55,817 bases of DNA from Promethearchaeota archaeon (GTDB taxonomy: Archaea > Asgardarchaeota > Thorarchaeia > Thorarchaeales > Thorarchaeaceae). Where the stretch lies: NCBI GenBank assembly GCA_048939765.1, contig JBHLPF010000025.1, positions 1 to 55,817 on the forward strand, read 5' to 3'. Positions 1 through 55,817 of this stretch are shown piece after piece (the first letter of the stretch is position 1; every line of letters begins with the position of its first letter). The position numbers and the translations under genes are program-made. Under the pieces are notes generated by a model. The model had not been told where the DNA came from. It worked only from the letters and a program-made list of their open reading frames with translations, and did not search any database.

Positions 1-2
1 AG

Positions 3-36
3 TGGCGCCCCCGCCGGGACTTGAATGCTAAACCGA
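3..36 (-). repeat. Partial/collapsed copy of tRNA-Asp (att-like direct repeat)
   Basis: Positions 3-25 (tggcgcccccgccgggacttgaa) are identical to 1407-1429. They are followed by tgctaaaccga, which resembles 1518-1529 (tgctagaccgga). Confidence 0.85.
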
Positions 37-142
37 TATTATAAGAATCAGAGAACCAATTTCCTGAAATTGCAAATGATTTAAATCTGAATTCTTCTAA
101 TATTAACCATATTTGGTTAAATAGCGACACGTGTGTATTCCC

Positions 143-613
143 ATGAAGTCTATCCATTTCAAGTTTCCATCAAAGCAGCAGGAGCTCATATGGCAAAAGA
201 GACGAAACAGGACCCCTCCATCGGTGATTGCCCGAGAATTGGAAGTGTCCTGTGCATTGGTGAGTAAGGCGCAACGAATCGCTGAAGAGAGAATAGAGAA
301 AATTCTGCGACACACTGCATCAACAAATAGGATTAGAATTCAACAGATTAGCCCAAGGTACGGGTTTGCATCAGGCTATTGTTATGCAAACAAGTCGAAT
401 GTATACATTGTGTACTCTCCTACTCTAGGAACCCAACTATGGTTTAATCACAAAGGGGACTGCAGTAGTTGTATCGAACAGCCAGTATGTGAAAAGACAA
501 TCTATACACTTGCACAAGAATGGAATCTCCCACTTCCAAAGGGAATACCCGCAACAGAGGCGGCGGAGGAGTTATTTATCGCAATAATGGGGCGCCTGAA
601 ATGGATCGAGTAG
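143..613 (+). CDS. HTH DNA-binding protein with C-terminal Cys cluster
   Basis: PSVIARELEVSCALVSKA helix-turn-helix; H-x3-CxxC-x5-C near the C-terminus; ATG at 143. Confidence 0.6.
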   Translation: MKSIHFKFPSKQQELIWQKRRNRTPPSVIARELEVSCALVSKAQRIAEERIEKILRHTASTNRIRIQQISPRYGFASGYCYANKSNVYIVYSPTLGTQLWFNHKGDCSSCIEQPVCEKTIYTLAQEWNLPLPKGIPATEAAEELFIAIMGRLKWIE

Positions 614-1389
614 GCACAAAGACACTGTATGAATTGGTCAAGGAATGGACCAACCAGCCATGGGGAGGTATTCGGAATATTCGCATTTGCGAAGAACTGT
701 GGAATTCTATTGAAGCCTATGAACTGATAGAAGGACCATTTGGCGATTCTGTAACTCTACTTGAATCCTGTGTTGTTGATTCAAACGAAGCGTTAGAGGC
801 AGGTTTATTGAGTGAGGAGCAGGCATTAGACAATCTGAAAGCCCTCTTGGAGAATAATGATTTTGTATTGGGCGCCCGAATTATAGAGGTATCCGTCGAA
901 TCAAACCCAGTGTGCAGAATATCAAACGTCGACAGTCTGCTACGGAAGGATTGGCCAATCGGTCCTCAGAAACCTCAGTGGTGGAAACGAAGTGTCCGAA
1001 GTTTCTGGCTTCTTGTAGGAGTTGTTTCCTTTGCTATAATGATCATCATCTCTATCATATTGATTGAACTTGGAACCCTACCACCCGTACAACTTATCCT
1101 AGGCGTTGCAATTGGTATTCCAATGTACGCAATGAGTTACTATTTCCGTACAATAGCTACCAAGAGAATGTGGAGAGTAGTCTTCATCCTTATTGGTTCC
1201 TGCTTCATAGGATTCTGGTTTATTCTAGTTCCCTTGACATTTCTCTTGGTCTTCTCTGGTGTGTGGTCACGTCTAGGACCCATCCCATGGTGGCTGGGGA
1301 TGCCCTTTCTAATGATTCCACCTTTAGCAATAGGGGCCTTCATAGGAGATTGGCTCGGAAAGCGACGGGATTACAGACCCTATATGTAA
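601..1389 (+). CDS. Membrane protein (soluble N-domain plus about 4 TM helices)
   Basis: ATG at 601 overlaps the end of the upstream gene; four hydrophobic segments in the C-terminal half. Confidence 0.65.
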   Translation: MDRVGTKTLYELVKEWTNQPWGGIRNIRICEELWNSIEAYELIEGPFGDSVTLLESCVVDSNEALEAGLLSEEQALDNLKALLENNDFVLGARIIEVSVESNPVCRISNVDSLLRKDWPIGPQKPQWWKRSVRSFWLLVGVVSFAIMIIISIILIELGTLPPVQLILGVAIGIPMYAMSYYFRTIATKRMWRVVFILIGSCFIGFWFILVPLTFLLVFSGVWSRLGPIPWWLGMPFLMIPPLAIGAFIGDWLGKRRDYRPYM

Positions 1390-1406
1390 ATCATACGGAA
1401 AGAAGA

Positions 1407-1544
1407 TGGCGCCCCCGCCGGGACTTGAACCCGGGTCTTTCTCTATCTCTCCCACGAATGAGAGAGATTCAAGAGGTCCGTTCCATCGGTCAACCCGACT
1501 GGATTGACAGTCTTGAATGCTAGACCGGACTACACTACAGGGGC
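1407..1544 (-). tRNA. tRNA-Asp(GUC) with two introns (37/38: 1476-1504; 43/44: 1439-1469)
   Basis: Acceptor stem GCCCCTG/CGGGGGC-G-CCA; anticodon stem CAAGA/TCTTG; T arm CCGGG-TTCAAGT-CCCGG; both inserts fold as BHB-type motifs; mature length 78 nt. Confidence 0.92.
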
Positions 1545-1667
1545 GCGATTCGACTGCACCACTTTTGGTTTTCTATTAAACTCATCGGTCGTGAACACAC
1601 GATTATATTTGCAGTACGTCACGCGTCCATCAGTAGATGCAAATCTTCGGAAGATAGAGCATGAATG

Positions 1668-2090
1668 CTAAACAGAATCAATTTCTTTGATCTTGTTTCT
1701 GACAATATCAGGAAGAGTTGTTCTCTCTGAAGACTTGTAATCATACACTACCATTTTAGATTCGCCAAGCGCAGCAATCCCCTTTGACTTGCTCTCGACA
1801 ATATACTCCATAATGAATTGGGTTGGTTCAACAGAGGTTACACGGGTGCCTACCGTTACTGTATCAGGATAAAACAGGGGTTTAATGAATTTAGCAGAGG
1901 TGCTAGCCAGAATTGGACCTATAGAATCCTTCTCCATGGTTTCAATGAACCCGATTCTCTCAAAATACTTGATACGGGCGGTTTCAAAGTATTTGAAGAC
2001 TTTAGTATTGTTTACATGTTTGAAAGAGTCCATATCTCCCCACGCAATGGGAATATCAACTCTAATGTTAAACTCATCTAATGATTTCAT
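1668..2090 (-). CDS. Acyl-CoA thioesterase (4HBT/YbgC hotdog family)
   Basis: WGDMDSFKHVNNTKVFKYFETAR motif. Confidence 0.9.
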   Translation of the reverse strand: MKSLDEFNIRVDIPIAWGDMDSFKHVNNTKVFKYFETARIKYFERIGFIETMEKDSIGPILASTSAKFIKPLFYPDTVTVGTRVTSVEPTQFIMEYIVESKSKGIAALGESKMVVYDYKSSERTTLPDIVRNKIKEIDSV

Positions 2091-2485
2091 ACACAACACT
2101 TCTGATTTTGTAGTTTCAAGAGTGACAGTCAGGAGTCCAGCAGGCTCGACAGTCGATTTTCCTATAAAATTGCCGGACTTGCACAAAGATCTCGGATGAT
2201 TTTTCCATCTCAAACTCCCAAGCCTACTCTCATACTCTTCCTAACAATTCAGCGTAACGCTTTTTACCGTGGAAGGCACTATAATGCCCAGCTCACCCAA
2301 GCTGGAGTAGATGATACTCCATCTTTCGTTTTATGGAAAGGTTTTTATCAAGACATAAGACCGTGCGAGTTGCCCAGACAGCATTGCTTCCCATTTACGC
2401 ATGACCATGTATCACGCTGTTGACAAGTCATGAGACCATACAACGGCACAATTTATCGGTGTTATACGCGGTCTTGCATAGTTAG

Positions 2486-2592
2486 GGGCCGGTGGCGCAG
2501 CTAGGTAGCGCAGCAGGCTTTTAACCTGATGGCCGCGGGTTCAAAAGATCACGAGAATCCCTCGTTATCTGGGGTTCCCGCCCGGCCCGCCA
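2486..2592 (+). tRNA. tRNA-Lys(UUU) with T-loop intron (59/60: 2546-2575)
   Basis: Acceptor GGGCCGG/CCGGCCC-G-CCA; anticodon loop CTTTTAA; 30-nt insert with BHB (TTCA/TGGG helix, 3-nt bulges). Confidence 0.93.
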
Positions 2593-2633
2593 CATTCCCC
2601 TGCGAAATGGAAGTTTGTTGTTTGTGCAAAAAC

Positions 2634-2717
2634 ACGGGGCGGCTATTGCAAGCATTGGGTGAGCTCGGATTTTCTGGGTTCATGCTTGGGAAGCGTAGCG
2701 AGCAGTAGTTCCCCCGT
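2634..2717 (+). ncRNA. Putative structured RNA / rpoB leader
   Basis: Nested stems 2634-2649/2702-2717, 2650-2655/2682-2687 and 2661-2669/2673-2681, with G-U pairs on the + strand. Confidence 0.45.
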
Positions 2718-2741
2718 CCCATATAGTCACGGTGTTGTGAT

Positions 2742-5700
2742 ATGGCGACAGACGCAGAAGACACGGGAAAGTATTGGCCGGTCATTGAGGCATTCTTTAA
2801 CCACTACGGCCTAGTAGGTCAGCATCTCGACTCGTTTAACCGATTCATTCGGGAGGAGCTTCAGCAAGTAGTAGACAGTGTCGCAAGGCTCAATCCCAAG
2901 GTCGAGGGCTATCATGTGGAGCTAGGGGACATCACTGTCGAGGCTCCATCAGTCAGGGAGGCAGACGGAAGCGAACATCCTCTGTATCCCAACGAGGCCC
3001 GCATCAGGAACCTGACCTACGCGAGCAAGCTCTACTTGGACATGACTCCAGTACGAAAAGAAGGGTCAATCTCCACTCGCATGGAAACAATGAGAATCTA
3101 CGTGGGAGACATGCCAGTGATGCTACGCAGCGAAAAATGTCTTTTGCATGGCATGTCTGCGGAAGAGCTGATCAAGCACGGCGAAGATCCAAAGGACCCT
3201 GGTGGCTACTTCATCATCAACGGATCCGAACGGGTTCTAGTGACCCAAGAGGATTTGGCGCCCAATCGGATTCTCATCGAGGAGGCAAGTAAGAGCTCAA
3301 GCTACACTCACATTGCAAAGGTGTTTTCGACTTCCCGTGGGTTCCGTGCACCAGTCACTATTGAGAGGAAACGTAGTGGCGAGCTCAGAGTTTCATTCCC
3401 ATCCGTGCCAGGAAAGATTCCTCTAGCCATACTTCTGAAGGCCCTAGGTCTAGAGTCTGACAGAGAGATTGTCGATGTCATATCTGATGATGACGAGATT
3501 CGAAACGAGCTAATTGTCACCATAGAGCAGTCTGCTCCCATCAACGCCCCCCGCGATGAGGAAGAGTCCTCTACCAGAGATAATGCCCTAGACTTCATTG
3601 GCAAACGGGTTGCAGTTGGTCAGACAAAGGAGTACAGACTTGCGCGTGCAGAGAAGGTCCTCGACAGGTATCTTCTGCCACACATTGGTACAGAGGACAC
3701 TCACCGTCTTCAGAAGGCCTACTACCTCGGTCAGATGGTTGAGCGGCTGCTAGAGCTGGTCCTCTCAAAGAGGCAGCAAGATGACAAAGACCACTATGCC
3801 AACAAGAGACTGAAGCTATCAGGCGACCTGTTGATGTCGCTATTCCGTGTAGCTCTCTATTCCCTTACTCGTGACATCAAGTACCAGCTTGAGCGAACAG
3901 CAGTCCGTGGTCGAAAACCCAACATTCGCACTGCAGTAAGAGCAGATGTGATCACCCAGAGACTCAAGCATGCTTTAGCAACAGGCAACTGGGTAGGCGG
4001 AAAAGCTGGTGTATCGCAACTACTTGACAGAACTAACTACATCTCATCACTATCACACCTACGAAGAGTAGTTTCACCACTCTCACGTTCACAGCCTCAC
4101 TTTGAAGCACGAGACCTTCACTCTACCCACTGGGGAAAAATCTGTCCAAACGAAACCCCAGAAGGTCCTAACTGTGGACTTGTCAAGAACATCGCAATGA
4201 TGGCCTACATCTCAGTAGGAACTGAAGAAACAGCCATCGAGAAGGCCCTCATTAAGGCCGAGGTCCAAGGAATCGAGAAACTCCGAGGAAAGAGAGGCAC
4301 AAAAGCTGCTGATGTCTTCCTCAACGGACGACTTGTGGGAGTGCATCCTGCTCCTCAAGTCCTTGTGAAGTCCATGCGACAGAAGCGTCGAGCCGGAGAG
4401 ATTGATCCTGAAACCAACATTGCTTACTATGAGAACACCCATGAAGTACAGGCCAACTGTGATGCCGGTCGTGTCAGACGGCCACTGATAGTCGTAGAGA
4501 ACGGCAAAAGCAGGCTCACAGACGAACATCTCCGGATGGTCATGGATGGCGAGTGGGGCTTTATGGATCTCATGAGGAATGGAATCGTCGAGTTCCTTGA
4601 TGCGGAGGAGGAGGAGAACACCCTCATTGCAATGTATCCACATGAGATTGGGCCCAATACCACCCATATGGAGATCGAGCCTGCAACAATTCTAGGTATC
4701 TCTGCGGCATTGATTCCATTCCCAGAGAGGAACCAGTCACCACGTAACGTGTACATGGCTGGAATGGCAAAACAGTCTGTAGGTGTGCCAGCATCAAACT
4801 TCAGGTATCGCGCAGATACCCGCTCACACTTCTTTCACTATCCTCAGATTCCATTGGTGAAGACTAGAGCCATGGACTCGATAGGCTACGAGGAGAGGCC
4901 GGCCATTCAGAACTTCGTGGTCGCAATTCTGTCCTTTGAGGGCTATAACATTGAAGACGCTCTCATCATGAACAAGGCCTCTATCGAGCGTGGACTTGGC
5001 AGGAGTACATTCACCCGTGTCTATGAGAGCGAGGAACGCAAGTACCCTGGTGGACAGGAGGACAGGTTCGAGATTCCTGACCGCAGCGTCAGGGGTTACA
5101 GAGCTTCTGAGTCCTATCGCAACCTTGGCGAGGACGGAGTCATTGAAACCGAGGTAGAGGTACAGGGTGGTGATGTTCTCATAGGCAGGACTTCTCCACC
5201 ACGGTTCCTTGAGGAGTACTCAGAGTTCGACATAGCATCACCCAACCGCCGAGAGACTTCAGTGGCTGTCCGTCACGGAGAGTCTGGTGTTGTAGACAGC
5301 GTAATCCTAACCGAAACCATCGATGGCAACCGACTGGTGAAGGTAAAGGTCCGAGACCTGCGTATACCAGAACTGGGCGACAAGTACGCTTCACGACACG
5401 GTCAGAAGGGAGTCATTGGCTACATTGTCCCGCAGGAGGATGTTCCCTTCACCGAGGATGGAGTGGTTCCCGACCTTCTCATCAATCCTCATGCCATTCC
5501 AAGCCGAATGACCATTGGTCAGATTCTAGAGATGATCGCTGGAAAGGCTGCTTGCATGGCAGGCAAACAACAGGACGGAACACCATTCAGTGGAGTCCAA
5601 GAGGACGAACTCTTCGCTATTCTAAAAGAGCATGGTCTGCAGCATACCGGCAGAGAGGTAATGTATTCGGGCATCACGGGCGAGAAGATGAAAGTGGACA

Positions 5701-6113
5701 TCTTCATTGGCATTGTTGCCCAACAAAAATTACACCACATGGTGGCGGACAAGATTCACGCTCGCGCACGAGGTCCGGTGCAGATTCTGACCAGACAGCC
5801 CACCGAGGGTAGGGCCAGAGAGGGTGGTCTGAGGTTCGGGGAGATGGAGCGTGATGTTCTCATTGGCCATGGTGCAGCCATTCTGCTCAAGGGCAGGCTT
5901 CTAGATGAGTCTGACAAGAGCAACATGCTGGTCTGTGAGGAGTGTGGACTCATTGGAGTCTATGACCGGAACAAGGATCAGTATTATTGTCCAATCTGCG
6001 GCAGCAACGCGAAAATCAGCAGCGTTGTGGTGTCGTACGCATTCAAACTTCTCATACAAGAGATGATGTCACTCGGCCTGGCCGCCAGGTTGCGTTTGAA
6101 GGAGATGATCTAA
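2742..6113 (+). CDS. rpoB: DNA-directed RNA polymerase subunit B (fused Rpo2)
   Basis: GGYFIINGSERV, GDKYASRHGQKG, GGLRFGEMERD, C-terminal Zn finger. Confidence 0.99.
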   Translation: MATDAEDTGKYWPVIEAFFNHYGLVGQHLDSFNRFIREELQQVVDSVARLNPKVEGYHVELGDITVEAPSVREADGSEHPLYPNEARIRNLTYASKLYLDMTPVRKEGSISTRMETMRIYVGDMPVMLRSEKCLLHGMSAEELIKHGEDPKDPGGYFIINGSERVLVTQEDLAPNRILIEEASKSSSYTHIAKVFSTSRGFRAPVTIERKRSGELRVSFPSVPGKIPLAILLKALGLESDREIVDVISDDDEIRNELIVTIEQSAPINAPRDEEESSTRDNALDFIGKRVAVGQTKEYRLARAEKVLDRYLLPHIGTEDTHRLQKAYYLGQMVERLLELVLSKRQQDDKDHYANKRLKLSGDLLMSLFRVALYSLTRDIKYQLERTAVRGRKPNIRTAVRADVITQRLKHALATGNWVGGKAGVSQLLDRTNYISSLSHLRRVVSPLSRSQPHFEARDLHSTHWGKICPNETPEGPNCGLVKNIAMMAYISVGTEETAIEKALIKAEVQGIEKLRGKRGTKAADVFLNGRLVGVHPAPQVLVKSMRQKRRAGEIDPETNIAYYENTHEVQANCDAGRVRRPLIVVENGKSRLTDEHLRMVMDGEWGFMDLMRNGIVEFLDAEEEENTLIAMYPHEIGPNTTHMEIEPATILGISAALIPFPERNQSPRNVYMAGMAKQSVGVPASNFRYRADTRSHFFHYPQIPLVKTRAMDSIGYEERPAIQNFVVAILSFEGYNIEDALIMNKASIERGLGRSTFTRVYESEERKYPGGQEDRFEIPDRSVRGYRASESYRNLGEDGVIETEVEVQGGDVLIGRTSPPRFLEEYSEFDIASPNRRETSVAVRHGESGVVDSVILTETIDGNRLVKVKVRDLRIPELGDKYASRHGQKGVIGYIVPQEDVPFTEDGVVPDLLINPHAIPSRMTIGQILEMIAGKAACMAGKQQDGTPFSGVQEDELFAILKEHGLQHTGREVMYSGITGEKMKVDIFIGIVAQQKLHHMVADKIHARARGPVQILTRQPTEGRAREGGLRFGEMERDVLIGHGAAILLKGRLLDESDKSNMLVCEECGLIGVYDRNKDQYYCPICGSNAKISSVVVSYAFKLLIQEMMSLGLAARLRLKEMI

Positions 6114-8770
6114 TGATTAGCGGACTTACGACCAAGAAGATTGACTCGATAGAGTTCGGGCTCCTAAGTCCTGAAGACATCCGAAAGATGTCAGTGGCAC
6201 AAATAGTCGTTGCAGACACCTACGATGAGGACGGCTATCCCATTGAGTCAGGAATTATGGACCCAAGACTCGGAGTCATTGACCCCGGTCAGCGCTGCAG
6301 GACATGCGGAAACAGAGTCGGGAACTGTCCCGGCCATTTTGGTCATATTGAGCTAGCCCGACCAGTTATGCATGCAGGATATGCGAAAGTCATCCATAAG
6401 GTATTGCGTGCTATTTGTAGGGAATGCAACAGAATCTTGCTCGAAGACGATGAGATTGATCATTATAACAGACTATTTCGAAGGTATCCCGAGATAGGAC
6501 AGAAGACAGCTAACTTATCTAAGGACATCCTCAAGAGAGCAGCAAAGTCAAGAACATGCCCTCATTGTGGAGAGGAACAGCTCAAGTTGAAACTTGAGAA
6601 GCCTACTTCCATCTATGAAGTTGGAGAAGCAGGAACTGTTAGGCTCACTCCTATAGATATCAGGTCACGATTAGAGAATGTTTCAGATGAGGACTTTGGC
6701 CTCCTCGGCATAAATGCCAATGCCGCTCGTCTTGAATGGTCGATTCTTACCGTCTTGCCTATTCCGCCAGTTACAGTTAGACCATCAATAACTCTTGAAT
6801 CTGGGGTAAGAAGCGAAGACGACTTATCTCACAAGGCTATCGATATAATCAGAATCAACCAGCGGTTACGTGAGAATCTTGATGCTGGAGCGCCACAGCT
6901 AATTGTTGAAGATCTTTGGGAATTACTGCAATATCACGTGACCACCTACATGGATAACGGAGTTTCTGGCATACCTCCAGCCCGACATAGGTCAGGTCGC
7001 GCACTCAGGACGCTGGCCCAGAGGCTGAAGGGCAAAGAGGGGCGATTCAGGTCCAACCTCTCGGGTAAGCGTGTCGACTTTTCAGCTCGTACCGTTATCT
7101 CTCCAGACCCGAATCTCAGCATGAACGAGGTCGGTGTACCGGAGCAGGTGGCACGTATTCTTACCATTCCACAGAGAGTCACTGAGTGGAACAAGGAGGA
7201 AATGAAGGAGCTAGTACTCCGAGGTCCTGACAGACACCCAGGCTGCAACTATCTTATTCGAACTGATGGGCGAAGGGTAGACCTGCGATTCGTCAAAGAC
7301 AGGACAATCATTGCTGATACCATCGAGCCAGGCTTTATTGTGGAGCGACACCTCGATTCAGGCGACATCGTGCTGTTCAACAGACAGCCATCACTTCACA
7401 GGATGTCCATCATGGCTCATGAGGTGCGAGTGATGCCATATCGTACCTTCAGACTAAGCCTATACGTCTGTCCACCCTACAATGCAGACTTTGACGGTGA
7501 CGAGATGAACCTCCATGTGCCCCAGTCTGAGGAGGCCCGAGCAGAGGCTCGAGTACTGATGCGTGTACAGGAACAGATCCTGTCACCTAGATATGGTGGT
7601 CCAATCATTGGTGCGCTGCAGGACTACATCTCCGCAGCGTTCCTACTGACCCGCAAATCAAGTCTGTACACAGAGAATCAAGTGAATCAGTTGTTGGCAA
7701 CAGGTCAGTTCACAGGCGAATTGCCAGCTCCAGCCATTCTAGCTCCTGTAAAGCTATGGACCGGCAAGCAGATATTCAGCATGTTCATCCCAGAGGGAAT
7801 CAACATCTCGTTCAAAGCGAACGTCTGTAGAAAGTGTACAGTCTGCACATTCGAAGACTGTCCTTATGACTCGTATGTGGTCATTAGGAATGGTGAACTC
7901 ATCTTTGGAGTTGTGGATGAGAAAGCATTTGGTGCTGGTGAGCCAGACTCATTGTTCCATCGAATAATCAAGGAGAAAGGTTCCACTGCAGCCCGGATGT
8001 TCATGGACTCCGTCGGAAGACTCCTAGTCCGTCTGATAACTGACAGAGGATTCACCATGGGTCTTAATGACGTGACACTACCGAGAGAAGCATCTCAGAG
8101 AATCAAGATGATCTTGGAGGAGGCCGACCATAAGGTGAACCAGCTCATCGAGATCTACAAACGTGGAGAACTGGACCCCAATCCTGGCCAGACCCTCCTA
8201 GAAACTCTCGAGCAGCGAATTATGGCTACCTTGGCTGAGGCAAGAGACTCTGCAGGTTCTGTTGCGGGAGAGCACCTTGGTCTCGAGAACGCTGCAGTCA
8301 TCATGGCTCAAACTGGAGCCCGAGGTTCAAGACTGAACCTATCACAGATGGCTGCTGTAGTTGGCCAGCAGGCCGTTCGAGGTGAACGAATAAGCAGAGG
8401 TTACATTGGCCGTACACTTCCACACTTCGAGAGGGGTGATTTGGGTGCGAGAGCAAGAGGGTTTGTGACTTCGAGCTACAAGAGCGGTCTGGATCCAATA
8501 GAATATTGGTTCCATGCAGCAGGTGGTCGTGAGGGACTTGTGGACACAGCGGTGCGAACCTCCACATCAGGCTACATGCAACGCAGGCTCATGACAGCTC
8601 TGCAGGATCTAAAGGTCGAGTCAGATGGAACAGTAAGGACTGCGCCAGGTCGCATTGTCCAGTTCCGCTTTGGTGATGATGGCGTAGATCCCAGCAAGTC
8701 AGACCATGGCCGGTCAGTCAATATAGACATTGAATTAGAGAAGGTCCTTGGCAAAGTAAGAGCTAAGTGA
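6113..8770 (+). CDS. rpoA1: RNA polymerase subunit A' (Rpo1N)
   Basis: Catalytic YNADFDGDEMN motif; TAATG overlap with the rpoB stop gives a start at 6113. Confidence 0.99.
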   Translation: MISGLTTKKIDSIEFGLLSPEDIRKMSVAQIVVADTYDEDGYPIESGIMDPRLGVIDPGQRCRTCGNRVGNCPGHFGHIELARPVMHAGYAKVIHKVLRAICRECNRILLEDDEIDHYNRLFRRYPEIGQKTANLSKDILKRAAKSRTCPHCGEEQLKLKLEKPTSIYEVGEAGTVRLTPIDIRSRLENVSDEDFGLLGINANAARLEWSILTVLPIPPVTVRPSITLESGVRSEDDLSHKAIDIIRINQRLRENLDAGAPQLIVEDLWELLQYHVTTYMDNGVSGIPPARHRSGRALRTLAQRLKGKEGRFRSNLSGKRVDFSARTVISPDPNLSMNEVGVPEQVARILTIPQRVTEWNKEEMKELVLRGPDRHPGCNYLIRTDGRRVDLRFVKDRTIIADTIEPGFIVERHLDSGDIVLFNRQPSLHRMSIMAHEVRVMPYRTFRLSLYVCPPYNADFDGDEMNLHVPQSEEARAEARVLMRVQEQILSPRYGGPIIGALQDYISAAFLLTRKSSLYTENQVNQLLATGQFTGELPAPAILAPVKLWTGKQIFSMFIPEGINISFKANVCRKCTVCTFEDCPYDSYVVIRNGELIFGVVDEKAFGAGEPDSLFHRIIKEKGSTAARMFMDSVGRLLVRLITDRGFTMGLNDVTLPREASQRIKMILEEADHKVNQLIEIYKRGELDPNPGQTLLETLEQRIMATLAEARDSAGSVAGEHLGLENAAVIMAQTGARGSRLNLSQMAAVVGQQAVRGERISRGYIGRTLPHFERGDLGARARGFVTSSYKSGLDPIEYWFHAAGGREGLVDTAVRTSTSGYMQRRLMTALQDLKVESDGTVRTAPGRIVQFRFGDDGVDPSKSDHGRSVNIDIELEKVLGKVRAK

Positions 8771-8780
8771 GGAGGCGTAG

Positions 8781-10130
<1,350 letters not shown>

Positions 10131-10196
10131 ACCTTCGCTACGGAAACGTTAAAACAGAACTCGAGCAGACGCAAAAACATAACGAGGTCATGACAA

Positions 10197-10490
10197 TTGA
10201 GCCTAAATCAGCCAATAGCTAGCGCAGTGAGCACCGGTGAATGTCGAATCGGTGCCAAATCGTCCATAGACGCTCTAAAGACTTCAGAGGCGAAGGTAGT
10301 TGTTGTAGCAGCCAACTGCCCACGTGACGAATATGAAGATATTGAGAGATTCGCTTCACTTTCAGGCATAAAGGTCCTGAAATTTGAGGGGACCTCATGG
10401 GACCTTGGAGAGGTTGTGGGGAAGCCCTTCATGGTATCAGCCATTGCAGTGATTAAACCTGGTGATTCAAAGATTCTGAAGATGGCATGA
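10197..10490 (+). CDS. rpl30e: 50S ribosomal protein L30e
   Basis: VVVAANCP and GTSWDLGEVVGKPFMVS; position in operon; TTG start. Confidence 0.95.
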   Translation: MSLNQPIASAVSTGECRIGAKSSIDALKTSEAKVVVVAANCPRDEYEDIERFASLSGIKVLKFEGTSWDLGEVVGKPFMVSAIAVIKPGDSKILKMA

Positions 10491-10500
10491 GGCGGTTCAA

Positions 10501-10929
10501 TTGGTCAAGCTCTCCATGGAGGACATGTCGCTCATAGCTACTTTCGAGCGGATAACAGGCGCCTCCGCCGTAGATGTTGTCCGTGATGACGATGGCGAAC
10601 GCCTCATCTTTGTTGTGAGAGAGAAGCAGCTGGGAAAGGCCATTGGTCGTGGCGGTTCCAATGTGAAGGCTGCAGCGGACACCTTTGGGAGGGCAGTTGA
10701 TGTTGTGGAAATCGCTGCTTCTCCGGAAGAGTTCGTGAAGAGCGCTCTTGCTCCTGCTAGAGTCGAAGAAGTGAAGATTATTGTACACAGGGACGGAAAC
10801 AGGGTGGCTTCTGTTACTGTCAATTCTGAAGACCGTGGCATCGCTATTGGTCGAGATGGCCGCAATGTTGCCCGTGCTCGCATCCTCGCACGAAGGCATT
10901 TTGACCTCACCAATGTTGTCATAGCTTAG
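10501..10929 (+). CDS. nusA: Archaeal NusA (KH domains)
   Basis: GKAIGRGGSNV and GIAIGRDGRNV KH motifs. Confidence 0.96.
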   Translation: MVKLSMEDMSLIATFERITGASAVDVVRDDDGERLIFVVREKQLGKAIGRGGSNVKAAADTFGRAVDVVEIAASPEEFVKSALAPARVEEVKIIVHRDGNRVASVTVNSEDRGIAIGRDGRNVARARILARRHFDLTNVVIA

Positions 10930-10998
10930 AAGACTGAGGCGGCAGTGAACTGGATTCTTATTAGTATTCCATGGAGTCATTTCTAGGAGAGTCCATAG

Positions 10999-11172
10999 AT
11001 GATCCTGAAGAATGAATGGCTGATTCCGTTGGGCGGCATCTGTCTAGCATTGGCACTTGTTATAGACCATTTTCTCCCGGAGACCGATATCCTGTCCTTC
11101 GTGATTGGCATACTGATTGGCCTGTCAATTACCCTGAATCTGGTTGGCCTGTACAGGTATAGAAATGGATAG
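10999..11172 (+). CDS. 57-aa two-TM small membrane protein (not in ORF track)
   Basis: MILKNEWLIPLGGICLALALVIDHFLPETDILSFVIGILIGLSITLNLVGLYRYRNG; aggag SD upstream. Confidence 0.7.
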   Translation: MILKNEWLIPLGGICLALALVIDHFLPETDILSFVIGILIGLSITLNLVGLYRYRNG

Positions 11173-11307
11173 CAGAAGAGTCCAAACACGTCATTTCGGT
11201 CAGTTGCATTTGACAATGCTTTTAAGGAAACTCTAGCCCGAAGCCGTGGCCACCAACAGTGAACACCATACACGGTGGACCCATCATCAACAAAGAGGAA
11301 AATCACC

Positions 11308-11751
11308 TTGCCACGAGGAAAGAGCCCCCTGGGCGAGTTCGCAGCGAGACCCCTTGTAAGGAAACGGAAGAGGTTCCGCTGGAAGAAAGCGTCCTACAAG
11401 AGGAGAGTACTAAAGCTCAGGCGAAAGACTGACCCACTAGAGGGCGCTCCACAGGCCGCGGGTATAGTTTTGGAGAAGGTGGGCATAGAGTCAAAGCAGC
11501 CCAACTCTGCTATCAGAAAAGCTGTACGAATCCAGCTCTCAAAGAATGGTAAGCAGATCACAGCATTCATTCCTGGTGATGGGGGTCTCAAGTACATCGA
11601 TGAACACGACCAAGTGCTTGTTGAAGGAATCGGTGGTGCGATGGGTGGCGCAATGGGAGATCTTCCAGGTGTTAGATGGAAGGTCGTAAAAGTCAACGGT
11701 GTGGCCCTAGAGAGCCTCATCTACGGCAAGAAAGAGAAACCAATTCGTTAG
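11308..11751 (+). CDS. rps12: 30S ribosomal protein S12 (uS12)
   Basis: [26 protein letters not shown]; probable TTG start at 11308. Confidence 0.98.
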
Positions 11752-12423
11752 GTGGTCATGATGGCTGAAGAAGAGAAGACTGAGGTTGTTGAGGAGGAAG
11801 CCCCACCAGAGCCAGAGCCACATGCCGCACCAGATCTACTGCTTTTCGGAAAGTGGGACTCAACAGAAGTCGAGGTTAATGACATTGGTCTCGCACGGTA
11901 CATCTCCCTAAAGCCGGTACTAATTCCTCATACTGCAGGTAGACACGCTCACAAAAGATTCCACAAGAGTCACATTCCCATAGTGGAGCGTTTCGTCAAC
12001 AAGCTACTCAATGCTGGCAGAAGAAAGGACAAGAAGACCCGCACCGGTCGAAATGCCGGTAAGAAACTCAATGCTATTCATACCTTGAAACGTGTCTTTG
12101 AGATAATCGACTACCGAACAGGTCTAAATCCCATACAGGTCCTTGTGACCGCCATCGAGCACTCGGCTCCTTCTGAGGAAACCACTCGTATATCCTACGG
12201 TGGAATGGCATACCCACGGTCTGTCGATGTTGCTCCTCAGAGAAGAATCGACCTCGCTCTCAGGTATCTAGCTGTGGGTGCAACTCGTTCCGCTCACAAG
12301 AATGCCAAGTCCTTTGAAGAGTGTCTGGTTGATGAGCTCCTTCTAGCATACAAAGGCGATCCGGCCAGTTTTGCGGTAGCCAGAAAGGAAGAGCGCGAGA
12401 GAGTCGCACGCTCAGCACGGTAG
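11752..12423 (+). CDS. rps7: 30S ribosomal protein S7 (uS7)
   Basis: LLFGKWD, NPIQVLVTAIE, VDVAPQRRIDLAL, RVARSAR; acidic N-terminal extension. Confidence 0.98.
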   Translation: MVMMAEEEKTEVVEEEAPPEPEPHAAPDLLLFGKWDSTEVEVNDIGLARYISLKPVLIPHTAGRHAHKRFHKSHIPIVERFVNKLLNAGRRKDKKTRTGRNAGKKLNAIHTLKRVFEIIDYRTGLNPIQVLVTAIEHSAPSEETTRISYGGMAYPRSVDVAPQRRIDLALRYLAVGATRSAHKNAKSFEECLVDELLLAYKGDPASFAVARKEERERVARSAR

Positions 12424-12537
12424 ACTCAGCGATGCATTTTCACTTATCATCTGCTAGTGACTACACTGTTCTCAATCAGAAAGTGATATAGTCAAGCTTC
12501 TGAAGCTCCAAAAACAGTTGACATAGAGGAATCGAAG

Positions 12538-13437
12538 ATGTCCAAACAAACCTATGCATGGTTAGCAGTACTCACCATAACCGTGCTATGGGCATCATCT
12601 CTGATTCTGGCAAAGATTGTGTTTGTGGAACTGGCACCCATCACCTTCGTGGCACTTCGATACACATTGGCCTGTCCTATTCTCATCCCTGTGGTACTCT
12701 TCACGAAGCGGCGACAAGCGTCATCAAACAATACACGTGAGTATTGGAAGCTCATCATGGTCGCTGGACTAGCTGGTCCATTCCTGTCTCAGGTGATGCA
12801 GTACATAGCCCTCAATATGACTACAGCAAGTGATGCTGTATTGCTGCTCAATTTCACTCCAGTTTTTGCTGTAGTCATAGCAGCAGCGCTAATAGACGAA
12901 CGAATAACGGTTGCCAAACTCCTTGGGTTATTCATGGCGACATTTGGTGCAGTCATGATAGTGTTCAACCCGGCTCCTGTGGACCCCATTATTAGTCCCA
13001 CCCGCTTGATAGGTGATGTCATACTTGTTGCCTCCACATTCTTCTTTGCAATCAATGGAATCATTGGAAAGGTTGCAGTGAAATCTGTGGACTCTGTGAG
13101 TGTCACATTCTATAGCACACTCGCCGCAGTTCCGTTTCTTTGGTTGTCTGTAGCGATATTTGAGGACCTCCAGGTACTACTAACACTCAGTTCTCAGGCG
13201 TGGTTGATTGTCCTGTGGGTTGGAGTTGTGAATACGGCATTTGCTTTCATACTCTACTACGAGTCTATGAAGTATATCGAGGCTTCCAAGGTCCAAATCG
13301 CTCTGAACTTGATTGGTGTCTGGGGAGTATTGATGTCTATTCCGGTCCTGGGCGAAACCATCTCATTGCTTCAGGTTCTGGGAGGGGCTGTGACTATCAT
13401 TGGTGTCATAATGGTGCAAAGGGATCAAATCCAGTGA
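12538..13437 (+). CDS. DMT/EamA family transporter
   Basis: About 10 TM helices in two EamA repeats. Confidence 0.9.
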   Translation: MSKQTYAWLAVLTITVLWASSLILAKIVFVELAPITFVALRYTLACPILIPVVLFTKRRQASSNNTREYWKLIMVAGLAGPFLSQVMQYIALNMTTASDAVLLLNFTPVFAVVIAAALIDERITVAKLLGLFMATFGAVMIVFNPAPVDPIISPTRLIGDVILVASTFFFAINGIIGKVAVKSVDSVSVTFYSTLAAVPFLWLSVAIFEDLQVLLTLSSQAWLIVLWVGVVNTAFAFILYYESMKYIEASKVQIALNLIGVWGVLMSIPVLGETISLLQVLGGAVTIIGVIMVQRDQIQ

Positions 13438-13472
13438 CCAGTGGCACAGGCTAACGAGCACATCTATCTGGT

Positions 13473-13817
13473 TCATCTGTTGAGTAGGGCAAGTCCAGTC
13501 GCCCTTACCTCAGAAATATCGTTGAACATACCTATGGGGCTCTTTCTTGTGTCTTTTCCCTTTTCAAACGGAATAGACATCTTCACTCGTGCCCCGAACA
13601 TCCTGGCATAAACCACATCAATAAGGTAGACCTCGGCAAAGATAATGATGATTCCCAGTCCTGGATAATACAATACAGGGATTATCAGGATTCCTGCAGT
13701 GATTAGCCCCAATACCACCTCAAAGTACCTGCGCGACGCACCAAGTGCGGCAGTGGTTAATGATGGTTGTGTCCGAGACACTGGCTTTGGTCCAATCAAA
13801 TCATATTTTGACATCAT
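13473..13817 (-). CDS. Small membrane protein, paralog B
   Basis: Shares LGASR..FE...GLI..G.L.IPVLYYPGL....IFAEVYLID..Y.R..G with 13826-14173; GAGGTGA SD. Confidence 0.8.
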   Translation of the reverse strand: MMSKYDLIGPKPVSRTQPSLTTAALGASRRYFEVVLGLITAGILIIPVLYYPGLGIIIIFAEVYLIDVVYARMFGARVKMSIPFEKGKDTRKSPIGMFNDISEVRATGLALLNR

Positions 13818-13825
13818 ACATCACC

Positions 13826-14173
13826 TCACATTGTGAGCAATCCTGGTGGCCTAGTCCTGGAAACGTATCTGCAATCACATGCCGTTCTCTTCCTTGTACC
13901 TGTTTTCTCTCTAAGTGAGAGTGACATTTCCATTCGAGAACCGTATACCCTCGAGTATATTGCATCGATAAGATAGACTTCAGCAAAGATCACAACGAAG
14001 AACAATCCAGGATAATACAACACAGGGATCATCAGGACTCCCATTGCAATCAAACCCATCAGTGCTTCAAAGAGCCCCCGCGATGCGCCAAGCATGGACG
14101 TAAGCAGTGACGTTGATGCGGTAGGCACTTGCAGCGGTCCGGTCAAGTCGAGTTTTGATACCATAAACATCAC
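13826..14173 (-). CDS. Small membrane protein, paralog A
   Basis: Tandem paralog of 13473-13817. Confidence 0.8.
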   Translation of the reverse strand: MMFMVSKLDLTGPLQVPTASTSLLTSMLGASRGLFEALMGLIAMGVLMIPVLYYPGLFFVVIFAEVYLIDAIYSRVYGSRMEMSLSLREKTGTRKRTACDCRYVSRTRPPGLLTM

Positions 14174-14176
14174 ATT

Positions 14177-14219
14177 GTATTACGTATTACAAATACACAA
14201 TATAAGTATTACGATTACA
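14177..14219. promoter_or_regulatory. Direct-repeat operator flanking a TATA-like element
   Basis: gtattacgtattaca (14177-14191) and gtattacgattaca (14206-14219) lie on either side of atataa (TTATAT on the - strand). Confidence 0.55.
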
Positions 14220-14284
14220 TGATATATCTGACAGAATAATCCGCGAGTCCAGCCGATGTAGTTATCAATTCTACATACATCGAT

Positions 14285-14677
14285 TTGGTGAGTAGAATGA
14301 AGATAACGAAAGTGATCAAGGTTCATGAAACTGAGATAACGAAGACCCTGACTGCAAAGAAAGGCGAGTCACTTGATGGTATGGAGAAGGGAACAAAGTG
14401 GGAGGGATGGCTCTGGTGCCGAAATAAGGCTGACGTTGACGGATGGGTGCCGAAGTCCTATCTAGAATCCCTATCCGAACCAGGGAAATATCAGTTACTC
14501 CAAGACTATACCTCTAGGGAGTTGAAAGCACAACCGGGGGATGAAGTGATGGTGCTCATTGAGGAGAGCGGCTGGGCATGGGCACGAACCCCGTTTGGAG
14601 ACGAAGGTTGGATTCCACTTGAAAATCTGGACGATGTAAAGACTCAGCCAGAATCAGTCCCAGACCTGATGAAGTGA
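14285..14677 (+). CDS. Tandem SH3-domain protein
   Basis: GWLWC...GWVPKSYL and LLQDYTSRELKAQPGDEV...GWAW...GWIP. Confidence 0.85.
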   Translation: MVSRMKITKVIKVHETEITKTLTAKKGESLDGMEKGTKWEGWLWCRNKADVDGWVPKSYLESLSEPGKYQLLQDYTSRELKAQPGDEVMVLIEESGWAWARTPFGDEGWIPLENLDDVKTQPESVPDLMK

Positions 14678-14686
14678 GACGATTAT

Positions 14687-15100
14687 ATGGTGAAAAAGGA
14701 AGTTCCTAGATGCAGACTGGACTCATCCGTACTTTGCGATGATACATGTGTCTACAAGAGAGTTCTAGCTGTTATTGGAAAGAAACACACGCTTGACATA
14801 CTCAGAATTCTGGGCTATAACCTGACCGTCAGATTCAATGCTCTGCAAAATGAGATTAGGGGCAGTCCAAAAACCCTTACAGACCGCCTCAACGAACTTT
14901 GTTCTCTGGGAATAATCAAGCGAGAAGCGTTTGCTGAAATTCCACCGCGTGTGGAATACTCATTGACAGAAAAGGGTCTGGGGCTCACTCCTGTTATGGA
15001 TGCACTGAGATCTTGGTCATTGAAATGGGCTCCTCTAGGCAAAGAGGCAAACCGATTACGCCGAACAGGCAGCTTAAGAGATAATCATCTAATCACTTAG
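14687..15100 (+). CDS. HxlR-family winged-helix regulator
   Basis: SPKTLTDRLNEL, FAEIPPRVEYSLTEKG. Confidence 0.92.
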   Translation: MVKKEVPRCRLDSSVLCDDTCVYKRVLAVIGKKHTLDILRILGYNLTVRFNALQNEIRGSPKTLTDRLNELCSLGIIKREAFAEIPPRVEYSLTEKGLGLTPVMDALRSWSLKWAPLGKEANRLRRTGSLRDNHLIT

Positions 15101-15119
15101 GTTCGCCGAGATGAGTTAG

Positions 15120-16175
15120 ATGTTTCAGGAAGAGCGTGATTTTGAATACAAGACACTTGAGGACATGTTAATCGCTTCTGTTAGAGCCCCTCTTTTCAAA
15201 CGAGATCAACTGAGGGAGAGGTTCAATCATCTCAAGGAGGTCTGTGGTTCAAAGATATCCGGTCCTGCAATGATCGTCTATCACTGGGACACAGATGTGA
15301 AAAAGGGCCTAGATGTAGAGGCTGCATATCCTGTTTCCCAGAATGTAGAATTCGAGGGGGTGTCTTCAAGAGTTCTAAAGGGATTTGATGCATTCACTAC
15401 AATTCACAAGGGTCCGTATAAACAGCTATCTCTTGTGTTCAAAGAGTTACACGAGTTTCGTGCTTCCAGAGGGCTAGCGGCTGAGCTTAATCCCCGTGAG
15501 GTGTACTTGACCGGTCCATTTGAGAAAAATCCTGAAGACAATGTGACCGAACTCCAGACAACCATTCATCCGTGGGAGCATCGATTCAAATCCCGTGTCA
15601 AGGAGGTCTTGGGTGAGAAAAGAGGGGCTAGAATCCTACAGGGTGCTGAAGGAATCACCCCTTTCAGCCATGCATCACAGAGAAGTGATTGGGTCATAAC
15701 AGCAATAGAGCATCTTGATAGGTTAGCTGATGAAAATCAGAAGTGTGCAATTATCTCAAAATGTGCCCACGATAGACCCCTCGAAAACATACATCGGTTC
15801 AAAGAGATATTCAAAGAATCACAGGACATCGATAAGGTCCTAGGGGCGTACGGAGAAGATCTGCCTTGGCTTGAGAGGCCTTATCGCGAGGGCAAAATCC
15901 TGTATACCAGCAAGCCACCTGCTAATCAGGATGCATACAACAAGGCCAAGACACAGGAGGAGCTGATCAAGGCTGCCTGCTTCTGCCCAATCGTACATGC
16001 TGCTCTTGAAAAGATGCCACGTACTTTCTGTTATTGCGGAGCTGGCTGGGCCGAGCAATTATGGAGTGAGGTTGTCGGTCAGTCTGTGAGAGTAGACATT
16101 GTTGAAACTGTGGTTGACGGCGGAAAAATGTGCAAATTTGCGGTCCATCTCCCTGAATCCGCAGTCAAGATGTAG
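15120..16175 (+). CDS. GyrI-like ligand-binding domain fused to a Cys-rich C-terminal domain
   Basis: HKGPY and REVYL..P...TELQ (GyrI-like); CFCP, FCYCGAGW, CKF. Confidence 0.75.
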   Translation: MFQEERDFEYKTLEDMLIASVRAPLFKRDQLRERFNHLKEVCGSKISGPAMIVYHWDTDVKKGLDVEAAYPVSQNVEFEGVSSRVLKGFDAFTTIHKGPYKQLSLVFKELHEFRASRGLAAELNPREVYLTGPFEKNPEDNVTELQTTIHPWEHRFKSRVKEVLGEKRGARILQGAEGITPFSHASQRSDWVITAIEHLDRLADENQKCAIISKCAHDRPLENIHRFKEIFKESQDIDKVLGAYGEDLPWLERPYREGKILYTSKPPANQDAYNKAKTQEELIKAACFCPIVHAALEKMPRTFCYCGAGWAEQLWSEVVGQSVRVDIVETVVDGGKMCKFAVHLPESAVKM

Positions 16176-16524
16176 ACTGTTCATCATCAACCATACTCTG
16201 GTGTTCTCTCTCAAGGATGGGAATCACGTAGGTATGTAGGCTCCCCGTCACTGGATCATGAGTGACCCTCTTCAGAACACTGTCCAGTCTTCTTTCCACA
16301 GAATCTGTATCAAAGGACCTTGTCAGCAGCACAAGATGAGCTCCTTCGTCCATCATGAAGAGAATCGTCATCATAACAGTGTGTGAAAGGTCAAGACTCT
16401 TGATACCAGCAAGAATCTCATCAGCCAAGTCCGTTGCTGCCTTACGAATCATATCGTTCCCTGGAACACTCCTTCTATCATGAATGATGTATCCCTTTGC
16501 CTCAAAATCAAGCTCTAGCCCCAT
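16165..16524 (-). CDS. Hypothetical protein
   Basis: 119-aa ORF filling the gap, protein-like composition. Confidence 0.6.
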   Translation of the reverse strand: MGLELDFEAKGYIIHDRRSVPGNDMIRKAATDLADEILAGIKSLDLSHTVMMTILFMMDEGAHLVLLTRSFDTDSVERRLDSVLKRVTHDPVTGSLHTYVIPILEREHQSMVDDEQSTS

Positions 16525-16603
16525 GTGACTCTGTGTGTATGAAGTGCATATAAGCTCCGAAGCTTCGAAACCATTAAGTTGTAGTATCAGGGTCGATTAC
16601 AAA

Positions 16604-17140
16604 ATGACCGATACAGTCTTGATAGGTTATGGAACCCGATATGGTTCCACAGCTGAAACTGCAGAAGAAATGGCCAAGGCTGTTCAAGAAGCTGGAGTCG
16701 AGGTTGACGTTGTTGATTTAAAGAAGAGCGTTCCTCCTCAGCCCCTCCAAGATTACGATCTGGTCATCATTGGAAGTGGAATCCAAGCCGGAAGGTGGGC
16801 AAAGGAACCACTGAAGTTCATAGAGAAGAATCTAGATGCCTTGGCAAAGAACAGAGTTGCAATCTTCGTGGTATGTGGTTATGCAGCCAATCCAGCCAAA
16901 TGTGAATTTGCACAGATTGAGTTTCTCAATAAAATTGTGGAAGAATATCCTTCACTCGCGCCTGTATCCACCGGTCTTTTTCCTGGGGTATTTGATTTCA
17001 GCAAGTACAATTTCCTGATGAGATCCCTCGTCAAACGCATGTTGAAGAGCGAAATGGAATCAGGTGAAGAAGTTCCTGACAAGATTGACCTTCGTGACAA
17101 TGAACGGGTGCGAGAATGGATTACAGGATTAGTTCAGTGA
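16604..17140 (+). CDS. Flavodoxin-domain protein (HemG-like)
   Basis: YGTRYGSTAETA FMN loop; YDLVIIGSGI. Confidence 0.88.
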   Translation: MTDTVLIGYGTRYGSTAETAEEMAKAVQEAGVEVDVVDLKKSVPPQPLQDYDLVIIGSGIQAGRWAKEPLKFIEKNLDALAKNRVAIFVVCGYAANPAKCEFAQIEFLNKIVEEYPSLAPVSTGLFPGVFDFSKYNFLMRSLVKRMLKSEMESGEEVPDKIDLRDNERVREWITGLVQ

Positions 17141-17267
17141 TGAATGTCAGGCAGAAATACATTGCCGCATCTATCTCTAGATTCAGTATCGGCTCTTTTC
17201 GAAAGCATTAAACTAATCCGCATGAATAGGGCAGGATAGTTTCACACTAGCAAGAGGTTCAAAAGAG

Positions 17268-17789
17268 ATGCCCGAACGGAAGCGCGCACTCCTTGCGGTG
17301 CTCGTTGTCTTCCTGCTAGCTGTGGTGGCAGTCGGTGTCTACGTCAACTCCAACTTTGATGGCGAACAACAAACAGAACCGACCACAACAACTACCACGA
17401 CAACGACAACTCCGCCCTGTACCACTGGTTGACCACCTCCGCTGTTCATGGCGATACGTCCCAACCCCTAGGAACCCGATGAAAAAGCGAATTTGGCAGA
17501 AGGCATTGACTTGAGGAATCTTGGATGAATTCACAATGATGCTGGTCCGTAAAGCAATGCAGTACCAGCTGAGATGGGAGGAGCTCTCCCGAATTCGAAG
17601 AGGTTCCTTAATGGGACTCTGGTGGATACTATTCTGCTTCAGAAGTATTGAGCCTGTTTTCCCAACTCCAGATCCTTGCATGGATGCTTGATGGGATCAA
17701 TGTCCAATATTCCCGAATTCCACTTCGTAGCAAGGGATGCCTCTTTTGGTAGTACATTTTTAACGAAGTGGCCATTGTATTGGGCTTGA
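17268..17789 (+). pseudogene. Probable decayed membrane-anchored surface protein
   Basis: 54-aa ORF (17268-17432) with a TM anchor and T10-PP linker, then a stop; downstream sequence is protein-like but broken by stops. Confidence 0.45.
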
Positions 17790-17803
17790 ACAGCTAACCT
17801 ACT

Positions 17804-18643
17804 GTGGGGAGATTGAATTTGTCAGGCAAACGAGCAAGTAATACTAATCGTGATTTGGACGAAGAAGTAGCAAGATTGGAGTTCCAGGCTGTTGCTTTTA
17901 GGAGAATAATTGAAAATGAAATCAACGCACTAGATCTAGAGCAGGGGATGAATGTTCTTGATGCTGGTTGTGGAACTGGTGTCGTCAGTCGAACATTGGC
18001 TAGAATAGTTAGTCCTGGGATAGTAACAGCGATAGATATCAACAATTCAATCATCGATAGGGCACGAGAATTCGCGATTGAAGAGGGAATTGACAACATT
18101 CGATTTGAGTTCGGTGATGTCAGAAATATAGGCTTTTCAGATGCCTCATTTGATGCATCATATTGTAGATTCGTGCTTTTGGGGGTATCGAATCCCGTTA
18201 GTGCAGTTTCTGAGCTAAAACGGGTGACAAGGAGTGGTGGACGAGTCCTTATTTCTGATGTTGATGACGATTTTATGCTGATATACCCCCCAATACCTAC
18301 AATAATGAAGATCTGGAGAAAGATGGTCAAGGCGGCAATGGATGAAGGCAGAGACCGACACATTGGACGGAAGCTGTTTTCAATTCTTTCTCAGGCAGGT
18401 CTGAACTCTATCGAAATCGTTCCAACGGTGCTTCACGCTACTCAAGATTCCCCCGAAGAACTGAGAATGCTGTCTTCTGTTCCAGTCCGATTCATGGAAA
18501 GAGCGAAAGGATCCTGGATGGAGAAAGGACTTGTGACACAACCCGAGTATGAAGCAGCAATGGCAGAATATAATGAATTTCTCAATCATCCTGGCGCTTT
18601 TCTGATGATGGGAACGCTCTTCGCAGTAGGAACGGTGCCCTAA
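17804..18643 (+). CDS. Class I SAM-dependent methyltransferase (UbiE-like)
   Basis: VLDAGCGTG, SFD, ELKRVTRSGG. Confidence 0.9.
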   Translation: MGRLNLSGKRASNTNRDLDEEVARLEFQAVAFRRIIENEINALDLEQGMNVLDAGCGTGVVSRTLARIVSPGIVTAIDINNSIIDRAREFAIEEGIDNIRFEFGDVRNIGFSDASFDASYCRFVLLGVSNPVSAVSELKRVTRSGGRVLISDVDDDFMLIYPPIPTIMKIWRKMVKAAMDEGRDRHIGRKLFSILSQAGLNSIEIVPTVLHATQDSPEELRMLSSVPVRFMERAKGSWMEKGLVTQPEYEAAMAEYNEFLNHPGAFLMMGTLFAVGTVP

Positions 18644-18756
18644 GGGCTTTTGAAAAGCCACCTTGTCGAAACCGTTAAAAGCATCCCCAAGCGTGACACG
18701 CTAGCAGCTTCCCCCTCTAGGGGACAGTCTAACATTCAATAAGGAGAATCATACCC

Positions 18757-20088
18757 TTGTCGAAAGAAAAGGAACATCTGAATCTCGTGGTCATTGGCCA
18801 TGTAGATCACGGTAAGTCTACAATGACCGGTAGACTACTGTACGAGACTGGTGCGGTCGATGAGCGGACGTTCCAGCAGCACAAGGAAGAAGCGGAAAAG
18901 CTGGGTCGTCCGAGCTGGGCTTGGGCTTTTGCCCTTGACCGCCTGAAAGAGGAGCGTGAGCGAGGTCTTACTATCGACATCGCTTTCTTCAAGTTTCTCA
19001 CTGACAAATATTACTACACCATTATCGATGCCCCTGGACACAAGGACTTCATCAAGAACATGATCACCGGTGCATCACAGGCTGATGTAGGCCTACTAGT
19101 CGTATCAGCCAAGCGTGGTGAGTTCGAGGCTGGCGTCGGTCCTGGTGGCCAGACGAAGGAACACGCTTATCTCGCAATGACACTTGGCGTACCTTCTCTC
19201 ATAGTTTGTGTGAACAAGATGGACGATGACACTGTCAAGTACAGTGAAGATAGGTACAACGAGGTCAAGGATGAGGTTGGAGGATTCCTGAAGAGCATTG
19301 GATTCAAGCTTGACAAAATCCCATTCATTCCTACCGCGGCTATAGGTGATGCTTGTAACCTGAAAGATCTCTCATCAAATCTCACACCCTGGTACAAGGG
19401 ACCATCCCTACTCGAGGCTCTTGATCAAGTTGAGCTTCCACCGAAGCCAGTCGATAAGCCATTGCGATTGCCAATCAATGATGTGTACTCAATCAAAGGT
19501 GTTGGCACTGTCCCAGTCGGTCGTGTCGAAACCGGTGTCATGAAGCCTGGCCAAAAAGTCACCTTCATGCCTCCAAACAAGACTGGTGAGATAAAGACTA
19601 TCGAGATGCATCATGAACAGCTCAAAGAGGCAATTCCTGGCGATAATGTCGGTTTCAACGTCCGAGGCATCGAGAGGAAGGACCTTGGTCGTGGAGATGT
19701 TGCTGGACCTACTGACAGTCCGCCAACAGTTGCAGATGACTACACTGGCCAGATTATGGTAATTCAGCACCCGACAGCCATCACTGTGGGATACACCCCA
19801 GTCATCCATGCACACACTGCACAGGTCGCATGCAGGTTCGATCAGATTCTTCAGAAACTCGATCAACGTAGCGGTCAGGTCCTTGAAGAGAACCCTGACT
19901 TCGTGAAAAAGGGCGAGTCGATGATTGCCAAGTTGGTCCCACTCAAACCGATGTGCATTGAAACCTACAAGGAATTCCCACAGCTAGGTAGGTTTGCAGT
20001 ACGTGACATGGGCATGACAGTCGCAGTAGGCGTCGTGACTAAGGTCACAAAGAAGAAAATGGAAAAGAAGGCTGCAAAGAAAGAGTAG
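18757..20088 (+). CDS. tuf: Elongation factor 1-alpha
   Basis: [28 protein letters not shown]. Confidence 0.99.
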
Positions 20089-20113
20089 CTGATTGATTTA
20101 TCATTCCAAGAAC

Positions 20114-20151
20114 CGGGCCAATAGGCCCGTGTCTCTTTCTATTTTCATTTT
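20114..20151 (+). terminator. Hairpin plus T-rich tract after tuf
   Basis: CGGGCC-AATA-GGCCCG followed by tctctttctattttcatttt. Confidence 0.6.
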
Positions 20152-20202
20152 CCAGAGACGAAGAGTTTATCCCGTATCAGATATTTCTCTAGATGTATTG
20201 CC

Positions 20203-20628
20203 ATGCTCGACGATGATTCATACGATTATTACGGTGAACCACAGGAGCGACCCACAAGCCCTTCCCGCTGGATAGTATTCATCCTCCTATTGATCATTGG
20301 GTCCATTCTTGTATTTAGTTCCATTGTAAGCGCTCCTCCAGAAACATACCTGCTCTACATTGTGTTTCTAGTGCCCATGGTCTTGCTCTCACTATACTGC
20401 GCATATCGCTGGGCTCAGGGACGCCCAATAGCTCCTACAGATGTCGCAGATGATGATAGAATCCTCACACAGATGCGAGCACACGCGCTCCCAGCACAGA
20501 GAGTCGCGGACCTTGACATGTACAGGTGTCCTGGCTGCGAGATGTCGTTTGATCTCTCAAATGCTACTCCTGTGGGGGAGAACGTTGTTCTCTGTCCTAT
20601 CTGTGAAACCAGACTCTACATTGAGTAG
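20203..20628 (+). CDS. Two-TM membrane protein with C-terminal zinc ribbon
   Basis: Two hydrophobic helices; CPGC...CPIC. Confidence 0.75.
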   Translation: MLDDDSYDYYGEPQERPTSPSRWIVFILLLIIGSILVFSSIVSAPPETYLLYIVFLVPMVLLSLYCAYRWAQGRPIAPTDVADDDRILTQMRAHALPAQRVADLDMYRCPGCEMSFDLSNATPVGENVVLCPICETRLYIE

Positions 20629-20765
20629 AAACAGTCATATCAATCTAGTAAAACCATCCGCGGATTATTGATGAAGTTTCACACGAACATCGGGTGCAAT
20701 CCCGTCGAGCAATTATAGTCTGCCCAAACTTGTGATGCGGAATAGGTGTTATCTGCACCGTAGCT

Positions 20766-20820
20766 AGTCACAATTTGTGACTCCATTCTGTGACCCTCAA
20801 TTGTGGCTTCGCTATATATA
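20766..20820 (+). promoter_or_regulatory. Palindromic operator plus TATA box
   Basis: Perfect inverted repeat AGTCACAA-T-TTGTGACT (20766-20782), a degenerate second copy ending ttgtggct, then TATATATA about 33 nt before ATG 20853. Confidence 0.65.
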
Positions 20821-20852
20821 CTGATTCTGAGGGGTAATTCTTGTGAAATATC

Positions 20853-20963
20853 ATGGCTCTAGCAACTAACTCTCGAACTTCATCCGTGAAGAAGAATAAG
20901 AAGATTCCCAGAGTCCCAGAGACTCAGGCAATCCCTTACGCTAACATGACCTTTGTGAGGTGA
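20853..20963 (+). CDS. 36-aa micro-peptide 1 (not in ORF track)
   Basis: MALATNSRTSSVKKNKKIPRVPETQAIPYANMTFVR; first ATG after the TATA box. Confidence 0.6.
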   Translation: MALATNSRTSSVKKNKKIPRVPETQAIPYANMTFVR

Positions 20964-20972
20964 AACCTTACA

Positions 20973-21053
20973 ATGGCGCTTGCAAGGATCAAGAAGAACC
21001 CCCAAGAAATGGCCTATGTTCAGGCAATTGCCCGAACATACTCCTCGAGGTAG
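20973..21053 (+). CDS. 26-aa micro-peptide 2 (not in ORF track)
   Basis: MALARIKKNPQEMAYVQAIARTYSSR; GAGGTGA SD 9 nt upstream. Confidence 0.62.
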   Translation: MALARIKKNPQEMAYVQAIARTYSSR

Positions 21054-21059
21054 TTCCAG

Positions 21060-22421
21060 ATGACTACCTCTCTGGCCACCACCGATTCAGCTGAGGCTGA
21101 ACCAACCAAAGACAACACCTTCAAGTCTCTGCTTCGAAACAGGGACTACGCTCGTCTTTGGGCTGGACAACTTGTTTCCAATATCGGTACAGCAATCAGT
21201 TCTCTTGCTCTTCTTTTCTATGCATATAGTCTGACTCAGTCCGCCCTAGCAATGGCAATATTAGCAATGGCTCAGACCGCTCCAGTGGTCATCTTCGCTG
21301 GCTTTGTCGGAGTATATGTCGATAGATGGAACCGAAAGACAATCATGGTTGCGTCTGACATTGTTCGATCCATCCTTATCCTCCTCATTCCTCTTGCTGT
21401 TCACTTCCCAGGAAACGTTTCTCCTATCTATTGGGTCTACACTCTAACGTTTCTCTATGCAGTGGCAAATGCATGGTTCTTTCCAGCTAGAAACGCTTCA
21501 ATCCCGAACCTAGTAGAGGCCGATGAACTAGTCGCTGCAAACTCTCTCTCGCAAATGACATTCCAAGTAGTCCAGCTCACCATCCCGCCACTCGGGGGTG
21601 TACTAGTGGCGCTCCTTGCACCGGACTACTTCCTCGCTTTCGCCATTACAGCATCAACCTTTGCATTTTCTGCAGTTGCACTCAGGTCGATTAACACCTC
21701 CCTAGTTCCCAAAGGCAAAATCAGCAAGGAGTCTGTTCGTACACAAGTCATTCAGGGCGGAAAGTACGTGGCAGGCAATTCCATCCTTCAATTCTTCTTC
21801 ATCTTCGCCATTCTACTGGCAGGATCCTCCGGAATCCTCAATGCGTTGATGATGCCCCACCTAGAGGGTTACATTGGCATCACAGAGGTACAATTCGGTA
21901 TAATCTTGAGTGCTGGGGCCGCAGTAGGTACACTAACGGCATATGTTCTTGGCACCAAGAAGAAGATTCCTTACCCACTCTACCTCGTATCAATCGCAGG
22001 TCTAGTCGCTGGTATCGCCGTCTTCGGTCTTGCTTTCTCAACGGAATTCTGGGGTGTCCTTCTGTCATGGGCACTCATCGGATCTGTTGATGTCATGCTC
22101 AACATTCCGCTTGCCACTCTCATGCAGGACTTGGTTGTGGACAACTACCGGGGAAGGGTGTTTGCACTCCTCAATGTAGTCTTCACGGCTGTTCAAGTGC
22201 TTGGCATGGCTATCGGCGGAGTCTGGGCCGAGGCAGTGGTTTCAACCATCGCTCCACTGATTGGTGCAGCCATCGGACTTGTGGTAGTATCAGTCTTGGG
22301 CGTGCTGGTAGTATCCAAATGGGACCTACACGGTAAACTTGACATTATGCTGAATGACTCGGAAAAACACGTTGCTAGAGACACCGAGTCCTCAGAGGTC
22401 GCGCTTGAGGCAGTCACCTGA
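21060..22421 (+). CDS. MFS transporter (DHA3/MefA-EntS-like exporter)
   Basis: RLWAGQLVSNIG, GVYVDRWNRKTIMVASDIVR, YRGRVFAL; about 12 TM helices. Confidence 0.92.
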   Translation: MTTSLATTDSAEAEPTKDNTFKSLLRNRDYARLWAGQLVSNIGTAISSLALLFYAYSLTQSALAMAILAMAQTAPVVIFAGFVGVYVDRWNRKTIMVASDIVRSILILLIPLAVHFPGNVSPIYWVYTLTFLYAVANAWFFPARNASIPNLVEADELVAANSLSQMTFQVVQLTIPPLGGVLVALLAPDYFLAFAITASTFAFSAVALRSINTSLVPKGKISKESVRTQVIQGGKYVAGNSILQFFFIFAILLAGSSGILNALMMPHLEGYIGITEVQFGIILSAGAAVGTLTAYVLGTKKKIPYPLYLVSIAGLVAGIAVFGLAFSTEFWGVLLSWALIGSVDVMLNIPLATLMQDLVVDNYRGRVFALLNVVFTAVQVLGMAIGGVWAEAVVSTIAPLIGAAIGLVVVSVLGVLVVSKWDLHGKLDIMLNDSEKHVARDTESSEVALEAVT

Positions 22422-22552
22422 AGCGTGACAGGGCGGGAGAACTCAAAATAGTGCTCTCGCCCATCCTGAATGATTCATCGGGATGATTCGTTCAAAAGAT
22501 AGAACTAACTAGAGTTTTTCACTCGTTTATACCGGTTTCACGGTGAGTTTCA

Positions 22553-23356
22553 GTGAGATTGCGCATAGACTGGCGTTCTTGGAGAGTAAGGAGTGGGATA
22601 GTGGCAATTGGAGTGATTTTTTTTCTGCTGCCAGCAATATGGTTTGGTGTCATCTATGCACTGTTCCCTCCGACACCTCCAATGGGCCGAGCAAATGTCG
22701 AGATGTCAGAAGACTCCTTCTTCAGCAATACGGATGATGTTGATCATTCAGCAGAATCAATAATCAGAGTTGGCAATTTCTCCACTAGTGGAAATGAAAC
22801 AATAGAGATAGCATTTTTCGAGTTCGAGTTAAATCCTCCACCGGCTGGTTCCTACCTTGCTGATCTGATCTTTGAGTTTGATTGTGCAGAGGTCCTAATG
22901 CAGGGAACCTTGAGATTTCACAAGTGCGAGTCAGCTAGACTTGAGCCTAACATGACATTTGACAATTCGCCTGAATATGATCCCGTACCATTCACCAGCA
23001 TCACTGTCACGCAGAATGGCACCTATACGGTTTCATTACACGAGGATGGTGGCTATACTGATTATGCTGGTTATCCATGTCTGTTCGCCATAGTTTCAGA
23101 CAGGGACACCCAAGTTATTATTCACTCAACAGAATCTGAGGCCGAATTTCAACCCAAAATGACCCTCTTTTCTCCATTAGGACTCTGGGTCAATCCTGCA
23201 GAGAATCCACAACTCTGGTACGCACATCCTATTGCATGGGCCTCAGTAATCGCTGCAATCATACTGTTGTCAATTGTGTGTGTAAAGTCATTGAGAACAA
23301 GAAATGGCGCTGAGGGAGAGATTCCCAACTCTCATGGAAATCATGAGAATCTTTGA
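22553..23356 (+). CDS. Membrane-anchored extracellular beta-rich protein (possibly DNRLRE-like)
   Basis: N- and C-terminal TM helices, N-x-S/T sequons; the 3' end runs into tRNA-Ser antisense. Confidence 0.6.
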   Translation: MRLRIDWRSWRVRSGIVAIGVIFFLLPAIWFGVIYALFPPTPPMGRANVEMSEDSFFSNTDDVDHSAESIIRVGNFSTSGNETIEIAFFEFELNPPPAGSYLADLIFEFDCAEVLMQGTLRFHKCESARLEPNMTFDNSPEYDPVPFTSITVTQNGTYTVSLHEDGGYTDYAGYPCLFAIVSDRDTQVIIHSTESEAEFQPKMTLFSPLGLWVNPAENPQLWYAHPIAWASVIAAIILLSIVCVKSLRTRNGAEGEIPNSHGNHENL

Positions 23357-23452
23357 ACTCTCGAGTGCATAGCACACTGGATTAGCAATCCAGCGCCATA
23401 CTGCTCCACACGTGCTACTACGGCACGCGTGTCCAGGCTTGGCTACCTCAGC
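23305..23452 (-). tRNA. tRNA-Ser(GCU) with two non-canonical introns (D-loop about 23402-23433; 59/60: 23322-23351)
   Basis: Acceptor GCTGAGG/CCTCAGC-G-CCA; CTGGA-TTGCTAA-TCCAG anticodon arm; long variable arm; mature length 86 nt. Confidence 0.9.
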
Positions 23453-23640
23453 ATTAGCGATGGCGTCGAAACTCGTTTATCTCATAAACATTTTGCCCGA
23501 AATTATATCTAATTGAGATTCAATCCCAAGTCTAGAGTTACTTCATTTCAGAAACGTGATGAATTGATGAATGTTGTATACAGTGCAAAACTCAATCAAT
23601 CGTAATTATTATTTCGCAGAGATAGATGTTGTAGGACGTT

Positions 23641-24243
23641 GTGATTCGCGGATTGAGTCAATGGAAGTCGACGATAGTTTTGGGATTGGTTTTAATTGGA
23701 ATTGCTCTTTCAGTTGCGATAGTGGTCCCTGTGGCTAGCGTGGAGGAGGTGATTAACACCACTTTCACAGTTGAAGCTGGCGCTACATATGGTCCATATG
23801 ACGATGAAACCTATTATCACACCATGATTTTCGGTAGCTCGATCCTCAGGGGTGAGGTCGTCATTGCAGGCCAAGGCATCTACTTTACAGTGGGGGGAGA
23901 ACATACTCAACATCTCAAGAACATCTTTGTGAATGCCCAGTTTGAATTCCTAGTTGATCCAGCTATCGACCAGTATACTTTCACTTTCAACAATACACAA
24001 GGTGTCGCTAGCAGCTCAGTTAGATTTGTATTGGAAGAAACATGGACTAGACCTGTAGCTTTTATCTCTCCAGGCACATTTATTGCATGGTTTGCAGGGG
24101 TGCTTCTCTTCCTTGCAGCAATGATTGTCCTTTTTTTCAAGCGAGTGATGAAGCGCGCAATCGGAGCTAACAACCTGATACAAGAACTAGAACCGGCTTG
24201 GATACCTCAGCTTATTTCCCTGCGGCTCGTGGTTTTCTCTTAA
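23641..24243 (+). CDS. Membrane protein with a GOLD/emp24-like beta-sandwich
   Basis: N-terminal TM/signal, YTFTFNN...SSSVRFVL strand pattern, C-terminal TM. Confidence 0.55.
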   Translation: MIRGLSQWKSTIVLGLVLIGIALSVAIVVPVASVEEVINTTFTVEAGATYGPYDDETYYHTMIFGSSILRGEVVIAGQGIYFTVGGEHTQHLKNIFVNAQFEFLVDPAIDQYTFTFNNTQGVASSSVRFVLEETWTRPVAFISPGTFIAWFAGVLLFLAAMIVLFFKRVMKRAIGANNLIQELEPAWIPQLISLRLVVFS

Positions 24244-24380
24244 ACATTGTCGTAGTGCGCTGTTCAAGGCCTCTCCTTCAATCTAATCTTGGTGCTACTT
24301 ATCCAAGCGAACGCTACAATAACATACATCCCCCGACAACAACACCACACGAAGTCATATGCTTAGAGAATCGGACATCA

Positions 24381-26183
24381 TCAAGTCACATCTAGTGCCT
24401 CAAGGGGATCTATTGACTCTACGGGTTCCCCAGATTCCTGAAGGCGCAAGATTGCCATATCGTAGGCTCTCAGTACGTCGGCCTTCGTTATGAATCCAAC
24501 CATCACATTGGGTATTCTTGGATCAACAACCACAGCATGACCCTCTCCTCGTCGGAGCATTTCTTGCAGGACACTATCCATTGTGCAATTTGGAGCAATA
24601 TGCAAGAAATCAGGGTTCATTAGGTCCCTGACAAGGAGCTCTTGAGATTCATCCTGAGGCTTTCGAAACAAGTCTTCTGTTATCAAGCAGCCAACAACGA
24701 GACCATTCTTATCGACGACCGGGAATTTCGTGTGTTGAGTGGCATCAACGATGGCAAGAACCTCTTCAGGAGTCATATCAGGGTTCAGCAGAGTAGGCTC
24801 CTTTGTCATGACATGTTCTGCTTTTGCCTCCCGAAGGGCCCCAATATAGGCACCTCTTCTCACATGAACCCCTCTGCGCGCGAGTTTCAGAGTATAAATG
24901 CTCTCCCCCTCAATGAGTGATGAGATAAGGAAAGAGGAGGAAACCGCTATCATCAGCGGCAGAATCATCGAGTAGTCACTTGTCATCTCCATAATTATGA
25001 CAATACAGGTAATTGGCGCCCTGCCAGCGCCTGCAAAGAGGGCAGCCATTCCTACCAGTGCATATGCCATAGGTTCTGGAATCACTGTGGGAAAGAGTGT
25101 GGAAAACAGAAGTCCATAGGCTCCTCCAACTGCGGTTCCAATGAACAATGTCGGAGCAAAGACACCTCCTGAGCCTCCCGAGCCTAGCGTGACTGAGGTC
25201 GCTAGGGCTTTTGCAACACCCAGAACTGCCAGCAGAAGGAGGGGCACTACTCCGATTAAAGAGGCATCAATGAACGCATATCCTACCCCCATAATGGCTG
25301 GGAAGTATGGCTCCCCAGGTTTGAACGCGCCCATATACCCGAACGAATTCTCCATCATCAGAATAACTACTGCAAGCCCACCAACAATTAAGCCTCCAAC
25401 TGCAGTAATAGCAAGCTTCGGAATAGGAAGCCTCTCAAAGAAATCTTCAATCTTGTAGAATCCACGAGTCCAGACTACGGCCAGAAGCCCAAAGAGCACT
25501 CCTAGCATGAAGTAGAAACCAAGTTCCATGTAGTTGTTCATGACAAAGAATGGCGCTTGAAATGATGGTTGTGAACCGAGCAGCGTATCGACTATGGCAG
25601 TGGCAATCACTGAAGACATTATGACCGGAATAATCGAAAAGCCAACTATTCCGCCCCCTATCACCTCAATACCAAACAAAGTGCCTCCCAAAGGAGCGTT
25701 GAAAGTTGCTGAAATACCTGAAGCGACACCACAGATAACAAGGGTCTTTGTTACTCTCGTATCAAGCTTCAGTCTAACTGCAATTGACGAACCCACTCCT
25801 CCACCGATTTGAGCTATGGGACCTTCTCTTCCACAGGACCCACCTGAACCAATGCATATTGCCGACGCAAGGCTTTTCAACAGAGGGACGCGAAAGCGTA
25901 TTCTCCCTCCCCTCAAGGCATAGGCCTCAATAATCTCAGGCACTCCATGTCCCTTTGCTTCCGGAGCATAGTTCAATACTATGAATCCCACTAGGATTCC
26001 ACCAGCTGCGGGAATCAAAAGCCATCCCCAGATCCCGATGGCTTGTGGCAGAGCAGAGAATGCTATGCTTATTCCCAGAATCATAAGCCTAAATCCAATT
26101 GCAACGAAGCCAGAAACCACTCCAACAATTGCTCCAAGAATATAGAGCTTCGACTGGTGGTTTACTAATGTTCTTTTTTGCAT
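24381..26183 (-). CDS. CLC chloride channel/antiporter with CBS pair
   Basis: GHGVPE, GREGP, GGVFAP; C-terminal CBS domains. Confidence 0.95.
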   Translation of the reverse strand: MQKRTLVNHQSKLYILGAIVGVVSGFVAIGFRLMILGISIAFSALPQAIGIWGWLLIPAAGGILVGFIVLNYAPEAKGHGVPEIIEAYALRGGRIRFRVPLLKSLASAICIGSGGSCGREGPIAQIGGGVGSSIAVRLKLDTRVTKTLVICGVASGISATFNAPLGGTLFGIEVIGGGIVGFSIIPVIMSSVIATAIVDTLLGSQPSFQAPFFVMNNYMELGFYFMLGVLFGLLAVVWTRGFYKIEDFFERLPIPKLAITAVGGLIVGGLAVVILMMENSFGYMGAFKPGEPYFPAIMGVGYAFIDASLIGVVPLLLLAVLGVAKALATSVTLGSGGSGGVFAPTLFIGTAVGGAYGLLFSTLFPTVIPEPMAYALVGMAALFAGAGRAPITCIVIIMEMTSDYSMILPLMIAVSSSFLISSLIEGESIYTLKLARRGVHVRRGAYIGALREAKAEHVMTKEPTLLNPDMTPEEVLAIVDATQHTKFPVVDKNGLVVGCLITEDLFRKPQDESQELLVRDLMNPDFLHIAPNCTMDSVLQEMLRRGEGHAVVVDPRIPNVMVGFITKADVLRAYDMAILRLQESGEPVESIDPLEALDVT

Positions 26184-26311
26184 TGAATAGGCCGCCTTTT
26201 ATTTAATGCGAAGTGAATTTATGCTGTAATTATCGAAATATAATAGCATTCACCTAGCTGTCGTTGTCTTAAGTGTTCTTGAATGGTAATGCATATCTGC
26301 GGAGATGCAGG

Positions 26312-26624
26312 TGCAGCGGCTCACGATGTTTCGACTGTCCTTTCCTAGGCAAGCATGCTCGATGCGTTTCTCAAAGCGGCACTCTCTGAGGCTCCACCAC
26401 TCTTCCTTAGAGCTGTTCCCGCCAGGGCCTGACTCAGTTCGAAAGTCTAAGACAATAGCACCAGTCCTACGACTGCTGGTATGTCCGTGACAGACTTCAG
26501 AGACCGCTCGTCAACGTCCCGCAACGAAACCTGCCAGGGGCGGGGTTCAGCCTCCACGGTGTTACTGGCGCCACTATTGCCATGTGGTCTCGACCGCGGC
26601 AAACGGCCCGCCCTTCCCGCTGCA
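26312..26624 (-). ncRNA. ffs: SRP (7S) RNA
   Basis: Terminal helix TGCAGCGG/CCGCTGCA, Alu-like AGTAAC, helix 6 CAGTC-GTAG-GACTG, helix 8 GTCAGGCCC-TGGC-GGGAACAGC; 313 nt. Confidence 0.85.
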
Positions 26625-26683
26625 TTCGGAGGCTTCCACTGATGTGCCTAAAAACGTTGTCAATAGTCTCTAATTCGTAGATT

Positions 26684-28480
26684 TCAGATGAAAGACCCTG
26701 TCGCTCTCTTTATCTCAGTGATTTCCTGTAGGACTTCCTTCTCGGAGGGGGTAAGATCATCCAAGAACTTCTTCCTCATTGCAAGAATGTGTTTGTCTGG
26801 GATGTCTGCGTAAAGGGTCTCGTCGTTCTTCACCTGGCGGCCAATGGTAGGTCCTCTAATGGACACAGCAACCTCCATCCCATTCGTGGCTTCATCTACC
26901 GGCACACTACGGTCCTGAATCTGAAGAATTGTACCCACTCGTCTGCCTTCTGAGTTTATTAGGCCAGTTCTAGGTTTGATGACCCCATGGACCCTCACAC
27001 CCACAATTGCAGGGTCTTTCTGCCTGAAGACATATTCGGGAATCAGTTCGAGTTTTCCAGGTCTGATTAAAGTCCCGAGTGATTCTGCTTTCGCTTGTTC
27101 TCTCTTGACAATCAGCCACGCATTATAATCGTCATATAATCGATAGATGACTTCATTCAGAAAGGTTTCAACACCGTATTCTGCAGCCAAATCCTCGATA
27201 TCGGGTGCGAACTTCACATTGAACCCTAATACCACAGCGTTCAGGGGATCAGTATCTCCTGCAGCCTTAGCTTCTACAATGTCACGTTTCACTATGTTCC
27301 CCACATCTGCTACTCTGACCGGGACTTTCCGGTCCTGTAGGAACTGAGTCACAGCTTCAAGTGACCCCAGGGTATCAGTCTTGACTACTATTCCAGAAGA
27401 GTCTCTTTGAATTCGGATAGAACTGACCTCTTCCTTGACCTTCTGTTTCATGGCTTCAATGTTCTCCTTCTTGCCAACCGCATATACAGGAGCACCTGCT
27501 ACTGCTCCCTCAATGTCCGGGGAAACTATCTTCACACCGGCAGCGGCATGCACTTCTTCAACGGGGGTGAACTTCTCTTTTGGATCACGAATCTCATCGA
27601 GTTCCTTGGGCTGTAGTAGTGCTCGAATCTTTGCGACAATGACGTCGTCAAGCCCGCCGATGACCACTGTGTCTGTCTTTCTCAGGACTCCTTCGTAAAT
27701 GATTGTGTCAAGAGTAATCCCAAGTCCTGTTTCTTCCCGAACTTCTAGAATAGCTCCTCGAGCCGGGCCTTCAGAAATCCGCAATCGGTCCTTCATGTAC
27801 TGCTGAGTGAGACCAGATAATACCATGAGGAGCTCTGGAATTCCTGTACCAGTCTTTGCACTTGTAGGTACGATAGCAACTGTCTTTGTGAAGTCTTCAA
27901 CTCTGTCGAATCTCTCCGAGTCATAGCCGTTGGCTGATAGGGCTCCCACAATCTCATAGAGACGCCTGTCAACCTCTGATTGAGTAGTTGTACCCTGCGC
28001 CTTGATGGCCTGGAAGAGATTCATACCTTCCTTCTCTCGCCATCCAGGGACCTTGTCCAACTTGTTTGCTGCCACGAGAAACGGAGTCTTTCCTGATTGG
28101 AGGATCTTCAACGACTCGTAGGTCTGAGTAAGAGCCCCTTCATTGATATCAATGACAAGTATAGCGATATCAGCTATCGCTCCACCTCGTCGTCTCAAGT
28201 TCAGGTAAGCTTCGTGACCGGGAGTATCAATAAAGAGAAGCCCATCGATAGTCAGTTCTGTCTTTGTGCTCCCAAGAAGATCTCCACATATTGCCTCGAT
28301 GGTTTCAGTGGGGAAGAATGAAGCGCCAATGTGCTGAGTTATTCCAGCAGCTTCACGGTCCTGAACTGCAGTTCCGCGCATCTTATCGAGAAGAGAGGTC
28401 TTGCCATGGTCTATGTGACCCAGCACAGTGACTATTGGAGAACGTAGTTTGGCATTGTTACCTGTCCCGGAATCAGCCAT
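26684..28480 (-). CDS. infB: Translation initiation factor aIF5B (IF-2)
   Basis: LRSPIVTVLGHIDHGKT, GITQHIGA, DTPGH, NKLD; ATG 28480 with GAGGTG SD. Confidence 0.98.
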   Translation of the reverse strand: MADSGTGNNAKLRSPIVTVLGHIDHGKTSLLDKMRGTAVQDREAAGITQHIGASFFPTETIEAICGDLLGSTKTELTIDGLLFIDTPGHEAYLNLRRRGGAIADIAILVIDINEGALTQTYESLKILQSGKTPFLVAANKLDKVPGWREKEGMNLFQAIKAQGTTTQSEVDRRLYEIVGALSANGYDSERFDRVEDFTKTVAIVPTSAKTGTGIPELLMVLSGLTQQYMKDRLRISEGPARGAILEVREETGLGITLDTIIYEGVLRKTDTVVIGGLDDVIVAKIRALLQPKELDEIRDPKEKFTPVEEVHAAAGVKIVSPDIEGAVAGAPVYAVGKKENIEAMKQKVKEEVSSIRIQRDSSGIVVKTDTLGSLEAVTQFLQDRKVPVRVADVGNIVKRDIVEAKAAGDTDPLNAVVLGFNVKFAPDIEDLAAEYGVETFLNEVIYRLYDDYNAWLIVKREQAKAESLGTLIRPGKLELIPEYVFRQKDPAIVGVRVHGVIKPRTGLINSEGRRVGTILQIQDRSVPVDEATNGMEVAVSIRGPTIGRQVKNDETLYADIPDKHILAMRKKFLDDLTPSEKEVLQEITEIKRATGSFI

Positions 28481-28565
28481 CGGTGACACCTCACAAGAAG
28501 ACTGGCAGCGGGGCACGTGTTGATGTTTATATCATTTTGCAAAGGCAATCTTCGACACCTTTCAC

Positions 28566-29821
28566 GGCATACTTGTTTTCTCACGTTGTGAATATATCTG
28601 AAGGTACATACTCACTAACATGTGGAGGACCTACCGCTATAGAATGTATCCCAACAAGCGACAGTGGGAGTTAATCCGACAGAATATTGATGCTTGTCGA
28701 TTCGTCTATAATTGGGCACTGGAGCATAAGAAAAGAACTTACGAAGACGAGAAGAAGTCCCTCTCTTGGTTTGATTTGAATAATATGCTTCGTGAATTAA
28801 AGACTGAAGAGCCATGGCTCAAGGATGCATATTCGCAATCACTCCAAATGGCCATTAGACGTGTCGATCTTGCATTCAAGCACTTCTATAGAAGAGTAAA
28901 GAATGGTGAGAAACCAGGATTTCCGAAGTTTAAGTCCAAGAGAAATCTCTCGCAGTCGTTTGATATTCCTCAGTTCTTTGTAGTGGAATTCTCCAAGAAG
29001 CGAGTAAAAGTACCGAAAATTGGCTCTATTAAGACTGTATTTCATCGGGAATATACGGGAAAGGCCAAGCATGCCGTAGTTAAAATTGAGAAGTCTGGAA
29101 GAGTCTTCATCAATATCTTTGTCGAACTAAACGTCGAGTTCCCTGAACCACACAAAGTAAACAGAGAGAATACGGTTGGCTTGGATTTAGGCATAGCCAG
29201 TTACGCAATATTATCAAACGGTGAGAAGATAGACAATCCTAAGTATCTCGAAGCCTCCTTGCAACGGCTGATAATTCTACAACGAAGGCTTAGCCGTAAG
29301 AAGAAAGGGTCCATTAACCATGAAAAGGCAAGGCTGCAAGTTGCCAGACTCCATGATAGAGTTAAGAACCAGCGTCGTGATTTCCAACACAAGATATCTG
29401 CTAGAATGGTGTACGAGAACCAAGGCATCGTAGTGGAGAGTTTGAATGTTTCTGGAATGATAAAAAATCACAGGCTCTCTAAAAGAATAGCTGATGCTGG
29501 CTGGGCCGCTTTCATTATGATGTTGGAATATAAATGCAGATGCAGTGGTGTAGCGTTCATAAAAGTCGGACGGTTCGAGCCAACGTCAAAACTGTGTAGC
29601 AAGTGTGGTAGTAAGAATGTCAACCTAGCACTTTCAGATCGCAAGTGGACCTGTCCTACGTGTAAAACTACTCATGACAGAGATCACAATGCAGCTCTGA
29701 ATATCAAACGATTAGGATTAGGAATTGATACACCTCAGGAACTGGGGGAAGAGCCTGTGGACCTGTCCCTTTGGGAAGGGTTGAAACAGGAAGCTGTTGA
29801 CCTAGGTTAGCAGCAGTTCAC
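28566..29821 (+). mobile_element. IS1341-type solo-tnpB element (no tnpA); left end uncertain
   Basis: Right-end hairpin GCTGTTGACC-TA-GGTTAGCAGC followed by TTCAC; omegaRNA-like stems overlap the 3' end of the ORF. Confidence 0.7.
28620..29810 (+). CDS. tnpB: RNA-guided endonuclease TnpB (IS200/IS605 family)
   Basis: N-terminal HTH (YRYRMYPN); RuvC D (GLDLG), E (VVESL), D (DRDHNAA); CxxC/CxxC zinc finger. Confidence 0.95.
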   Translation: MWRTYRYRMYPNKRQWELIRQNIDACRFVYNWALEHKKRTYEDEKKSLSWFDLNNMLRELKTEEPWLKDAYSQSLQMAIRRVDLAFKHFYRRVKNGEKPGFPKFKSKRNLSQSFDIPQFFVVEFSKKRVKVPKIGSIKTVFHREYTGKAKHAVVKIEKSGRVFINIFVELNVEFPEPHKVNRENTVGLDLGIASYAILSNGEKIDNPKYLEASLQRLIILQRRLSRKKKGSINHEKARLQVARLHDRVKNQRRDFQHKISARMVYENQGIVVESLNVSGMIKNHRLSKRIADAGWAAFIMMLEYKCRCSGVAFIKVGRFEPTSKLCSKCGSKNVNLALSDRKWTCPTCKTTHDRDHNAALNIKRLGLGIDTPQELGEEPVDLSLWEGLKQEAVDLG

Positions 29822-29894
29822 GAAATTGTCGCTCTACCCTGTCACAAGCCTAAAATAGGTCCGTCTTTGTCGCGGCAACAAGACACAGGCAGAC

Positions 29895-30569
29895 GTGATA
29901 GTGATGGAGCGCTCCCTCGTAGTAATCAAGCCCGATGGCACAGTAAGAAGGACTGTTGGTGCCCTGGTTGTCAAGAATCTCATGGAACGTGGGTTCTGCG
30001 TGAAGGCCTTCAAGGAGATGAAGGTTTCTGAGTCATTGGCGAAAATGCATTATGATATCCACAAGGAAAAGCCCTTTTTTCCTTGGCTGGTACAGTTCAT
30101 CTCTTCAGCTCGAGTCTTGGCAATGATTCTGGAGGCTGATGATGTCATAGAGGGTGTCCGTGATGCACTTGGTGCTACCTTTGTGCAGAAGGCCGAACCA
30201 GACTCCCTTAGAGGTAAGTATGGGATTTGGTCTGGTATCAACATAGCACATGCCTCAGATGGACCTGAAACTGCGGCCACAGAAACCGCCCTGTGGACGA
30301 GAGAGGGCGGCCTAGAAGAATCCGAGGACGCCGAGAAAGCAGCCCAGGCATATGTCGAGAGGTATGCCCCTTCAAACATAGACTTGACAAAAGAGATTCG
30401 TGACCTGGTCGCATCATCGATCGATGTGAATGACACATCAACTGCAGTCCTAGAATCTCTCGAAGACTTATTCGGAAGGGACTCAGAGGGCGTTGCCGAG
30501 AGTGAAATCAAGGCCCTCGCACTTGCAGTCTTTGACTTCATCAAGGAGGAAGTCGAAAAGAAAGAGTAG
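29895..30569 (+). CDS. ndk: Nucleoside diphosphate kinase with acidic C-terminal extension
   Basis: VVIKPDG, PDSLRGKYG, catalytic His in NIAHASD. Confidence 0.93.
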   Translation: MIVMERSLVVIKPDGTVRRTVGALVVKNLMERGFCVKAFKEMKVSESLAKMHYDIHKEKPFFPWLVQFISSARVLAMILEADDVIEGVRDALGATFVQKAEPDSLRGKYGIWSGINIAHASDGPETAATETALWTREGGLEESEDAEKAAQAYVERYAPSNIDLTKEIRDLVASSIDVNDTSTAVLESLEDLFGRDSEGVAESEIKALALAVFDFIKEEVEKKE

Positions 30570-30603
30570 AGACCTTTGGTGGTACCAGTGTGCCACCTAG
30601 GTC
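30570..30603. terminator. Hairpin between convergent ndk and rpl24e
   Basis: GGTGGTAC-CAGT-GTGCCACC flanked by GACCT/AGGTC. Confidence 0.45.
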
Positions 30604-30627
30604 ATCCTTATTGGGTGAAAAGCGCAT

Positions 30628-30825
30628 CTACTTTGCTTTTCCGCCTTTTTGGAAGCCTTTAGTCCACTTTGTAGCCCTAGGCTTCATCCTACGTTTGAGT
30701 CTAGCTGCTTTGCACTTGTTTGAGCAGAACCACAGTACTGCGCCGTCCTTTGTCTGTACAAAGGCAGACCCAGTTCCAGGTTCGATGTCCTTATCACAGA
30801 AACTACAGCGTTGGGTGCCTACCAA
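30628..30825 (-). CDS. rpl24e: 50S ribosomal protein L24e
   Basis: CSFC..IEPGTG...FCSNKC...KWT. Confidence 0.97.
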   Translation of the reverse strand: MVGTQRCSFCDKDIEPGTGSAFVQTKDGAVLWFCSNKCKAARLKRRMKPRATKWTKGFQKGGKAK

Positions 30826-30829
30826 TCTC

Positions 30830-31063
30830 TTAGCGCCTCCTCATCTTACGTGCTTCACGCTCAGTTTCACGGAGAATGAGAATATCACCCATTCTGACCG
30901 GCCCCTTCACGTTTCTTGTAAGGACTCGTCCCTTGTCCCTGCCTTCCATAATCTTGACTCGAACCTGAGTGATCTCTCCGGTCACTCCTGTTCGACCCAA
31001 CAACTGAATGACTTCGGCGGGGATAGCTGGGGTCACTACTTCTTCATCGTCTTTCTTGCTCAT
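30830..31063 (-). CDS. rps28e: 30S ribosomal protein S28e
   Basis: [29 protein letters not shown]. Confidence 0.98.
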
Positions 31064-31083
31064 TGAAAGCCATCACCTAAGAC

Positions 31084-31455
31084 TTACTTGCGCAGAGCAC
31101 CAATCTTCTCGACAACGTCAGTCAAGAGATCTTTGGCTTTTCCTTCAACAACAATGGCAACAGCAGCTGTGGGTCTTTCAATACCGGCAGCATTTCCTAG
31201 ATCTCTCTTGCTGGGTACAAAGATGTAGGGTGCTTTCCTATCATCACACAGACCTGGGATGTACATGATTACCTCTTCGGGCTCAACATCCTCTGCAACA
31301 ATCACCAAGCGAGCAAGTCCTCGCTCGATGCTCTTTGTTGTTTCGTTAATTCCTTTCTTGATTCTGCCAGTGTCTTTGGCAACTTCAAGTGCCTCTAGGG
31401 CCTTCTTCTGAAGCTCTTCAGTAGCTTCCCATTCAACAAATGACGGCTTTGGCAT
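31084..31455 (-). CDS. rpl7ae: Ribosomal protein L7Ae
   Basis: KKGINETTKSIERG, AEDVEPEE. Confidence 0.98.
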   Translation of the reverse strand: MPKPSFVEWEATEELQKKALEALEVAKDTGRIKKGINETTKSIERGLARLVIVAEDVEPEEVIMYIPGLCDDRKAPYIFVPSKRDLGNAAGIERPTAAVAIVVEGKAKDLLTDVVEKIGALRK

Positions 31456-31572
31456 TTTTCTACCTCTGTTCTCACTTCATTGGTATGAATAAGATAGACA
31501 CATCCACTCTAGGATGCGTTCTCACCGGCCCAATCTCCAATTTCTTTTAAAACTGTCGAAGTGTCATGCCGC

Positions 31573-32568
31573 CTAACAGTAGTTCAAGTCTTTCAATGTT
31601 TGAAGAATCTCTGAATCATCAGTTTCTGCATGTTGAAGGACTGAATAGCGATCTCGTCGCGTCATTATGTCCAATGCGTGATGAACATTATCAAGAAATT
31701 GCTCAGATGATAGGTCAAAATCATAGAGCTTGGAGGGCATTGCATGATCAACCAAGAATTGATGCATGCTCTCAGCTCTGTAATCGCTGTAGCCTGCCTC
31801 CTCGAGGTAATGGACACATAGTGGCATTGCAAAAGCGACCTGGAGGCCATGTAAGTCAGTAGGCTCTCTGTCCATTGCATGAGAAATTGCATGTTCTGTG
31901 CCGGAGCAAGGTCTTGAACTCCCAAAGATGCTCATCGCTCTTCCTGAGTCGATCTCAGCTCGGACTAGAGTCCCTAGACTCTCGTCTTGCAATATTGATT
32001 CAAGTGCTGACTTGACCAGACTATAGACCCTCTTATCGAATGGTTCGTCTTTCTTCTCGTAGGCAAGGCGCCACTCACCGAGGCTGGAGGCCTTGCAGAC
32101 GATGTCACCAATCCCAGCTAGTCTGAGTTTAGGAGGTGCTCTTTCAATGATGGAAAGATCCGCAATCACGCCTATAGGGCCTTTACATTTCTCTGAATAT
32201 CTATATCCATCATGACTCACTGATGCAACATCACTGGCTATTCCGTCGTGAGATGCTGCCGTTGGAACTGCAATCCAGTTGAGATTTGTATCCCTCGCCA
32301 AGAGCTTAGCTGTATCGATGCTCCGCCCTCCTCCAAATCCCAGAATGACGTCTCTTCCGCTAGCTTTTGAGGTCTGGCCTTTTTCATACTCTGATACCAA
32401 TAACCAGGCAACTTCTCCGCCCATGAAATCCTCAACAACTTCTCTATACTCAGCATGCAATAGATCATCGGTCACAAAAATCGGCTTTCTATAATCCTCC
32501 AAGAAGTCGTCGACCTTACTCAGAGCCCCTTTTCTAATCACTATGAATTGGGGATCCACAATTGACAT
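31573..32568 (-). CDS. egsA: sn-glycerol-1-phosphate dehydrogenase
   Basis: GFGGGRSIDTAK, PTAASHDGIAS, SSRPCSGTEHAISHA, LHGLQV. Confidence 0.92.
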   Translation of the reverse strand: MSIVDPQFIVIRKGALSKVDDFLEDYRKPIFVTDDLLHAEYREVVEDFMGGEVAWLLVSEYEKGQTSKASGRDVILGFGGGRSIDTAKLLARDTNLNWIAVPTAASHDGIASDVASVSHDGYRYSEKCKGPIGVIADLSIIERAPPKLRLAGIGDIVCKASSLGEWRLAYEKKDEPFDKRVYSLVKSALESILQDESLGTLVRAEIDSGRAMSIFGSSRPCSGTEHAISHAMDREPTDLHGLQVAFAMPLCVHYLEEAGYSDYRAESMHQFLVDHAMPSKLYDFDLSSEQFLDNVHHALDIMTRRDRYSVLQHAETDDSEILQTLKDLNYC

Positions 32569-32777
32569 ATCAACAACTCCAAAGGGGTGGCGGTCTATCC
32601 CTTGTTAAGCTCTTCTGTTGGCGCCCAATTTCAGAAACGTCTAGGTTCTCTCAGTAGGATTAAATATCCCATCGACTCGCCCCGGGCAGCAGTTAGTGTT
32701 ACCTGGGAAATACATCAGCTGATATGTTTGCTATCTAACAGCTGACGCGATGACCATTTAATTGGGAGTCTAGAATC

Positions 32778-33275
32778 ATGACCCGATACGTCAAGGTCGC
32801 GCTCATGGGATCTGGTTTCGCAGGCAAGTCCACCCTGATCAAGCTTCTCACCGATGGCACACAGAAGCTAAAGGTGAACTATCAACCGACAGCGGGGATG
32901 GATTGTGGAACCATCACTCTTGACAGTAACACCAAGATTTCACTGGTCGAGATGGGTGGCCAGTCTCATTTTGAGTTCATGTGGGCGGATTTGATGAGGG
33001 GCAGTACGATGGTGGTATTGGTTACTGAAAGCAATCCTAAGGCTGTTCTCAAGACCCGCCAGCTCCTTCACAAATACAAGGAGAAGTTCAATGGTGCTCG
33101 AGTGATTGCCATAGCGAATAAGCAGGACGTTCCAGGGTCAATGAGGCCAGAAACGGTACAGGATCTGCTCGGAGTACCAACATATGGAATGGTAGCGATT
33201 GACCCTAAGCAGCGCATCCATGGATACAAACTAATTGTCAATGGTCTAAAAGACATGATTCGTGTGGCTGCATAG
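32778..33275 (+). CDS. Small Ras/Arf-like GTPase
   Basis: GSGFAGKST, PT, EMGGQ, NKQD; 165 aa. Confidence 0.88.
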   Translation: MTRYVKVALMGSGFAGKSTLIKLLTDGTQKLKVNYQPTAGMDCGTITLDSNTKISLVEMGGQSHFEFMWADLMRGSTMVVLVTESNPKAVLKTRQLLHKYKEKFNGARVIAIANKQDVPGSMRPETVQDLLGVPTYGMVAIDPKQRIHGYKLIVNGLKDMIRVAA

Positions 33276-33461
33276 TCCATTCTCATCTCTTGGAGTGCCC
33301 TGACGCTCCCGAAACGAAGTCCTAAGGTAATGCTTTTATACAGACCCCCATGTGATGAAATCGCCCAGGGCACGGGCGAGAGAGCTATTTGATAACGTCT
33401 TGTAGCGAGTCCGTCCGGGATAATGTGTTTTGGGTGAACACCTCCACGGTCAGGTGAGCCA

Positions 33462-34262
33462 ATGGATATAATGATTATACGCCGGCAAGATGATGTCCTT
33501 CACTTCCTTGTGGAAGGCATTGACGTTGCATTTGCAAATGCCCTTCGGAGAACAATGCTTACCCGTGTGCCTGCAATGGCAATTGATGAGGTGCTTGTGC
33601 TTGAGAATACCAGTGTCATGTATGACGAGATTCTCGCTCACAGACTTGGTCTAGTACCCCTCATCACTGATCTGGAGAGCTATAATCTCCCTCAGGAATG
33701 TGATTGTGAGGGGAAGGGTTGTAGTCTATGTCAATGCACACTCACTCTAGAGAAGGAGTCGGGCAGTGAAGAGGTAGTAGTCTACTCGGGAGACCTTGTT
33801 TCACAAGATCCCAAAGTGTTCCCTGCAAGTGGAGAAATTCCTCTAGTCAAGCTTGCACCTAACCAGAGGCTCATCGTAGAAGCGTACGCGCGTCTAGGTA
33901 CTGGCCTTGAAAATGCAAAGTTTCAACCAGTATCTACTGTGGCATACAAGTACGTTCCTATAGTTGAAGTTGACAAGGACAAATGCACAAAGTGTGAGGC
34001 ATGCGTGGAGGTCTGTCCAAAGAAGATTTTCGTAATCGATAAGGACACACTGGCTACCCAGAACACCTTGGACTGTACCATGTGTGAGTTATGTGTTCAG
34101 GAATGCGAACCAGGGGCAATTACGATAGGGTCTAAGAATGACGCCTTTCTTTTCAAGGTCGAGTCAACCGGTGCACTTTCTGCTGAGGAGATCGTTGAGA
34201 AAGCCGCAGACACGCTAAAGGACAGAATCAGAGTGTCTCTCGACTTTGTTGGCAAGTTATGA
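33462..34262 (+). CDS. rpoD: RNA polymerase subunit D (Rpo3)
   Basis: ANALRRTML, EILAHRLGLVPL, ferredoxin-like insert. Confidence 0.98.
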   Translation: MDIMIIRRQDDVLHFLVEGIDVAFANALRRTMLTRVPAMAIDEVLVLENTSVMYDEILAHRLGLVPLITDLESYNLPQECDCEGKGCSLCQCTLTLEKESGSEEVVVYSGDLVSQDPKVFPASGEIPLVKLAPNQRLIVEAYARLGTGLENAKFQPVSTVAYKYVPIVEVDKDKCTKCEACVEVCPKKIFVIDKDTLATQNTLDCTMCELCVQECEPGAITIGSKNDAFLFKVESTGALSAEEIVEKAADTLKDRIRVSLDFVGKL

Positions 34263-34273
34263 GGTGAATACAA

Positions 34274-34636
34274 TTGGTAAAATCAGGACCAACTGACCCC
34301 AATACCCGTGCACTCATCAATGCACTGAGAAAGACATCTACCAAACATGATGCAAAGGTATGGAAGAGGGTCGCGGAGCTGGTGTCACGTCCCGCCAGAA
34401 AACGAGCTACAGTCAACATTGGAAAAATCGGACGCCATACACAAGCTGGTGATGTGGTAGTGGTCCCAGGAAAGGTACTAGGCTCTGGAAACCTACCCCA
34501 CAAGGTGACAGTGGCAGCCCTAAATGCTTCTGCCTCTGCCCGATCAGTGATCGTTGGAGCAGGAGGATCACTAATCACTATTGACGAACTCCTGACGAAG
34601 GTTCCAAAGGGTAAGGGAGTGACAATTATCGTTTAG
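34274..34636 (+). CDS. rpl18e: 50S ribosomal protein L18e
   Basis: VVVPGKVLGSG; operon context. Confidence 0.97.
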   Translation: MVKSGPTDPNTRALINALRKTSTKHDAKVWKRVAELVSRPARKRATVNIGKIGRHTQAGDVVVVPGKVLGSGNLPHKVTVAALNASASARSVIVGAGGSLITIDELLTKVPKGKGVTIIV

Positions 34637-35098
34637 GTGGTTTCAATGAGCGAGAAAGAAGTAAAGGTCTACGATGCCGAGAATATGGTCATTGGGAGAT
34701 TGGCCTCGAAAGTGGCAAAGGCTGCCCTCCTTGGCGATAGAGTGGCTATAGTGAACATTGAGAAAGCTATAATCACTGGTGATAAGTATACAGTCATTGA
34801 AGCCTATAAGGAGAAGTTCAAGATTCGTACCTCCTATAATCCACGAAAAGGACCATTTCATCATCGTCGTCCAGACAAGATGGCTCGGAGGATTATTCGA
34901 GGCATGTTACCATGGCCCACCCCCCGTGGCAAAGCGGCCTACAAGAGAATACAATGCTTCATTGGCATTCCAGAGAAGTATGCGGAATCAGAGAAGATTG
35001 TTCTCGAAGGCTCTAAGTACAAGAGCCTACGACAAAAGTACATCACAATTGAGAACCTGAGCCATGAGCTTGGATGGAGAAATCCGGAGGTCGTCTGA
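34637..35098 (+). CDS. rpl13: 50S ribosomal protein L13
   Basis: IGRLASKVAK, IRGMLP. Confidence 0.97.
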   Translation: MVSMSEKEVKVYDAENMVIGRLASKVAKAALLGDRVAIVNIEKAIITGDKYTVIEAYKEKFKIRTSYNPRKGPFHHRRPDKMARRIIRGMLPWPTPRGKAAYKRIQCFIGIPEKYAESEKIVLEGSKYKSLRQKYITIENLSHELGWRNPEVV

Positions 35099-35099
35099 A

Positions 35100-35504
35100 A
35101 TGGCAATCAGAGTAGTCGTTTCAACTGGAAAGAGGAAGACGTCCCTAGCAAAAGCCACTGTCAAGAACGGTCGTGGGCGTATCAGGATTAATGGAAGACC
35201 TCTTGAGATACATCAGCCTGAGGCTGCAAAAATGAGAATCATGGAGCCCTTGGTTCTCTTTGGCGAAGGTTGGAAAAAATACGACATAAGAGTGCGTGTT
35301 CGTGGCGGAGGCGTCATGAGTCAAGCTGATGCGGTGCGAATGTCCGTTGCAACTGGTCTGTTCCGAATGAGCCAGGACTATGAAGCACGCTCTCGAATGC
35401 TGGAGCATGACAGGACCATGCTGGTCGGGGATCCCCGACGTACAGAGCCAAAGAAGTTCGGAGGGCCTTCAGCACGTTCCCGATATCAGAAGTCTTACAG
35501 GTGA
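35100..35504 (+). CDS. rps9: 30S ribosomal protein S9
   Basis: GKRKTS, EPKKFGGPSARSRYQKSYR. Confidence 0.98.
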   Translation: MAIRVVVSTGKRKTSLAKATVKNGRGRIRINGRPLEIHQPEAAKMRIMEPLVLFGEGWKKYDIRVRVRGGGVMSQADAVRMSVATGLFRMSQDYEARSRMLEHDRTMLVGDPRRTEPKKFGGPSARSRYQKSYR

Positions 35505-35513
35505 TTCATAATT

Positions 35514-35729
35514 ATGATAATTCCAATTCGATGTTTTACGTGTGGAAAACTAGTAGCTGACAAGTATGAGCAGTTCAAGCGACAAGTTCGCCAAGGAGAG
35601 GACCCTGCAGTTGTGCTAGATAATCTGGGGCTTCACAGGTATTGTTGCAGGAGAATGTTGTTGTCTCACATTGATATTATTGATAGCTTCATGGCTTTTG
35701 CTACAACAGAGGTCGCGGAGGGTAAATAG
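35514..35729 (+). CDS. rpoN: RNA polymerase subunit N (Rpo10)
   Basis: [19 protein letters not shown]. Confidence 0.98.
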
Positions 35730-35730
35730 G

Positions 35731-36366
35731 ATGAGTGAAACAGAGATTCCAGAAGCCGAGCTCTTGACGCCAATGGACAAGTATCTGGCTGCAGGATGTC
35801 ATATTGGAACGCAGGTAAAGACTCAGGACATGGATCCTTTCGTCTATCGGCAGCGCCCAATCGGACTCTACGTCTTAGATGTGAGAAAGACTGACGAGCG
35901 AATCAGAACCGCTGGCAAGTTTATCGCCCGGTTTGATTCCTCCAAGATAGTTGTGGTGTCAGGTCGTGTCTACGGAAAGCGTCCCGTGGAAACATTTGCA
36001 TACTACATTGGAGCAAATGCCTTTACTGAACGATTTGTACCCGGAACTCTCACAAATCCCAATATTGCTGGCCCTAGGGTGTATGTAGAGCCCGAGCTTG
36101 TTATTCTCACTGATCCTCGTACAGACCAACAGGCCCTATCCGAGGCGGCAAGGATTGGCGTGCCAGTGATAGCACTGTGTGATACTGACAATCAGACAAC
36201 CAATGTAGACCTCGTGATTCCTTCGAATAACAGAGGTCGCAAAGCACTAGCGCTTGTCTATTTCCTACTCACCCGCCAGGTGCTGCTGGAACGCGGCACA
36301 CTCACAGAGGAGGAGGAAACCGCATTTACAGCTGAGGACTTCGAGCCTCAGGTCCAACGGTTCTAG
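35731..36366 (+). CDS. rps2: 30S ribosomal protein S2
   Basis: [25 protein letters not shown]. Confidence 0.98.
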
Positions 36367-36761
36367 GTTTCATGAATGGAGACGATGCCTCGATCGGCGT
36401 CGACCTCCACTCTTTGTCCCGTCTTTATCTTTTCAATCTCGATGCTGTCTACAGTCGGAATCTCAGAGATTATGCTGCCAACAGCGATGACAGGATCGGT
36501 CTCTTTGTTGATTATTGCTGCAGGAGCTTTCTCAGCCTTCTTCAATGCATATAGGACGTATGAGCCAACGGTCGACCCCTTACCGCTCGGCATTACCAAT
36601 ACCTTTCCAGCTACTGACTTGCCTTCCAAGGGGTGATCTTTCTCAACCACTTCACCCGTTTCCGGATCAACTCCTCCGTAGAAACTGATGTCAACAGTCG
36701 TCACTAGCGCGTTTCCCTCGGCTTTCCCCTTGTAGATCTTGCGTCCATGAAACTCAGTCAT
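36363..36761 (-). CDS. Phosphomevalonate dehydratase small subunit (AcnX swivel domain, DUF126)
   Basis: [19 protein letters not shown]. Confidence 0.9.
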
Positions 36762-37954
36762 GCGAGCGCCTCCTTGATACATTCATCCACGGTTCTGATC
36801 TTGATATCGAACTTGTTCTTTCCCCTTGCATAGAAGCATGCCTTTGCAGAGTCAGTCATAAGTCCCTTGAATCGTCCTTTGAGCGGTGCTACTGCACAAC
36901 AGGCATCACTCACTAGATATGCCCCTGCCTTCTCTATCTTATCATAATATCCCATCTTGATGGCAACGTCTTTCGTTGGCTTTGCTGTGGTAATCCAGAC
37001 AGTCTTTCCATCAGCCACTTTCCTTCCATCAAGCATCTCTGCTATCCTCGCAATATCGTTTATACTAGCGTGAGGACAACCAACACTGATGAAGTCAATC
37101 TTTGCATCTTCATCATCAAGTTCCTGTCGTGCTCTCTCAAGGTCTTCCTGAGTCACTGTTTCGGTGATGTCTGGTATAGTTGTACGGTTTGGTGTGATTC
37201 CTTCCATATGGAAGAGCGCAACTCCACCGTATGTGGCCACCGAAGCGCAAAACGACCTCAACTGGTCAGTAGTCGCATGAGAAACGCCGGTTATGTAGGG
37301 AACACTCTTACCAGTTCTATCACCAATCACCTTGCCAAGCAGACCGAAGTCATCTGTGTTCTTCAATTCAGGTCTGACTTCATATCCCGCCTGTGCTATC
37401 CGGTTCTTCTCAAGATGAAACCCATATTCTGCGGTCTTCCCGGTCAACGCAGAGGCCAGGGCACTAGGACCACCTTCTCTGTTAGTAAGAGCACCAATCA
37501 CAGAGTTGGCAAAGCATACTGCCGAAGACTCAGCCCATGCGATGTGTTCACCATAGTGTGGTAGATTGCCAATCAGGTATGGCGTACATGTACAGGTGGT
37601 CACAACTCCCATCTTTGCAAATGCATCGACCACTCTCTGCTGATTCTCAGCGAACTCCTCACTGATTCCATGTTTCTCCCACTCCAGCATATCCATGCCA
37701 GCAGGATTCAGTGTGGTCAAGACGCGAGTGCGGCCATCCTCAGCCATCTCTGAGAGATACTCCAGTCCTGCCTCTCCAAGATTATGATATGAAACGCCTG
37801 CGATTTGAACGCTTGTGACAGGTATCAGCCTTTCAGCTCCATAGATCTCTCCCAGGGTCGTGATTATCTCCATTGCCTTCCGGGTTGCATTTCCATGCTT
37901 TCCTTCAAGCATGTCTTTCTCATCATCTGTGAGTCCAAGTCCCATCTCAGTCAC
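36758..37954 (-). CDS. Phosphomevalonate dehydratase large subunit (aconitase X, DUF521)
   Basis: GVSY, TCTCTPY, AWAESSA, GCPH, TDSAK. Confidence 0.9.
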   Translation of the reverse strand: MTEMGLGLTDDEKDMLEGKHGNATRKAMEIITTLGEIYGAERLIPVTSVQIAGVSYHNLGEAGLEYLSEMAEDGRTRVLTTLNPAGMDMLEWEKHGISEEFAENQQRVVDAFAKMGVVTTCTCTPYLIGNLPHYGEHIAWAESSAVCFANSVIGALTNREGGPSALASALTGKTAEYGFHLEKNRIAQAGYEVRPELKNTDDFGLLGKVIGDRTGKSVPYITGVSHATTDQLRSFCASVATYGGVALFHMEGITPNRTTIPDITETVTQEDLERARQELDDEDAKIDFISVGCPHASINDIARIAEMLDGRKVADGKTVWITTAKPTKDVAIKMGYYDKIEKAGAYLVSDACCAVAPLKGRFKGLMTDSAKACFYARGKNKFDIKIRTVDECIKEALA

Positions 37955-39260
37955 CCAAGAACTTCTTCAAATCAACTTCCGGAAACTCAGCCTTGTCAAA
38001 GCTCTTTCCCTTGGTATCCAAGGTCTTAGTACAGTCAAAGCCAATCTTAGTTGTCATCTTTGTGCCCGGTTCAGCACTCGGGTCCAACGAGCTACCCGGC
38101 TCAGGGTCCTTGATTAACAGGTCCACATCGCCTTGGAACCTGGTCGCCATGGCCCATTCCCTCTCCTCCTCGTTGTAGATGTCGATGTCATCATCATAGA
38201 CCCAGACATGCTTGGCACTCTTGTGTCCCTGAAAGGCTCCCTCAATTGCCTTCAACCCATCATCATCGTGTTCTTTCTCTATCTGAACAGCGATATGGAG
38301 CCAGCTCGATCCGCCCGGAGTGATATTGACATCAAGGACATTGACGCCCTTCTCCTTGACACTCCTAAATACAGTGGGTTCTCTGGGCATTCCCATCAAT
38401 ACCTTATGCTCAGACCTACCCGGCAACAGTCCCTGCCAAATCGCCGTCCTACGGTGTGTTATCTTTTTGACCTCAAAGATGGGTTCCTGACGGATGACGT
38501 CGACGGTTTCAGTCAGATCAATGAAGGGTCCCTCGTCATGTTTCTCCTCAAGTACTACCCTTCCTTCAAAGACGAACTCAGAGTCTGCAGGTATCATCAG
38601 GTCTACTGACTTTGCTTTTGTGACCTTGATTGGCTGGAGCGCATTGGCGATTTCCAGCTCATCAACTCCAGTTTCCACAGACGTGGCGGCAGCTACAAGC
38701 ACTTCAGCAGTATTCCCGATACAGTATGCGACGTCAATCTCCCCATTTCGTTCAAGAAACTTGTGAAAATCGCGGCCGCGTACCACTCTTGTGACCATCT
38801 TGTCCTTGCCAATCTGCATTGCACGATGGAAGTCCAGATTCTGTCCATAATCAGGGTCCTTCGTTACGACCACGCCTGATGATATGTAAGGCCCGCCATC
38901 GACTTCATTATGCAAGAGAATTGGATACTTGTCAAGATCAACCCCATCGGCGACAACCTCTTGACAAGCTGCTTCTTCTGTCACCTCTGGAGGGCTACGC
39001 TTCTCAATCGCAGAGGCAAGAGTGGGGATTAGCTTGCGGGTTTCTATTCCAAAATAGTCTGCAATCTGTCCCTTTGTACAAAAGAGGTTTCCAGCGACCC
39101 TGAACTCGACTTCCTTCACGTTCTCGAATAGAACCGGTTCAGGCTCCAATGACTTGAGAACACCAGCAATCTCAAGGTTCTTAGAGATAGCCTTGTGAAC
39201 CGTCGTGAGCTTTCCTGCCTTTGCTAGATTCTCTATATGTTTTTCAAGTATCATTAACAC
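37947..39260 (-). CDS. UbiD-family decarboxylase (likely anhydromevalonate phosphate decarboxylase)
   Basis: DGGPYIS, EGPF, WAMATRFQ, GSSLDPS; located in the mvk-acnX operon. Confidence 0.88.
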   Translation of the reverse strand: MLMILEKHIENLAKAGKLTTVHKAISKNLEIAGVLKSLEPEPVLFENVKEVEFRVAGNLFCTKGQIADYFGIETRKLIPTLASAIEKRSPPEVTEEAACQEVVADGVDLDKYPILLHNEVDGGPYISSGVVVTKDPDYGQNLDFHRAMQIGKDKMVTRVVRGRDFHKFLERNGEIDVAYCIGNTAEVLVAAATSVETGVDELEIANALQPIKVTKAKSVDLMIPADSEFVFEGRVVLEEKHDEGPFIDLTETVDVIRQEPIFEVKKITHRRTAIWQGLLPGRSEHKVLMGMPREPTVFRSVKEKGVNVLDVNITPGGSSWLHIAVQIEKEHDDDGLKAIEGAFQGHKSAKHVWVYDDDIDIYNEEEREWAMATRFQGDVDLLIKDPEPGSSLDPSAEPGTKMTTKIGFDCTKTLDTKGKSFDKAEFPEVDLKKFLGD

Positions 39261-39267
39261 ACCTCAG

Positions 39268-40209
39268 CTAGAGTCCGAATGTAGTATTGTATACAAATGG
39301 AGAACCCCACTTCTCAAGAGCCTCTGAAACCTGTTTCTGCGTTTCTGCATCAGGAGTCACCGATATCATGTTTCCTCCCCGCCCTGTACCTGTGACTTTC
39401 GAGCCAATGGCACCGTTTCTCCTAGATATCTCGACCATCTCGTCCAACTCCCTGCACGAAACTGTCAGTTCTTGCAGGAGTTCATGGTTTCTGTTCATCA
39501 ATGATCCAACTCGGTCTATGTCAAGCCTACGGAGAGCATCACGTGCTTCATGAACCAGATCTTTGTACTCTGACGCGATTTTATCGAACCACTTAGGGTC
39601 TTTTTCTTTCTTTGCCCTAACATCCCCTACCACCTCTGTAGTACTCGCTGTGAGACCGGTTGATGCCACCGTCAAATGCACTGAATCGGATAGCTTCATC
39701 TTCTCAAAGGTCGGGGGTCCTCCACCAAGGTCCCTGATGTACCAGATGAGCCCTCCAAAAGTCGACGCAGTATTGTCAATCCCTGATGGCGTGCCATGAT
39801 ATCCTTTCTCACCCTCAAATGCGATCTCGTTTATCCTGTCGTCGTCAAATCCAAGGTCGAACTCGTCATTCAATGCACGAGCCAAAGAAACACAACTGGC
39901 TGCACTGGCTCCAAAACCTGACGCGCCGACCAAGTCGCCCTCATACTCGATAAAGATTCCCTTGTCACTAAGGTCGATGTCAGCAGCTTTGATTACATTG
40001 TTGATTGAAACGACCTGTTCATCTAACTTCTTAGCTTTGTAGCCTGGAACCTCTGGTCTTCTGTCATCAAGCCGCCAGCCAAGGCCTTTGGATCGGCTAA
40101 CGTATGCTATGGTCTTTGAGGATATTCCAGCAGCCAGCGCTGGAAGTCCATAGACCACAAAATGCTCGCCGAATAGGATGCTCTTGCCGAATCCTATGCC
40201 TTCGCCCAT
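39268..40209 (-). CDS. mvk: Mevalonate kinase
   Basis: KSILFGEHFVVYG, SGFGASAA, HGTPSGIDN, TGTGRGG. Confidence 0.95.
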   Translation of the reverse strand: MGEGIGFGKSILFGEHFVVYGLPALAAGISSKTIAYVSRSKGLGWRLDDRRPEVPGYKAKKLDEQVVSINNVIKAADIDLSDKGIFIEYEGDLVGASGFGASAASCVSLARALNDEFDLGFDDDRINEIAFEGEKGYHGTPSGIDNTASTFGGLIWYIRDLGGGPPTFEKMKLSDSVHLTVASTGLTASTTEVVGDVRAKKEKDPKWFDKIASEYKDLVHEARDALRRLDIDRVGSLMNRNHELLQELTVSCRELDEMVEISRRNGAIGSKVTGTGRGGNMISVTPDAETQKQVSEALEKWGSPFVYNTTFGL

Positions 40210-40338
40210 TCTCTCACACTCAGTCCCTGAGATTTGCAGTCGGAAGGCGTAACGTCACTTTTGAACTCTTCCTTAGTCCCCAATCCGATGATTTAGTACG
40301 CAAGACTCTTGTCTTTGCGTGATGATGGGACACTCAAC

Positions 40339-41301
40339 ATGAAAGTACTGGATCTCTTCTCAGGTGCCGGTGGCTTTTCCTCGGGCTTTGCAGATACGAG
40401 TGACACCCATCTTGCTGTAGACATTGATCCAGTAGCGTTGGAAACCTACTCTTTGAACTATCCCTCAGCCAAGGTAGTTCAGCGAGACATGGGAAGTCTT
40501 CATTCGATAGAATTGGAGCATGAGCTCGGAGGAATAGCTGACATCATCATAGCATCTCCACCATGTGAAGAGTTCAGCCAGGCCAATCCGGACAGCATGA
40601 AATCTGCTGCTGAGAGGATATATGGGACTGGTACCGCGCGCCTCCTGCTCGACACAATCAGGATAATCGGTGACCTAACACCTGAAGTATTTGTGATCGA
40701 GAACGTGGCTGCTCTTGTGAAGGCCGGAGGTAGAGAGATTGTCCGTCGTGAGCTTGAGAGAGTCGGGATTGATGATGTGTGGTTCAACCTAGTGCGAGCG
40801 CATCAACATGGCAATCCATCCAAGCGTCTTCGTCTATTCATTAGCAATGTGAAACTCAATCTTCCTCGTGGAGTTCCTCCCCGGGTGATGGAGGCTATCG
40901 GAGATTTGCCCCCATTAGACCAAGATGCTCTCTTTTCACCCCGAAATGAGGTCCCAAATCACGAACGACACTCAGTGACTGAGGAAAAGCTGAAAGAAAT
41001 CAGGAGGACTCGATGGCGCCATGGTGCCAAGCGTTTCCGAGCTAGTAGGAAGAGAAGTCTTCCCAATTGGGTTCGGTTGGCTCCTGATCAGATAGCAACA
41101 TCAATCATTGGTCTGTCTCGCTATATACATCCATTTGAAAATAGACTTCTCACTGTGCGTGAACACGCAAGACTCATGAGCTATCCTGACTCATTTGTTT
41201 TCACAGGACCAAAGGACAGTCAATACAATCAAGTGGGTGAGAGTGTTCCACCCCTGATATCACATCTAATTGCAGAGGAGGTCCAAACATACCTTGAATG
41301 A
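40339..41301 (+). CDS. Orphan C5-cytosine methyltransferase
   Basis: DLFSGAGG, SPPC, ENV, R.LTVRE.ARL, QVGESVPP. Confidence 0.9.
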   Translation: MKVLDLFSGAGGFSSGFADTSDTHLAVDIDPVALETYSLNYPSAKVVQRDMGSLHSIELEHELGGIADIIIASPPCEEFSQANPDSMKSAAERIYGTGTARLLLDTIRIIGDLTPEVFVIENVAALVKAGGREIVRRELERVGIDDVWFNLVRAHQHGNPSKRLRLFISNVKLNLPRGVPPRVMEAIGDLPPLDQDALFSPRNEVPNHERHSVTEEKLKEIRRTRWRHGAKRFRASRKRSLPNWVRLAPDQIATSIIGLSRYIHPFENRLLTVREHARLMSYPDSFVFTGPKDSQYNQVGESVPPLISHLIAEEVQTYLE

Positions 41302-41305
41302 AACA

Positions 41306-41770
41306 ATGAAAGACATCTACGTTGTGCTTCACAATGTTCATGCTGTGAGCAAAGTGATTGAAACTGCTCAGGTGGTCTATGGACTCGGCTTTCCTAACTT
41401 CATAGTGTCGAAAGCTGAAGGCTCTGCAGCTCAGACTGGAATTCCTGAGTCAAACCGCCTTGCTATGAAAATGAAGGGGAGCTTTGCGGTCTTGCCAGAC
41501 CTTAGCGATGTCCTTGAGATGCTGGGAGTTGAAAGCCCCATCATGATTGCGTCACCAGTGCTTGTCAAACAGCGCGCAGATATCACTGGAATTGCAAAGA
41601 GGATTCAGGATGGGGAGCGAATTGTGATAGCTCTCTCGGGAAGTAATAGCTCGTTCTCTCGGAAAGAAATGGACATGGGAGAGTGTTTCAGTCTCGAGGC
41701 CAAGGTAGACATAGGCCCTGCAGGTTCTGCAGCTATTCTTCTTCATGGCCTTGCTTCTGCTCTCTCATAG
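41306..41770 (+). CDS. SPOUT/SpoU-like protein (DUF2122-like)
   Basis: VVLHNV, KAEGSAAQTGIPE; paired with the C5-MTase. Confidence 0.65.
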   Translation: MKDIYVVLHNVHAVSKVIETAQVVYGLGFPNFIVSKAEGSAAQTGIPESNRLAMKMKGSFAVLPDLSDVLEMLGVESPIMIASPVLVKQRADITGIAKRIQDGERIVIALSGSNSSFSRKEMDMGECFSLEAKVDIGPAGSAAILLHGLASALS

Positions 41771-41795
41771 CACTTTTAGTCAGAAAATAAAGTAG

Positions 41796-41872
41796 TGGTG
41801 GGCCGGACGAGATTCGAACTCGCGATCCCTTGGATCCGAACCAAGAATCATACCAAGCTAGACCACCGACCC
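41796..41872 (-). tRNA. tRNA-Pro(CGG), intronless
   Basis: GGGTCGG...CTTGG-TTCGGAT-CCAAG...TTCGAAT...CCGGCCC-A-CCA. Confidence 0.95.
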
Positions 41873-41899
41873 ATGGCTGCAGTCATTCCTCCGTGGGAG

Positions 41900-42730
41900 T
41901 CATTTAATCGTTTCGTTGAATTTCTGTTGCAGTGACTCTACTGTTCCAAGATAGACCCCAGAAACGCTATAGACTTCGGATCTAAGCAAGTCTGCGCACT
42001 TGTTCTCAAATATGGGCCCTTGGAACTTGGTTTTTGCAGAGTTCACCTGTAGTCCAGCAAACATCTCATTGAAGCTCGGTAGAGTAATCAGCGTCCCAAA
42101 ACAATCATTTGCGTCCTGAAGGACTCCCATCTCTTGACGTACACAGTTCTTATCTAGCTTCGACTTTAGAACTATGGGAATCACTCCGGCGTATCGCTTT
42201 CTATCAGGTCTATCCAGCTCTGGAGCATCGACAGCCCTGACACTGCGTATTGTAGGATGATTGTGTCCTATCACTAGACTCTCGGAATCCAATACCTCTG
42301 GAGATGGCCAAGCATGTCCATGGGAAAGACCAATTCTCTCCCCCATCCCAATTACAATGCCCCGTACATCCACAACTGTGACTTTCCGAGGTAGAAGTGG
42401 AAGCAGATCCCCATCATGATTCCCAGGAATCACATAGGTAGGAGCAAAGTCTGCCAGCGTTGACATGAAATCTGGAATCAGACTCCAGTTGAAGTGACTG
42501 TGTGCAGTTATTGTGTGCTTGACATCTCCAATGACATAGATCTCTGTAACATCATATTTCTCATCAAGAGCCAAAATCCTTTCTATCATGCTTTTGTGTT
42601 GGGAGGGGAACGAAACCCCCTTGGTCTCATACACCTCATGTTCATACCCAAGATGAAGATCGGCTATCAATAGAAACGTCTTCTCATCACTATGAATCAC
42701 TAGTGCACGGTCCTCGAAGACGGTTTCCAT
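41900..42730 (-). CDS. Calcineurin-like metallophosphoesterase (Lhr-associated MPE type)
   Basis: ADLHLG, GDVKH, GNHD, HGH, GHNHP, LPSFN. Confidence 0.9.
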   Translation of the reverse strand: METVFEDRALVIHSDEKTFLLIADLHLGYEHEVYETKGVSFPSQHKSMIERILALDEKYDVTEIYVIGDVKHTITAHSHFNWSLIPDFMSTLADFAPTYVIPGNHDGDLLPLLPRKVTVVDVRGIVIGMGERIGLSHGHAWPSPEVLDSESLVIGHNHPTIRSVRAVDAPELDRPDRKRYAGVIPIVLKSKLDKNCVRQEMGVLQDANDCFGTLITLPSFNEMFAGLQVNSAKTKFQGPIFENKCADLLRSEVYSVSGVYLGTVESLQQKFNETIK

Positions 42731-42788
42731 TGCATTAAAACGTCGATGATACAACATTTTAAGCTGACCGTATAGACTTCTGATTGAC

Positions 42789-43175
42789 ATGTCCCTCCCC
42801 ATTACTGAAGTTAAACGCCTATCCAAGGATGAACTGACTCAGAGTGATATAGAATATTTCCGTGAGAAGTATGGTAAGCGGTTCATTCGAGCTCTTAGAG
42901 CAGTCGAAGAGGGCAGAGCTATCAAATATCTCTTCGAGCCAAGCAAAACCACCAAATGGGTCGTACGCGGGCAGCGGCGGGAATATCTCGTCATTCCCCA
43001 AATATTTTGTACGTGTCGTAGCTTCTATCATTCCGTGGTAATAGAGCGGGAGATTACCATGTGCTACCATCTTCTGGCTCAACGGATTGCTGAGATTCGT
43101 GACCAATACAAATTGATTCAATCAACCGATGCCGAGAGGCGTAGGATGAGTTCAGAACTTAGGCGAACCGACTAG
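42789..43175 (+). CDS. SWIM zinc-finger protein (Sws1/ZSWIM7-like)
   Basis: CTC..F....MCYHLLA (CxC-n-CxH). Confidence 0.8.
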   Translation: MSLPITEVKRLSKDELTQSDIEYFREKYGKRFIRALRAVEEGRAIKYLFEPSKTTKWVVRGQRREYLVIPQIFCTCRSFYHSVVIEREITMCYHLLAQRIAEIRDQYKLIQSTDAERRRMSSELRRTD

Positions 43176-43265
43176 AATCCCTAGATACAATCATCGAACT
43201 GAGGATAACTTTTTAACACAGCCCAGAGTCTGCCACGCTGACGGAGCCAAAGGTCGGACAAGCTC

Positions 43266-44354
43266 ATGCCACGCTACAGAAGAGCATTAAGTATAGTGTC
43301 AGCAGTTATCGCGGTTATGATTCTACTATCCTGCTTTCAGGTCACAGTACGTGCACAGACTGACCTTGATCCCATTGTTGTCCTCTATGACGCAGAGCAC
43401 TCACCTCAGTTCTCAGCAACAGATGAGGAAGACGGATTGAAACTGATGCTCGACATGGTCAACGCATCCACGAGATACATTGTGAAAGTAAATGAAGACC
43501 CAATTCGTAACTATACACTGAGTGATGTGGATATACTGATAGTCGCCAGTCCCGATGAGAGTAACGAGTTCACCGTATCAGAGGTAGCTGCTATAGATGA
43601 GATGTTGAACAATGGCAGTTCTCTGATGCTATTAGGTGACGCATCCATCGGACAGAACTCGACCTACTGGTCCGATTCTCAATTTCAAGACCTTGGGGAA
43701 ACCATCGCAATAAACCGTCTTCTCGACTCTCTAAACATCACTGGACCGAGATTCAGTTTAAACTATAGTGTGTCTGATAACAGGTATTGGGGCGATGCCC
43801 TGTTTGATTGGAATGAAACGCTGAATGCAACCTATCCTTGGGTCATCAGCATGGACTCCAGCACATGGGACTCCACGCATCCCATCTTCAAGAACATCAA
43901 TGAGCTCGTTCTGATGACAGCCACACTGAAACCAATCCCTCTGGCTAGTTCAATCGCGAGAGGCTATGAGACCTCGTTTGCACAGTACAAGTTGACCAGT
44001 TCTGCTATGGCCAACTACACCTATGTCAACCAGACTCTGTTTGAGGAACGTCCTCTGTCATATTCTGCCATAAACGCGTCATTTCCCTCATGGATGTCGG
44101 CCTTCGAGTTCAACAAGAGTCGAATAGTCATCTCGGGCTCCACGATAATGTTCAGTGGACGCGAACTCGATATTGAAAACGTTGATAGACAATGGTTCTA
44201 TGAGGCAGACAATTCCCGTCTATTCATGAACATGCTTGAGTGGTTGTCAGAAGAGTTTGTTGAGGCTCCAGAGGCCATAACCCCAATGCTACTGATATCA
44301 GGAGTAGTCCTTGCTGTAGGTGTAGCGTTCTATATCATGAAGAAGAAACGATAG
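43266..44354 (+). CDS. Secreted, C-terminally anchored glycoprotein with a GldG/IFT52-like (GIFT) domain
   Basis: Signal peptide, VLYDAEH, LSDVDILIVASP...EVAAIDEML.NG.SLMLLGD, N..LF.NMLEWL, C-terminal TM followed by KKKR. Confidence 0.65.
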   Translation: MPRYRRALSIVSAVIAVMILLSCFQVTVRAQTDLDPIVVLYDAEHSPQFSATDEEDGLKLMLDMVNASTRYIVKVNEDPIRNYTLSDVDILIVASPDESNEFTVSEVAAIDEMLNNGSSLMLLGDASIGQNSTYWSDSQFQDLGETIAINRLLDSLNITGPRFSLNYSVSDNRYWGDALFDWNETLNATYPWVISMDSSTWDSTHPIFKNINELVLMTATLKPIPLASSIARGYETSFAQYKLTSSAMANYTYVNQTLFEERPLSYSAINASFPSWMSAFEFNKSRIVISGSTIMFSGRELDIENVDRQWFYEADNSRLFMNMLEWLSEEFVEAPEAITPMLLISGVVLAVGVAFYIMKKKR

Positions 44355-44356
44355 CA

Positions 44357-44947
44357 TCACCATTCGGGTGTTTCCAACCCTGACTGCACCAGAACCGTTT
44401 CCACAGCTTGTTTGAGGTCAGGAATTCCTTGTTTCCTATGAGCAGCCAGTGGTACAACATACGGCGCTCTGGATGGAAGGGCCTTTCTGAGTTTGAAAAC
44501 CAGATATTCCAGCTCTGCCGATTGCTGACGTTTCTTCAACTTGTCTATTTTATTGGCCACAACAATGACATGAGGAGCTATTTCGGACAGGAAGGTATAG
44601 AACTCGACATCAATAGGAATCTCATCACGTGCTTCCCATCGTTCCACTAGTTCTCTGAAAAGAGAAATGTCTACTATCAGCACCGCAAGAACCAGGCGGT
44701 CACTCCATTCCTCGAGTTTCTGAATAATAGTCGTCTTCATCTCATCGATCCCAGTCTTACTCATGCCAGATATGTGTCCAAATCCTGGAATGTCCACAAA
44801 CGTCACTGGTCCCATGCCAATCATGATTTCCCATCGCGTACTTCCAGGTTTCTTGCCTACTCTGACCTTCCTACCAGTGAGAGCTCTGATTGTACTACTT
44901 TTTCCAACATTACTCCTTCCAGCAAAGACCACGAGAGGCTCTTTCAA
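44357..44947 (-). CDS. engB: EngB/YihA GTP-binding protein
   Basis: GRSNVGKSS, DIPGFG, NKID. Confidence 0.88.
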   Translation of the reverse strand: MKEPLVVFAGRSNVGKSSTIRALTGRKVRVGKKPGSTRWEIMIGMGPVTFVDIPGFGHISGMSKTGIDEMKTTIIQKLEEWSDRLVLAVLIVDISLFRELVERWEARDEIPIDVEFYTFLSEIAPHVIVVANKIDKLKKRQQSAELEYLVFKLRKALPSRAPYVVPLAAHRKQGIPDLKQAVETVLVQSGLETPEW

Positions 44948-44948
44948 A

Positions 44949-47792
44949 TCAGTCCCTCCAGAACGGACGCGTTCGTGCATACTCCCTTTCTGCCTTAGCA
45001 ATTTCCCTTAGGAGAGAATGACGATCTGTAAGTCCTGGCTTCAAGATTCTCGCTGCGGTTGTTGCTCCAATACCCTGTCCAGCAAGTACCAGTAGCGCTC
45101 TCTTCCCATAATCAGATACTAGGGTTGCCATTAGACCTCCTGCTCTGTATTTCTTCTCCTCTGACTTTGTGAGAGGCTTGCCAGCAACTCGTTTGGCTAC
45201 TATCTTCGTGAAGTCTTTGTCTGTCGGAGACAGCACGGCAATCATTTTGGACCCACAGACGGGACATGAAACGATATCATCCATTGTTGATACGGTCCGT
45301 GTTGAGTCCCAGTGTCCCTTCGCCATACATACAAGCCTGAACCGTTTTGCAAGAAGGCGGTCTTCCATCATAGCCAACACTTCCTCCTCATCGCTAATCT
45401 CTCCAATCACCTCGAAACGTGTCTTTTCCTCAACTATGAGTCGTGCCAAATGCGATGGTCTCTCTGTTCTTGAGAATCTGACTTCGAGTTTGCCTGAGCT
45501 CCCTTTATCGAATATAGCCGCCACACGGCGCTCATCCAGCTTCTCATCCAAGACCTCTCTCATCGCTTCATCAAAGACAGGCGAATTCTCATAGGCCTTG
45601 ATTAATCGCTTGACCGGAATCTCCCGAAACTTGGCATCTTTTCTGATTATGCCCATTCTTCTGCCAACATGGATGAATCGGGATGCGAAGTTCTGAGTGG
45701 TCTTGATGGTCTTTCTGAGAATCATAGATGCCTGATTGCCGTTATAGTCTTTCAATACATCTGCAACATGTTCAGGCTCGATTCGGATACCAGATGTGAA
45801 CAGGATACGGTATGGATCTCTCTCAACAGCGACACTCACTCCCATACGCGTGGTGAGAAGTGCAGCAATGACTAATCCAAGAGTTTCATTGGTTCTTGTC
45901 CCCAAGGGTGCATGAAGAACAAGTCCAGTACGGAAGTCCTCTATGACAAACAGGTCCTCCAATGGCAGAAGTCCTAGCTCCGCCTTTGCCTTCTTTACAC
46001 TCTCAATCACATGCTTCTGACCTTCCTCGTCTATTCCATACTCTCTTCTCAGCCACTCTCTGCCTTTTTTCTCGTCTTTCTCTGCCAAAGCACTCCAGAC
46101 CTTAGCGACCTCAGTGGCGACTTCGAATGGTACTGGAATCATCTCCCCCAGCCATCTAGGAGCTTCCGTATCGACATCTGTCACAGGTGCACAAAGAACC
46201 TCGTCCTCCTCGATACTGACAACCTGCCAGGGTCGCCCTCTTATTACAAAGACAGAACCAGCATCAACGTTCTGTGTCACATAGTCTTCATCCAGTACAC
46301 CAATGCTTGAACGAGTAGCCATGTCTAATGCATTGACCTTTCGTACATCAGGAATGGTACTCAAATGTTCATAGTAGAAAGCTCGTGTTCTCTTGTTTCT
46401 GGTGACTTTTCCATTCTCCAAGGCTGCGAGTTTCTTCTCTTCCATGAAGTCCAAGATGCAGGTGAGATCACTGAAACTTAGACTATGATAGGGGAATGCA
46501 AGTGAGAGAATATCGAAGAGTTCTGAATAATCCACTTCCTGTTTGTCTAGTAGAATCCCACAGATTTGATGACACAACACATCCCATGCCCTCATTGGTA
46601 TCTCTGCTCTCTCAACCTTGTTTACGAGAGCCCGTCTTAGAATAACGCCTGACTCGGTTATGTCATCCAGATTCATTGTTGCCAGAATGATTCCCTCAGC
46701 TGTTTTACCAATACCATGACCGGCCCGTCCTGTACGTTGTAGTGCCCTTGATACCTCACGTGGACTGCTGTACTGAATGACAAGATCTGCCTGACCGATG
46801 TCAATACCAAGCTCGAGACTGGAGGTGGCAATTATCGCCTTGGAATCGCCGCTTTTCAGCCGCTCCTCAGCGGAGATTCGAACATCTTTAGAGAGCGAAC
46901 CGTGATGCACATCAAACTCAAATGGTGGCTTACTCAGCCTCATCTTGGCTCCAAGAGTTTCAGCAAATGAACGTGTGTTTGTGAAGACTATGGTCGATTC
47001 ATGTGTGTCGACAAGACTCATGATTCTATCAAGTCGAGCAGTTGAATGTGGGGGATAAACCAGTTTTCTTGCCATTCTCTTATGTTGTGGGCTTGGAGTT
47101 GGTACTTCTACTCTCAACCTCATCATCCGTGAGTCATACCCTGCCCAGATGGTCTTCACAGTTCGAGTCGATCCACCAAGTAGCTTTGCAACCTCTGCAG
47201 TATTTCCAACTGTAGCTGAGAGTCCTACACGTTGAATGGGATTGTCAACAAGGTGCTCCAATCTCTCAAGTCCTAAGCTAAGCTGAGTTCCCCTCTTACT
47301 ATCAGCGAGCTCATGAATCTCATCAACGACAACTGCGAATATGGATTTTAAATGGTATCTCAGACGTTTTCCGGGAAGAATCGCTTGAAGTGTCTCTGGA
47401 GTTGTTATCAACAAGTTGGGTGGTTTCAGGGCCTGCTTTCTACGCTGATATTGTGTTGTATCGCCATGACGTACATCCACAGTCAATCCGAGATGCTCAC
47501 AGAGCTCTTCTATTCTCTTGAACACATCACGATTAAGAGCCCTTAGAGGAGTGACGTAGAGCACATAAAACCCAAAGAGCTCACGTTGGCTCTTCAGCTT
47601 TTGGAGTTTATCCAGTAGTGGCAAAAGCGCAGCTTCGGTCTTTCCGCTTCCAGTAGGAGAGAGAAGAAGTGCATTCCGCCTCTCGCCCAACACGACTGGA
47701 ATGGCCTTTTCCTGAATCGGAGTGGCAGATGTGATGCCTTGGGTTGCTAGGAAATCAACGATGTTCCTACTGAGATGTGAGAACGCACTCAT
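44949..47792 (-). CDS. lhr: Lhr-family SF2 helicase
   Basis: PTGSGKT, DEIH, SAT, HHGSLS, SLELGID, QRTGRAGH; C-terminal Cys/Zn motif. Confidence 0.93.
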   Translation of the reverse strand: MSAFSHLSRNIVDFLATQGITSATPIQEKAIPVVLGERRNALLLSPTGSGKTEAALLPLLDKLQKLKSQRELFGFYVLYVTPLRALNRDVFKRIEELCEHLGLTVDVRHGDTTQYQRRKQALKPPNLLITTPETLQAILPGKRLRYHLKSIFAVVVDEIHELADSKRGTQLSLGLERLEHLVDNPIQRVGLSATVGNTAEVAKLLGGSTRTVKTIWAGYDSRMMRLRVEVPTPSPQHKRMARKLVYPPHSTARLDRIMSLVDTHESTIVFTNTRSFAETLGAKMRLSKPPFEFDVHHGSLSKDVRISAEERLKSGDSKAIIATSSLELGIDIGQADLVIQYSSPREVSRALQRTGRAGHGIGKTAEGIILATMNLDDITESGVILRRALVNKVERAEIPMRAWDVLCHQICGILLDKQEVDYSELFDILSLAFPYHSLSFSDLTCILDFMEEKKLAALENGKVTRNKRTRAFYYEHLSTIPDVRKVNALDMATRSSIGVLDEDYVTQNVDAGSVFVIRGRPWQVVSIEEDEVLCAPVTDVDTEAPRWLGEMIPVPFEVATEVAKVWSALAEKDEKKGREWLRREYGIDEEGQKHVIESVKKAKAELGLLPLEDLFVIEDFRTGLVLHAPLGTRTNETLGLVIAALLTTRMGVSVAVERDPYRILFTSGIRIEPEHVADVLKDYNGNQASMILRKTIKTTQNFASRFIHVGRRMGIIRKDAKFREIPVKRLIKAYENSPVFDEAMREVLDEKLDERRVAAIFDKGSSGKLEVRFSRTERPSHLARLIVEEKTRFEVIGEISDEEEVLAMMEDRLLAKRFRLVCMAKGHWDSTRTVSTMDDIVSCPVCGSKMIAVLSPTDKDFTKIVAKRVAGKPLTKSEEKKYRAGGLMATLVSDYGKRALLVLAGQGIGATTAARILKPGLTDRHSLLREIAKAEREYARTRPFWRD

Positions 47793-48025
47793 GGAGAAGT
47801 CTTCCTTCTCACCAGATGCTGCGTTTCATTGATTAATATGCGCAAATCAGTCTGGAGTGTTACTTCTGCTCCTTCCATTTCGCGTTCAAGGAGTTGAATA
47901 ATATCATCAAGAGAGTAGCCATGACCAGAAAGCCTCTCTACTACGGACTTTACAGTGTCTAGATTTGCCATATGTCCTGCCGAGTTCTCAAAGGCACGAA
48001 GAAACAAGTCATCAGAACTCATCAT
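47789..48025 (-). CDS. Hypothetical protein
   Basis: 78-aa ORF overlapping the lhr start (ATGA), with GGAGG SD. Confidence 0.65.
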   Translation of the reverse strand: MMSSDDLFLRAFENSAGHMANLDTVKSVVERLSGHGYSLDDIIQLLEREMEGAEVTLQTDLRILINETQHLVRRKTSP

Positions 48026-48037
48026 GAGTAGCCTCCG

Positions 48038-48148
48038 CTACTCCTCTTCCTCTTCTCCCCAGACGGAATAGGCTAGAATCAGCATTAAGGTGACAACACC
48101 CATCGCGACTAGGATAAGGAACACAATTGACTCGATGAGTATCTGCAT
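48038..48148 (-). CDS. 36-aa single-TM peptide with acidic tail (not in ORF track)
   Basis: MQILIESIVFLILVAMGVVTLMLILAYSVWGEEEEE. Confidence 0.6.
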   Translation of the reverse strand: MQILIESIVFLILVAMGVVTLMLILAYSVWGEEEEE

Positions 48149-48209
48149 AGGAATCCCGCGTTCTCGGATTTGCTCCACTTATAATCATTGCTGATTACAG
48201 GTCTTTGTA

Positions 48210-48464
48210 CTAGACAACCTCGGCCTTTCTGCTCTCATAGAACTTGTCGATGAATGCACCGTAGATGTCAACTGGCTCCGTCAAGGGATTGACTTCATCA
48301 ATGGACATCTCAAGCCCGCACGAGCCACACTTGACATTGGCAAAACCATTGTTGCGATATAGCTCAATCTTAATCGATGTGTTTCCGCAGTCAGGACATG
48401 GATATACGTCTGGTATGCGTTTCTGTGGACGCCGTCGAACTTTCTGTCTCCGTCTTCTTCCCAT
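48210..48464 (-). CDS. elf1: Transcription elongation factor Elf1
   Basis: MGRRRR, CPDC...CGSC, EPVDIYGAFID. Confidence 0.92.
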   Translation of the reverse strand: MGRRRRQKVRRRPQKRIPDVYPCPDCGNTSIKIELYRNNGFANVKCGSCGLEMSIDEVNPLTEPVDIYGAFIDKFYESRKAEVV

Positions 48465-48621
48465 GATGAATCACCTCTATCTATGTCCCACAAAAGAGGG
48501 AATAAGCCAATAGAAGTAGAGCGGGCTGCACCTGCCTGGAATTCATTTAAGCCTTATGATGCCTCAAAATCAAGGTCAGAGCAAAGCGTTCATATTGATG
48601 CCGGTCCCGCAGCTAAATACG

Positions 48622-48852
48622 ATGTCAAACCTCTCACGAAATGCGGAATGTGTCCTGAAGATTCTACAGAATGCAGCAGAGCCCCTCACGACATCTGAGA
48701 TTCTTGAATCTGCACGCGATGAAGAGCTCTCCGATATCTGTCAAGACTGTGCCGGTGGCGACACATTCATCGTCGCTGCTCGACAACTCGTAGACAAGGG
48801 GCTCATAACAAAGAAGCTCGCCAAAGGAGGCTATCGCTGGCAATTGGCATAG
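48622..48852 (+). CDS. Small winged-helix protein with CxxC
   Basis: VLKIL...PLTTSEI...CQDC...LVDKGLI....GGYRW. Confidence 0.65.
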   Translation: MSNLSRNAECVLKILQNAAEPLTTSEILESARDEELSDICQDCAGGDTFIVAARQLVDKGLITKKLAKGGYRWQLA

Positions 48853-48864
48853 GACGATGATACT

Positions 48865-50097
48865 ATGTTAGACGTTAGAGATGATTTTCCAGTCCTGAAC
48901 CGCAGGATTAACGGACGCCCAATTGTGTACTTGGACAGTGCATGCATGGCACTAAAGCCCAGACAAGTAGTAAATGCCATGAACGAGTACTATGAGCAGT
49001 ATCCAGCCTGCGGAGGGCGAAGCATCCATAAACTCGGCGAAGAAGCCTCAAATGCATACACATCATCGAGGGCGAAGTTTGCTAGCTTCATCAATGCATC
49101 AGAACCTGAGGAGTGCATCTGGACGCGAAATGCGACAGAGTCTCTCAATATCGTAGCTGCCTCAGTAAGAATGCCTCCTGATGAGAAGATTGTAACGACG
49201 ACCCTCGAGCATCACAGTGGATCGCTGCCCTTTGTTGAGCGTGCTCGTCGTGATGGAATCAAGCTTGAAGTCATTGAAGCAAAGAGCGACGGCACCTTCG
49301 ATATAGAAGACTGGAAGCAAGTCATTGATAGTAAGACACGACTTGTTTCAATCGTACATTCCTCAAATGTGACTGGAACGGTAGCACCACTGAGGGAGAT
49401 AATCGAGATTGCACATGACCATGGAGCTTTGGTCATGTCAGATGATGCTCAGTATGCTCCACACCACCCACTCGATGTACAGAAACTGGATGTAGACTTC
49501 TCTGCCATATCTGTTCACAAGATGTGCGGCCCAACAGGGATGGGGGTTCTCTATGGCAAGTCTGATCTTCTCACTGAGATGGACATGTTCCTTGTGGGTG
49601 GCGACACCGTTTCAGACGTACGCTACGAAGACGGTCAAATACTTCCAGAGTATCTACCTCCTCCTGAGAAGTTCGAAGCAGGTCTCCAGAACTATGCCGG
49701 TGCAATAGGTGCTGGTGCTGCAGCAGATTATCTCCAACGCATAGGAATGCATGAAATCGAGAGGCATGAGCGCACATTGCTAGACAAAGCCCTCAAGGAG
49801 CTAAAGGACATGAACCATGTGAGTATCCTTGGGACCGATGATATCAACATCAAGACCGGTCTTGTCACATTTAGCCTGGACACTGTAGAGGCTGCCCATG
49901 ATGTAGCGGCATATCTAAATGACGAGTTCAATGTCATGATTCGTTCTGGTGCACACTGCGTCCATCCATTCCATTATCAAATGGGAATCAGTCCGATGAA
50001 GGGCACAGCACGAGCAAGTTTCTATCTCTACAACAACATGGATGATTTACAGACATTTCTAGAAGGAATGCATGCGCTGATTGAGGCGACATCATAG
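48865..50097 (+). CDS. sufS: Cysteine desulfurase (SufS/class II)
   Basis: VYLDSA, EHHS, SVHKMCGPTG (PLP Lys), RSGAHC. Confidence 0.9.
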   Translation: MLDVRDDFPVLNRRINGRPIVYLDSACMALKPRQVVNAMNEYYEQYPACGGRSIHKLGEEASNAYTSSRAKFASFINASEPEECIWTRNATESLNIVAASVRMPPDEKIVTTTLEHHSGSLPFVERARRDGIKLEVIEAKSDGTFDIEDWKQVIDSKTRLVSIVHSSNVTGTVAPLREIIEIAHDHGALVMSDDAQYAPHHPLDVQKLDVDFSAISVHKMCGPTGMGVLYGKSDLLTEMDMFLVGGDTVSDVRYEDGQILPEYLPPPEKFEAGLQNYAGAIGAGAAADYLQRIGMHEIERHERTLLDKALKELKDMNHVSILGTDDINIKTGLVTFSLDTVEAAHDVAAYLNDEFNVMIRSGAHCVHPFHYQMGISPMKGTARASFYLYNNMDDLQTFLEGMHALIEATS

Positions 50098-50121
50098 AAT
50101 GAAACCAAGGTGATCCGACCC

Positions 50122-52260
50122 TCAATTCATGAAACCATCTATTGCTTCTCTTATGCGCTTGCTCTCTTCAACAGGATTGGGGAAAGTGATGCTACGTGCG
50201 GTTAAGTCCAGTGAGTCCTTGAACCTTGATACAGATCCTTGGACCACAACATATCTTCCCAGAGCTCTATCAGAGTTCTGTTCCAGGGGTTCTAGACGAT
50301 TTCCAGAGCTCTTGATGAGTTCTTGAGCTTCCGCAGTTGTCATTTGAAGTAGTGCCTCTCCAGCCTCTCCGAACAGTGTTGTTCTAATTGTGCCAGACCC
50401 ATCATCAATGGTGATTCTGTACCTCATCCTATATTCAGGTTCCTTCACATCTCCACATACGGCACAAGTGAACCGTCCGCCTTCTTCATCCACCTTTTTT
50501 CTACAGTTCGGACAGGCAGGATAGATTGGGCTACTCTGGGCTATCGCCACCACGATTCCACAGACCTCCACACTCTTTCCTTCTGTGGTCTCTTCTATAT
50601 CCCCAATCAGTACTCTTCCAGCAGGGTGGGCTGCAGGTCGTGATGATAGTTCAGTCAACTCCATCTGTTCAAGGCGTGACCCCTTTGGATTGACCTCTAT
50701 CTCTGCTCGTCGACCAACATGTACCTCTACACCACCCCTGAATCCTTCCTTGGCATACGCGTGAGTGACACTGATCACATCCCCCTCATCAAGGGACTTT
50801 ATCTTGTCCACATCGTCATTCCAGAATGTCAGTCGAATCTGGGCTGTTTCGTCTGCTATGATGACATTCTGAACACGACCCTTTCCACCGTCCTTCCTGT
50901 CAAATGTATTGACTGGAAATACTCTGACCACCTTGCCCTCGACATCCACATCACGCATATCAACAGTGATTTCAGCGAGGGCTTTCTTACCAACCCCTTC
51001 AGGTGCTGCAACAGGCTCTGCCGAAACCTTCAGTTTCTTGAGCTTCGAGCCCTTTGGGTTGATGGCAACTTCGCCTGCTCGACCCATGTGAATCTCGACG
51101 CCGCCTCTATACCCCTCCTTGGCATAAGCGTGCTTGACACTGACCACATCATCCACTTTAAGGTCCTCAATCTTGTCGACATCCTCGTTCCAAAAAGTTA
51201 GTCGAATTTGTGCGGTCTCATCGGCAATGATTATGTTCTGCACTCTCCCCTCCTTTCCTCCTTTGTCAAATGTGTTAACTGGGAATATCTGAACAACCTT
51301 GCCCTCGACATCCACATCACGCAAATCAGTGGTTATATCTGCAATCTCTTTCTTGCCAGCAGGTGAGGCAGCGGTACCCGTAGTTGCTTCTACAGCATCA
51401 ACCTTTACATTCAAGTCCCTCTCGATCTGTGCTGATCTACCGGCATGAATCTCAATATTACCGTAGCGCCCACTCCTAGTGTATCCACCGTGAAGCCGGA
51501 AAACTTCTCCAACTTCAGCACTCTCCATCTCTTCAGCGTCCTTGTTCCAGAACACACATCTTATCTCCCCTGTTTCATCTGCGGCTATTATGCTCAGAAC
51601 TTTCCCTTCAGACTCACCCTCCTCTCTGGAGAATGTGCTCATTGGGAAGACCTTCTGAACTCTGGCAGTGATACTGATGTTGTACATCTTTTCCTCAACT
51701 AGATCGTTTATTTTCGTTGATACGGTCTCGCCAAAATCAATTCCAAGGTCTTCAATCTCATACTCGTCTAATACTTTTATGCCAGACATTCGGCCCATGT
51801 TGATCTCAAGAGCATCACCCAGACCCTTTTTGACATAGCCTCCACGCAGCTGAATGACATCCCCAATCTTGACTATATCTTCTTCAACGACTCTGCTTAT
51901 CTCATCCCAGAGAGCCACTCTCATCTCGCCCGTTTCATCTGCAACAATAAGACTGGCGACCTTTCCATCGCCCCCGTCCTTTCGCGTGAAGGCCCGAACT
52001 GGATTTATACTGACCACTCTTGCGGTCAGTGGGACTCTTCCTGTGGACTCTGTTATGTCTTCAATCCTAATCCGGGCTTTTGCAGAAACTTGCTGTAGGT
52101 CGATGCCAAGTTCCCGCGCAATAATCATTGCTGCCGACTCATCATTGACAACTTCTGGGCCAAGCTCCTGTCTCTTCCCATTAATCATTTTGAGAACTTC
52201 ATCACGCTGATGCTCTGTGTGTTTCAGAATGAGCTCAATCGTTTCCTCAAGTGTGAGCAC
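50122..52260 (-). CDS. rpa: Replication protein A large subunit (multiple OB folds plus Zn finger)
   Basis: Repeated IADETG..R..FW OB motifs; CPNC...CAVC. Confidence 0.9.
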   Translation of the reverse strand: MLTLEETIELILKHTEHQRDEVLKMINGKRQELGPEVVNDESAAMIIARELGIDLQQVSAKARIRIEDITESTGRVPLTARVVSINPVRAFTRKDGGDGKVASLIVADETGEMRVALWDEISRVVEEDIVKIGDVIQLRGGYVKKGLGDALEINMGRMSGIKVLDEYEIEDLGIDFGETVSTKINDLVEEKMYNISITARVQKVFPMSTFSREEGESEGKVLSIIAADETGEIRCVFWNKDAEEMESAEVGEVFRLHGGYTRSGRYGNIEIHAGRSAQIERDLNVKVDAVEATTGTAASPAGKKEIADITTDLRDVDVEGKVVQIFPVNTFDKGGKEGRVQNIIIADETAQIRLTFWNEDVDKIEDLKVDDVVSVKHAYAKEGYRGGVEIHMGRAGEVAINPKGSKLKKLKVSAEPVAAPEGVGKKALAEITVDMRDVDVEGKVVRVFPVNTFDRKDGGKGRVQNVIIADETAQIRLTFWNDDVDKIKSLDEGDVISVTHAYAKEGFRGGVEVHVGRRAEIEVNPKGSRLEQMELTELSSRPAAHPAGRVLIGDIEETTEGKSVEVCGIVVAIAQSSPIYPACPNCRKKVDEEGGRFTCAVCGDVKEPEYRMRYRITIDDGSGTIRTTLFGEAGEALLQMTTAEAQELIKSSGNRLEPLEQNSDRALGRYVVVQGSVSRFKDSLDLTARSITFPNPVEESKRIREAIDGFMN

Positions 52261-52416
52261 TTCTATTACCGTCCTGACGACCGCTGCTGGCGCTTGGTCA
52301 ACATCAACATCATGTACATCGTCTCTCCTTTAAAGCTCACTACTCAAAACTGCCGAGCTACCTATGTCCATCCGAAAGATAAAAGACGTAATCCCATAAC
52401 AAAGGTCTGACTAGCT

Positions 52417-55400
52417 GTGACCGAGTCTGTGCCAAGCCTTCCAGCCCATAGTGTGAGTTACGATGAGTATTTTGAGGCCATTAACAAAGAGGTCCAGAGG
52501 ATCTACAAGATAGCAGAAAAGGCTAGGGCAATGGGATTTGATCCTACAACTAGAGTGGAAATCCCTCCAGCTCATGATGTTGCAGCACGTGTGGAAGCCA
52601 CTCTTGGTGGACCAGTTGGTGTTGCCAAACGGATTAGAGAGCTTATTCAGGAATATGAAACTCGCGAAGAAGTGGCTTTTGCAGTTGCAAGAGAGATTGC
52701 AACAGGCAAGCTTGGAGCAATTGAAGACGAGGAAAAGGCCGCTGACAAGGCTGTTCGTGTTGCACTAGCCATCTTGACTGAGAGCATAACAGCAGCGCCT
52801 ATAGAAGGCATCTCCAAAGTCAAAATACAAGGACATGGCTATAGCAAGTATCTTGCTCTCTACTTAGCAGGACCAATCCGTGCAGCAGGTGGAACTGAGG
52901 CTGCTATGACGGTGTTGGTAGCAGACTATGTGCGTCAGGTTCTGGAACTGCCTCCTTTTGTGGCAACCGATCGTGAGATTGAACGTGCTATAGAGGAAGT
53001 TGAGTTATACGCAAGATACGTACATCTTCAATATCCTGTCCAACCTGAGTTGGTCAGGCTTGCTGCATCCAAACTTCCCATTATGCTAACTGGAGAGCCC
53101 ACAGAGGAATTCGAGGTCACCGGTAGTCGCGATATTGAAAGAATTGGGAAAGAGAATCGAGTTCGCGGAGGAGCCGTTCTGGTTCTTAATGACGGAGTCG
53201 TAGGCAGGGCAACAAAGCTGGCTAAGATAGTAAATGAGAACTCCATTGCAGGATGGGAGTGGCTGAATGATCTGGCAGCCAAGACATCTAAGGCCGCATC
53301 AGCTGAGGCTGAAGACTCCGTAGAGAAGAAACTTGAGCCCAAGTCTGACTATCTAGCTGATGTCATTGGAGGGCGGCCAGTCTTCTCTCATCCATCTAGT
53401 ACCGGCGGATTTCGACTGAGATATGGTCGGTCACGCAACACTGGTCTTGCTGGAGTTGGAGTTCATCCTGCTACTATGTTTGTGGTAGATGAGTTTCTAG
53501 CCCCAGGGACCCATATCAGAACCGAACGGCCTGGCAAGGGCTCCATAGTCGCGCCAGTAGACACGATAGAGGGCCCAATAGTCCTGCTTAAGGACAAGTC
53601 AGTTAAACAAGTGTTCTCAATAGGTGAAGCACGGAAACTTCAGGGTCAGATAGAACGAATCCTCTATCTGGGAGACATTCTGGTGGCATTGGGTGAGTTT
53701 CTAGAGAACAACCATCCACTGGTCCCTTCAGGCTACTGTGAGGAGTGGTGGTCCCATGACCTTGAAAGAGTCTATTCGAGTCTTGATACTAAGAAGATAC
53801 AGAAGCTCATCGCTGGGTCTGATGTCACCGTCGAAGATATTGACCAGCTCATTGAAACGCCATTGACCCGGATTCCAAGTCCAGAAGAAGCTATCTTTCT
53901 CTCAACCAAATTGGGGATTCCGCTTCATCCCAGATACCTGTACCGTTGGTCTGCTCTCACAGTGGAAGATATGCTTGATATCAGGAGCTGGCTGCTCAGG
54001 GAACACACGATTGAACGAGGTGCAGAAGGAGAACGGATGATACTGCCCTTCGATCAGAAATACAAGAACATATTGGAGAAGCTGGGAGTTTCTCACACTC
54101 TTATTGATGCTGGTACCCGAATCGAGCTTGCAGACAGCCCTCTGACTATCTTGTCGCAGCTTGGTGAGAAGAAGGACACGGCAGTCGGCAGCAATGCATT
54201 GGAGGCATTAGCTTCGTGTGCAAAAGTGCCCTTGAGAGATAAAATGGGCTTTTCTATTGGTGCTAGGATGGGCCGGCCAGAGAAGGCTCAAGAGCGGAAA
54301 ATGCGTCCTCCAGTCCAAGTCCTGTTCCCTGTTGGCCGTTCTCTCTCCACTGAACGCAGAATGGTGAAGGTAGCCAAGAGCACAGCGCAGGTGGCCCATA
54401 TTTCCGACTTCGACCTTGACAATGAAAAGAAGGACAATGAGAGAAACGGGGAACTTTCGTCTGTTGGAGTTAATCTTGAGCTTGTGAATAGAGTCTGTCC
54501 TAAGTGCAATAATGAAACCTTCGAATCAAGATGCAATGAGTGCGGCACTCATACCGAGGTGCAAATGTGGTGTTCTGAGTGTGGTAAGCCAGTAGACCCG
54601 ACCAAAGGAATCTGCTCAATGCATCTTGGTGCTAGGGTTCGAAGCACAAAGGAAAGGAAGGTTGACATAAGACGTCTGATAGAGCGTGTGAAGGTAGAGA
54701 TAGATGAGCCCCAAGCATATGACCTGCGTGCCGTTTTAGGTCTTACAAGTGATCTGAAGATTCCTGAATATCTTGGAAAGGGAATCCTTCGCGCTAAACA
54801 CGACGTGTATTGCTATCGCGACGGGACTGCACGATTTGACGTCACAGATGCTCCTCTTACACATTTCAGACCCCGAGAAGTTGGGGTTCCAGTAAGCAAG
54901 TTACGGGAACTAGGCTATATCAGTGACCATCAAGGGGCTTCTCTCGTTTCCGATATGCAGATACTCGAGCTCAAGGTACAGGATCTGATTGTACCCGAGA
55001 ACTGCGCTGATTACATGGTTCGAGTAGGACGATTCGTGGATGACAGCTTGGAAAAGATCTACAAGAAGAAGAGATACTACAACTTCAAGGCTCCAGAAGA
55101 CACCATTGGTCAGCTTGTTGTTGGTCTGGCACCACATACATCCGCAGGAATCATCGGAAGAATTGTTGGATTCACAAATGCCAGTGTTTGCTATGCGCAT
55201 CCGTTCTGGCATGCAGCAAAGCGTAGAAACTGTGATGGAGATGAAGATGCAATTATCCTGGTGCTTGATGCACTCATCAACTTCTCTAAGGAGTATCTTC
55301 CCGCAGGACGAGGAGGTTTCATGGATGCTCCTCTTGTCCTCTCAGTCATACTAAATCCCGAAGAGGTCGATGATGAGAGTCATAACATTGAGGTCTGTTA

Positions 55401-55817
55401 TCGCTATCCCGCTGAGTTCTATGAAATGGTTTCCAAGGCTCAACATCCTAAGGCTGTCCAACATCTTGTTGATATTGTGGGGTCCCGTCTGGGAAATGAG
55501 GAGCAGTACGAGGGGTTCGGCTTTACTCATGATACATCCTCGATAGACGCTGGTCCTCGGAACACAAGATACAAGACTTTGGGAACTATGGCTGAGAAGC
55601 TTGAAGCACAGCTTCACTTAGCAATTCTTCTTGATGCAGTCGATTCGAAGGATGTAGCTGAGAGGGTTCTTTCCCATCACTTCATTCGTGACATACGGGG
55701 CAACCTCCGTGCATATTCTACTCAGAAGATACGGTGCCGCAGATGCAACAGAGTCTACCGTCGAATACCTATGTCTGGCAAATGTACAAGATGCGGTGAG
55801 GGATTATTGCTCACGGT
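52417..55817 (+). CDS. polC: DNA polymerase D large subunit DP2 (truncated by window end; not in ORF track)
   Basis: GTG 52417 is in frame with AGPIRAAGGT, FRLRYGRSRNTG, catalytic RNCDGDED and a C-terminal CxxC. Confidence 0.96.
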   Translation, partial: MTESVPSLPAHSVSYDEYFEAINKEVQRIYKIAEKARAMGFDPTTRVEIPPAHDVAARVEATLGGPVGVAKRIRELIQEYETREEVAFAVAREIATGKLGAIEDEEKAADKAVRVALAILTESITAAPIEGISKVKIQGHGYSKYLALYLAGPIRAAGGTEAAMTVLVADYVRQVLELPPFVATDREIERAIEEVELYARYVHLQYPVQPELVRLAASKLPIMLTGEPTEEFEVTGSRDIERIGKENRVRGGAVLVLNDGVVGRATKLAKIVNENSIAGWEWLNDLAAKTSKAASAEAEDSVEKKLEPKSDYLADVIGGRPVFSHPSSTGGFRLRYGRSRNTGLAGVGVHPATMFVVDEFLAPGTHIRTERPGKGSIVAPVDTIEGPIVLLKDKSVKQVFSIGEARKLQGQIERILYLGDILVALGEFLENNHPLVPSGYCEEWWSHDLERVYSSLDTKKIQKLIAGSDVTVEDIDQLIETPLTRIPSPEEAIFLSTKLGIPLHPRYLYRWSALTVEDMLDIRSWLLREHTIERGAEGERMILPFDQKYKNILEKLGVSHTLIDAGTRIELADSPLTILSQLGEKKDTAVGSNALEALASCAKVPLRDKMGFSIGARMGRPEKAQERKMRPPVQVLFPVGRSLSTERRMVKVAKSTAQVAHISDFDLDNEKKDNERNGELSSVGVNLELVNRVCPKCNNETFESRCNECGTHTEVQMWCSECGKPVDPTKGICSMHLGARVRSTKERKVDIRRLIERVKVEIDEPQAYDLRAVLGLTSDLKIPEYLGKGILRAKHDVYCYRDGTARFDVTDAPLTHFRPREVGVPVSKLRELGYISDHQGASLVSDMQILELKVQDLIVPENCADYMVRVGRFVDDSLEKIYKKKRYYNFKAPEDTIGQLVVGLAPHTSAGIIGRIVGFTNASVCYAHPFWHAAKRRNCDGDEDAIILVLDALINFSKEYLPAGRGGFMDAPLVLSVILNPEEVDDESHNIEVCYRYPAEFYEMVSKAQHPKAVQHLVDIVGSRLGNEEQYEGFGFTHDTSSIDAGPRNTRYKTLGTMAEKLEAQLHLAILLDAVDSKDVAERVLSHHFIRDIRGNLRAYSTQKIRCRRCNRVYRRIPMSGKCTRCGEGLLLT

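Follow-up and report, generated by a model that had tools for sequence, protein, structure and literature searches.

A lineage-specific micro-protein family encoded behind a conserved promoter module and upstream of a DHA3-like pump gene in Thorarchaeota

In bacteria, a number of small proteins modulate transporters or the repressors of transporters, among them SgrT, MntS, AcrZ and ArmR, which are shorter than 50 residues, share their regulation with a transporter or efflux system and work by binding a protein. Among known organisms the Asgard archaea are most closely related to eukaryotes and, to our knowledge, almost nothing has been established about their gene regulation and small proteins. 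Likewise, we know of no archaeal case of control by leader or arrest peptides of the kind described in bacteria. Such control is exerted over bacterial DHA3-type pumps, Mef(E) being one example, the mef(E)/mel leader containing a short ORF directly upstream of the pump gene (PMC4335068). SpeFL, about 30 residues in length and conserved at a C-terminus that ends in Arg-stop, blocks release at its own stop codon (10.1101/604074). In coupled gene pairs of archaea and bacteria the two genes are spaced at −8 to +10 nt with the initiation signals of the downstream gene located inside the end of the upstream ORF (PMC6728339, PMC10666635). Gaps within this range predict termination-reinitiation coupling in Haloferax and E. 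coli and are enriched for genes encoding subunits of complexes (PMC10666635).

The window analysed here, that is the whole stretch of 55,817 nucleotides of a Thorarchaeota contig, carries a promoter, two micro-protein genes and an efflux pump gene in series on the + strand. The distal operator is a perfect 8-1-8 palindrome (20766-20782), identified by reading the sequence and by a genome scan. It is followed by a pair of half-site-like TGTG(A/G)C elements that adjoin the TATA box (20788-20808), the TATA box itself (20813-20820) and a fourth TGTGA-like element, TTGTGAAA (20841-20848), lying at the predicted transcription start. On re-reading, every element listed in the original prediction was found at the coordinates given for it. 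There is indeed sequence where a degenerate second copy of the palindrome had been proposed, but it is better described as two half-site-like elements, CTGTGACC (20788-20795) and TTGTGGCT (20801-20808). The half-site-like pair is conserved in 93 distinct Thorarchaeota copies, the TATA box is invariant in the alignment with relatives and the fourth element is kept in all copies, with the TGTG elements outside the palindrome (20788-20808 and 20841-20848) conserved to the same degree as the palindrome. Judging from the distance to the TATA box, transcription probably starts at about 20843-20845, which would leave a leader of 8-10 nt running to 20852 with no Shine-Dalgarno sequence. The fourth TGTGA element overlaps this short leader.

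Alignment of the flanks of the module copies revealed about 90-100 nt in common with an abrupt onset at the palindrome, the shared stretch spanning the palindrome, the TATA box, the short leader and the first few codons. At the studied locus the 87-nt promoter is 92-93% identical to those of the nearest relatives (G009 and G014), whereas 52% of the synonymous sites in the pump gene differ from the nearest relative, whose promoter is 92% identical, indicating that the promoter is under strong constraint, with some 90 nt of promoter DNA evolving several times more slowly than synonymous sites. The palindrome by itself occurs in the genome (3.37 Mb scanned, 88.5% complete) as two exact copies and one with a single mismatch, against a chance expectation of about 0.002 and no occurrence of the reversed control. 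An nhmmer profile of the 93 distinct copies located the complete module in exactly four places in this genome and no fifth promoter copy, with the interval 20765-20855 as the top match (89.2 bits). These are the studied pump locus (from 20766 onward), a site after a PolX gene (contig C24), a site adjoining a superoxide reductase gene (C41) and a site before a bactofilin-like gene (C54). A genome-wide motif scan had been put forward as the way to define the regulon and, with four module copies found, the locus is no one-off. In keeping with this, a 121-nt module query matched two to four places at 75-95% identity in 23 of 24 genomes belonging to the family of this archaeon, and it matched nowhere in 16 genomes representing 13 further families of the phylum.

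Oriented maps of 45 module copies, together with Pfam searches on recurrent neighbours, distinguish five classes of context. In class 1, to which the studied locus belongs, the peptides precede a DHA3-like pump, while in class 2 a peptide is followed by an unknown protein of about 157 residues and then by one or two MFS_1 transporters. In class 3 one or two peptides lie after the PolX gene and in class 4 two peptides lie after the superoxide reductase gene, with a GNAT acetyltransferase gene nearby. The genes that follow the peptides in both of these classes are convergent, and both classes are syntenic across genera. Class 5 comprises the operator without a peptide before the bactofilin-like gene. 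The stand-alone cassettes, in which the next genes are convergent, indicate that the cassette is kept at sites that offer no downstream gene to regulate, and they are the main argument for the peptides being trans-acting products and not leaders alone.

The two short ORFs behind the promoter are real genes of an undescribed, lineage-specific micro-protein family. Micro-protein gene 1 (20853-20963) encodes 36 aa and is a type A first cistron that scores 58.6 bits against the family HMM and stands behind the conserved palindrome/TATA module, as expected of family first cistrons. Micro-protein gene 2 (20973-21053) encodes 26 aa and belongs to the family as a degenerate type B member (29 bits). 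The HMM, made from 56 small ORFs drawn programmatically from fetched Thorarchaeota loci, describes basic peptides of 26-36 residues with an N-terminal Met-Ala-Leu-(Ala/Thr), a Lys/Arg-rich middle, the motif S-T-x-A-(I/V/L)-x-x-A-Y near the end and a terminal Arg. Conservation of the small ORFs upstream of orthologous MFS genes, on which the original prediction was to stand or fall, was found throughout: in 27 pump loci from different Thorarchaeota species, each with 450 nt or more of DNA upstream, all 27 have one to three family peptide ORFs upstream and 26 have the module. Orthologs of micro-protein gene 1 are present at all pump loci examined. In whole-genome profile searches the family was found in 1-11 copies per genome in 23 of 24 genomes of this archaeal family and in none outside it, a distribution the same as that of the promoter module.

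A search of 1.84 billion representative proteins with the peptide profile gave 43 matches, at least one of which is an artefact (a 797-residue repeat protein), and the rest, with few exceptions, have lengths of about 30-40 residues; eight matches that were looked up are unnamed or "hypothetical protein". A few members of the family have been independently called as genes in public data. As the products are only about 30 residues long the whole gene family has been missed by annotation, with gene callers systematically overlooking the first cistrons of these operons. Rfam gave no match to 20600-21200 at E≤1, Pfam none to seven family peptides at E≤10 and the ESM Atlas no usable match for family peptides, and full-text literature searches returned no description of such peptides in Asgard archaea. 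The system was predicted to be undescribed, and this stands in that no description was found in the literature and databases searched, but it is not confined to the locus and recurs across the Thorarchaeota family. Two resemblances were dropped. A match to the basic N-terminal tail of bacterial uS11 (PDB profile, E about 0.8) is at chance level and was rejected as compositional, and the C24 peptide subtype, which we took to resemble eukaryotic eL29, had no PDB match at E≤10. The family peptides are strongly polar and have no transmembrane segment, with AlphaFold (76-sequence alignment) giving a model of two helices, the C-terminal half being helical, at low confidence (pLDDT 63).

Selection at the protein level, which had been proposed from the use of different synonymous codons in the two peptides (gct-cta against gcg-ctt, and atc against att, both correct as read), is borne out most clearly by the type B peptides. 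Among 19 of these, each of 32 residues and encoded directly before the pump gene, dN/dS was 0.23 in frame compared with 1.09 and 1.76 in the two shifted frames, and the three codon positions gave pairwise differences of 0.33, 0.24 and 0.56, the third position being the most variable. The codons at the N-terminus show synonymous turnover to the same effect: in 40 first cistrons codon 2 is GCT in all and codon 3 is CTA in 33, whereas in 32 later cistrons Ala2 is encoded by all four of its codons and Leu3 by four, a variety which indicates that Met-Ala-Leu is selected as protein. For the type A first-cistron peptides the in-frame dN/dS of 0.54-0.57 compared with 0.8-0.96 off frame suggests a protein-level constraint that is weak. 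Comparison of the studied locus with G009 and G014 gave pS of about 0.6 and pN of about 0.25 for peptide 2 (pN/pS 0.40-0.42). For peptide 1 the values were pS 0.12-0.20 and pN 0.13 (pN/pS about 1), the low divergence at both kinds of site being due to nucleotide-level conservation of its 5′ half, the first ~50 nt, as part of the module. Across dozens of diverged family copies the frame, the length and the position of the stop are kept, and in-frame indels are seen.

The two peptide genes and the pump gene follow one another with stop-to-start gaps of 9 nt (peptide 1 to peptide 2) and 6 nt (peptide 2 to pump), and no T-tract or terminator was found between the cistrons at the locus. The terminal Arg codon and stop of gene 1 form the Shine-Dalgarno sequence GAGGTGA for gene 2 (20957-20963) and those of gene 2 form the sequence GAGGTAG for the pump (within 21047-21070), so that the double use of Arg-stop seen in the original prediction is correct here and general in the family. 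A terminal Arg is present in 80 of 84 family ORFs and is encoded by AGG or AGA in 73 of these 80, compared with 57 of 168 internal Arg codons, and the ORF tails match the anti-Shine-Dalgarno sequence, with the next start mostly 4-7 nt past the stop. This codon bias and the Shine-Dalgarno match at the ORF ends indicate that the terminal Arg is largely an RNA-level feature. Both gaps at the locus and most family junctions fall inside the −8 to +10 nt range of coupled pairs (PMC6728339, PMC10666635), although the gaps here are +4 to +9 nt where 4- or 1-nt overlaps are usual, and the upstream genes here are only about 30 codons long. From this architecture we infer that the three cistrons are translationally coupled.

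At the locus itself both Shine-Dalgarno sequences lie in predicted hairpins. One of 9 bp sequesters the first Shine-Dalgarno and reaches as far as the gene 2 start codon (20953-20973, local z-score −2.16), and the other pairs the pump Shine-Dalgarno with pump codons 2-4, leaving the start codon in the loop (21047-21070). The whole leader folds better than 200 of 200 shuffles (z-score −4.47). In the two nearest relatives the 20953-20973 region folds differently and more weakly. Over 84 junctions of the family the mean z-score was −0.25, that is no family-wide junction structure, while RNAalifold found no consensus pairs in 38 first-cistron 5′ regions. On these grounds we rejected the idea of an RNA element conserved at the junctions or in the 5′ region.

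The third cistron (21060-22421) encodes a DHA3-like MFS efflux transporter of 453 aa that matches Pfam MFS_1 and MFS_3 above their cut-offs. The best NCBIfam match is TIGR00900 (2.A.1.21) with 217.8 bits, below the curated cut-off of 319.6, followed by weaker matches to Mef(B/C/A), EntS and Tet(V). The predicted label "DHA3-like" holds in this sense, the protein being a possible member of the DHA3 subfamily. Orthologs of the pump across Thorarchaeota are 58-93% identical. Upstream lies an archaeal EF-1alpha gene. As had been predicted, the gene map and Pfam place no modifying enzyme or peptidase next to the peptides, and neither the synteny classes nor any of this genome's four module loci showed an ABC transporter or immunity gene.

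Three other explanations of the peptide genes have to be weighed against these results. Cis-acting leader or arrest peptides, the "relay of leader peptides" of the original prediction, would gate translation of the pump via the Shine-Dalgarno sequence at the ORF end, possibly by stalling at the conserved C-terminus or stop, perhaps in response to a drug or metabolite. The bacterial precedent is the leader of the DHA3-type pump gene mef(E) (PMC4335068). Nearly all orthologs have a peptide ORF whose end lies 4-9 nt ahead of the pump start. The length of 26-36 residues and the conserved C-terminus with its final Arg-stop are reminiscent of SpeFL (10.1101/604074), and at the locus the two hairpins are such that a terminating ribosome would open them. 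Both features of the class that were tested fail, however, these being an exclusively upstream location and a conserved attenuator or Shine-Dalgarno-masking structure. The same cassettes form conserved stand-alone operons with no co-directional downstream gene, and the junction hairpins and first-cistron 5′ regions yield no conserved structure. In addition, the codon bias of the terminal Arg is accounted for by the Shine-Dalgarno site itself, and a sensor needs no two or three chained paralogs. The Thorarchaeota cassette thus differs from the bacterial leader and arrest peptides in having serial paralogs and stand-alone copies and in having neither an attenuator nor a conserved alternative RNA structure, leaving the leader-peptide explanation weakened and, in our judgement, rather unlikely.

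The second explanation, in which the peptides are leaderless cationic secreted signals or antimicrobials with the MFS protein as exporter or immunity pump, we consider improbable to a greater degree. It draws on the fact that at least three settings link the peptides to transporters (the DHA3-like pump and two MFS_1 genes of another class). The peptides also exist in multiple copies, evolve fast, are basic and have a C-terminal half predicted to be helical, all of which would suit it. Set against this, the peptides are strongly polar and have no signal or leader sequence, they occur in stand-alone copies with no neighbouring transporter, and no ABC exporter, peptidase or modification gene adjoins them. 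Leaderless bacteriocins and phenol-soluble modulins are marked by a dedicated ABC exporter or immunity genes beside the peptide genes and by an amphipathic hydrophobic helix; the loci and synteny classes examined here showed neither kind of gene, and the AlphaFold model is helical at low confidence. Transport by MFS carriers is known for small molecules and very short peptides, and a 30-residue polycation would fall outside that range of cargo. The positive evidence for the dedicated exporter of the original prediction is the linkage itself. The remaining explanation, that only the promoter and 5′ region are conserved and the open frames are non-functional by-products, is already disfavoured and appears very improbable indeed. 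The nucleotide conservation of the first ~50 nt of peptide 1 and its pN/pS of about 1 against the nearest relatives would fit it, but frame, length and stop would then hardly be kept in dozens of diverged copies, nor would in-frame dN/dS be far below the off-frame values, conserved residues show synonymous turnover, in-frame indels be seen and a few members be independently called as genes in public data.

The reading we prefer, to which we give a probability of about 0.5, is that the type A and type B peptides are a trans-acting pair, chained to a DHA3-like pump within an operator-controlled Thorarchaeota regulon. A promoter with four TGTGA-type sites around the TATA box, probably bound by a dedicated winged-helix regulator, would drive a nearly leaderless mRNA carrying in order the type A micro-protein, the type B micro-protein and the DHA3-like MFS pump. 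Each later cistron would be started from the Arg-stop Shine-Dalgarno 6-9 nt before its start codon, and the three products would be made in a translationally chained way. The basic peptides, as conserved products, would then act intracellularly in trans as a pair, with the pump, the operator-binding regulator or a nucleic acid as candidate partners. Like SgrT, MntS, AcrZ and ArmR the Thorarchaeota peptides are shorter than 50 residues and co-regulated with a transporter, whereas they have no sequence similarity to these proteins and no transmembrane segment, and they form a multi-copy family with its own conserved operator. The chaining to pumps, tight in three transporter contexts, would fit a cis-regulatory role as well and to that extent speaks against action in trans. 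The weak constraint on type A peptides, the searches that matched them to no known family or fold and the damage to peptide genes in this genome also count against the preferred reading. With a defined operator, a candidate regulator and a regulon of four loci, the system offers handles on the question of whether archaeal micro-proteins control, or accompany, efflux pumps.

The candidate for the operator-binding regulator comes from the class 5 context. A gene for a 102-residue winged-helix protein of the Sso10a family (Pfam HTH_45), which in G000 lies at C54:91656-91961, always precedes the class 5 operator at a distance of 20-50 nt and is 75-98% identical among the module-carrying genomes of the family. 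The DNA downstream of this gene was read in the genome studied (G000) and in 12 others. The palindrome, the TATA box and the bactofilin-like gene follow it in G000 and in the eight other module-carrying family genomes read, covering eight of the nine genera. None of these features follows the ortholog (only 65% identical) in G019, the one member of the family that gave no match to the module, or the orthologs in three genomes outside the family. This co-occurrence makes the Sso10a-family protein a candidate regulator, as judged from gene order and distribution. Two other neighbouring helix-turn-helix proteins were discarded because their distributions do not match that of the module, namely a 125-aa protein encoded upstream of the C24 copy, which is present in only 11 of 24 family genomes, and an IclR/TrmB-like winged-helix neighbour, which is phylum-wide. 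The first of these two has no relationship to the Sso10a-like protein. A more specific proposal, and a long shot, is that the peptides might bind the Sso10a-like winged-helix protein as anti- or co-repressors, tuning the pumps, the bactofilin-like gene and their own genes. If true, such a circuit would be small-protein feedback control of a kind not yet known in archaea.

The family appears eroded in the genome studied, which has few copies, three of them readable and two broken. At the studied pump locus there are two peptide ORFs in series, of which peptide 2 has, relative to G009 and G014, a 15-nt in-frame deletion (five residues) and a diverged middle, and has lost the Ser-Thr motif. Elsewhere in this genome the HMM recognises just a 36-residue ORF on C24 and the stub on C41, where the promoter is complete and only 13 codons remain, while the counterparts in relatives comprise ORFs of 35 and 29 residues followed by a convergent gene. 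On C80 a family ORF upstream of a paralogous pump has an in-frame TAA at codon 20. The damaged copies reflect either assembly errors or peptides that are dispensable in this lineage. The pumps are intact despite the damaged peptides, in keeping with the peptides possibly being dispensable in this genome.

In the genome to which the window belongs, contig C54 (C54:91544-91961; fetched loci L003 and L130) carries on its minus strand a winged-helix gene of the Sso10a family, then a palindrome and TATA box that are the same as those of the promoter module, and then a gene for a bactofilin-like protein of 433 aa. This order was kept across all the module-bearing genera of the family that were checked, being found neither in G019, the single family genome in which the module was not found, nor in the genomes checked outside the family.

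A complete promoter module followed by a stub is present on the minus strand of contig C41 (C41:8365-8497; locus L087:3900-4100), the stub being merely 13 codons long and running into a convergent gene. In relatives the equivalent position, adjoining superoxide reductase, is occupied by a pair of peptides of 35 and 29 aa together with a convergent gene of 198 aa. Also outside the window, a 36-codon ORF of the micro-protein family lies on the plus strand of contig C80 (C80:37607-37717) upstream of a paralogous MFS gene (C80:37815-39083), behind a promoter other than the module, in which GGTCAC and GTGACC are separated by about 25 nt. This ORF is broken at codon 20 by an in-frame TAA; its ortholog in genome G016 is intact.

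At loci L090, L091, L092 and L100 of other genomes the same module stands ahead of an array of family peptide, conserved protein of about 157 aa and MFS_1 transporters, the protein sitting between the other two and having no match in Pfam or NCBIfam.

Within the window, a GC-rich hairpin is located 3′ of the pump stop codon with a T5 tract some 50 nt beyond it (22430-22520, plus strand), and the operon plausibly ends here. Immediately 5′ of the operator is a plus-strand gene for a 141-aa membrane protein (20203-20628) with a C-terminal CxxC...CxxC zinc ribbon; the protein belongs to no Pfam family and matches TIGR04104 only weakly. Further upstream on the same strand lies the archaeal EF-1alpha gene (18757-20088), its apparent start codon being TTG.
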